Shown piece by piece: positions 1 through 64,000 of a stretch of DNA of 64,000 nucleotides. Numbering within the stretch: position 1 is the stretch's first letter; each line of letters starts with the position of its first letter. The stretch comes from Salpingoeca rosetta (Eukaryota; Protista; Choanoflagellata). The translations under genes and the position numbers were made by a program. The stretch covers positions 417,760-481,759 of the forward strand of contig JAWQFM010000031.1 of NCBI GenBank assembly GCA_033442325.1, read 5' to 3'. Below the pieces are notes generated by a model. The model made no database searches and was not told the DNA's origin. It worked only from the letters and a program-made list of their open reading frames with translations.

Positions 1-150
1 TACATACATGCATACATACATACATACATACATACATACATACATACATACATACATACATACATACATACATACATACATACATACATACATACACACA
101 CACATACACACACACATACACACACACATACACACACATACATACATACA
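1..150. repeat. (TACA)n / (CA)n microsatellite in a PDX1 intron
   Basis: Direct sequence. Confidence 0.95.
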
Positions 151-195
151 CACACCACTTACTCACTCACACACACTCACTCAAAAACGCGTCAG

Positions 196-376
196 TACGC
201 TGGAGAGGAGCGCGTGCCGCTTGCGCTGGTGAAGCGGACGCGCGACCTTGGGCGGCTGCCTGTTGTCAACTTTGCTGCTGGCGGCATTGCCACGCCCGCC
301 GACGCCGCCATGATGATGCAGCTCGGCTGCGACGGCGTCTTTGTCGGATCGGTGCGCACATGTGTGTGTGTGTGTA

Positions 377-418
<42 letters not shown>

Positions 419-781
419 GTGCAGAAGACACAACTTTGTTGTTCTGTTCTCACATTTTGCATACATGGTAACACCTTCACACACATTCACACGCATTTGC
501 ACACACGTTCACACACACAATTTATCCCCTCCCCCACACGCACGCACACACACACACACGCATTCTCCTCCGCCTTCCACCTTTCACCACCTCAGGGCAT
601 CTTCAAGAGCACCAACCCCGAGAAGCGCGCGCGGGCGATTGTGGAGGCCGTGACGCATTTCCGGGACGCGGCGGTGCTGGCGCGCGTGAGCGAGGACCTT
701 GGACCGGCCATGGTCGGCATCAGCTGCGACTCGCTGCTGCGTGACCCAGCGCACAACCAACTCGCCTCCACCCCGGAGTGA
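196..781 (+). CDS. PDX1: Pyridoxal 5'-phosphate synthase subunit PDX1/SNZ, last two exons (196-351, 596-781); 5' part lies upstream of the window
   Basis: Spliced translation contains [34 protein letters not shown]|[22 protein letters not shown]...[11 protein letters not shown], the SNZ/PDX1 signature. GT-AG intron 352-595; TGA at 779-781. Confidence 0.96.
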
Positions 782-838
782 CGCCTGGCTGTTGTCAACG
801 TATGGGGAGAGAGAGATAGCGACGCAGCCAGAGCGCGA

Positions 839-870
<32 letters not shown>

Positions 871-1126
871 ACACACACATCTCGTCTCATTCATCCCAAC
901 TTGGTTGTTCTTCCTTGATGTTGCTTTTGTTTTCGTACATTTTATGGTCCTGTTATCCAACAATACACCATTCCATTTCATTCAACACAACAACAGCAGC
1001 ACTTCACACAACACCTCTGATGCACGCAAGCAACACACACACATGCAGGAGACAGGTTTGTATGTACATAAATCAATAACCAAACCAGCAAGTACCAGAG
1101 CGACCATCATGCACACCACCCACCAC

Positions 1127-3820
1127 TCAAGAGCGGCGCATGAGGTGGCGCACTACAAGCTGCGCGGCGTGGGTGGACTGAACGTCCTGCGGCCACGCCT
1201 GCACGGCAGTAAGGGCGGATTGCGCAACGGCGCTGTCGTCAAGGTCCAACAACACCAAGTTGAGCACATCCATGAGGTCAAAGCAGCACGCGTGCGAGAG
1301 AAGATCGCACAGGTCCTTCGGCTGCTGCAGATACACGCGTGCCAGGCCAACCTCCTCCCACAGCAGGTTCAGCATGCCCGCGCTTGAGTGAATGGAGGAG
1401 AGTCGCACGCCATGACGCAAGCTCATGCCGGCCAGCGCGTTGTGCGTTGCTGCGTACGACCCGCGCCGCTGCCGCCTTCGCGGTGTCAGCGCATCGCCAG
1501 CACGCGGGTGCATCGCAGCCGGCGCCGGCGGGGACATGGAGTGCGCGGGATCAGCACGTGCCCAGGGCATGATCAAAGGAGAGTGCATGTCGCCGGCACC
1601 GCTCTCATCCTGCCGCTGTGCGTGGCCCATGGCGCGAACCAGCGTCGTCAACAGGCGCAGGCGAGACTCGTCCCTGTGCGAGAACACGCCGTACTTGTGC
1701 AGCATGCCCACCACGCCCGTGTATCCGCCCAGCACCGCCGTCAGGAGCGGGCACTGCTGTGTAAAGGCGGCCTCCTCCGTCGTCAGGAAGATGGCACGCG
1801 CCACCACCAGCCGGCACCCCGCACACGCCTCCATATTGCGCACCACACGCCGATCCACATGCATAATTGGATGTGTTGATGTTGCCGATGGTGTTGCCGA
1901 TGGTGTTGCCGATGTTGTGGCGGTGGTGGTGGTGCCGCTGCTGCTGGGAGAGGTGGGGATTGACGTGGCTGTGTTGCTAGCGCAGCCACGCTTCTTTGCG
2001 TCACTGCTGCTGTCGCTGTTGTCGTTGCCTCCCACGTGCTTGCATGCACTGCATGTACTGCTGCGTTTGTCACCATCAGAGTCCGTGAAGCCAAAGCACT
2101 GGGTGAGGAGGACATGCAGGGCGTCGGTGAACCCAAAGCGGCAGCAGCCCGCAGCCACGGCCTGCCAGCACGAGACGGGCACGCGCGCATGCAACTGCGT
2201 GCGGGTGAGAAACTGCAGCACGCGCGACAGGGCAAAGCCGAAGCTGGGCGCGCACATGCTCATGAGGTTGGTGGACACGATGGCCAGCATGGCATCGTCA
2301 AACTCAAACTGCCGGCGCACAAAGTCGAGGCACTTGACGGCACCGCACCGGCACATCTGCCCGAGCAGCGGCCACGCGTGCGTGAGGCCCGGCAGCGTGT
2401 CCGTGTAGTGCTGGCGCCGCAGGTCGAGCGCGTTGTGCAAGCATGCAAGCACAAAGGCGCGGTCGCGGCTGACGGCCGCCTCAATGTGCGGCACGTGCAC
2501 GCGGGCGTACTGCGCGTGGTTGCGCAGCAGATGGTCCAGCAGCGCCACGTTTCCGTCCTCGCACGCGTGCGCCACGGCAATGCTGGCCAGGTCAAGCAGG
2601 TCCTCCTCCGGCACGCTCAGCGAGAGAAAGTAGTCGACCGTGCGCGGGCTGTTGAGCACGGGCGCGTTGGCGTGCAGCGCGTCCGCCACCTGCTGCTGCT
2701 CGGAGTAGTTGGCCTTGCCTGCAAGCAACCGCGCCGCGTCCGCGTGCCCGTTCTGCAGGCTCTGGTCGAAGAAGGCCAGCAGGGACTCGCGGCAGATGAG
2801 CGGGGGCACGCTGTCCGCCACTTTTCCAATGGCATCGAAGATGGCCCGGATGCACGCCACGTGGCCCATCTTCACCGCCACGCGCATGCACAGCAGCATG
2901 GCCGCAGACCGCTGCTTGTGCTCGGCAGCCAGCAGCGGCGGCAGCGTCAGCAGGTGGTGCAGCACGCGCGCCGCGCCAACCAGCGCCGCCACGCTGGCCA
3001 CGTCCACCACGGCCTCCGGCGTCTTCAAGTGCGGCCGCTCGCGCGGGAAGAAGCGCGTGTACAGGCGGACGGCCGACTCCGCCATGCGCGGCGGCGGCAC
3101 CGCTGGCGGCGGCATGACGGCGATGGTGTCGTGCACGAGCTGGATGACCGGGTTGGAGCGGCGGCGCGGCCCGCGCTCTTGTTGCTGCCGGTACACCGCT
3201 GTCACGCGCCACAGCACCTTGTACGGGCGCATCTCATCCACCGTGGCGTGCAGGAACCAGCAGCTGCAGCGCAGAGCACACAGATCGTCCACGCTCAGGT
3301 GCGGCAGCACGTGCTGCTGGATCACCTCCCGCGGCAGATCACACAGCGTGTGCAGGTCATCGTGCTGGTGCTCGTGGTCGTGGTTGGGGCGGTCACGGTG
3401 GCCGTGGTCGTGCATTTGCTGCTGCGGCTGTGTTTGTGAGCGCTTGGCGAAGAAGGGTGAGGGCGGCGTTGTCGTAATCACCGGCACCTTCGGCGCCTTG
3501 CTCGTGGTCATTGGCGCTGCGTCTGTGGCTGGTGCGCCCCAGCGCTGGTTGTAGCGGTGGTAGTACTGCTCCTCAACGGCCACGCTGCTGGACGACGAGG
3601 AGGTCATGGACGATGCTGCGACCCGGTCGGGCGAGCTTGGCACAGAGGCATACGCGCTGTCCAGGCCGCGTGCACTGCTACTGCTGCTGCTACTGGTGGT
3701 GCTGGTGCTGGTGGTGGCCGTGTGCTTGGGCGCTGTGCTGGCGTCGGACGCCATGGAGGACGTGGAGGTCGTCCTCCCGCGGTACCAGCTCATGTTGCAG
3801 GTGAGCTCACGCTGGCTCAT
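1127..3820 (-). CDS. F-box protein with C-terminal ankyrin-like/helical repeats; single exon; start uncertain (ATG at 3820 or downstream)
   Basis: Long ORF with F-box-like LCDLPREVIQQHVLPHLSVDDLCALRCSCWFLH, followed by ankyrin-like units (AVKMGHVACIRAI, SLQNGHADAARLL, ACEDGNVALLDHLL, AVLGGYTGVVGML). Confidence 0.75.
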   Translation of the reverse strand: MSQRELTCNMSWYRGRTTSTSSMASDASTAPKHTATTSTSTTSSSSSSSARGLDSAYASVPSSPDRVAASSMTSSSSSSVAVEEQYYHRYNQRWGAPATDAAPMTTSKAPKVPVITTTPPSPFFAKRSQTQPQQQMHDHGHRDRPNHDHEHQHDDLHTLCDLPREVIQQHVLPHLSVDDLCALRCSCWFLHATVDEMRPYKVLWRVTAVYRQQQERGPRRRSNPVIQLVHDTIAVMPPPAVPPPRMAESAVRLYTRFFPRERPHLKTPEAVVDVASVAALVGAARVLHHLLTLPPLLAAEHKQRSAAMLLCMRVAVKMGHVACIRAIFDAIGKVADSVPPLICRESLLAFFDQSLQNGHADAARLLAGKANYSEQQQVADALHANAPVLNSPRTVDYFLSLSVPEEDLLDLASIAVAHACEDGNVALLDHLLRNHAQYARVHVPHIEAAVSRDRAFVLACLHNALDLRRQHYTDTLPGLTHAWPLLGQMCRCGAVKCLDFVRRQFEFDDAMLAIVSTNLMSMCAPSFGFALSRVLQFLTRTQLHARVPVSCWQAVAAGCCRFGFTDALHVLLTQCFGFTDSDGDKRSSTCSACKHVGGNDNSDSSSDAKKRGCASNTATSIPTSPSSSGTTTTATTSATPSATPSATSTHPIMHVDRRVVRNMEACAGCRLVVARAIFLTTEEAAFTQQCPLLTAVLGGYTGVVGMLHKYGVFSHRDESRLRLLTTLVRAMGHAQRQDESGAGDMHSPLIMPWARADPAHSMSPPAPAAMHPRAGDALTPRRRQRRGSYAATHNALAGMSLRHGVRLSSIHSSAGMLNLLWEEVGLARVYLQQPKDLCDLLSHACCFDLMDVLNLVLLDLDDSAVAQSALTAVQAWPQDVQSTHAAQLVVRHLMRRS

Positions 3821-4640
3821 GGTACATACGGCTTCGGAGAGAGGAAGGGGAATGAGGAGAGGGAGGTGCCTTGTGGTGTGGTGGGAGGTGTGGTGTGGTG
3901 TGGTGTGGGAGGTGTGGTTCGAACCAAGAGAGCCAAGGCTGTGGGGTGTGTTCGTGTTGGAGTTGGATGCTTGCAAGCAAGCAAGCAAGGAAAGGAAAAA
4001 GAAAGTTTACTTGGTGGATTGGCTGGTGAGTGAATGGATGGGATCGATGGGATCGAGGCGGTTGGGGAGAGCGGGGGGGGGGGGCGGTGAGCGTGGTGGT
4101 GTGAGGGCTTGGCTTGGAAAACGGCAGCACAGCGCAGCGCAGAGCAAGCAGAGCAAGACAGCGAAGCAAGCAAAGGAAGGAGTTTTGCGCGCTTGGCTTG
4201 CTTGGCTTGGCTTGTTTTGTGGCTTTTTTGTGCGACGCTAGCCGGTGCCAGGCAACATCACAAGTTGCAGGGTTGCAGCAAAACGCAAAACGCAAACAAG
4301 ACAGCGTGAGCAAGGTTGGCATGAGCAATCAAAGTGAAAGGGTGGCGAAACTGTCAACGTTGACAGAAGTGCGGATAGATAAAAGGGTAGTGGATGCGGG
4401 TAAAATTTGAGGCGGCAAGAACAAGGAGAAAAGACGTGTGTCACACAGGAGACACACCCAAAATGTTTTCTTCGTGGTGTGGAGAGACAAACACTCACTG
4501 CAGTGCCCTTGCCGTGCCATGAGCACGAGACAACAAAGCAAGAGACCACTTTCACGCACATGACGTTCACGCACACAACAATACACGAGACTACAAGAAG
4601 ATACTCTGTCCTGCTGGCCGGCCTCCTGACCGAGGACACC

Positions 4641-7600
4641 ATGTGTGACCCAAAGCCGACAAGGCAACAGTGCGCATCTGAAGCGCCACTAACTCAACAA
4701 GTGAGAGCAGCTCGAGCGACAGACAAAAACCTCCCAGAGCCTCCCAGTCAATTCTCGTTGTTGAATCATGGGAGTAACCGATACTGTTGTAGTGAGCCCG
4801 TGGAGGACATTCAACAGCGCGTACAGGACTCCCCTCCTTCAACGGAAAAGTATCTCGTTCTCATTTGGGTTAGTGGCATTTCATGAGGACTTTGGCTTGA
4901 AAAGATTGCACGGATGGGCGTTTGATTGGTTGGTTAAGGTTGTGCAACCTCATGCGGCACGCACATTTTTCTGACCTAACAAGTCTCCTCAAACTCAATG
5001 TAAAATGCTGCGTGCTGTTTGTTAGTGTGCACTGGCAGAGACTCCACTTGGGCAGGGGCACCAACCTGACGCCAAGAAAACTGATCTGCTGCAGCTTGTG
5101 CAGAATGCCAAGAACCGTGCAACAGACGAAGTATACTTACCTTGTCATCGGGATAACTTTGAAGACCTTGAAGATCACATCAAGTCCAACAAGTGGGCAG
5201 AAGCGTTTGATTCAGTCGTGGCTGTGCTTCAAGACGTTCGTCCCTTTGACATTCATAAGACAAGGTATCTCATCGACCAGAGTCGCGTGTATGCGGAGGC
5301 GATGCAGAGCAAGAACGTCGTCGTCTTCCTCGGTCGATCGGGCGCCGGCAAATCCACCTCCCTGCTCTATCTCTCTGGCTGCAAGATGATCCAGCGTACC
5401 AACGCCTATCGCGACATTGGCCCTGCCCCTGGCGCTGCTCCTGAGGGCTTCAAGGTCAATGGCAACCCCGAAAGCGAGACGGCGTACGTGCGTGGTGTCC
5501 GCATGACAGTGGATTACCTTGTGGACAACGGCGTTATGTTCGGAGATGACGACACAGACGTCCTGATTGTGGACACGCCAGGTTAGTTGCAGCTTTTCTG
5601 TTTCGCACCCAATACACGCACACGCACACATACACACATTCTCTCACATGCATGCTTGATGCACACTTGTGTCCCCACCTCGCCTCAATAACTCACTAAC
5701 TGCTTCCCCACCCCCGCATCCATTCCACAACTCAATACACAGGCATCGGCGACAATTCCGGTCCAGAGGTTGACGTGGCGAACACCATCGGCATCCACCA
5801 CGCCCTCAAGTCATGCAAGGGCTTCTGGCCGGTCATCGTCGCTTCCAAGGATAGTGGCGGCAACGGAGAACTGACCAAGGCGAGCCTGAAAGTGGCCTCC
5901 AACCTCTTCAAGAGCATCAGCAGCATCAAAAGTCGCCTGTCTTTCCTCTTCACTAAGTACCAGAGCGTTGACGAGCATGACGCAATCGCTGAAATGTTCA
6001 AGGTGTTCCAGGAGCAAGCACGGGAGCGCCCTAGTGATGATCCGTACCGTGTCATCGTCCGCGTCATCGCCGCCAAGCTCAAGCAACTCAAGAGTCGGAA
6101 ACAAGCCGGAGATGAGATTGTCCTCCCTCTCGAACCAGATCGCATCGCACTGCACCTCAACGACATCTTGAACAAGCAACCCATTGCCCCGTCAAGCGTG
6201 GCCGACCAACCATCGCTCCTCTCCATCTCGGAGGCAGCCATCGCTGACCAGGCCCGCCTCAACATCGCCGCCATCCAGTTTGCCATGGAGCGTGGCGAGC
6301 ACGACCTCGCCGTTCAGCGCGTCAAGGAGCTGCAGGACCTGCAGGAGGTGGTGCCGTCCGAGGAGGTGACGCGGGCCACAAAGAACGCCCAGCAGGCGAT
6401 TGTGCAGCACCTTACGCGTGAGTTCAACGCTGTGGTGGAGCGCATCAACGAGTTCAAGGATGCTTCTACCGGCTTCATTGCCGTGGATGTGCTGGACACC
6501 CTCACCGCCATTGGCGACGCCACCCGCTTCTTCCAACGTGAGCTGCAAAACCTCGACCTCTCCGCCGTCTCTGCAGAGGTGACGGCCTCCGCCCTTGGCG
6601 ACCTGGTCAACACACTGCAGCGGGACGTGGGCCGCGCTGAGCTCTCCGCCCACGCGCGCGTCAACCAGGCCAACAAGCTGCGCACCCTCGTCAGCGCCAT
6701 CAGCAGCATCCCTGCCGAGCGGTACGAGAGCGCCGCGCAGGGCCTCGCAGACGAAGTGCTTTCGATGCAGCGGCGTGCTGTTGAGGCGCTCGAACAGCGA
6801 CAGCTGCACGAGGCAGGCGATCTAGGCACAGCCACGCTACAGGCTGCAGATGCTTTTGCCGCCCACCTCGACGCCACCCGCACGGCCCAGCTGACAGGCG
6901 CCAGCGTGGGCTCCAGTGGCGCCGGCAGCAGCGGCAGCACATCGTCAACAACAACAACAACAACAACAACAACGACGACGACGACGAGCACTGCCAGCAG
7001 CCAGAAGACCAGCGCCAGCAGCCTCCCTCAGCAGGTGGGCGAGTTCACCCTCACTGGCCAAGTCGAAGTCGAAGCAGAGACCGCCCAGTCGGCGTCGCAG
7101 CGCATTGCTCCCTGGCGGGACGCGTTCATCAAGTCCCTGCGTGCTGCCGTGCATTACCCTGTTGAGCAAGCTCGTCGCACTCTGATCGACCTCACCCCAA
7201 ACAACTTGGGCCTAAAAGGACAGACCGCTGTGGACGCGCTGGCAACAGCGCTGGCCCTCACCACCGATGTGCAGAAGACGCCCCAGCTTGCAGCCGTCAT
7301 CGGCGCACAGCAGCTGGAGTCGCTGCTCGACCAGCTTGTGTTCGTGTGCGACGAGCATCTCACCCACATCATCAACGATATTGCGGAAGTGTGCCAGCAG
7401 GACCTGACCGACGCCCTTCAGCAGGCAGAGCCGCTTGTGCTCCACCTCGTCCGATTCCGCGACTTGCCCTCTGTGGATTTGGCGCGCAAGTACACTCGCC
7501 ACGAGGCCGCAGCGCGTGCAGAGGTTGCCCGGGTCGTGGGCACCGCCCAACAGCTCGTGCGCGATATTTTGCACAACGCGTTTAACAACCACAGTGACAG

Positions 7601-10600
7601 TGGCATACCTTGCTCTCTCACAGCCCTGCTGGCCTCGCTCAAGGCCGCAACGTATGCCAACGAACTGCAGGCTGGCATGATTGACAAGGCCACCGACAAA
7701 CTCATCAGCAGCGTGCGAAGTGAGGAATGCCAGTTTGTTGCCGTCGCCACCCGCATGCCCATCCAGCTCGACAACCCCGACATTGTTCCCAATGTGGCGG
7801 AGGCCATCGCCCGACTCTCCAGCCTGCGCACACTTGGTAGCATCCTTGGCGGTGTCGGTGAGGGCTACACACATGCCATTACTCACGCAGAGAATACTGT
7901 CCAACGCATTGTGGACACGGCCAAGGAGTTCTTTGCCAAAGTCCCAACAGACATCGTCTTTGACAACCCTGCAACGGGCGGTGACGAAGACGTGTCGAGC
8001 CCTTCACCATCGACCACGCGCCTTGACTTCCAGCTCGACCTGAGACGTGTGAGCCGCATCCACCACTTTCTCCACAAGGCGACAAAGGAGTGCAGCCTTG
8101 AAAAGCACATCTCTGGTATAAAGGACTTGAAGAACGTCTTGCAGGGCTCCATGGCCAGCTATGGAACGCTCGTTCGTCTCTACCTCTCCCATGTCAACGC
8201 CAACGTGATCCAAACGTTTGTGAACGATGCGGCTGATGATGCAGTGGCCGCTACCAGACGCCTGAGGATGGCTTGTCTCACGCTCCAGATTCGACTGGAG
8301 GAGCTGCAGCGCATGGAGGATCAGTTCCCAGAACTGCACGCGCTGGCGTTTCCAACGCCGCCACAAGAGCTCATCCCCTTGCGCCAAGATGCAGCAAATC
8401 GAGAATTGGAGTGCCGTCAGCTGAGACAGGACGGACGACTCAATGAACTGCATCGCCACGTGCTGGCTGCAGGCATCTTGCGACAGCTCGACGGCGTCCT
8501 CAAGGGCGCCATCACGTACACCCAGCTCTACCGAAACGCTGTAGAACAAATCACCGACTTCAGCAGACGGGCTGTCCAGAATGTTAACGCAGCAGTTGAA
8601 AGGCGCAGCTTTTTGGAGGTGGCGACCTTGCTCGAGCAGCTTCATGACACGGCCCCCCAGCAGCGGTCAACGTTGGATCAGTCCATCATAACTGCCGTCG
8701 ATGCAACCTACGCCAACTGCCTGAAGCGTGCTCGCCAGATCACCAACGTTAACGGCGACAAATCCCGTCTGCAGCGGTTCGAGGAGCTGCAGCAAGCCCT
8801 CAGCAAGGCAAAATCGACCATACAGCTGCAGGCGCCCGGCCTTGAGCTCGTTACCGCAGAGCAAGCTGACGAGTGGGAGAAGAAGATCGCTGCCGTGAGG
8901 AACACAGTGAGCACATTCCTAACAGATGAGTGCAACCGAGTGGAGAGCGACATGCAGCGATGCTGCTTCGCCGAGGCCCAAACCCAACTGCAGGAGCTCG
9001 CTTCCTGTATCCAAGCTGTTGAGCACGAGCTTGAGGGCTTGGATGAAGCACGCGCGCGCATCAGCGACCTCAGGACTCGTATCCTCAAGGGCCCCGAGGA
9101 GGCAGTCGCTTCTTTTGGGGGTTTGACATTGGAGAAGGCCATCCGCAACCCACCACAGATCTTGACGCACCTTGCCAAGGAGAGCGACCAGGTGAAGAAA
9201 GCCGTGAACCAGCATCTTATTGAGCTGCTGACAGACTTTAAGGATCGCATGTCCAGTGATGACGTGATGAATGTGAACCTGGAAGCAGTGGCTCTGCATT
9301 TGAAACACTTCAAAAAGCTGTGCCCTCAGCACATACAGCAACAATTGGCTGCAACATCGGCTGACATTCTGGCAACGCTTCGCCAGCGCATTGCATCACG
9401 GGCGAATGAAGCCGGAGAGCGCCTTGACCACGATGACTGGGATGGCCTCAAAACTGACGTTGAGCTGATGCGCAAACAGCCTGCGGGCCAGCTTGCCAAC
9501 ACCATCAACGCGCAACTCACGTCCAAGGTTGACGGCATCGCCGAGGACGCCTTCCAAGCGCTCGAGGACCGCAGACAAGACCGGCAGCTCCTCAAGGTTG
9601 TGAAGCGCCTGGCCAAGTGCAACGAGATTGGCGTGCCGACTGCAGCGGCCAAGCTGAAGGCCATGGTGCAGCAAGCGACATCGAAGCTGGGCGTTGAACA
9701 CCAAACAATGGCGCACGTGTTTGCCTCACCCCAACTGACGGAGCCGGACATCGCCCGTGACGTGTCCCAGGACTTTGCACGGAGCGTGGTGCGCGCCCTC
9801 TATTTGGAGAGCAGCATTCAGCTGGCAAACAACTCCATCAAGAAAGACAGGACAACTGGCGGCGGAGGCAGACTGCAGCGTCACGAGACGGACGATGGTG
9901 CGTCTGTGCTCGAGGACGATGGTGCGTCTGTGCTCGAGGACCTCCGTGCATGGGCAGTGAAGTGCTCGAAAGATGTGGCCAAGCTGCAGCAGGACGTGGG
10001 CCATCTCAAGACCGCGCTGGCAGAGCTGGAGCCCTCCAAAGTGGACTGGAACGCCTTTGCATCCGTCAACCCGATGCTGCTGTCGCACCAGTGTGGGCTG
10101 GTTGCATGCACTGGTTCGGAGCTCGCCCGACCCGCAAAGGAGCTTCACATCGCACCAGCTGTTCTGGAGGAGTGCCAGAAGTGCAAGCAGTCGCTCGATG
10201 CAATCGTGTCGGAGCTGGATGACGTGACAACAAAGTGGTTCGACGAGAGCATGGGCATCAACGTGCTGGATGACCAGTACAACGTCAATTCAGAGGAGAT
10301 GCGCAAGGCATACGCACGCCTCCACTGCACGAAGCAGCTCCTGGAGCTGACACTTCCCTTTGCGGCCTATTTTGCAGACGGGGTGGAGGCGGTGCGCTCA
10401 CGCCCGGAGCAGCTGGCCGAGCACGTGCAGCTGCAAGAGGAGCACATTTCATCAGAGCTCCACGCAGCCCAGACGTCACGCAAGTACGATCGGATGAATA
10501 ACCTGATGGCCCACTGGAACAACATTATTGCTCTCACAAATGCCAAGCCACCACCGTCCCTCGGATCCAAGTCAAGGGTTTTGTCGAAGGGCATGCGAGG

Positions 10601-13600
10601 TGGACAGCAAGACCAGCGTTCGTCACATGATGCCCATGGCGAGCCAAGTGTATTTAATTTGAAGCTGGTGAAGGACGTTGAGGCAAACCTCATCCAAGAT
10701 GCGAAGAATTTGGTTGCGGACCTGCATCGCTCCCACACAAACGGCACCATTGCGCACGTTCTCATCCAGCTGCAGACGCTGGCGGACAACTTTCAGTGCG
10801 TCCGCGATGAAGTCACAAGCGATATCTGTGCTTTCTTGGACACACTCGATGACAAGGGCAGTATGCGCATACCCAAACTTGGACTGTATCTTGACCAGCT
10901 GCAGTCCCCAGAGGCACAGCGCGTGCTGCAGGTGTACGATGTGTTCACCGGGTACCTTCGTCGCCTCTTCAACAACAAGATCAGCTCTGTGGGCATCGAC
11001 GACGCGCTCAAGACGCTTCGGGAAGGAGGCATAAACGAACTCACACTCGAGCACTGTGACGAGCTGAAGCGCATGTTTGATGAATTCCTCAAGCAGTATC
11101 ACAAGAACTTGAAGATGATCATAGATGGGCCAAAGGCAGTAGACGAACTTGCTGCAAGTGCGAGGGCTTGTGCTGCCGAGATCACAAAGAACCCAAACCT
11201 TCACGCTCAGGGCATGGAGTGGACGGCTCCAATGAGGTCGCGGCTGCCGACACTGATGGCGCACATCTTTGGCATGTGGACGCTGCACCATGCCAGCAAC
11301 CCCAACCAGGCCCGTGAGGAGTTCCTGCAGCCGCATCCTTCCCAAGCCCTGGCCATCTTTCGCCTGCTCGGTGTTGGCACTGAGAAGGGCGAGCTGCACT
11401 CCAACATGGTGCAGGTCCTGACGGGACAAGGAAAGTCCGTCATCTTGGCTGTCACGGCATCTGTGCTTGCGCTGTACGGCATGCACGCCAGCGTTGCCTG
11501 CTACTCCGAGCACCTCAGCGTTCGCGACTACTACGCCTTCTCATTCTTGTTTGACAAGCTGGGCGTGGCTGAGCATGTTGAGTACGGCACGCTCAACGCC
11601 CTGTGCGAGTCGCACATCAACAAGGAGGGCGACATCCGCGAGCGCGTGCAGCACTTGATCCAAGAAGACAAGTTCCAGAAGCCTGGGTGGATCAAGCGCG
11701 CCAAGGACAAGGCTGCTGCCTTGAAGGACAAAGCAGCAAGCTTCCTGCCTGGAAGTGCCAGTTCCTCCAAGGTCCCGCGCCCTCGCGTGCTGTTGATTGA
11801 CGAGGTGGACGTGGCACTCGACCCAAGCATCATGAGCGACACATACGCGCCCAACTGCAAGGTGACCAACGAGGCTGTCAAGAACTTGGTGATGCACCTG
11901 TGGGACAATCGCACAACTGGACTCACGTTTGCGAAAGTGGCCAACTCAACGCAGTATGAGAACCTCCAACAGCAGTTTGCCAAGCCCTACCACGACCTCC
12001 TCCGGAGCTGCGTGAACGCCATGATTGTTGACCTGCAATCGTATGAGAAACACGGGTACGTGTTTGAGGGCGGCCGCATCGGTTACAAGCTGCACGACAC
12101 CGTCAACTACAAGATGCGCATGCGCTACAAGACCTTGTTCGCGCTCATGCACGAGCTTGAGAAGGTGGGAATCGACGTTCACACTTCAAAGGACGTGGCC
12201 AATGAGGTTGCCTTCTTCATCAACTGCGGCGCGTTCTCGTATTTTGAGGTGCAGCGCACATTTGCTTGCACGCTCGGCGTGACGGGCACGCTCAAGGACC
12301 TGTCTGCTCCCGAGTTTGGGGTGCTGAAGGAAGACTACGGCATTCACACGTACACGGTGATGCCGTCCATGTTTGGCGCGTCGCAGCTGAAGCCGTTTGA
12401 GACAAACGACCTGATGATTGTGTCGGCTGATCATTTTCACCTTACCATCACCCAGGAGATTAGCAAGCGCCATGGGCAGGGCCGTCCGGTGATTGTTCTG
12501 TTTGAGACGGAGCGAGAGCTGCAAGAGTACTATCGCCACGACTCCCTCGGCGCCTTCATGCAGCACTTGCAAATCCTGAGCGAGACATTGGATGCTTTGG
12601 AGAAGGATGATATTGTGTGCAAGGCAGCGCAGCAGAAGCGCATCACGCTGTGCACACGCTCGCTTGGGCGCGGTGTGGACTTCCAGGTGCGTGACCCGGC
12701 CGTTGGAAAACTGGGCGGTGTGCACGTGCTGCAGACGTTCCTGGCAGAGACGATGGCTGAGGAGCGGCAGTGCATGGGGCGCACGGCTCGGCAGGGTGAG
12801 CCGGGCAGCTACTCGATGGTGCTGTGCCGTGAGCAGCTGAAGAAGTTTGCCGTGGATGATGACGAAATGTACAGGTGCCAAAGTGCGGTAGCACTTCGCG
12901 ACTACCTGCGCAAGAAGCGCGATGAGGCACATGCAGTAAGGTTTCAGGAGACCAGCGAGGAGGCAAGGTCCTTGAGCGAGCAGCACGAAGAGTCGATGGC
13001 GTTGGTCGTGGATCTGCACCACGAGCAATTCGAGTCAGTGATCAACACACTCGAGCGATGGAATCATACCCACACAGTTCTCCCACATCTTTCTCGGACT
13101 CTGTATGCATTGGATGTCACTCTCTCCATGGGCGCAGCTCTCAAGCAGACACAGGAGGCGATGGAGGATGTCTTTGGACGCGTTGAAAAGATCCTCGAAA
13201 ATGAAGGTCTGTACAACAAGACTGGTATTGCTGTTCAAGTGGCCGCGTACCGCAACTACAACGCAGAAGCGGACCAACTGCTCCAATTGTCCGGGTGGGA
13301 GCGGGAGCCGGGTGATTTGAAGGACTTCGTGTCTGGCCTGGAGGTGAACGGCGGCTGGGGCAACGAAGCGATCGAGGTTGCGCTTCAGCGCGCCAACACG
13401 GAGAAGGACGTGTCGCAGGTGATTTTGATTGGCGACGCACCAGCCAACACACCAGATGAGGTGACGCTGAAACGAGATTCGAAGGGCGAACAGTACTGGT
13501 CCAACGTTCCCGGGTATCCCGAGTTTGCCACATCCACGACCGCCGAGGCCGAGCTGCAGAAGCTGAAAGAGAAAGGCATTCCGGTTCATGCGTTCTACAT

Positions 13601-13784
13601 TCACCCGCGCGCAAAGAGCTTCTTCGAGCACGCCGCTCAAGTGACTCGTGGGCGCTGCGAGTTCCTGAACATCAACGCTGCATCTGGGGCTGTTCAGCTC
13701 ACGGATCTTGTTTCCGAAGAGCTGCTGCGGCGCGTGGGTGGCGATAAGCTCGTCGACACGTACCGAGCCACTTACTGCAAGTGA
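4641..13784 (+). CDS. Giant (~2,940 aa) protein: N-terminal P-loop GTPase, long helical rod, SecA-like SF2 ATPase, C-terminal vWA domain. Exons ~4641-4868, 5026-5581, 5743-13784
   Basis: GTPase: G1 VVFLGRSGAGKST (5332-5355), G2-like PESET, G3 DTP|GIGD across intron 5582-5742, G4-like FLFTKY. SecA-type motifs: QVLTGQGKS (~11412), LSVRD, EYGT, LIDEVD (~11800), GVTGT, TRSLGRGVDF, GGVHV, ERQCMGRTARQGEPGS (~12762). vWA: LDVTLSM (~13110), AYRNY, GGWGNEAIEVAL, LIGDAP. Splice phases are compatible; the first exon is less certain. Confidence 0.85.
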
Positions 13785-13789
13785 TCAGA

Positions 13790-13865
<76 letters not shown>

Positions 13866-14442
13866 CCATGCTTGTGCACGTGTGCATCCACATTCCTTCC
13901 ATTCCAAAACCCGTTACTTTTCTTCCCTTCCCACAGTTGGCGTTCTGTCCTTCTTGCTCCTCCGCACCCCAAAGTCCCCCTCCCTTCACTTCAACCCCCT
14001 TGCTTTCATGCATTCACTTGTAGACGACTTCTCTCTTCTCTCTGTTTTTCTGTGCTCCGATCGCCGTTGCATCCTTTGAGTTACCTGCCCCAAAGATCCG
14101 TTACCTTGCTTTCTCCTGTTACGTTGCGTTCTTCACGTCGTTGCGTTGTGTTGTTCCTTCGGCCACTTGTTTGTTTCGGCCGTCTTGCGAGCCGCGCGTT
14201 GAAATGTGCCGTTCCACCAAACCAGTCGTAAACCCCGCAACACGGACAATTCACGACGTGACATCCCTTTCATCTGTTTTACTGCACACTGCACTGGTAA
14301 ATGCGCAAGGCAATGTCGCAATGTCGCATGCCCATGTCACCGAGTAACCAGGGGAACAGACGTAACAAGCAGAAACGAAGCGAAGCGAAGCAAGCAGGCA
14401 AGTCACTGGCGGGCGACCAAACGACAATCCATCTGCGTTGTA

Positions 14443-19122
<4,680 letters not shown>

Positions 19123-19292
19123 AATCGCTTGTTGTTTTGTTGCGATGAAATGCACGCCTGGATTGCCTTGTTTGCTGTGTTCTGCCGCATTGCCGTTTAC
19201 TGACTGATGTGAATTGAACATCCTTCCTCCCCTTCTCTGTGCAGACACACAGACCCACCTCCACGCCCCCCCCAACACACACACAAAACCTA

Positions 19293-22200
19293 CTACACAA
19301 CGTCCTCACCCACCGCCCTTCTCTCCACATCATCACCAGGGTCGCTGACATCGTTGGAAAACGCCGCATACCCACGACCACCGCCGCCGCTACTGCTGCT
19401 GCCTGTGCTGTCACCCCTGCCTGCCTGTCTGTACCCCGTGAGCGCATACACGCCCCTGTGCCTCATCCGCCTTACCGCACGCCCCAGCGCCCGCCAGCCG
19501 AGCGTAACGCGGTCAAGCCTCCCTCGCGCGTCGTCCACGCGAACAGAGAGCACGTACCCGGCAGCCATCGCCGTGCCCACAGAGAGGATGAGGCCAACCC
19601 ACTCCGGATACGCGCCAAACCCAACTGGCAGGTCACCGAGCATGAAGCTGCACAGCGCGGCTAGCAGCGCATATGGGGCCTGCGTCACCACGTGCGCAGT
19701 GAGGTTGCACCGGCAGGCGATGGAGGAGAGGATGGTGGTGTCGGATATCGGGGAGCAGTGGTCGCCAAAGACGGCGCCCGCGAGGATGGACGAGATGGTG
19801 CCGTACACAACAGTGCGGTCGCAGGGGGCGGCCTGGTGTGCAGCAGGCAGGATGAGCGGAAACACGATGCCCATCGTGCCCCACGACGAACCCGTCACAA
19901 ACGCCAGCACGCCAGAGAGGAGGAAGGTGAGTGCGGGGTATGCGCCCGCCTGCACGCTGCCGGCGAGCGACGCGCTGATAAACGTGGCTGTGCCGCACAG
20001 CGTGAAGGCAGAGCCCACCGCCCACGCAAGCAGCAGCACAAGCACAGCAAACGTGAGGCTGCGCACCCCTGCCACCCACGTGTCCAGCGATGCCTGCAGG
20101 CACATGATGGGCGGGAACTTGCGCGCAAACCACACAACGTTCCCAGCAACGTCCACCCGCTGCGCCCACGTCAGCAGCCACACCGTCAGGGTCCCCAGCA
20201 CGCTGCCGTACAGCAGCGCATGGTACGAGTCGGAGTTGCCAAAGATGTGCTCACCAGAGAGGGAGAGGCCCAGCTTGCGACACTGCTCAACACCAGTCAC
20301 CACCAGCGCAATCACCACCATCACCGTCGTTACGATGACGGGCACGGCCGCGTTCCACCACCGCTTGGGCGTGTCTGGATTCGGCTCAAACTGCTTCAGG
20401 TCCTCATCAGCATCACCACCACCGCCCTCACCCCTGTTGTCGTTGTCATCATCGTTGTCGTTGTCGGTGGTGTGGGTGTCGCTCGCACCGTGGTTGTGAG
20501 CAGCGGCGCTGCTGCTGTTGTCGATGAACGTCATGTCCTCATAGTAATCATGACGGTCGTTGTTGTTGCTGCTGTTGGTGTTGCTGCCGTGTCCGTGTTG
20601 GCCTTCTTGTCCACCTGTCCTCGCCACCACACCGCCACTACCAAGCGTGGACGATGCTGACGATGAGGACGAGGGCGGTGACGTCACGCCGGACATGAGA
20701 TGGGAAGTTTCGTCCGCCGCATTCCCTGACGCAAGATGCCGCGTGCTGCCGGTTTTGCTGGGCGGGCTGGTGCGTGCGGAGACCGACACAGGCGTGGTTG
20801 CACCGCTGCTGTGGATGTCAACAGATGTCCATGTGTTTGGGGACGTGGAGCCAGACACCACTCCCTCTTCTCTGCCTGCCCTCTCTGCTCTGCCTGCTCT
20901 CGCCTTACTCTGCTCTTCACCACCATTACCGCGCCCATTCGCAAAAGCAGCCGCGTTCTCACCACCATCATCGCCGTCATCGTCGCCGCCATCACGCTCG
21001 TCCCCCAAGATGGGCGCAGTCTTGCTGTTGTAGCGGCCGCGCATCTTGCGCCGCCGCGTCGATGCCGGCAACGCCTTCAGCCCCATGCGCACGCCATCCC
21101 TCTCACCACCATTACCAATATCACCGATATCACCACCATCACCATCACCACCCATTACAGCACCATAGCCAGCGCGACGATCACCACCACCACCACCACC
21201 ACCACCACTGTCACCACCACCACCACCGCCACCAGCACGACCGCGTACACGCGCCTTTCGTTCCGCAGCCAGCATGGGCCCAAACTCTCGCTCGGCGATG
21301 ACAAGCAGCAGCTGCAGCGCAATCATGATAAACGGGTAGTAGCGGCCAGGGATGGTCTTGACGAAGATGACAAATGCGCTCGAGTCGTAGCACGTGACAT
21401 CCTCGCCAGTGGACGCAAGGTCGCGAAGCGTGTTCTCGATCAGGCTCAGCTCAAAGCCGACCCACGTGGAGATGGGGGACACGGACGTGACGGGGCTGGA
21501 CGTTGCGTCGACGAGAAAGGCCAGCTTCTCCCGCGATATGTGCAGCATATCCGTGATGGGACGCACCGTCTGTCCGACGATGAGCGTGTTGGCGATGCCG
21601 TCGAAGAAGATGAGCAGCCCCAGCACCATGGTGACGACGGCGCCGGCGCGCGGGGTGCGCGCGTAGCGGGAGAAGGCGCGCACGAGGCCGTCCCCGCCGC
21701 CAGACTTGAGGATGCACGCGACCATGCCGGAGAGGAACCAGGTGAAGAGGAGCACCTCTGCGTGGCCGCGGTCTGCCAGCGCATCCAGAATCATCGTGTC
21801 AAAGGAGCGCGTGAAGGCGGCAATGGGGTTGAACCGGTAGATGATGAAGCACGCCATGAACACGCCCGTGTACAGGCTGAACAGCACGTTCCGCGTGAAC
21901 ACCACCGCGGCAATGGTGAACAGCGGCGGCAGCAGCGACAGCCCGCCGTAGATGACGTGCGTGTGGAACGACAGGGACGCCACCTCCGTGGCCGGGTCGC
22001 TGAAGTTGCTCTGCAACGCCAGCTGCAGGTGGTAGGTGTGGTAGCCGACGTCCCTGTCCGAGACGGCAAAGGTGCGGTGGGTGTCCAGGGCGTTGAAGAC
22101 CGGGTCCACCGCGGAGAAGTTGCCGGCGGAGACCACGTGCTTGTGGCGCACGACTTGGTAGTAGATGAGCGTCTCATTGGTGTATGGCGTGCGCGCAGGG

Positions 22201-22331
22201 TCCCAGGAGAAGTCTGCTGTGAAGGTCCACGGCTCGCTGCGCAGAGCAACCACCGGCGTGTCCTGTATACTCTCCAGCACCAGCTGTGCGGCAGTGCCAG
22301 GCATGCTGCCGAGGAGGCCAGCAGCCACAAG

Positions 22332-22363
<32 letters not shown>

Positions 22364-22364
22364 T
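19293..22364 (-). CDS. Na+/H+ antiporter NhaC-family (IT superfamily) membrane transporter with N-terminal signal peptide; single exon
   Basis: Motifs LSLLPPL, ISREKLAFLVDATSSPVTSVSPISTWVGFE, FVTGSSWGTMGI and GAVFGDHCSPISDTTILSS, with many hydrophobic segments. Confidence 0.9.
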
Positions 22365-23523
22365 TGGTGGGGTTTGCGTTGTGGGTGATTATGTTATGGT
22401 TGGTTGTGGGTGTTGTTGCGCCCTCCACTCCTTCTTCTGCTTTGGAGGTCTGCTGAAAAATGGGTGAATTCATACACAAATCCTCCACAACTGCGTGAAT
22501 TTGACAGGGAATGATGATGAGGGTCGTTGGTAGTGTTGTTGTTGTTGTTGCTGTTGTTGGTGTGTTGCTGGTATTAGTGTTGTTGTTGGAGTGTGTTGGT
22601 GTTGTTGTTGGAGTGTGTTGGTGTTGCTGTTGGAGTGTGTTACAACTTCGCATGTGTTGCTTCGTGCTTGTGTGTTGCATGGTGCTGCTTCCCTGCAAGC
22701 ACGCAAACGCCCACATTGCAATTGAGCATCAGTTCACTGTCTCTCTCTCTCTCTCTCTTGGTTTGAGGGCAACAGTGTCAACAAACAAAGCGAGCATGGC
22801 GCACATGCTGGCTGGTGTCACATTGACAAAGAACAACGAACAACAGCAGCACACGCACACAAGCGAAGGGAAAGGAAACAACAGCACATGAGAGAGAGAG
22901 AGAGAAAGCAAAGGATCACAGCTAGAAGGAGGAGAAAGCAACAATGAAGGGCAAAATGAACGACATGCACGTGTGTAATGCAAGTGTATGTGTGTTTGTG
23001 TGTGTGGCGAGTGTGTGCGCGTGCAAGAAAGAAGACACCACAATGACGAATGACGACACGAGCAAGTCAAACAAGCAAACAAACAAACAAAACCAGCAGA
23101 CATGAGACGAGCACGCATGCTAAAACAACAGCAAAGGTGAAACGGGAACAGAAGAACGACGAACAAAGAACGACGCGTGAGGAAAAATGTACAAGTGCAA
23201 ACAAGCAACGGTCAGCAGCAAGAGAAATTGTGAAGGGTATGATTGATTGTGTAAGTGTGTGTGTGTGTGTGTGTAAGTGCGGCTGGCTGTGTATGTGCGG
23301 TTGTGTTGTGCACTATCCTGGGTTGAACAGGGTGACAATGCACAGTGGGCATGGAGAATGGCCTGAGATGGGCAATGGGGGGGGGAGTGAGCGGGGAGTA
23401 TGTGACAAACAACAACAACAGCAGCAGCAGCAGCGGCGGCAGCAGCGTGTTGTGGTGACGATAGCACACACGCCTGCCAACCCGCCACCATTGCCATCGG
23501 TGTGCAAAGTGTTGGTGTCACAA

Positions 23524-24826
23524 TCAGCTGCTAATCTCTGTCGATTCCTTCAGGATCTTGACATACAGCGCCAGCCGCTCTGCCCCGTTCTCCTCGCACA
23601 CCACATCCGTCGCCTAATGGTGTGTGCGTTTGTGCGTTTGCGTGTGTGTGTTGTGTGTATGTATGATAATGTCAGTTTGTGCGTTTGTGTGTGTGTGTGT
23701 GTGTGCGAGTGTGTATGATAATGTCAGTTTGTATGTGGTGCGTGTGTGCGCGTGCACGTGTCAGTTTGTGTATGTGTGTGTGTGCGTGTGCAAGGTCACA
23801 ATGAGCGGCGTGCTGGTCAGGGTGCCTGCAAGGGCTGCCGTGAATCAGCACATTGACACGACACACGTGTGCACGCACTCACCGCAAGCGCTGCCGGGCA
23901 CGCGTTGAAGGAGCAGAAGCCAAGCGTCGCCCGCTCAAGGGCCATCTTGTCGTTCACTTCGTCGCTGTACACAACAACAGGCTCCTGCCACACGCACAGG
24001 GAAGGGGGGGGGGAGAGGCAACGGGGGTGGTGTAAATTGCAATGTGTGCGTGTAAGAGTATAGATGTGTGAGTGGTTGAGTTTGAAACGATGGAGGACGG
24101 GGCACCAACTATCAACGCTGGTGGGCACAATACGGCCACTCATTCACCAATGACCATCGACGAACCCCTGCCCCCACTACACTCCACGCCACTGCACAAG
24201 ACACTGGACCCCTGCACAACACCAAAACAACACCGCGCCTCTTCTCCTGGTGTACCTCAAACTTGTCGGCCGCGGCCTTGACGGCGTCTGCGAGGACGAG
24301 ATCGGGACCCGCCGCCAGCACGGCAGACTCGAGCTCCATCGCAGACACGCACTCCTGGTGGTGTGTGACAGAGTTGGAGGCGGTGTTGGAGGTGAGCAAG
24401 AGGTGGTGAGGTTGTGTTGGAGGTGAGAAAGATGTGAGAGGCGCATGTGTCCGTGTCATACGAAGTAGAACATCAGCACACACAGAGACGCAAAACACAA
24501 ACGGACAACCTCTTCCCTCCCCCTCCTCCTTACAAACACACACCGCGATGGTGCCTGAGCTGACGAGCATGCGTGTGTGGTCGAGGTTGATTGGTTTTCC
24601 GACGGCGACGGTGGTGAGCTGTGCAATGTCCCGCCGCGCATCCACGCCGGGACGCAGCAGCACCAGCAGCCGGAACCCGAGGGCCACCACCTAAGGAGGG
24701 AGGGATGGTGATGGTGGTGATGGTGATGGTGATGGTGATGAGGGCTTTGGTGGTTGCATTGCAGACAAATCAACACACAGACACAGACACAGATGCAGAC
24801 GCAGACACACACACGGACACACACAC

Positions 24827-24902
<76 letters not shown>

Positions 24903-25421
24903 CTTCTCTCTCGTCCCCCCTTCGCGCTCGCCCCTTTCATCGATGAGTTCGACAACGACAGCCAACAACGCACCCTCTTGATGGCAATGTTGGTGCGGTT
25001 GATGTTGGCTGGCGTCGCCGTGAGCATCACCGTCATACTCTTCACGCCACACAGCGGAACAAGGCGGTCTGCCTGCTTTACAGACATGCCGAGTGTCGAA
25101 AGTTTGCCGGCAAGTTTGGCAACTTTCTTCTTGTCGACGCCGCGCGGCAGGCGCTGTGCGGGCGGGGGGATGAACAGCGAGGGCCGTGTTGCCGACAGCG
25201 TGCACCGCTCCCCTGGTGGTGGCGGTGATAGTGATGGTGATGGTGATGGTGGTGTCGTCGTATGGTGGGAGAGTGGTGTGAGAGTGGTGTGATTGGAGAG
25301 GTTGGGACATATGTGGTGGTGTGATGGTGATTGTGAGGGAAACAAAAACAACAATAACAACAACGACAACGACAACAACAACAACAACAACAACAACAGC
25401 AACAACAACGACAACAACAGC

Positions 25422-25480
<59 letters not shown>

Positions 25481-25488
25481 CGACAACG

Positions 25489-25528
<40 letters not shown>

Positions 25529-26106
25529 CNNNNNNNNNNNNNNNNNNNNNNNNNNNNNNNNNNNNNNNNNNNNNNNNNNNNNNNNNNNNNNNNNNNNNNN
25601 NNNNNNNNNNNNNNNNNNNNNNNNNNNNNNNNNNNNNNNNNNNNNNNNNNNNNNNNNNNNNNNNNNNNNNNNNNNNNNNNNNNNNNNNNNNNNNNNNNNN
25701 NNNNNNNNNNNNNNNNNNNNNNNNNNNNNNNNNNNNNNNNNNNNNNNNNNNNNNNNNNNNNNNNNNNNNNNNNNNNNNNNNNNNNNNNNNNNNNNNNNNN
25801 NNNNNNNNNNNNNNNNNNNNNNNNNNNNNNNNNNNNNNNNNNNNNNNNNNNNNNNNNNNNNNNNNNNNNNNNNNNNNNNNNNNNNNNNNNNNNNNNNNNN
25901 NNNNNNNNNNNNNNNNNNNNNNNNNNNNNNNNNNNNNNNNNNNNNNNNNNNNNNNNNNNNNNNNNNNNNNNNNNNNNNNNNNNNNNNNNNNNNNNNNNNN
26001 NNNNNNNNNNNNNNNNNNNNNNNNNNNNNNNNNNNNNNNNNNNNNNNNNNNNNNNNNNNNNNNNNNNNNNNNNNNNNNNNNNNNNNNNNNNNNNNNNNNN
26101 NNNNNN

Positions 26107-26140
<34 letters not shown>

Positions 26141-26790
26141 ACACACACACGCACACGCACACGCACACACACACACACACACACGCGCATCACACTGTGT
26201 CCCCTTCCCCCAGTCAAAACACACACGCACGCACCACTGCCGACGGGGGAGGGCCCGAATCCGCCGGGGAGTGTGTTGTCGATAACCGTGTTGACCTCCA
26301 CCACCTTCTTCTCATATCCTTTCTCTGCGGAGAACTCGTACTGCTCTGCCGTCTCCCTCGCTGCCTTGAGGATGCGAATGTCCGCGGGCACGTGGTCCCC
26401 GGCCTGCAGAAACACGACATCGCCAACCACGAGCTCCTTTGTCGCCACCGTCGTCACGTCGCCGCCGCGCAGCACCGTGTACGTCCGCGCATACCGCTTG
26501 GCCACGTTTGACGCGGACCCGTACAACTGCTGCTCGATGTTTGAGGGCGTGTTCTCGCCGTACTTGCTCAGCCGCTGCACGGCGTAGCTGACGTTGAGTC
26601 CTTTCCTCGGGTCCACGCCCAGCATCTCGCACACCTCGCTCCCTTGCTTCTGGTGCACCATCTTCAGCCCAGACTCGTATGCAATCTTCACCTCCTTGGG
26701 TTCCGACGACGTCACCTTGGCCGGTGTGTTGTGTGCGGACAAGCCATCAATGTGCGCAAGCATGCGCTTCGCATCTACCTCGTTCGCCAT
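23524..26790 (-). CDS. Soluble P-type ATPase-like protein (N-terminal/actuator domain plus degenerate P domain; no TM helices, no N domain), ~410 aa as visible. Exons 26790-26235, 25212-24974, 24690-24544, 24354-24256, 23984-23883, 23613-23524
   Basis: [17 protein letters not shown] (cation ATPase N-terminus); VLRGG...[23 protein letters not shown] (A domain); [20 protein letters not shown] (aligns to VTGDGVNDSPALKKADIG). All visible exons are GT-AG and join in frame (1233 nt). Confidence 0.78.
25349..25529. repeat. (AAC)n trinucleotide tract, intronic, running into a gap
   Basis: Direct sequence. Confidence 0.95.
25530..26106. other. Assembly gap
   Basis: Run of N. Confidence 0.99.
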
Positions 26791-27364
26791 GGCGTCTGCA
26801 CCAAAACAAGCAGAGCCATGTTGTTGACGCAAACGCACGTGTATGCATGTGCGCGTGTTTGATGCGTTGTAAGTGTGGTGTGTGCGTGTGTGAGTGTGTG
26901 TGTGTGTGCATACGTGTTTGAAGGGTAAGATTGGAAACAATTGTAAGGACAACCAATGAACAAGGTGCAAGCAAAGTGAAACAAGGGCTGATTCACGCCG
27001 TGAACAAGAGCAAATTTCACCATGTGAAACGACAAAATAAGGGCCCTCAAAACCACAGCATGCCAGAGCGATGAGCTAAGCCTCTTTACCGTCTTATCTG
27101 CGATGTGTGCCCACAAGCAAGGCCGCAGCCGTTGACCTGATGACGTGTGCTGTGCTGGTGTGGTGCGTGGTGGTTGTGGTGGGCGGGTGTGTTGGCTGCT
27201 GCTTGCGTTTTTCGATGCTCGTTGTCTTCCCCGCTCGTCGCTCCCAACTGGAATGATGAGGATCAGCAATATCTTCCATGAAAACCGCGACGACGAGCAA
27301 AATTGTGCAGCTGGTCCCGACAGCAAAAACAGAGGCGGCGTTGTGTGTGTGTGTGTGTGTGTGC

Positions 27365-27451
<87 letters not shown>

Positions 27452-27651
27452 TGACATACACAACAGCCTTTGCTGCAGTTGCTGGCTTTCTGTCACGCCA
27501 TCATGGAACATTGCCCGGCCCAATGTCCGCCTCACAGACGCAAACAAAAAGCAATATGTATGAAGAATGCAAGCGAAGAATCAACCTACAACAAACAAAA
27601 GCACGCACACGTAAAACGACATTCGCATTCACACACCCATCTCTCTCACGC

Positions 27652-27702
<51 letters not shown>

Positions 27703-27703
27703 G

Positions 27704-28171
27704 CTAGATGCTGTCCATGAGCTGGCGGAAGAGGCGGTGCGTGTCCTTGGTCGCCCGCACGTTGTACTTCGACAGGTTCTTCACAAAGTATGACAACTCC
27801 CGGCCGCGCTTCTGAGCCGCGAGCGCCCGCATATGCGCGTGCACCAGCACGGAGCTGCAGCCACGCGTGTGCGCCCAAGCCTGCTCCAGCAGCTGCCGCG
27901 TCAGGTCTGCGTCGCCGCGCACGGCCCCAAGCTCAATCATTGTCATGTATGCGAGGTTGGGCGCCTCGCGTCGCAGCCGCTCAAACAACGCATCCATCTC
28001 CACCACGCCGGACACCACGGGCACGTTGCCCGGCCAGTCGCCGTCGAGGTTGCGGCGCTGCTGCTGCTGCTGCTAGTGGTAGTGGCGGTGGTGGTGGTGG
28101 TGGCGGGAACATGTGAGGTTGTGAAACCATACAGCACAGCGAGCAAGGACCAAGACCTCAAGCTTTCGCAG

Positions 28172-28237
<66 letters not shown>

Positions 28238-31200
28238 CACAACACACAACCCCCCCCCCGGGTAAAACTTTCTCTCCAATTGGCTGTACCTTCTTCTGCT
28301 GAGATGGGTGGGGCGCCGCTGCCTCCTCACGGCGAATAAGGCCCGTGAGCAGTGCCGCCCGCAACGAGGCCGTGTCCCTGCCTTGCTCCTCCGCCACGCG
28401 ACACAGCCGCTGCAGCTGCTCAACAGCACCGCGCCGCGCCCACGCCAGCGATGCACGCATCACCACCTGCGGCTCCAGTGGGCCGCGCTCGGCAAAGCTT
28501 CGCTCCAGCACGTGCCACGCGTACGTGTCGAAGCCAAAGTCAATGACAGCAGCAACAAAGGTGGATAGTGGGACCTCTGCAAACGAAAACTCCGTCACAA
28601 ACTCCTCCTCCAGCGCCGCCAAATTCAAACGCCCGCTCCTCGTCGTGATGTTGAACGCGTCACTGCTGTTACTCGTGGTGGTGGCGGTGGCGTCATCAGG
28701 GGTGGAACTAGTCGTGGTGCCAGTGCTGGTGCTGGTGGTGGTGGTGCTGGTGCTGGTGCTGCTTGTGGTTGTGGACAAATCGTCGCTGTTGTCGGTGAGC
28801 AAAGTGCTGCCGCCAGCGTGTGAGTCGACTTCCTCATCAGCGTGGTCATATCCAGCACCACCATAAACATCGTCACGGTACACGTCATCGTCCCCACTGT
28901 CATATTCATCGTCGCTGGCGCTGTCCTCCCTGTGCTGCGTGAGGATGGACACGGCGAGCTGCCCGTATGCGCGTGGCATCAGCATCACGCCCGTCGCCGT
29001 CATCAGCTCGTACAGGTCCTCGCACGAGGCGTCTGGGAACTGGTCGCGGTGGTCGAGGCGATGTTGCATGACCTTCTCAAAGTGCATGGACGCCACGGGC
29101 AGCTGCCGCTGGCACATCTCCCGCAGCGTGCGCATGGTGAGGGCGTGGTCGTGGACGACGATGGAGAGGGCTGCCATGAGCCGCGACTCAATCAGCCGCT
29201 CGGTCATGGGCCGGTCCAGCGACGTGATGGCCAGCGACGAGTAGTGATCAAGGTTCAGCAGCATCTGCAGCCCAAACAACGCCTCCGCATCACCGCCCTG
29301 CTGCTGCTGCTGCTGTTTGTGTTGCTTGTGTTTGTTTTGTTTGCGTTGGTTTTGGTGCTGCTGCTTTGGTCGTCGTTGCTGCTGGTGGTGGTTCGTGTTG
29401 TCAATGGTGGTTTGCGTCGTGTCAGTTGTGGCTTCGTGTGTGGCTTCGTGTGTGGCTTCGTGTGTGGCTTCAGCTGCTGCACGGCCAATACTGTCCCCAC
29501 CGCCCACTGCACCATCCACACCCGCCGCCACTGCCTCCATCCCATCACCACTCTCGTTCTCCTCCTCCTCAGCATCACCATCATCATCATCATCCCTATC
29601 CCTATCATCGTCGGCTGCCTGCTGCTCCTTCTCTGCGCGTGCGTGTTCGGCCTGCAGCGTCGTGAGCGTGCCCAGGGCGTGCAGGGCGTTGTACATCTCC
29701 GCCGACGACCGGTAGTTGAGCGAGCGCTTTGCCCACCGCATCACCCGCTGGCACTGGGCCACATTGCCCGTCTTCAGGTGCGCCAGCATGTACATGTCAA
29801 TCATCGTGTTGGACGGTGCCATGACAGAGTCAGGCTGTGTCAGCTCCGCCACCAGCCGTGCAATGCCATTGACGTCACCAACTTGCGCCAGCGCCATCGC
29901 CATGCGTTCGTATTGCGTCACCGTCAGCAGCTGCGTGTGGCCGAGACGAGACAGCTGCTTGATGTCGTTGAAGATGCGTCGTGCGTTGCGTGCCTTCCCT
30001 GCCATCGAGTACGCCTGCAGCAGCAGGTTCAGCTGCCGCGGCGTGTACTGGGGGTGGTCGTGTCTCCGCCCGTGCGACGCTGAGCTGGACCCGCTCCTGC
30101 TCGTGTGGGCGTTCGTGCTCGCGTGTGTGTTCGTGGTGGTGCCAGTGTTTGCGATGCTGTTGTTGTTGTTGGTGCCGTTGTTTGCGTTGGTGTTTGCTGA
30201 GGCCGTGCCACCACCGCCAGCAGCCGCTTCATTATCATCGCCATCACCATAAACGCCATATCCATCATCACCGTCATCGTTCCCATCATCGTCATCATCG
30301 GCACCAACACTGACACGAGCACCACCACCAACACCACCAACAGCCCCACTGCCACTGAAGTCTCCACTTTCTGCGTGTGTCGATGATGGCGGCTGTACCA
30401 GGTCGATGTTTGCAAGCAGCTTGTCCACGTCCCCCATACAGGCGTACACCTGCAGCAGCCACGCGTGCACGCGGTGCGCAATCACGCCGTCCATCTGCAC
30501 AATCTCGTTGCACAGGTCCTCGCACTCCGACGTCAGGCCCAGGCTCACCATGGCGCGCAGGAGCTTGGTCAGGTGCACGGGCGACAGGTCGACGCCGTTC
30601 GCCGTCATGTCCTCAATCACCGCCACGCACGCAAACGGGTTGCTCATCCACGCGTACGTTCGCAGGAGGTGCGACCACCCGCCCTCATAGGAAGGGTCCA
30701 CCTCGCGTGCCTCTGCAAACAGCGCCGACACCTTGTCTGCGCGCATCGAATATGAGGCTGCCATCAGCATGGCGTCGTACGATACGGCCGTGCGGGGCAG
30801 CCCGCTGTTGCGCAGCCGCTGCCAGTACAGCTCGCTGAGCCCAAATCGGTGCGCGCGCCCGCACGTGACGATGGTGATCGCATACATGAGCTCGTCCGGC
30901 AGCGTGCCGTGCTGCTGCATCATGGTCCACAGGCGCATGGTGAGGTTTGCGTCGCGCTTCTTCGACGCCTCAAACAGCGCCACGTGCCAGTGGTGCCGCT
31001 GCAGCAGCGCCCCGTTCTTGATCGCCCTGCGCATGATCGCCTCCACCCGGTCCGAGTTGGTGCGCATTTCGATGGTCAGGTCGTCGCTCATGCGGTTGCG
31101 AAACACCTCATGCACAAACAGCGGCCGGTCCGACGCGCTGGTTGACGCTGCACGCCGCGCTGCCGTGTGTGCGCCTCTTCTGTGCTGGAGTGGCATCCTT

Positions 31201-31694
31201 GACATTGGCGCCACCGTTGATTGCGGTGCTGCCTTGCCTTTTGATGCTGGCAGCGTGAAAGGCGACTGCGATCGCTGCTGCTGCTGCTGCTGCTGCGGTG
31301 ATGTCGCCCGCTGCGCCGCAGCAATGGCACCAATCGGCGATCTGCTGTTGTGTTGTGTGTTTTGTTGTGGTTGCAAGAGCACAGAGTAACGGTGCTGCTG
31401 CTGCTGCTGCTGATGATGATGATGATGCTGTGACTGTGATTGTGGATGGCGTGGCTGTGCGCCCTTTGCAACAGTTGCTGACACTGCAGCAGCTGCTGCT
31501 GTGGCGGCGCCATAGCGCTGCACAGACGCTGACACAAACGAATCAGGGTGTCGGGTGAAGCTCAGCTGCCTCAAAGCATGTGCTGGCATCGATGCTGCTG
31601 TTGTTCTTGTTGCTGAACACGACGTTGTCGCACCGAGCGCGTTCAGCACGCGCCCTCGCTTCACTGCCGCCTGCGCAGCAGGCCTGCACGACAT
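27704..31694 (-). CDS. Pentatricopeptide-repeat (PPR) protein, probably mitochondrial. Exons 31694-28290 and ~28072-27704
   Basis: 35-aa PPR-like units (HWHVALFEASKKRDANLTMRLWTMMQQHGTLPD; MYAITIVTCGRAHRFGLSELYWQRLRNSGLPRT; LNLLLQAYSMAGKARNARRIFNDIK). The N-terminus is R/A/S/T-rich and lacks acidic residues. Confidence 0.85.
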
Positions 31695-31985
31695 CGTGTG
31701 TGCTTGTGAACGTGCGAGAGAGAAGCTGGGTGGGTGGTGGTTGCGCTGTGTTGCCTGTTGTTCTTTCACAGCAGCAGCACGTGTATGTGAATGTATTTTA
31801 TGCTGTCGTGCATCAGGTAGGCAGTGCTGGGTGGGCGCAACGAGCAACAGACAGAACAGGAGGGGAGCGCACCAACACCACCATCATCCTCATCATCCTC
31901 GCCATCCTCATTCGCCTCTCGCTCGTGATCACCGTGCCACTGCTGCTGCACATGCGTTGCCTTTGCAGGACATTCACGAAACATC

Positions 31986-32134
31986 ATGGGGCAGGCAGCA
32001 GCAAAGACGGCACGGCGGCTTCCAACGGTGCGGTTGCAGCTGTGTGTGTGTGTGTGTGTGTCTGTGTGTGTCTGTGTCTGTATGTGTGTGCCTGTGTCTG
32101 TATGTCTGTGTGTTTGTGTGTGTTTGTGTCTGTC

Positions 32135-32165
<31 letters not shown>

Positions 32166-32622
32166 CTGCGTTTCTCGTCCCTCACTCCCTCACTCACTCA
32201 CTCACTCCCTCCCTCACTCACTCACTCACTCACTCACTCACTCACTCACACCAACACACCAACACACCAACACACCAACACACCAACACACAAACACACA
32301 AACAAAAATAGGAAGCTGCAAAGGTGGAGCGCATCAAGGAGGTCCAGGGAGCCGCCCAAGCGGCGCGCGCTGCACAGAAGCACAGCCAGCAGCCACAACA
32401 ACAAACACAAGCGAAGGCACAAGCAACCCGCTCGGAACCATCAGCAGCACCAGCAGCAGGACAAACACAGCAACAAGCACAGCCACAGGAACAGCGCAAG
32501 CAACCTTCACCACAAGGTGCGTGTGTGTGTGGAGGGGGGGTTGTGGGTGTGATGATTGGCGGGTGGTGATGCAGGGCGTGCTCCGCCACGCTGTGCCGTT
32601 GACTTACTCACACACACACATA

Positions 32623-32689
<67 letters not shown>

Positions 32690-33261
32690 CAGAGGAGGCA
32701 TCGTTCCTTGAGGCAGTGAAGAAGCTGCACATCACCTCGCGGGAGGCACCCGAGGCCGAGTTCCAGCAGCACCCATCGCCAGCCGCCCCGCCAGGACGCG
32801 TGGCACAGGAGCAGCAGCCCGCTGCGCAGAAGCAGGCCGCAGAGCACGCGCGGGCACACGAGGAGGCCATGCTGCGTAAGGGCCACGAGGAGCGCACGCA
32901 GCCCAACGCGTTTTCGCTGCAGAAGGAGTCTGCCTCGTCCATCCAGCAGCGGCACGCGGACGAGCTGCTGGAACATGTGGAGGGTCGGCTCAACTTCAAG
33001 CAGCTGCGAGCCGTGTTTGCCATGCACCAGCACGACCCATCCAAGTTCACGCCGGCCATGCTCGCGTCACGTGTGAAGGTTGACGCGTCAAAACTGGAGA
33101 CACTCTTCAAGCACGCCACCCTCCCCGATGCCCTCCTCATGGCTGTGCCCGCCGACAGCAGCGGTGACAAGAAGGACGCTGGTGAAGCTGATGGGGATGG
33201 TACTGTTGATGCTGGTGCTGGTGCTACAACAGCAGTCAAAGAGCAGAAGCCAAACATGTAA
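31986..33261 (+). CDS. NDUFAF4-like complex I assembly factor. Exons 31986-32027, 32312-32516, 32693-33261
   Basis: MG- N-terminus; FLEAVKKLHITSREAP; C-terminal GRLNFKQLRAVFAMHQHDPSKFTPAMLASRVKVDASKLETLFKH resembles the NDUFAF4 C-terminal block. Splice phases are consistent. Confidence 0.65.
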
Positions 33262-33338
33262 ATGTAATGTCGTGGTTTTGACGCGTGTATGTGTGTGTGA
33301 GTATGTGTGTATGTGTGTATGTTGTGCTTGTACCCTTG

Positions 33339-33469
<131 letters not shown>

Positions 33470-33672
33470 ATGTGGCAGCGGCTGCAGCGCGTCGTTGTTT
33501 AATTGTTAACTTCTTCCCAAAGCAGGGAACGCTACGGCAATCACAACAATAGAGAATGATGACACATTCACATCAAAGACAAATGAGCGAGGATTGGAAA
33601 CAGGAATGCACAGCCCTTGCATCCAACACTCCAGCGAGCACACAAAACAAAACTGGAAGCGCTTCTCATGCG

Positions 33673-33706
<34 letters not shown>

Positions 33707-33736
33707 CCTGTCTCTGTCACTCAAACGCACATGATA

Positions 33737-33782
<46 letters not shown>

Positions 33783-33805
33783 CGCACGCAACATACGACA
33801 TGCGA

Positions 33806-36800
33806 TCACTCTGAGAGATCTTCAAAGTTCAGGCGCGTGGCGATAGACTGAAACGTGCCAGACTTGTCAAACGACATTCGAAACGTGTCTGCGCGCCCGC
33901 CAAAGAAACGCCCCTCAAAGGCAACACCATCATCGTCACCATCGCCGTCGTCGTCATCATCAATCCCAGGCAGAAGCGCACGGCGAACAGGCCGTTTGCT
34001 GCTCCCAACACAGCCACCGCCATGGCGCCGCCCCATGTGGCGTTTCGTTGCGTGGTGCGACGGCGTGGTTGCGTCATCACCACCACCATCATAATCACCA
34101 CCATAATCGTCATCGCCATCACCATCAAACCCGGGCGTGGGCAGCGGCAGGCCAATGACGGTGTCTGTAATCAGCGGAGCCGCCACACTCTCGTCCCCAT
34201 CGTGAATAATCGCTGGTGGAATGGACAGACGTTGCGCGCGTGGTGCTGAGGATGATGGTGTTGGTGACGACGATGACGCCTGTGCTCGTGCTGGTGCTGG
34301 AGGCTGCAAGAGGCGCCGCCGCACGGGCCGTTGTCGTTGCTGGCGCGATGGTGATTGTATGTAGGCGTCTTCAGCACCACCATCACCCTCGTGACCGGCA
34401 CCATGTGCACCGTGGGCGGTGATGGCGCCCTGTGCGTTGAGCTGCGTGTCAACGCCAAGCAGCCACGTCGCGTCCACATCATCACCAAACAACACCTCGT
34501 CACTCGTCGCATCACCACCACTGCCATCACCATCACCGCGAGCTCGGGCAGCGCGTTCCTTCGCACCGCCTCCAACAGCACCTGCCGCCCTCGCATCTGC
34601 GTCTGCAACTGCTGGTGCTGGCACACGCGGTGTAGCGGGCGGCGGTGTTGGCTTTGGCACGGGCGTGACCACCTCAAGCTGCTCGCCCTCGTACGACTCA
34701 TCCCACGATGCCATCGACGCCGCCACCACATGCGCAGCGTACGGCGGACCCGCATACACGACAAACGGCTCAGGCGACGACGACGACGACGACGCTGCGG
34801 CGGTGGCGCCAGTCTGATCGCCATCGCCAGCACCAGTATCGTCACCGTCACCTCCGCCCCCACCACCACCAGCGGCAGCAGCAGTCGTAGTGCCAGTGCT
34901 TGTCCGCCCTGGTGTGTGTGCGGCGCGGCTGGCTCTGCTTCGGCCGCCACGGCTCGTGCTGTCGTCACCAGCACCGCCACGCATGTCATCCACCAGCAGC
35001 GAATCACGCATGCTCGCTGCCCCACTCCTCGCAGCCGCCACTGTCGCTGCGGCTGCTGTTGGTGTGAGGGCGCCGCCATGTGCACTGTTGGGCGTGCTTG
35101 CAGGCAACCGCGTTGGGCGCGATGTTGAACCGCCGGCAAGCCGGGCCGCCTCAACAGCTGCTGCGGACAACACGGCTTGCAGGCGCTCTGCATCGTCATC
35201 AAACACGTTGAGGTTGCCCGTGTATGGATACAGGTTAGGGGCAATTGACCCATCTGTCTCCTCAGACGTGATGATCGCTGGTGGCTGCAGCCCACGCACC
35301 CCACCATCATCGCCATGGTGACCAGCACCGTGATGGTGATGGTGGTGGTGATGACCGTGGTGGTAGTGGTGGTGGTGGTGGTGTTCGTTGCTGTTTGCGC
35401 TGATGACGAGGGGCAGCGGGACGCCAAGCATGGCGGCAACAAACTTGTGCTGGTCGCGGCGCGGCGCCTGCAGATACGCGCGCGCCATCTGCTTCATAAT
35501 CGCCTTCTCCTCATCCTCCTCAAGCAAGGGGAGATGCCCACCAAAGATGAGGTTGTACTTGCACACGGGGCACGTGTAGTGCACGCGGAACCAGGGCGTC
35601 AGGCAGCGGTAGTGGTACAGGTGGTGGCACGGCAGCTGTATCACAGCGTGCGGCGCAGTGTCCAGGTTGAGGCTGTCCAGACACACGGGACAGCGCGACT
35701 GGCGCACCTGCGGTGGTGGCGGTCGCCTGAAGTGCTGCTGCGGTGCTGCGCGCGGATCGTAGAAGATGACACGCCGCTGCCCGTCCTCAACCACCTCATA
35801 CATGTTCGACATGTTCAGCGCGCTGCACGCGTTGTTGTTGTTGTTGCTGTTGCTACTCGTGTTGATGGTGATGGCGCCGCTGCTCGTGGCGTGATCACCG
35901 TTTGCACCACTGCTGTTGATGTTGTTGTTGTTGCTGCTGCCGTTGTTGTTGGTGTTGTGGGTGGTGTTGTTGGCCCGATTTCGTGCAGCAGCAGCAGTGT
36001 CGCTGACGTGCAGAGCAGCAGCAGCGGCCGTGGCCCTTCGCTGGTGGCGGCGGCGATGGCGCTGGTGACGGCGCAGGAAGTCGTGCAAGCTCTCATCGCT
36101 ACTGCTCGTCTCATCATCATCATTATCATCACCATCATCATCATGATCGCTGGCGTCACTGCTGTCGTCACTGCTCGTGTCCGCTCCATCGACATTGTCG
36201 TGATCATCATCATCATCATCACTGCTTGCAGTGCTGCTGGCGACGCTTGTGCCGGCTGAACCGCTGCTGCTGCTGCTGCTGTCATCGTGGTGGTGGCCGT
36301 GGTCGCCTGTGGTGGTGGTGTACAGGCTGCTGCGCGTGCTCTCACTGCTCTCGCTGAACACGTCGTAGTTGAATGGAAACGGCACGCGTCTCGTTTTGGG
36401 GATAAATGCGTTTCGTGCTGACGTCACCGCAATTGGACCTTTGTTCCGACGGCCACTAGGGCCTGTTGCGCTCGTTGCCCGCGCGGGTGTGGAGACGGCA
36501 TGCGTTGGCGTGGGCGTGTCAAACGTAAACACCTCTGCACGGATGCGTGGTGGCGCCTCACGCTGCTGCTGGTGTTGCTGCTGTTGGTGTTGGTGTTGGT
36601 GTTGTTGTTGTTGTTGTTGCTGTTGTTGTTGTTGCGTGAGCTGCTGTTGCTGCTCGTGGTCAATAGCATCACCAGCACCATCAACAGGGTTGAGACCAGC
36701 TGGGATGCTCCCATCACCACAAACAGCATCTTCATCACCATCGTCACCTGCGTCTGAGCCGGAGTCGATGTCACTGGTTGGAAAGTAGAAGTTGTTGGTG

Positions 36801-38195
36801 CGCCGTGCAGCCTCAATCGCCCGCCGCCGCCGCAGTCGCATCAACACCCGCTCCTCCTCCTCCTCACCATCATCATCATGATCACCATGATCATGATCAG
36901 GGGTGAACACATCCACGTCGCCGTCACAGGCCAGCGCATGGCTGGTGGGGTGGCTAGTGGCGTTGGTGTTGGTGCTGTCATTGTTGGTGTTGGTGCTGTC
37001 ATTGTTGGTGTTGGTGCTGTGGTTGTTGGTGTTGATGCTGTGGTTGGTGCCGGTGGTAGCAGCAGCAGCTGCTGCAGTTGCTGTGTCGTGGCGATGGCGA
37101 TGGCGATGATGGCGGTGGTGGTGATGGTGACGCGTTGGAAGTGGGCGAGCAAGCACTGGCTTGTGCTGCTGTTGTGGCTGTTGTGGCTGTTGCTGCTGTT
37201 GCTGCTGCTCGTCTTGTTGTCGTTGTTGTTGTTGCAGGGGTTGGTGTGATGGCATAGCCTGTTGGAGAGTGTTCACGTGCGTGGTGGCATCTCTGCCCTT
37301 GTGGTTCTCGTCAAAACGGTGCGTGAGAACAACACCCGTTTCTTTCTCGACACCGCAGCCAGCACCAGCGGCAGCATCTGCATAGACGGTGTCATCTGGC
37401 GATGTAAGTCCCTCCTGCACCGCCTCGAGGGCGAGACGCTGCTTGCTGGTGTGGCCTGCGCCATCATCGTGGGACTGGATGGCGCGTGCCTGCAGGCAAA
37501 CTGCGCGCATGACGCTGGCAATGTGCATCATTGCCTCCCGCACCTCCGCCATCTCTGGATCGTCGGCGACCAGGCCGGCAAAGCTGGTGTCACTTCCAGC
37601 ATCACTGCCGCCATAACCGCCGCCATGGCCGCGTCGGTGACGGTTGCGATGGCGCCTGCTGCTTGTTGCTGCCGCTGCTCCGCGCGTGTTGCCACCACGC
37701 ATGCGCGCAACGACACCAGCGAGGCCAAACCACCGCCACACCCCGGTTGCACCAGCACCAGCACCATCGCTGGCGGTGTTGGTGCTGTTGCGGTGGTCGT
37801 TGAGGTTGGTGATGACGGTCGTTGTTGGCCGCCCGCGTGCGTGTGCACCGTCGCGAGGGTGCGGGTGGTACCAGCGGTGGTACGCCATGGCAGTTGCCAC
37901 CACGCACACAACCGCAAACAGCGCCGTGAGCGCAGCCAGCACATATGTTCCCGTGTCTGCTCCACCATTGCCGCTGCTGCTGCTGCCGCTGCCGTTGTCG
38001 TGGTCAGCACCACCATCACCAGCTGCTGGGTCAAGTGGCGACGTGAGCAGAGACCCGTCCATGCCCTCTGGCACAACGACGAGGCGAAGCACAGGTGTGC
38101 TTGCAAGCAACGAGCGAAGCGGGCTGTTGTTGCTGCTGCTGACCGTGGTGAACCTAGGAGTGGGCACGGTCGTGTTCGAAGCCACCCCCACAACA

Positions 38196-38227
<32 letters not shown>

Positions 38228-39193
38228 CGATGACGATGATGAGGAGGAAGATGATGTGGTTGCGGGGGTGTGGATGAAGTCCAGAGGTGAGGAGCCGTTG
38301 GTGTGGAGGAGGCGGAGAATGTGTTTGCCATTCAGACCAGAGATTGACAGGTGCGGTGGTGTGCCGTCCACAAGCGCAGCTGTCGATGAAGACGAAGATG
38401 AAACAGCATCCACGCCATCTGCTATGCGTGGCGACGCTGGTGATTGCCTGTCGACAACAGTGTCGGAGGTGTAGATGGTTGCTGCTTCGTCGTTGATCAG
38501 CACGCGGAAATGCCGCATTGCCGCTGCGCCATCACCACCACCACCATCGTCATCACGGCTGTTACCATCATCATTATTTTTGCGCTTGTCGCGGTCAACC
38601 CAGGTGGTGTACGCGTGTGATCGCTTCTCGGCGCTGGAGCCATCGAGCGTGTAGATGTAATCGATGCTGTCGGGGGACGCCGAGAGCACAAGCGAGTGGT
38701 TGGCCTGCGCAGCCATGCGTGCCTGTGTGAACGGCGTGCATTGGGAGTGCGGCCGGGTGATGGCGATGACACCGAGTCCGCGAAACGAGGAGAGTGGCGG
38801 CGGCGGCACGGAGCACCCGTCCACCGGGGTGGAGGCCGTGATGAGCACGTGGATGGGCGTGGTCATTGTCGTGTACTCTGCCAATATGGCGGGAAACTGC
38901 AGACCAATCCGCCCATCAGCCGTGTACAGCGTGCATCGAGCGTAGCGCGGGTGGGAGGACGACGACGACGACAGTGAAGATGAAGCCGCCACTGGTGCAG
39001 CACGAACGTCAGCGACAAAGATGGCGCTGGTGGCGAGCATGACGGCGGCGAGGACGACGAGGATGGACGGCCACAGCAACACATGCGCACGACGTGCTGC
39101 TGTTGGCGGCGCTGATGATGTTGGTGTTGCCGGTGGTGTTGATCGTCGTTGTCGTGGGCATCTGGGCACGCATGGTGGTGCCCGATGCATCAT
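33806..39193 (-). CDS. PA-TM-RING-H2 E3 ubiquitin ligase (RNF13/GRAIL/RMR-like architecture) with long low-complexity regions; single exon
   Basis: N-terminal hydrophobic segment; PA-like PVDGCS...IAITRPHSQCTPFTQARMAAQAN; TM YVLAALTALFAVVCVVATAMAY; RING-H2 CPVCLDSL...LPCHHLYHYRCLTPWFRVHYTCPVCK. Confidence 0.85.
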
Positions 39194-40286
39194 TGTGCGA
39201 GTCAAGCGCAGAGGGAACGGAATGGCGATCAAGGATGGTGTTGTAGGAACAAGGAGGAGGAGGAGGGGGAGGAACAAAAGGGAGGAACAATCGGAGGAAC
39301 ACCACGGAGCTTCAATACATACGGAGGCACGAACAAATAAATCAAAGGAGGTTGGTGCAGTGCAGTGTATGAGAACCGTGGTCCACCGCACACGCGAGCG
39401 GCAACTCACTCACGGATGGATGGATGGATGGGGGTTGGCGAGTTTGCAGAGGGAATGACGACGCCAAAAGCACACCACACGCACACCACACAGGAAGCAG
39501 AAAGAAGTGCGCACAAGCGCACGCCAACGACAACGGCGGCCTGTCGGCCTGTGCGTGATGAAGCAAGCGCGGTGGTGGAGCAGGGCAACAACAACCGCTG
39601 CTGAATCACGGGCCAGGTTGCATGTGAACCGCGCCGCAAACGTGCCAACAAGGTGAACAAGGGAAAAGTGCAAGGAACGAAGGGCGTGGACACGAACTCG
39701 CACAATGCGATGCGATGCACTCTCAAATGCAGGTCTCACGAGTGTAAACGCGAGGGAAGGAAGGAAGGAAGGAAGGAAGGAAGGAAGGAAAGGGTGGAAC
39801 CACAGTGTTGAGGGGTGGTAGTGGAGGTGGTGGTGCTGCCGGCGGCTCGCTGCGCGTGTGTGCTTGGGCTCAAGACACAGGTGAGAAAGTGCTGTGCAGA
39901 TGAGTGCAAAGCAAGCGCACCTCCACAACAGCACAGGCGAGGAATAGTAAAGAATACAACACAAGAACACAAGAACACACGGCAACACCACCAAGGCACG
40001 CTTGCTCGCACCACTGAGTTGCGTGCGCGGCGACATGGCAAAGGCGCGTGTCACCAGGCAAACCAGCCACCGTTGGCCGTGGCGAAGGTCGCGCGAGTGG
40101 GCCACGCCGCTGTTTCAAAAACAGTGGCAAGTGAGCGTTGCAGTGCAAACCACACGGTTCACCTGCACTTCACCGCCCATTCGCAACACACAGCCAAGCC
40201 AATAATGGAAAGCAAGCCGGCACAACACGCTCGGTGTTGGAGTGCTCACTGTGCAACCGCCGCCATCTCCAAACAACCCTGATGCC

Positions 40287-40341
40287 ACTGAATTCAGTCA
40301 TCGGTGTAACACTGAATTCAGTTTTGTCACTTCAATTCAGT
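40287..40341. promoter_or_regulatory. Repeated 12-bp palindrome ACTGAATTCAGT between divergent genes; candidate transcription-factor sites
   Basis: Perfect copies at 40287-40298 and 40311-40322, plus a degenerate third copy at ~40329-40341. Confidence 0.35.
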
Positions 40342-40715
40342 CCCACGTGAAATCTCACACAGTTTTTGTTGGAGGTGTTGTTGCTCTGATAGTTGTTGCG
40401 TGTTCAGTGGCGTGAACGATGATGAGCGTGGTGATGATGGTTGCGAAGAGTGGTGCCAGTGGCCAGAGTGACCGCGTTTGAGTGGTGAGGTGTGTGTGTT
40501 TGGATATGTGTGCTAGAATGTTGAATACCCACACTGGTGTCGTGTGGAGATCTCACCGCTCAACATGACAAACTCACACATACACACACACTTTTGTTTT
40601 GTGTGCAGGCACGATATTCACACGCTTTCGTTGGCAACGCTGAACAACCACGGAGCACGCGCGCACACATACAACCAGCACCAACACCAGTAACACCAGC
40701 AACAGCACCGATACC

Positions 40716-47366
<6,651 letters not shown>

Positions 47367-47970
47367 GCAGCATGTGAGCAGCACACTTGCAGCAGCAATA
47401 GTCGTGGGCTGGCTGTGCATGGCATAGGGCGGTTTACTCATCGCATGTGCTTGCTTGTGTGTATGTTGTATGTGTGTGTGTGTGTGTGTGTGCGTGTGAA
47501 CTTACAGTTGGTGTTATGTTAGATTGATGTTCGTTTACTGTTGTGAACGTGAGTCTGTGCTCTGTCCATTCGACCTTTTTTTCCCCTTTGGCTGCCAGTG
47601 TCAGTGTCACATGTGGGCGACACGTGCCCATCATGCGTGAAGGTCGCGGCTGCGTCAACACACGCACTTCAGTGCATTGCCGTTGTCGGTGGTGAATTAC
47701 ACAGGTGGCAAGCTGATCAGCACCCGAATGCGAATGGAAGAAAGAAGAGAGAGAGAGAGGGAGAGGGAGAGAGAGCAGGGGGGGGGGTGCAGTTTGTACA
47801 AGGTGTGCACGCCTTTTGCGAGTAGTACACATGGGAAGGCTTGATGTGAAGACAAAGATGTGTACATGTGTTGATGGTGGTGGCTGTGCTAGTCGGCGTG
47901 AGGTTTGGACAGTTGCGGGTCTTGCGGGATGGCGAGCAGCATCTGACGGGTTTGGGAAGGGGGCAAGCGA

Positions 47971-48043
<73 letters not shown>

Positions 48044-48222
48044 CCTGCACTGAACCTGACAACAGACCCTGGAGTTACAGAGGTGAGCATTGTGTGACAA
48101 ACGTTGCATGAGACAGGGGTTACACGCAGATAAATATCAGCTTCCTCCGTTTCCTAGGCCATACACATCGCACGCCCACACACACACACACACCCTTGTT
48201 AACAATAAAACACGATACTCAC

Positions 48223-48918
48223 NNNNNNNNNNNNNNNNNNNNNNNNNNNNNNNNNNNNNNNNNNNNNNNNNNNNNNNNNNNNNNNNNNNNNNNNNNNNNN
48301 NNNNNNNNNNNNNNNNNNNNNNNNNNNNNNNNNNNNNNNNNNNNNNNNNNNNNNNNNNNNNNNNNNNNNNNNNNNNNNNNNNNNNNNNNNNNNNNNNNNN
48401 NNNNNNNNNNNNNNNNNNNNNNNNNNNNNNNNNNNNNNNNNNNNNNNNNNNNNNNNNNNNNNNNNNNNNNNNNNNNNNNNNNNNNNNNNNNNNNNNNNNN
48501 NNNNNNNNNNNNNNNNNNNNNNNNNNNNNNNNNNNNNNNNNNNNNNNNNNNNNNNNNNNNNNNNNNNNNNNNNNNNNNNNNNNNNNNNNNNNNNNNNNNN
48601 NNNNNNNNNNNNNNNNNNNNNNNNNNNNNNNNNNNNNNNNNNNNNNNNNNNNNNNNNNNNNNNNNNNNNNNNNNNNNNNNNNNNNNNNNNNNNNNNNNNN
48701 NNNNNNNNNNNNNNNNNNNNNNNNNNNNNNNNNNNNNNNNNNNNNNNNNNNNNNNNNNNNNNNNNNNNNNNNNNNNNNNNNNNNNNNNNNNNNNNNNNNN
48801 NNNNNNNNNNNNNNNNNNNNNNNNNNNNNNNNNNNNNNNNNNNNNNNNNNNNNNNNNNNNNNNNNNNNNNNNNNNNNNNNNNNNNNNNNNNNNNNNNNNN
48901 NNNNNNNNNNNNNNNNNN
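48223..48918. other. Assembly gap
   Basis: Run of N. Confidence 0.99.
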
Positions 48919-48930
48919 GGTCCGTCGTCG

Positions 48931-49037
<107 letters not shown>

Positions 49038-49128
49038 AGGTTCGCAGAGGGCGTGAACATCTGACAGAAGTGATGGCCGTTCCCTTGAAACCAATCCAAT
49101 ACACACAATCAACTGCTCACGCACTCAC

Positions 49129-50142
49129 GCTTCTGAAATGTACGCGAGACTCTGCATTGTCATATCGGCGGCGTCCTGTCCAGCATCCATTTCAAGCAAT
49201 GTCATGGCGAGCAGCAAGCAACGCGCAGAGTAAGATTTCCATGCCATCTCTTGCGCTCTTGTGCTCGCGCATAACCAAATCACGCACACATGCGCACGCG
49301 CGCACGCGCGTGCAAGGCTTCAAAAGACAATCTTCTTCTTCCTTCCACCTCCCATCGTAACACGGCCGCACCTGCAGCTCGTAGGAGAAGCCGAGCATAA
49401 GGTTCACGGAGGCCACGTGCTCTGTACCGAGCAGCGGCAGCGAAATGTCAATCTCCAGGTCCTCCGGTCTCCCATCAAAGTTTGCATCACGCTCACGCGC
49501 CTGTCACAACAGCAATGACAACAATGACAGCAGCAACAGCAGCAACAGCCCAGGTAAGAGGATGCGACGTGCTGCGAAACGCGTGTGGCGCACGGTTGCA
49601 CATTTCAACCTCAGCCCACTTCCACCCACTAGCATATGTACTCAAGCACACGACGCAGTCAGAGAGCATCGCGGCAGTACCGTAACGACGGGAAAGCGGA
49701 GCGCATCTCCCAGCATGGCGTTGATTTCGGGAATGGATGTCCACGTCATGATGGGCAGGCCGGCCGAGTCCAGCGCCGTGACCACAATCTCATTCTGGAA
49801 GAAGACCAGCGGATCCTCCCTGTACGTGGCTTCCTCCAGCAGGAAACCTGTGAATACACCACCAAAACAGGGCAAAAGGATGGGACAGGAAATGAGACAG
49901 GAAGTGTGTGTGTGTGTGTGCGAATGAAAAGAACAACCACAAATGAAGCACAAGGAACGCACGCACGTGTTTTCAAACACGCACACACATGCACACAACC
50001 ATGTCTGACCTCCGGTTCGAATGCAGACGAGCAGAGGGGCGACGACGATGATGACCAGGCCCAAGAAGGCGCACAGCCCTGCCCCACTGCATGGCCCAGC
50101 ATGCCATCGCCTCTCCAAAGGCTCCGCCAACACACAAACCAT
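49129..50142 (-). CDS. TMEM231: TMEM231 ciliary transition-zone protein, first four exons; the rest probably lies in or beyond the 48223-48918 gap
   Basis: MVCVLAEPLERRWHAGPCSGAGL...APLLVCIRTG|GFLLEEATYREDPLVFFQNE...TWTSIPEINAMLGDALRFPVVT|ARERDANFDGRPE...LPLLGTEHVASVNLMLGFSYELQ|DAADMTMQSLAYI, collinear with the TMEM231 N-terminal half. Confidence 0.88.
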
Positions 50143-50162
50143 GTCCGTGTGCGATGTGTGCG

Positions 50163-50205
<43 letters not shown>

Positions 50206-50298
50206 GGTGAGCAGCGGCGACCGTTGCTGAAATTCGATGAATGATTTCGCGATTCTTCCAAACTTCCACCACCAAAACAACAAGGAAGACAAAAGACG

Positions 50299-51889
50299 AT
50301 GGCGACGTTGGCAGAACAGTACACGGAGGTGCGGGGACGGCGGTGTTGTGTGTCGTTTCTTTCTGGTAATGGGTTCGTGATGTTGGGCCTCGCCTCCTTT
50401 GACCCGTTCAGTGACATTCACAAAACATCGCTGTCATTGTGCAGGTGAAAGACTGGCTGCAAGAGCTGTTTCGTGACGAGGATGACGTGCCCCCGTTTGA
50501 CAACAATGCAGCCACGATCCAAGGTGTGCGTGTGTTGGGTGTGTTGTGTGTCTGTGTGTTGTGTGTGTGTGTGTGTGTGTCTACGTGTGTTGTGTGTGTG
50601 TGTGTGTCTCTGTGTGTGTGTGTCTCTGTGTGTGTGTGTGTCTACGTGTGTTGTGTGTTTACTGTGTTTGTGTGTGTGTGTGTGTGTTTTCCATGTGTGT
50701 TTTTGAATGTGTTCCGTGCATTAATGAGCGACGGAAGAAGGCATCGTTGCACATTGCACCCTAACACTGCTGCCCCTTGCTTGCTGAATGTAGCGTTGTA
50801 TTCCTTATGTCGGGAGAGCAAGAAGACCGATGCCATGGCAGAAGCCGCAACCACAGATGCAACTAAGCGGGCGCAGGAGTACAGATTAGGAAGTGCGCAG
50901 CTCACAAGCTTGCTCGATTCCGTTGGTGTCTCCGAAAACGCTCTCACTCCCACAGGTAACGTGACACTGTGTTCCGGCTGCTGTTGTTGTGCTCGTTGTG
51001 ACTTGTGAAAGTGTCGTCGTTGTTCCCCATGGCCCAGTTCTTAAAGTGACAGTGCTTTCCCTCTGCTTTTATGTTGCACATGACTGTTTTAGGGCGTGAG
51101 GCCTTGGATGCTCTCGTTGAAACGCAACTTCAGTTGCAAACACGCGACAACGACGGATACACGTAAGAGTATGTTGTTCTTGATGTTCTTGTTGTTCTTG
51201 TTGTTGTTGTTGTTGTTGTTCTTCTTCTTGTTGTTGTTGTTGTTCTTCTTGTTGTTGTTGTTGTTGTTGCTGTTCTTGTTGTTGTTGTTGTTGCTGTTCT
51301 TGTTGCTCTTGGTCTTGTTGTTGCTCTTGTCCAATGTTTTTGCATGCACCGATGCCATCGCATTCAGCCATGCGTTCCTGCCTCACTGTGCAATGTCGCT
51401 GCTGAACCTCTACATCGCTGCCGTGCCTGCAAGCATCATGGCGGGCGTAAGCCATCACGAGGGCCAGCGGCATGCGGCGCGCCACGCGCACGCGCGCGCG
51501 GCAGAAAGACTTCAGAGAACACAAACTGCATGTGCACAAGCACAACGCCGACTCAACGCCACAACAAAGTGCGTGTGTACGTGTGTGTGCGTGTGTGTTT
51601 GTGTCTGCACAACAGCAAGTTGTACGACTGTATCTTCTTCCTCCGCAGTCCTTGACCACCACCGCTTCTTCCACAAACCACCACTCTAACACTCCCCCAC
51701 TTCCCGCGTGCTGCAGGGTGTGCGATGATCTCTCACGCGGCAAGACGGCGGCTGCTGTTGATGCGCGCTGGCGGGAGGCGGATGTGCAGCAGCAGCTCGA
51801 GGCCGTCGCAGACACCAAGCGCTCCCTCACACACAGAGAGGTGTGTGAATGTGTGTGTGTGGGGGTGTGTGGGTGTGTCTGTGTGTGTC

Positions 51890-51929
<40 letters not shown>

Positions 51930-52522
51930 GGTGTGTGTGTGTGTGTGTGTGTGTCTGCTTGTGTGTGTGTGTGTGTGGGTGTGTGTGTCGGTGTGTGGGT
52001 GTGTGGGTGTGTCTGCGTGTGTCGGTGTGTGGGTGTGTGGGTGTGTCTGCGTGTGTGTCTGCTTGTCTGCTTGTCTGTCTATCTTTGTGTATGTGAGTGT
52101 ATCCTTATCCGTCTGTCTGTCCGCGTCGCTGTCCTTAAGGCATTCAGGCTGTTTGTCCGTGCCTTGTTCTGTTGCAATTCACTGACCCACACCCGCCTTT
52201 CCTTCCCCCCATCTTCGTTTCGTTTTCGCTTCGTTCCGTGTGCAGGCTCACCTGGAGCGTCTCGGTTTCTCCAGCGACATTATGCACAACAACTTGCAGC
52301 AGCTGCAACAGGTGAGGCACCGTGCCTCCCATGCGCACACATGCACACACGCAATCTAGGCAGTCATCTCCAAGGAAATGTTGTGGGGCAGCTGCTTCCT
52401 CGTTCACACTTCACCTCCCAATGCTTCTTCCCTCTTTTTCAGGCTACGGCAGCCATTCAGCGCGAGTGCGATGCCCTCGAGCAACAGCTCCAGGCCGTAC
52501 AACCACTACCCAAGGTGGGCAG

Positions 52523-52565
<43 letters not shown>

Positions 52566-52766
52566 GTGTTGTGTCTAATAGTTTTTTGCCCACATATCCG
52601 CTCCCTCCCTCCATCAATCACTCACACGGATACTCCCTCCCTCCCTCACCCACACCCCCCCCCGCCCTTGTAGGATGTGCGAGAAGCGCGCGTGTATCTG
52701 GAGCGTGCGCGGCTACGGCGGCAACAGCTCGTGGACAAGCTCAAGGCAAACTTTGATCACATGTAG
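50299..52766 (+). CDS. HAUS1: Augmin/HAUS complex subunit 1 (~9 exons)
   Basis: VKDWLQELF...VPPFDNNAATIQ|ALYSL...KRAQEY...LLDSVGVSENALTPT|GREALDALVET...IMHNNL...QPLPK|DVREARVYLERAR, collinear with HAUS1. Confidence 0.82.
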
Positions 52767-52801
52767 CAGCAGCTGATGTGCCGTTGCAGTCACGCATACA
52801 C

Positions 52802-52838
<37 letters not shown>

Positions 52839-52846
52839 CTCTCTCT

Positions 52847-53023
52847 CGTTATGCGGCGCTAAGGCTCCTGAGCCAAGAGCTTCCATTCGACGCTCGTGTG
52901 CTAGAAGTCAAATCGACCCTGGCTGGCCCATGTAAAAGTCGTGGCAGGCTCTGGGACTCGTAATAATCGGGACAGGAAAGACCGAAGCTTTTTTGATCCC
53001 TTCAAATAATGACAGCAAGTTCC

Positions 53024-53025
<2 letters not shown>
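52847..53025. mobile_element. Short non-coding element between microsatellites; putative MITE-like repeat family member
   Basis: Left motif shared with 15255-15282; right motif (GACCGAA...TTTTTTGATCCC...AAATAA) shared with 62156-62218. Confidence 0.35.
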
Positions 53026-53118
<93 letters not shown>

Positions 53119-54003
53119 TGTTGAGCAAAGCTCTCGCAGTGTACAAACCTTGCAAACAACAGTGCCACCAGACCACCAAACACAAACGCACGTCCACACC
53201 AACCGCAACCAACATGCCTGCCACTGTCACAACATTACATTGCTCATTGACCCGACGTCATCAGTCAGTTACACACGCACGACGGAACGATGCCTCGTTT
53301 GTCAAAGGCATGCATTGTATGTATGCCTACCTTTACCTTGCTTGCTCTCTTCCTCGCTTGCGTTGCTGTGCACGTGCGTGCATGTACGCATTGAGAGCAG
53401 CCGTGTCCGTTGTGTGTCGGTTGTGGCCGTTGTCACGAACGACAACGAACGTTCCCTTGACGTTCACGAAGGGTTGTTGATATCTTCCCGAAAGTTTCCC
53501 GATCCACCCTTTTTCTTCAAACGCCCACAACCACAACCACAACAAAACTCTCTCGGCGAAACAAAGCACCACACGATGCGATGCGCCGCCTACGCACCCA
53601 CAAACCAAAACACACCCTCTCACATGCACTCATTCACACAGCAGCCAGCCAGTCGTCAGTCAGTCAGGCTCACACGCACACCACGGACAGATACGCACTG
53701 CACCTCGCTGCTCTGAGATAAGAAAATCTGGCACTCGCACTCGCATTCAGTCAAGGCAGTCACTTTCCATACACAACCGACGAGCAACTACCCAGCACCT
53801 GCGGCCAAACCAACACAGCAAGCAGTCGCTTGCAAACACATAATATGATGAAGAGCAGAGGGTCTGCGCTCAACACAAGTGCAACTGCAACGGCACTAGC
53901 ACCACTGATACCAACAACGGCAAAAAGAAGAGGAGCGCCAAGGCCAACAACACTTGCAGCAGAGAAGTACACAAGCAAGCGTGCCGCCTCGTTGGCCTCC
54001 GCA

Positions 54004-55827
54004 ATGCCGGTGTCTCGTTCGGTTGTTGTGACAGCGCTGGTGACGACGGTGTTGGCGCTTTTGCTGGCAGCGGCACCGAGGAGTTGTGCCGCTGCCTCAT
54101 CGGAGCGACCAAATGTCCTGATTCTGTTCTTGGACGATGTCGGTGCAGACCGGTTTCCGTTCTACGGGTCCAACATTGACGTGTCGCCCAACCTGAATGA
54201 GCTCTACGAGCGAGCAGTGACGCTGGATGCGTTTTTCACCCAGCCCATCTGCGGCCCGTCGCGCGCGTGCCTCCTGAGCGGCCGCCTCACGTCCAACACA
54301 AAGGCGTACAGCAACGGGCACAAGCGGAACAAGGACTTTGACGAATCCGAGTGCACGTTGGGCTCTGTGTTCCAGCAGGCGGGCTACCGCACCGGCTTGT
54401 TTGGAAAGCTCCATGCTTCACACCCATACGTGAAGACGCTTGACACCAGCTGTGGCTTTGACACCTGGGCCGTTTGGGCCCGTCGAGGCCCTCGCTACCA
54501 CAACTCAACGGTGCGACATGGTTGTGTGCGTGTGTGTGTGTGTGTGTGTTTGTTTGCGTCATGTGTGTTTGTGTGTGTGTATGTTTGTGGTGTTCTGGAG
54601 GGTGTTGTTTGCGTCTATGTGTGTGTGTGTGTGTGTGTGGTTTGTGTTTGTGTTTGCATGTATGTGTGTGCGTGTGTGTTGCCCGTTTGCTTGCTTTCCC
54701 TCCTTTTCCCTTTTCCCTCCCCCTCCTTCTCTCCCTTTCTGTGTCCAACGTGCATGCATGCATGCATGTACGTGTTCTCGCCCATGCCGTCCCTCACCCT
54801 TGCCAAACCCACCCCCAACCTCCCCCACCCATTCATGTAGATTGAGACAAACATTGGCGAGGGCAACCTAACCTTTGATGGCCTCGTGGATGCCGTGCTT
54901 GATCCCGAGAGCGCATCTGTTCCACGCCGCGTCGCCCTCACCAACACGTACCACCCGCACCTGAACCGCGAGCTGGCAAAGGCCTTCATCTCCACCAGCG
55001 TCGCAGAGGACCAGAACTTCCTCCTGCACATGCCCATGATCCTGACCCACGGCCCATATGAGGACAAGCCGCAGGACCCCTCACTCCCGGCCGACATGGA
55101 GGCTGAGGAGGACAACGACGCGCTGTTCAACCAGCGGCTGATGGTCGCCGACGCCGTGGTGGGCGACATCCTGCGCCACATGGAGGTGGAGGGCGTGGCC
55201 AACAACACGATTGTCGTTGCCATGGGCGACAACGGCACGCCGCGCAAGTACTCGTCGATTGTCAACGGCGTCGAAACGCGCTCGGGCAAGCGCCACGCCG
55301 GGGAGACCAAGGGCACGCGCGTGCCGTTCCTCCTCTTCGACCCGCGCCTCGGCACCACGCCCCGCACCGTGAAGCCCATCACCAGCATGGTTGACGTCCT
55401 GCCCACGCTCATGGACGCCACGGGCGTGAATCAGTTGCCTGCAGGCAAGGACCCGCTGGATGGAACGAGCTTCTGGCCGCTCGTGACGGGCGAGTCGAAG
55501 CGGCGGCGACAGTGGTCCTTCCTCTTCTCCAAGACGCGCGCGCCGCACGCCGTGGTGCGCAACCGAAAGATCATCATCACCTCGGACGGCACCGTCTACC
55601 GCGAGCGCAAGTGGTACGATCCGGTGCAGATCACGCCCGAGGTGGTGTGCCGCAAGCGCAAGTACTTCCGCCGGTTCAAGAGCATGGTGAAAGAGGCGTG
55701 GAAGCTGGACATTGACGTGACCTTCCCAGGTTCCGACACCGCCTACCCGCCCAACTCCTGCTCCAAGATTGTCTGCAACGACGAGACAAGCCTGCCAGAG
55801 TGTGTCCCTGCATGCCCGTGCAAATGA
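54004..55827 (+). CDS. Secreted formylglycine-dependent (type I) sulfatase. Exons 54004-54510 and 54841-55827
   Basis: Signal peptide; RPNVLILFLDDVG; QPICGPSRACLLSGR (CxPxR); GYRTGLFGKLH; MGDNG; GTRVPF; DVLPTL...DGTSF. Confidence 0.93.
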
Positions 55828-56408
55828 GAGCGTGTGCGTGGACACGCATCGAGATGAGGAGCGCCAACTGCTGCAGTTTTGGGACTGAGGGCCTCCTTAT
55901 TTTGCAGTGTTGGGGTTTTTCGTCGATTCCCAATCCCCTTTCCCTCCCACACATGAACGCATGCATGCACATACACACACACACACACACACATATCTCA
56001 TGTTTATTCCTGTACTCTGTGCGTGTGCTCTTCGTTTCCCTGGCTGGCTGCCTGTCTTCGCGTCAATCAATCCGCCTACACATGTCCATAGATGACCCGT
56101 TAACCCATCCTAGCATCCTGTTGCCCACAGACTTGTGCTCCCTCTTCGCGGCTCTCTTTCACATGTTCGTTCCTTTTCCAACACCGCGTTGATGTTGTTG
56201 CTGTTACATGCACACACACAACGTGTCCTTAACGGTTCGATAGTTTTTGTCCTTCTCTTCGTCAATAAAGCAAGTCAAGGATGAACCACTCGCTGCCGCT
56301 GACAGGGTTGGCTGCATGTTTATTTGAAGACATGGGTGGGCTTGAAGAAGAGGGGGGGGGGAGGAGGGATTTGGCCGAGCATGCACACACACACACACAC
56401 ACACACAG

Positions 56409-56484
<76 letters not shown>

Positions 56485-56562
56485 ACAAGAAGAACAAGAA
56501 GAACAAGAAGAAAAAGCACAGGTGCAGGTAGGAATAAGAGCGTGCTGCGAGGAGTTGCCTTG

Positions 56563-61267
<4,705 letters not shown>

Positions 61268-61562
61268 GGTGGTTGTCGTTGAGTGTGTGGACGAGGTGGT
61301 GGATTGATCGGGCAGCGAGGTGAGAGGTGAGAGGCGGCGGGAAAATGAAGCGACGTGTGGTGTTGGAGGTAAACAGTGAGCGGCGTGGACAGCAATGGAA
61401 GCACAAACATACAGGTAAAAACACACAACACACAACACACAACACACAACACACACAGACACACACATACACACAGACACCGACCCCGTTCCTGCGCAGG
61501 TCGTGTAATGCAACGCTTAGTCTGTAACATTAAGTTCTTCCACCGTGCTGTGTGATTCATAT

Positions 61563-62224
61563 TACGTTCTAGTCTCCGGAACGAAGTTTTGTGGAAATTG
61601 GTAGAATCGGCGTTGTGCGCACCTTCTTAGCTCGCCGATAGAGGACCGGATTCAGACCTGTCCATGCCGACCCTTCAATTAGGCTACACCGAGTACCCGA
61701 GTCTGAATATGCCAGAAACCCTCTTCAAGGAACCTTCTGGGATAACAACCCGCGCATCAGTCGAGGAACGGATCATGAAAGCGTAATTCTCCAACTGCTT
61801 ACTTGTGAAGAGATCATATATCCACTTTAGGATGTCCGCCAGTACAAAAAAACGAGCTCCCTGACCCTTGAAAAACACCCCGCGACACACGCAACGGGCC
61901 ACCCCGGGTATAGAGGCGTCTCGTGTCACGCCATGCCCTACGATGGCTAAATCGGTCATGGCAGAGACTTCAGCTATAATAAGGTACAACTTGTCGCCTC
62001 CACTCCTACTTGACATCCTGGGCACGGTACACCCAGGTGATCGTGGGATCGGATGCCCACGAGAGGGAGCACGGACAGCATTGTGACTCCCAGTAAGGAA
62101 TCCGTCTATAAGTGGCGTAAACAGCAGTGTTGAAATCTTATTGGCATATTAACAGGACCGAAAAAATCTTCGGTAAATATTATAAGGATTGTTTTTTGAT
62201 CCCAAGAACAAAATAACGAACGTA
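61563..62224. mobile_element. Microsatellite-free, lower-GC non-coding block with short inverted ends TACGTTC...GAACGTA; putative non-autonomous transposon
   Basis: Composition differs from the flanks; 7-bp inverted termini; right end similar to 52980-53011; no convincing ORF. Confidence 0.35.
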
Positions 62225-62536
62225 CGTCACACACACACACACACACACACAGACACACACACACACACACACACACAGACACACACACACACACACATCT
62301 TTGGTGTTTGTGTTTCCCGCCAAACCGCCCACTCGATGATTGTTTATGACTCCACTCAATTTTCCGTAACCGTTTCGCTTGGTTTTGGATTTTCGCGGCA
62401 GACAACAACAGCGACGGCGAGCGGAAGAAGGTGGTGCTGTTGTTGTTGTGTGTTGGTGCACGTTGCTGGGTGCGTGCTGTGTTGTGCTGTGAAGGACCAA
62501 ACAAGAAGGCAACAACAGTGAGGCAACCGAGCAACG

Positions 62537-64000
62537 ATGAGAGGACAGGCGGAAGAGGAGGTGCTTGAGCTGCGGCGAGCGCTCACGGACGCCGAGGAGC
62601 AGGTGCGATTTCCTTGTGCATGTGTGTGTCTGTGTGCATGAACAAGGCGCGCTTCCTTCCTTATCATGTCTCCCGTGCTCTCCCCAATGTCGTCCAACAG
62701 CTGACGTGTGCACTGCCATCGCCTGTTGCAGGTGTCGGAGCTGCTGCGCGAGCGGGATGAGCTCAAGGGCGAGTTAACCGAGACCAGGTCCACGCTGCAG
62801 CAAGCCGCTGAATTTGGCTCCCAGCTCGTTGCCCAGGCCAACCAGAGCAAGTGAGTCTGAGGTCGATTTGGCGCAGGAGGAGGATGGCAAGAAGAACTGC
62901 ATTCATGCGTGTTGTATGTGCTTGTGTGTGTGTGTGTGTGTGTGCGTGTGTGTGTGTGTGTGTGTATGTGTTCATGCGTGACTCGTTATGGGTTACCAGC
63001 TGCGGCTGCTTGCCGTGCCCTTTCTTGTGAACTCATCCGTGTCGGCTGGCAACTTGTGCAGTGCCGAGCTGGAGTCTGTTCGCGCAGAGCTCGAGGCCAA
63101 GGCGCTGGAGATTGAGGTATTGGAGAGTCTGTTCGAACCGTTGATGGCAAAGCTGGAAAGTGGCTATATCGCCTGGTTGACCACCGCGTGGCAGTGCAAA
63201 GCTACCCAAGCACAAGGCGTGTGCATGTTGTGGCCCATGCTCACTCCATGTCTGTGTTCATGCATCGTTCCCCAACGTTTAGAGCTACCAAGCACAGATG
63301 CAGAAGCTCACGACGAAGAACCAGGAGCTTGAATCCGAGCTGGCGGTGAGAGCGCGCACGCATGTGGTGGCGGTTGGGAGCAGAGGGGCACCCTGAGTGC
63401 GGGTATGGGATGGGGTGCAAGTTTGGCCAGTCTCCTTGACGTGGTTTGCGACAGTTCACACAGCCCTCACACATGCATACGCACATGTTCGCGCCCACGC
63501 ACACACACACACATACGCGCGACATCGTGGCAGGTTGTGCTTGAGGAGATCGAGCACAATGAGCAGCTGTCAAAGGATATGACGACACGGACGGCGAAGC
63601 AGCAGCAGCGCGAGAAACAGGTGCGGCTGAAGGAGGGCGAGGAAGGTAGTGAAGGGAGGGCCATCTGTGTATGACGCATGTATTACGTCATGCATCCCAC
63701 AACAGGTCTATTGGCTCGCGCGCACATGTCACATTCCGCTCACACACACACACACACGCACGCACAAACATGCACACACATGCACACACACGCACAAACA
63801 TGCACACACATGCACACACACACACATATGCTCGCCACCACCCTTCAGCACCATGCTGTTGTGTCGCGGCTTGAGGACCGGCTGGTGATTGCGACGAGCG
63901 AGGTGGAGCGGGCAGAGCGACGGGCGCACGCGGCGGAGGAGGAGAGGGACGTGCTGACGGCCAAGATGGAGACACACGCCGGCACCATTGAGGAGCTGCA
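62537..64000 (+). CDS. Coiled-coil dynein adaptor with CC1 box (BICD/BICDR/Spindly/HAP1-TRAK type); 5' part, continues beyond the window
   Basis: MRGQAEEEVLELRRALTDAEEQ|VSELLRERDELKGELTETRSTLQQAAEFGSQLVAQ. An AAxxG CC1 box sits in an N-terminal coiled coil, and further GT-AG exons are coiled-coil. Confidence 0.7.

Follow-up and report, generated by a model that had tools for sequence, protein, structure and literature searches.

What does a choanoflagellate do with a SecA-like motor? SecA is usually regarded as a motor that only bacteria and plastids possess and that is coupled to the SecY channel. In a window of 64,000 nucleotides from Salpingoeca rosetta (the whole stretch analysed; contig JAWQFM010000031.1, positions 417,760–481,759), a sequence-only reading described one spliced polypeptide of ~2,940 aa that carries two NTPase modules and finishes in a vWA domain, and held that the second of these modules is not a secretion motor. 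Translation of the spliced coding sequence yielded 2,941 codons with no internal stop, an intact frame and every motif that had been listed. The gene comprises three exons (4641-4868, 5026-5581 and 5743-13784, + strand) and encodes a protein of 2,941 residues:

4641-4868, + strand: exon 1; ATG at 4641, 76 codons (residues 1-76), donor TGG/GTTAGT (slashes mark exon boundaries)
4869-5025, + strand: intron 1; GT..AG, 157 nt
5026-5581, + strand: exon 2; residues 77-261 and base 1 of codon 262, helical lead-in plus the GTPase half with G1-G3
5582-5742, + strand: intron 2; GT..AG, 161 nt, phase 1, cuts the Gly codon of DTPG
5743-13784, + strand: exon 3; residues 262-2941 and the stop, a single uninterrupted frame

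Exon 1 contains no recognised domain and no hydrophobic signal-like segment, and its C-terminal motif (..EP.ED..R....P.S.EK....W) is kept in both paralogues and in P0001, a protein from the transcriptome of a relative. Exon 2 is bounded by the acceptor ...GTTAG/TGT and the phase 1 donor CCAG/GTTAGT. Splicing of intron 5582-5742 does join the G1-G3 motifs to the 2,669-aa open reading frame (ORF), as the sequence-only reading had held, and only then is the Gly codon of DTPG completed. The splicing model is supported by P0001, which is colinear with residues 52-2941 across both junctions, and by the equivalent of intron 2 in both full-length paralogues, which lies at the same position and in phase 1, after DTPG. 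In bacteria, ORFs without introns show the same architecture, GTPase, motor and vWA sharing a single reading frame. The gene at this locus is nuclear and intact, and its three exons encode a soluble protein of 2,941 aa. The neighbouring ORF (1127-3988, − strand) matched no Pfam family.

Family hidden Markov models (HMMs) placed on the spliced protein a GTPase (residues 124-498), a helical domain (1930-2124), a motor (2125-2641) and a vWA domain (2705-2941). Together with the structure model of the C-terminal part (pLDDT 86.9, pTM 0.82), the following modules were delineated:

5167-6452, + strand: AIG1/GIMAP/Toc-like TRAFAC GTPase with flanking helices; residues 124-498, intron 2 inside
6453-10745, + strand: central linker, ~1,430 aa; Ala/Leu-rich, low in Pro and Gly, Ser/Thr run at residues 651-682
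10746-11330, + strand: family-specific helical domain just ahead of the motor; residues 1930-2124, own HMM 'Nhel'
11331-12881, + strand: SecA-type DEAD motor (NBD1 and NBD2); residues 2125-2641
11823-12260, + strand: alpha/beta insert, ~146 aa long, separating motif II from motif III, where SecA has its preprotein cross-linking domain (PPXD); model residues 360-505
12885-13019, + strand: single helix of 45 residues, equivalent of the long SecA scaffold helix; model helix 714-758
13086-13775, + strand: vWA domain; residues 2710-2939, MIDAS-type loop at 13113-13127, 2 residues remaining after it

The nucleotide- and metal-site motifs lie within them as follows:

5332-5358, + strand: GRSGAGKST, GTPase P-loop (G1), by translation
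5467-5490, + strand: SET(A), switch-I threonine
5572-5581 and 5743-5744, + strand: DTPG (G3), by translation
5949-5957, + strand: FTK, G4-like and without the Asp of NKxD, by translation and alignment A2
11421-11438, + strand: TGQGKS, Walker A of the motor, by translation
11799-11810, + strand: DEVD, by translation
12276-12293, + strand: GVTGTL, motif III, by translation
12768-12806, + strand: motif VI, QCMGRTARQGEPG, by translation
13113-13127, + strand: DVTLS, DxTxS MIDAS-type loop, by translation

In an alignment of 60 family sequences, the columns of Walker A, DEVD, TGT, motif VI and the MIDAS residues do not vary, and the motif set of this gene goes far beyond chance.

The claim of a TRAFAC-like GTPase was upheld and narrowed by fold: the N-terminal module folds as an AIG1/GIMAP/Toc-like TRAFAC GTPase, with AIG1/Toc members as the closest fold. 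AIG1/GIMAP and Toc33/34 form the septin-like branch of TRAFAC, a GTPase class that works through nucleotide-dependent dimerisation. GRSGAGKST, SET and DTPG are present in this copy and conserved in the GTPase alignment (A2). In the same alignment F-T-K is nearly invariant (family pattern TK[YFC][PTSDQ]; TKYQ in this copy), and the Asp of the G4 motif (N/T)KxD is absent two residues past the Lys, both there and in this copy. Pfam MMR_HSR1 matches 44 of the 54 family members (best 5e-8); Pfam AIG1 (PF04548) gives E<0.01 in only 6 of the 54 and does not reach its gathering score. Matches of the GTPase profile to midasin, SRP54 and ABCE1 were rejected as signs of kinship, being P-loop-only stretches.

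Between the GTPase and the motor, the central linker, which varies from 832 to 1,824 aa across the family, is probably helical, to judge from its composition; it has no Pfam match, and the Atlas feature search turned up nothing usable. In the C-terminal model, residues 1-207 are helical throughout. The second half of the family-specific helical domain superposes on the N-terminal helices of SecA NBD1, and VIA alignments start at model residues 91-96.

The proposal of a SecA-type SF2 ATPase held at the level of both motifs and fold. Foldseek with the C-terminal model returned SecA first at 3e-17 (next fold ~1e-6), and two Pfam domains exceed their cut-offs: SecA_DEAD with 25.1 bits (24.6 required) and P-loop_SecA with 31.5 bits (27 required). 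The VIA alignment to E. coli SecA (2fsf_A) reaches model residue 775, or SecA residue 784; by hhalign there is no sequence similarity to SecA past SecA position 571. The insert agrees with PPXD in position, size and order of secondary-structure elements (model and anchored hhalign), and the anchored hhalign alignment continues across it with the DY.V..D..I hairpin paired. Aligned to PPXD alone by hhalign, it is not significant (local probability 7%, P 0.005; global 0.06%), and PF01043 is absent from the precomputed Pfam domains listed for family matches.

The wing domain and the two-helix finger (IRA1) are absent, a single short helix (762-772) separating the scaffold helix from the vWA domain; PF07516, which true SecA matches have, is not among the precomputed Pfam domains listed for family matches; and the zinc-/SecB-binding tail (PF02810) is absent, the protein ending 2 residues past the vWA domain. 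No signal peptide, transit peptide or membrane segment was seen, nor any hydrophobic segment outside the motor core. In phylogeny of the SecA domain, the family splits from canonical SecA with 100* support. Without a wing domain, a two-helix finger or a zinc tail, the protein is not a Sec translocase, in agreement with the sequence-only reading: its motor is derived from SecA and stands outside the Sec translocase family.

The model bears out the earlier description of a vWA domain following the motor after one long helix: the 45-residue helix is succeeded by the vWA domain that closes the protein. This C-terminal domain has a vWA (Rossmann-like alpha/beta) fold. No Pfam vWA family matched at E<0.1 and no vWA chain appeared at E<0.01 in the PDB profile search. 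The DxTxS residues (D790, T792 and S794) and D897, invariant in 60 sequences, form a putative metal site.

The gene belongs to a large, ancient family whose members retain precisely this domain order, both across many eukaryotes and among obligate intracellular bacteria. At E<=1e-30 the family comprises 1,703 clusters; the full order (GTPase, linker, helical domain, motor, vWA) was found in 91 sequences (this protein and 90 others); the C-terminal 1,012 aa are 32-50% identical to family relatives. Relatives in other protists, which had been suspected, were found, and so were members in animals and intracellular bacteria. The eukaryotic members come from bdelloid rotifers, ciliates (Tetrahymena and Blepharisma), foraminifera (Reticulomyxa), diplomonads (Hexamita) and mosquitoes, with many copies in bdelloid rotifers and in Hexamita. 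The bacterial members found here (Legionellales, including metagenome-assembled genomes, Chlamydiae and Wolbachia) are nearly confined to host-associated intracellular lineages. Among the named database matches, which are from scattered lineages, there is no vertebrate, fungal or plant member. The bacterial context is genuine, L008 lying between dnaE and recJ and the contig of P0007 carrying URO-D, a response regulator and MgsA. The family tree, which comes from a quick search and contains several long branches, mixes bacterial with eukaryotic members, and its starred branches force at least 4 label changes. N-terminal additions vary among relatives (U-box, jacalin, GBP and ankyrin), whereas the choanoflagellate copies have an N-terminal extension of 123 aa (family median 280) with no U-box, lectin or ankyrin; the arthropod/Wolbachia branch, unlike the choanoflagellate copies, consists of the motor only.

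Parts of the family have surfaced in the literature, where we found only passing mentions of the domain and no functional study, as the sequence-only reading had supposed. The eukaryotic association module of phage WO contains a 'eukaryotic-like SecA' (PMC5062602, PMC9203015), lfa2470 [SecA DEAD-like] of L. fallonii stands in a list of eukaryote-derived genes (PMC4256840), and a SecA-like domain receives passing mention among Amoebophilus effector domains. Phage WO wHa_3920/3930, lfa2470 and the Amoebophilus effectors were counted here among the uncharacterised SecA-like relatives. Viruses were considered as vectors and rejected: the one match of a pattern scan across viral contigs was an unrelated vWA, and what the 'phages' collection yielded was no more than ordinary SecA (23% identity) from Staphylococcus and Listeria records resembling host DNA.

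These features allow us to propose, tentatively and at somewhat less than even probability, that the protein is a vWA-guided, ATP-driven protein remodeller acting in host-microbe conflict. We suggest that the GTPase would control assembly or docking of the giant protein at a target surface, that a protein ligand would be caught by one of its acidic residues at the metal site of the terminal vWA domain, and that the SecA-like motor, one helix away, would spend ATP on gripping an extended stretch of polypeptide and pulling it, so that the ligand might be unfolded, extracted or dislodged. The scheme is patterned on remodellers that combine an ATPase with a vWA domain, such as midasin and the MoxR-vWA pairs. 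The sequence-only reading had postulated a polypeptide-threading motor, a vWA substrate sensor and a GTPase that might be a switch or a membrane-targeting module. In eukaryotes the role would be host-microbe conflict (cell-autonomous defence), and the copies in Legionellales, Chlamydiae, Wolbachia phage WO and Amoebophilus-like bacteria could be host-directed effectors or mimics. The case for conflict or defence is circumstantial and consists of the patchy distribution, lineage-specific expansions, exchange with obligate intracellular bacteria and mosaic paralogues. Findings that count against the proposal are a G4 motif without the guanine-specifying Asp, an insert at the PPXD site that is not significantly PPXD-like alone, a coarse dN/dS without positive selection, and RNA reads on the locus that derive from a paralogue. 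A bolder version, possible and rather doubtful, is that a polypeptide motor of SecA descent was put to new use, before the eukaryote radiation or early in it, driving a cytosolic protein-extraction machine of cell-autonomous immunity that is gated by the GTPase and guided by the vWA domain, and was repeatedly captured by Legionellales, Chlamydiae, Wolbachia phage WO and Amoebophilus as an effector or decoy.

Other accounts of the locus have to be weighed against this proposal, beginning with the integrity of the gene itself. The GTPase exons and the 2,669-aa ORF might be separate genes, or this copy silent or decaying. In favour of this, none of the reads in three 2026 RNA-seq runs spans a splice joint of this copy; region 4200-5184 received no read at all. 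The reads that do fall on the locus are on the strand of the gene, nearly all 95-99% alike, and because they show fixed differences from this copy and patchy cover we assigned them to a paralogue. One of the three runs contained about 10 times as many family reads as the other two. (Run X1 was rejected as a source of RNA, as it behaves as DNA; one of its contigs spans intron 1.) The colinearity of P0001 across both junctions, the identical intron position in two paralogues, the DTPG codon made whole by splicing, and the fused architecture in 91 homologues, bacterial single ORFs included, all oppose this account, as does an intact frame with omega below 1, and we consider it very unlikely. The S. 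rosetta genome holds three family copies and one tail fragment. Among the paralogues omega is 0.1-0.58 in every region (coarse dN/dS, all <1), indicating that all copies are under purifying selection, and dS forms a mosaic of values between 0.06 and more than 2, implying gene conversion. Equally at issue is whether the gene is a genuine SecA of the Sec pathway, organellar or bacterial, or a bacterial contaminant of the assembly. The two SecA Pfam domains do exceed their cut-offs, and relatives are automatically annotated as 'SecA family profile domain-containing protein'. Yet curated SecA-family HMMs score the whole protein at 22-57 bits, below thresholds of 725-1,100 (TIGR00963, 22.4 bits; cut-off 800), and the missing SecA parts and the tree point the same way. 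Contamination was ruled out by spliceosomal introns shared between paralogues on two large contigs, of 0.8 and 1.5 Mb. As a whole this account is exceedingly improbable.

The remaining accounts concern what the machine acts on. The SecA-like module might work on nucleic acid, as a helicase, translocase or RIG-I-like sensor, with the vWA and GTPase domains serving signalling or assembly: the fold is of the SF2 DEAD type, DinG/XPD and DDX21 are the next-best structural matches after SecA (Foldseek), Mss116 reached 5e-5 in the profile search, and sequence alone does not identify the insert as PPXD. However, SecA matches exceed those of any helicase by 10-11 orders of magnitude in both profile and Foldseek searches, the protein keeps a motif VI of SecA type, an insert where SecA has its PPXD, and the scaffold helix, and Pfam detected no accessory nucleic-acid-binding domain, making such a substrate unlikely. 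We give no more credence to a housekeeping assembly or membrane machine outside any conflict, whether it tethers or fuses membranes in the manner of dynamin or mitofusin or serves in biogenesis as midasin does. The G-domain model with its following helices also matches MxA, mitofusin, atlastin and GBP (Foldseek), the long helical linker is stalk-like, and selection is purifying in all regions, all of which would suit it; its difficulties are the scattered lineages of the named matches, with no vertebrate, fungus or plant among them, the lineage-specific expansions and repeated exchange with intracellular bacteria, and the failure to detect a transmembrane or amphipathic anchor. The conflict-related protein remodeller stays our tentative preference.

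Among known systems, SecA and SecA2 have ~15-19% identity to the motor of this protein, and the family lies outside their clade; where those proteins continue into wing, two-helix finger and zinc/SecB tail, here the vWA domain follows the scaffold helix, and the motor ends a soluble giant of ~3,000 aa with a GTPase and no SecYEG context. A SecA-derived motor without channel-engaging parts, fused to a GIMAP-like GTPase and a vWA domain, defines a family across several eukaryotic supergroups. Midasin (Rea1) and the MoxR-vWA/chelatase pairs are alike in logic only, in that an ATP motor and long helices are combined with a substrate-holding MIDAS vWA domain, which in midasin lies at the extreme C-terminus, as here; their motors are AAA+ rings whereas this one is SF2 SecA-type, and homology is limited to the vWA fold. 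If the motor handles polypeptide in the cytosol, it would represent a new kind of protein-remodelling machine. The giant immune GTPases (GVIN/VLIG, GBP and IRG) resemble this protein in being large, soluble and helical, with a G domain of a dimerising class and lineage-specific multigene families, and GBP and MxA are among the Foldseek matches of its G-domain model; we know of no SecA-like motor or vWA domain in them. If polypeptide is indeed handled in the cytosol, the family would plausibly add a new branch to the immunity of protists and invertebrates, and its genes would be a repeated item of exchange between hosts and symbionts. With only three copies in this choanoflagellate, functional tests may be easier than in rotifers or Hexamita, and should the immune extraction reading be true, a new eukaryotic immune NTPase class, with a genetically tractable choanoflagellate member, would take its place beside STAND, GBP/IRG and GIMAP.

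The sequence-only reading had placed two nucleotide-binding modules in one spliced polypeptide, with the G1–G3 motifs of the GTPase upstream of a 2,669-codon open frame (5775–13784). Translation of the spliced frame revealed every quoted motif in place, and the frame and splice sites checked out, confirming the two-module observation. The split Gly codon of DTPG is completed by the acceptor at 5742/5743, from which the frame enters the long ORF, and the spliced product comprises 2,941 aa with no internal stops.

4641–4868, + strand: exon 1, 76 codons from the ATG at 4641, ending at donor TGG/GTTAGT
5026–5581, + strand: exon 2, encoding GRSGAGKST and ending within the DTPG Gly codon at donor CCAG/GTTAGT
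5743–13784, + strand: exon 3

Sequence comparison provides strong evidence for this gene model. The best database relative, the transcriptome-derived protein P0001 of a close relative, is colinear from residue 52 to the end, across both junctions; both full-length S. rosetta paralogues (A and B) carry an intron at the identical codon and phase, with the exon-1 motif conserved and followed by a donor; and 91 of approximately 200 collected homologues have all four modules, from the GTPase through the helical domain and motor to the vWA, in a single frame, among them uninterrupted ORFs of 3,050–3,464 aa (between stops) on bacterial contigs. Together, the colinearity of P0001, the common intron position and the single-frame homologues indicate that the GTPase–motor–vWA fusion is real. 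The window copy is intact and under constraint, omega being 0.1–0.58 in every region among the three S. rosetta copies.

The proposed RNA-seq check of the junctions yielded no splice joint of the window copy among the reads of three 2026 runs, which also left 4200–5184 with zero reads. The reads lay on the expected strand, were 95–99% alike, differed at fixed sites and covered the gene patchily, and therefore originate from a paralogue rather than from the window copy. One run (X17) contained approximately 10 times more family reads than the two other samples of the same study (runs X16–X18) at similar depth (369 versus 37 and 34; window 5185–10100); these reads were paralogue-derived, and expression may depend on condition.

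A search of the 55.4-Mb genome (68 contigs) recovered two further full-length copies, both on a different contig and with C-terminal modules 82% and 74% identical to that of the window copy, and a stand-alone tail fragment on the same contig as the window.

G000:C31:328405–329286 (L022:6405–7286), approximately 100 kb upstream of the window: scaffold helix and vWA, approximately 290 aa, with one stop upstream

The fragment ends in ...TYRATFCK and a stop, as the full copies do. Its identity is highest with paralogue A (92.5%), followed by paralogue B (82%) and the window copy (63%), and it may represent either a truncated pseudogene or a gene-conversion donor cassette. Synonymous divergence among the three full copies was strongly mosaic, with dS ranging by region from 0.06 to above 2 (window 5745–13781 versus the paralogues on G000:C15); relative to paralogue B, the window copy had a dS of 0.06 at residues 501–650 and 1.6 at residues 1500–1930. 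The tail of the window copy is the odd one out: its scaffold helix and vWA are far from both paralogues (39–44% and 67–71% identity), which are 89–91% alike over these parts. The mosaic dS and the divergent tail point to segmental gene conversion or segment exchange among the paralogues. CA/TG-rich microsatellites occur in intron 2 (window 5600–5650), in the paralogue introns and directly after the tail-fragment stop (L022 after 7286). Upstream of the gene, the opposite strand carries a 953-aa ORF (1127–3988, −) matching no Pfam family.

An alignment of 60 sequences over the C-terminal 1,012 aa yielded an AlphaFold2 model (mean pLDDT 86.9, pTM 0.82) with the following order of parts.

Model residues 1–207: all-helical lead-in
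NBD1, with Walker A and DEVD
Alpha/beta insert of approximately 146 aa, separating motifs II and III where SecA has its preprotein cross-linking domain (PPXD)
NBD2, with RGxDF and QxxGRTARQG
45-residue helix in the place of the SecA scaffold helix
One short helix between the 45-residue helix and the vWA
vWA domain at the protein terminus

Foldseek against the PDB ranked 36 SecA/SecA2 chains at the top (E 3e-17 to 2e-10), well ahead of DinG/XPD and DDX21 (E near 1e-6). Among PDB sequences, the leading matches of the family profile were all SecA (E 1e-16 to 1e-9), Mss116 following at 5e-5, and hhalign aligned the profile with true SecA proteins over 431 columns (probability 99.8, E 5e-30), so that the motor is of SecA type. 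Pfam SecA_DEAD and P-loop_SecA passed their cut-offs narrowly; NCBIfam SecA models scored 22–57 bits versus cut-offs of 725–1,100. As the earlier contrast with canonical SecA had it, the vWA follows the long helix; neither the wing domain, the two-helix finger nor the zinc tail has a counterpart in the model, profile alignment or family matches. An anchored profile alignment threaded the insert onto PPXD and paired the DY.V..D..I hairpin, but the insert compared alone was not significantly similar to PPXD (probability 7%, P 0.005); homology to PPXD is plausible.

The claim of a TRAFAC-like GTPase held, with G1, a switch-I Thr and DTPG conserved and a matching fold; the G4 position reads TK[YF][PQ] without the guanine-specifying Asp, so that a GTP preference cannot be presumed. 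Sequence searches with this region gave mostly P-loop matches; MMR_HSR1 matches turned up in 44 of the 54 family members, and matches to AIG1, Dynamin_N and Septin in a few. Because an intron interrupts the window G domain, the structure was predicted for the orthologous P0001 segment, using an alignment of 54 relatives (pLDDT 87.1). Foldseek returned GIMAP7 first, followed by MxA, mitofusin, GBP and Toc34, and 8 of the 10 nearest ESM Atlas clusters were AIG1/GIMAP families. Residues 499–1929 are Ala/Leu-rich and Pro- and Gly-poor with one Ser/Thr run, and matched no family in Pfam or the Atlas feature search. That low-complexity run (window 6909–7004, residues 651–682) includes 13 consecutive Thr and falls in an alignment gap in P0001. 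Family-wide, the linker spans 832–1,824 aa and the N-terminal extension 0–849 aa, and the vWA is always terminal. No membrane-like segment was found outside the motor core of the 2,941-aa protein.

A word-index search revealed 477 relatives of 1,500–3,600 aa. Their eukaryotic sources were the transcriptome-derived close relative, bdelloid rotifers and Hexamita (many copies each), Reticulomyxa, Tetrahymena, Blepharisma and EukProt transcriptomes, which bears out the expectation of related giants in other protists; the others were a gammaproteobacterial MAG with a U-box and many metagenomes. An exhaustive profile search gave 1,703 clusters at E<=1e-30. Shorter or motor-only relatives came from mosquitoes, a spider, Hydra, Brachionus, Ectocarpus, a diatom and a Bacteroidota MAG, and true SecA appeared in the same search only at E>1e-8. 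With one genome searched per species, bacterial homologues occurred in Legionellales and other gammaproteobacterial MAGs, Chlamydiae, two Wolbachia and one actinomycete MAG.

The Legionellales copy (L008) lies between dnaE and recJ and adjoins an ankyrin-PARP gene, and the contig of the family member P0007 (L025) is bacterial, with giant TPR proteins adjoining the gene; the bacterial context is thus genuine. The 1.4-Mb contig of another member, P0060, looks eukaryotic. The Legionellales neighbour, approximately 2 kb downstream (L008:15192–17522, −), combines ankyrin repeats with a PARP catalytic domain, a typical effector-like type. Four large TPR_12/NPHP3-type repeat proteins flank the P0007 gene (L025:1–9798 and 20330–22738). 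In Wolbachia wCon (L017:12131–21886), a second giant ORF (3,252 aa) with weak motor matches directly follows a 1,515-aa SecA-like ORF; the pair may correspond to the two distinct SecA homologues that have been reported in phage WO. Unannotated Staphylococcus/Listeria records of up to 282 kb in a 'phages' collection (OR844989.1, OR844990.1 and others) carry canonical SecA-like sequence and probably include host DNA.

In a quick LG+G4 motor tree, the family split from SecA (100, starred), placing it outside canonical SecA, and the window copy paired with P0001 (100, starred). Wolbachia nested in the mosquito/spider branch, and a U-box-bearing bacterial clade stood beside the bdelloid copies (97, starred). 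The starred branches cannot be reconciled with fewer than four changes of label between bacteria and eukaryotes; given several long branches and a within-family root that is not fixed, we claim no transfer direction.

We favour the view that the protein would act as an ATP-driven extractor or unfoldase of other proteins, gated by GTP and guided by the vWA domain; the earlier interpretation is reasonable, its mechanistic part as a hypothesis. The SecA-specific motifs, the insert located where the clamp would form and the retained scaffold helix suggest that the motor still acts on extended polypeptide and not on nucleic acid; the loss of the channel-engaging finger and wing domain and the lack of a membrane or targeting segment suggest that it has ceased to feed a SecY channel. 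A MIDAS-type vWA one helix after the motor resembles midasin and the MoxR–vWA pairs, in which the vWA grips a protein via an acidic residue and force comes from the ATPase. AIG1/GIMAP/Toc-class G domains work through nucleotide-dependent dimerisation, and by this mode the N-terminal GTPase is likely an assembly or docking switch. Circumstantial evidence for a role in host–microbe conflict comes from lineage-specific expansions, N-terminal additions that differ among members (U-box, jacalin, GBP, ankyrin), mosaic paralogues and a bacterial distribution largely limited to obligate intracellular lineages. Coarse dN/dS indicated purifying selection only.

As the sequence-only reading anticipated, we found no functional study of this family in the literature. 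Papers mentioning a SecA-like domain do so in passing and do not describe the GTPase–rod–motor–vWA architecture: Zhang et al. mention a SecA-type domain; Bordenstein & Bordenstein 2016 list the SecA domain of wHa_3920/3930 among those eukaryotic-association-module domains of phage WO that lie nearer to invertebrate than to bacterial sequences (PMC5062602; also PMC9203015); Gomez-Valero et al. 2014 include L. fallonii lfa2470 (SecA DEAD-like) with eukaryote-acquired genes (PMC4256840); and Kaur et al. 2021 mention giant actinobacterial toxins that contain a SecA-like ATPase (PMC8195603). The gene belongs to an existing family that carries automatic annotation and is uncharacterised and, set against known systems, represents a novel form of the SecA type.
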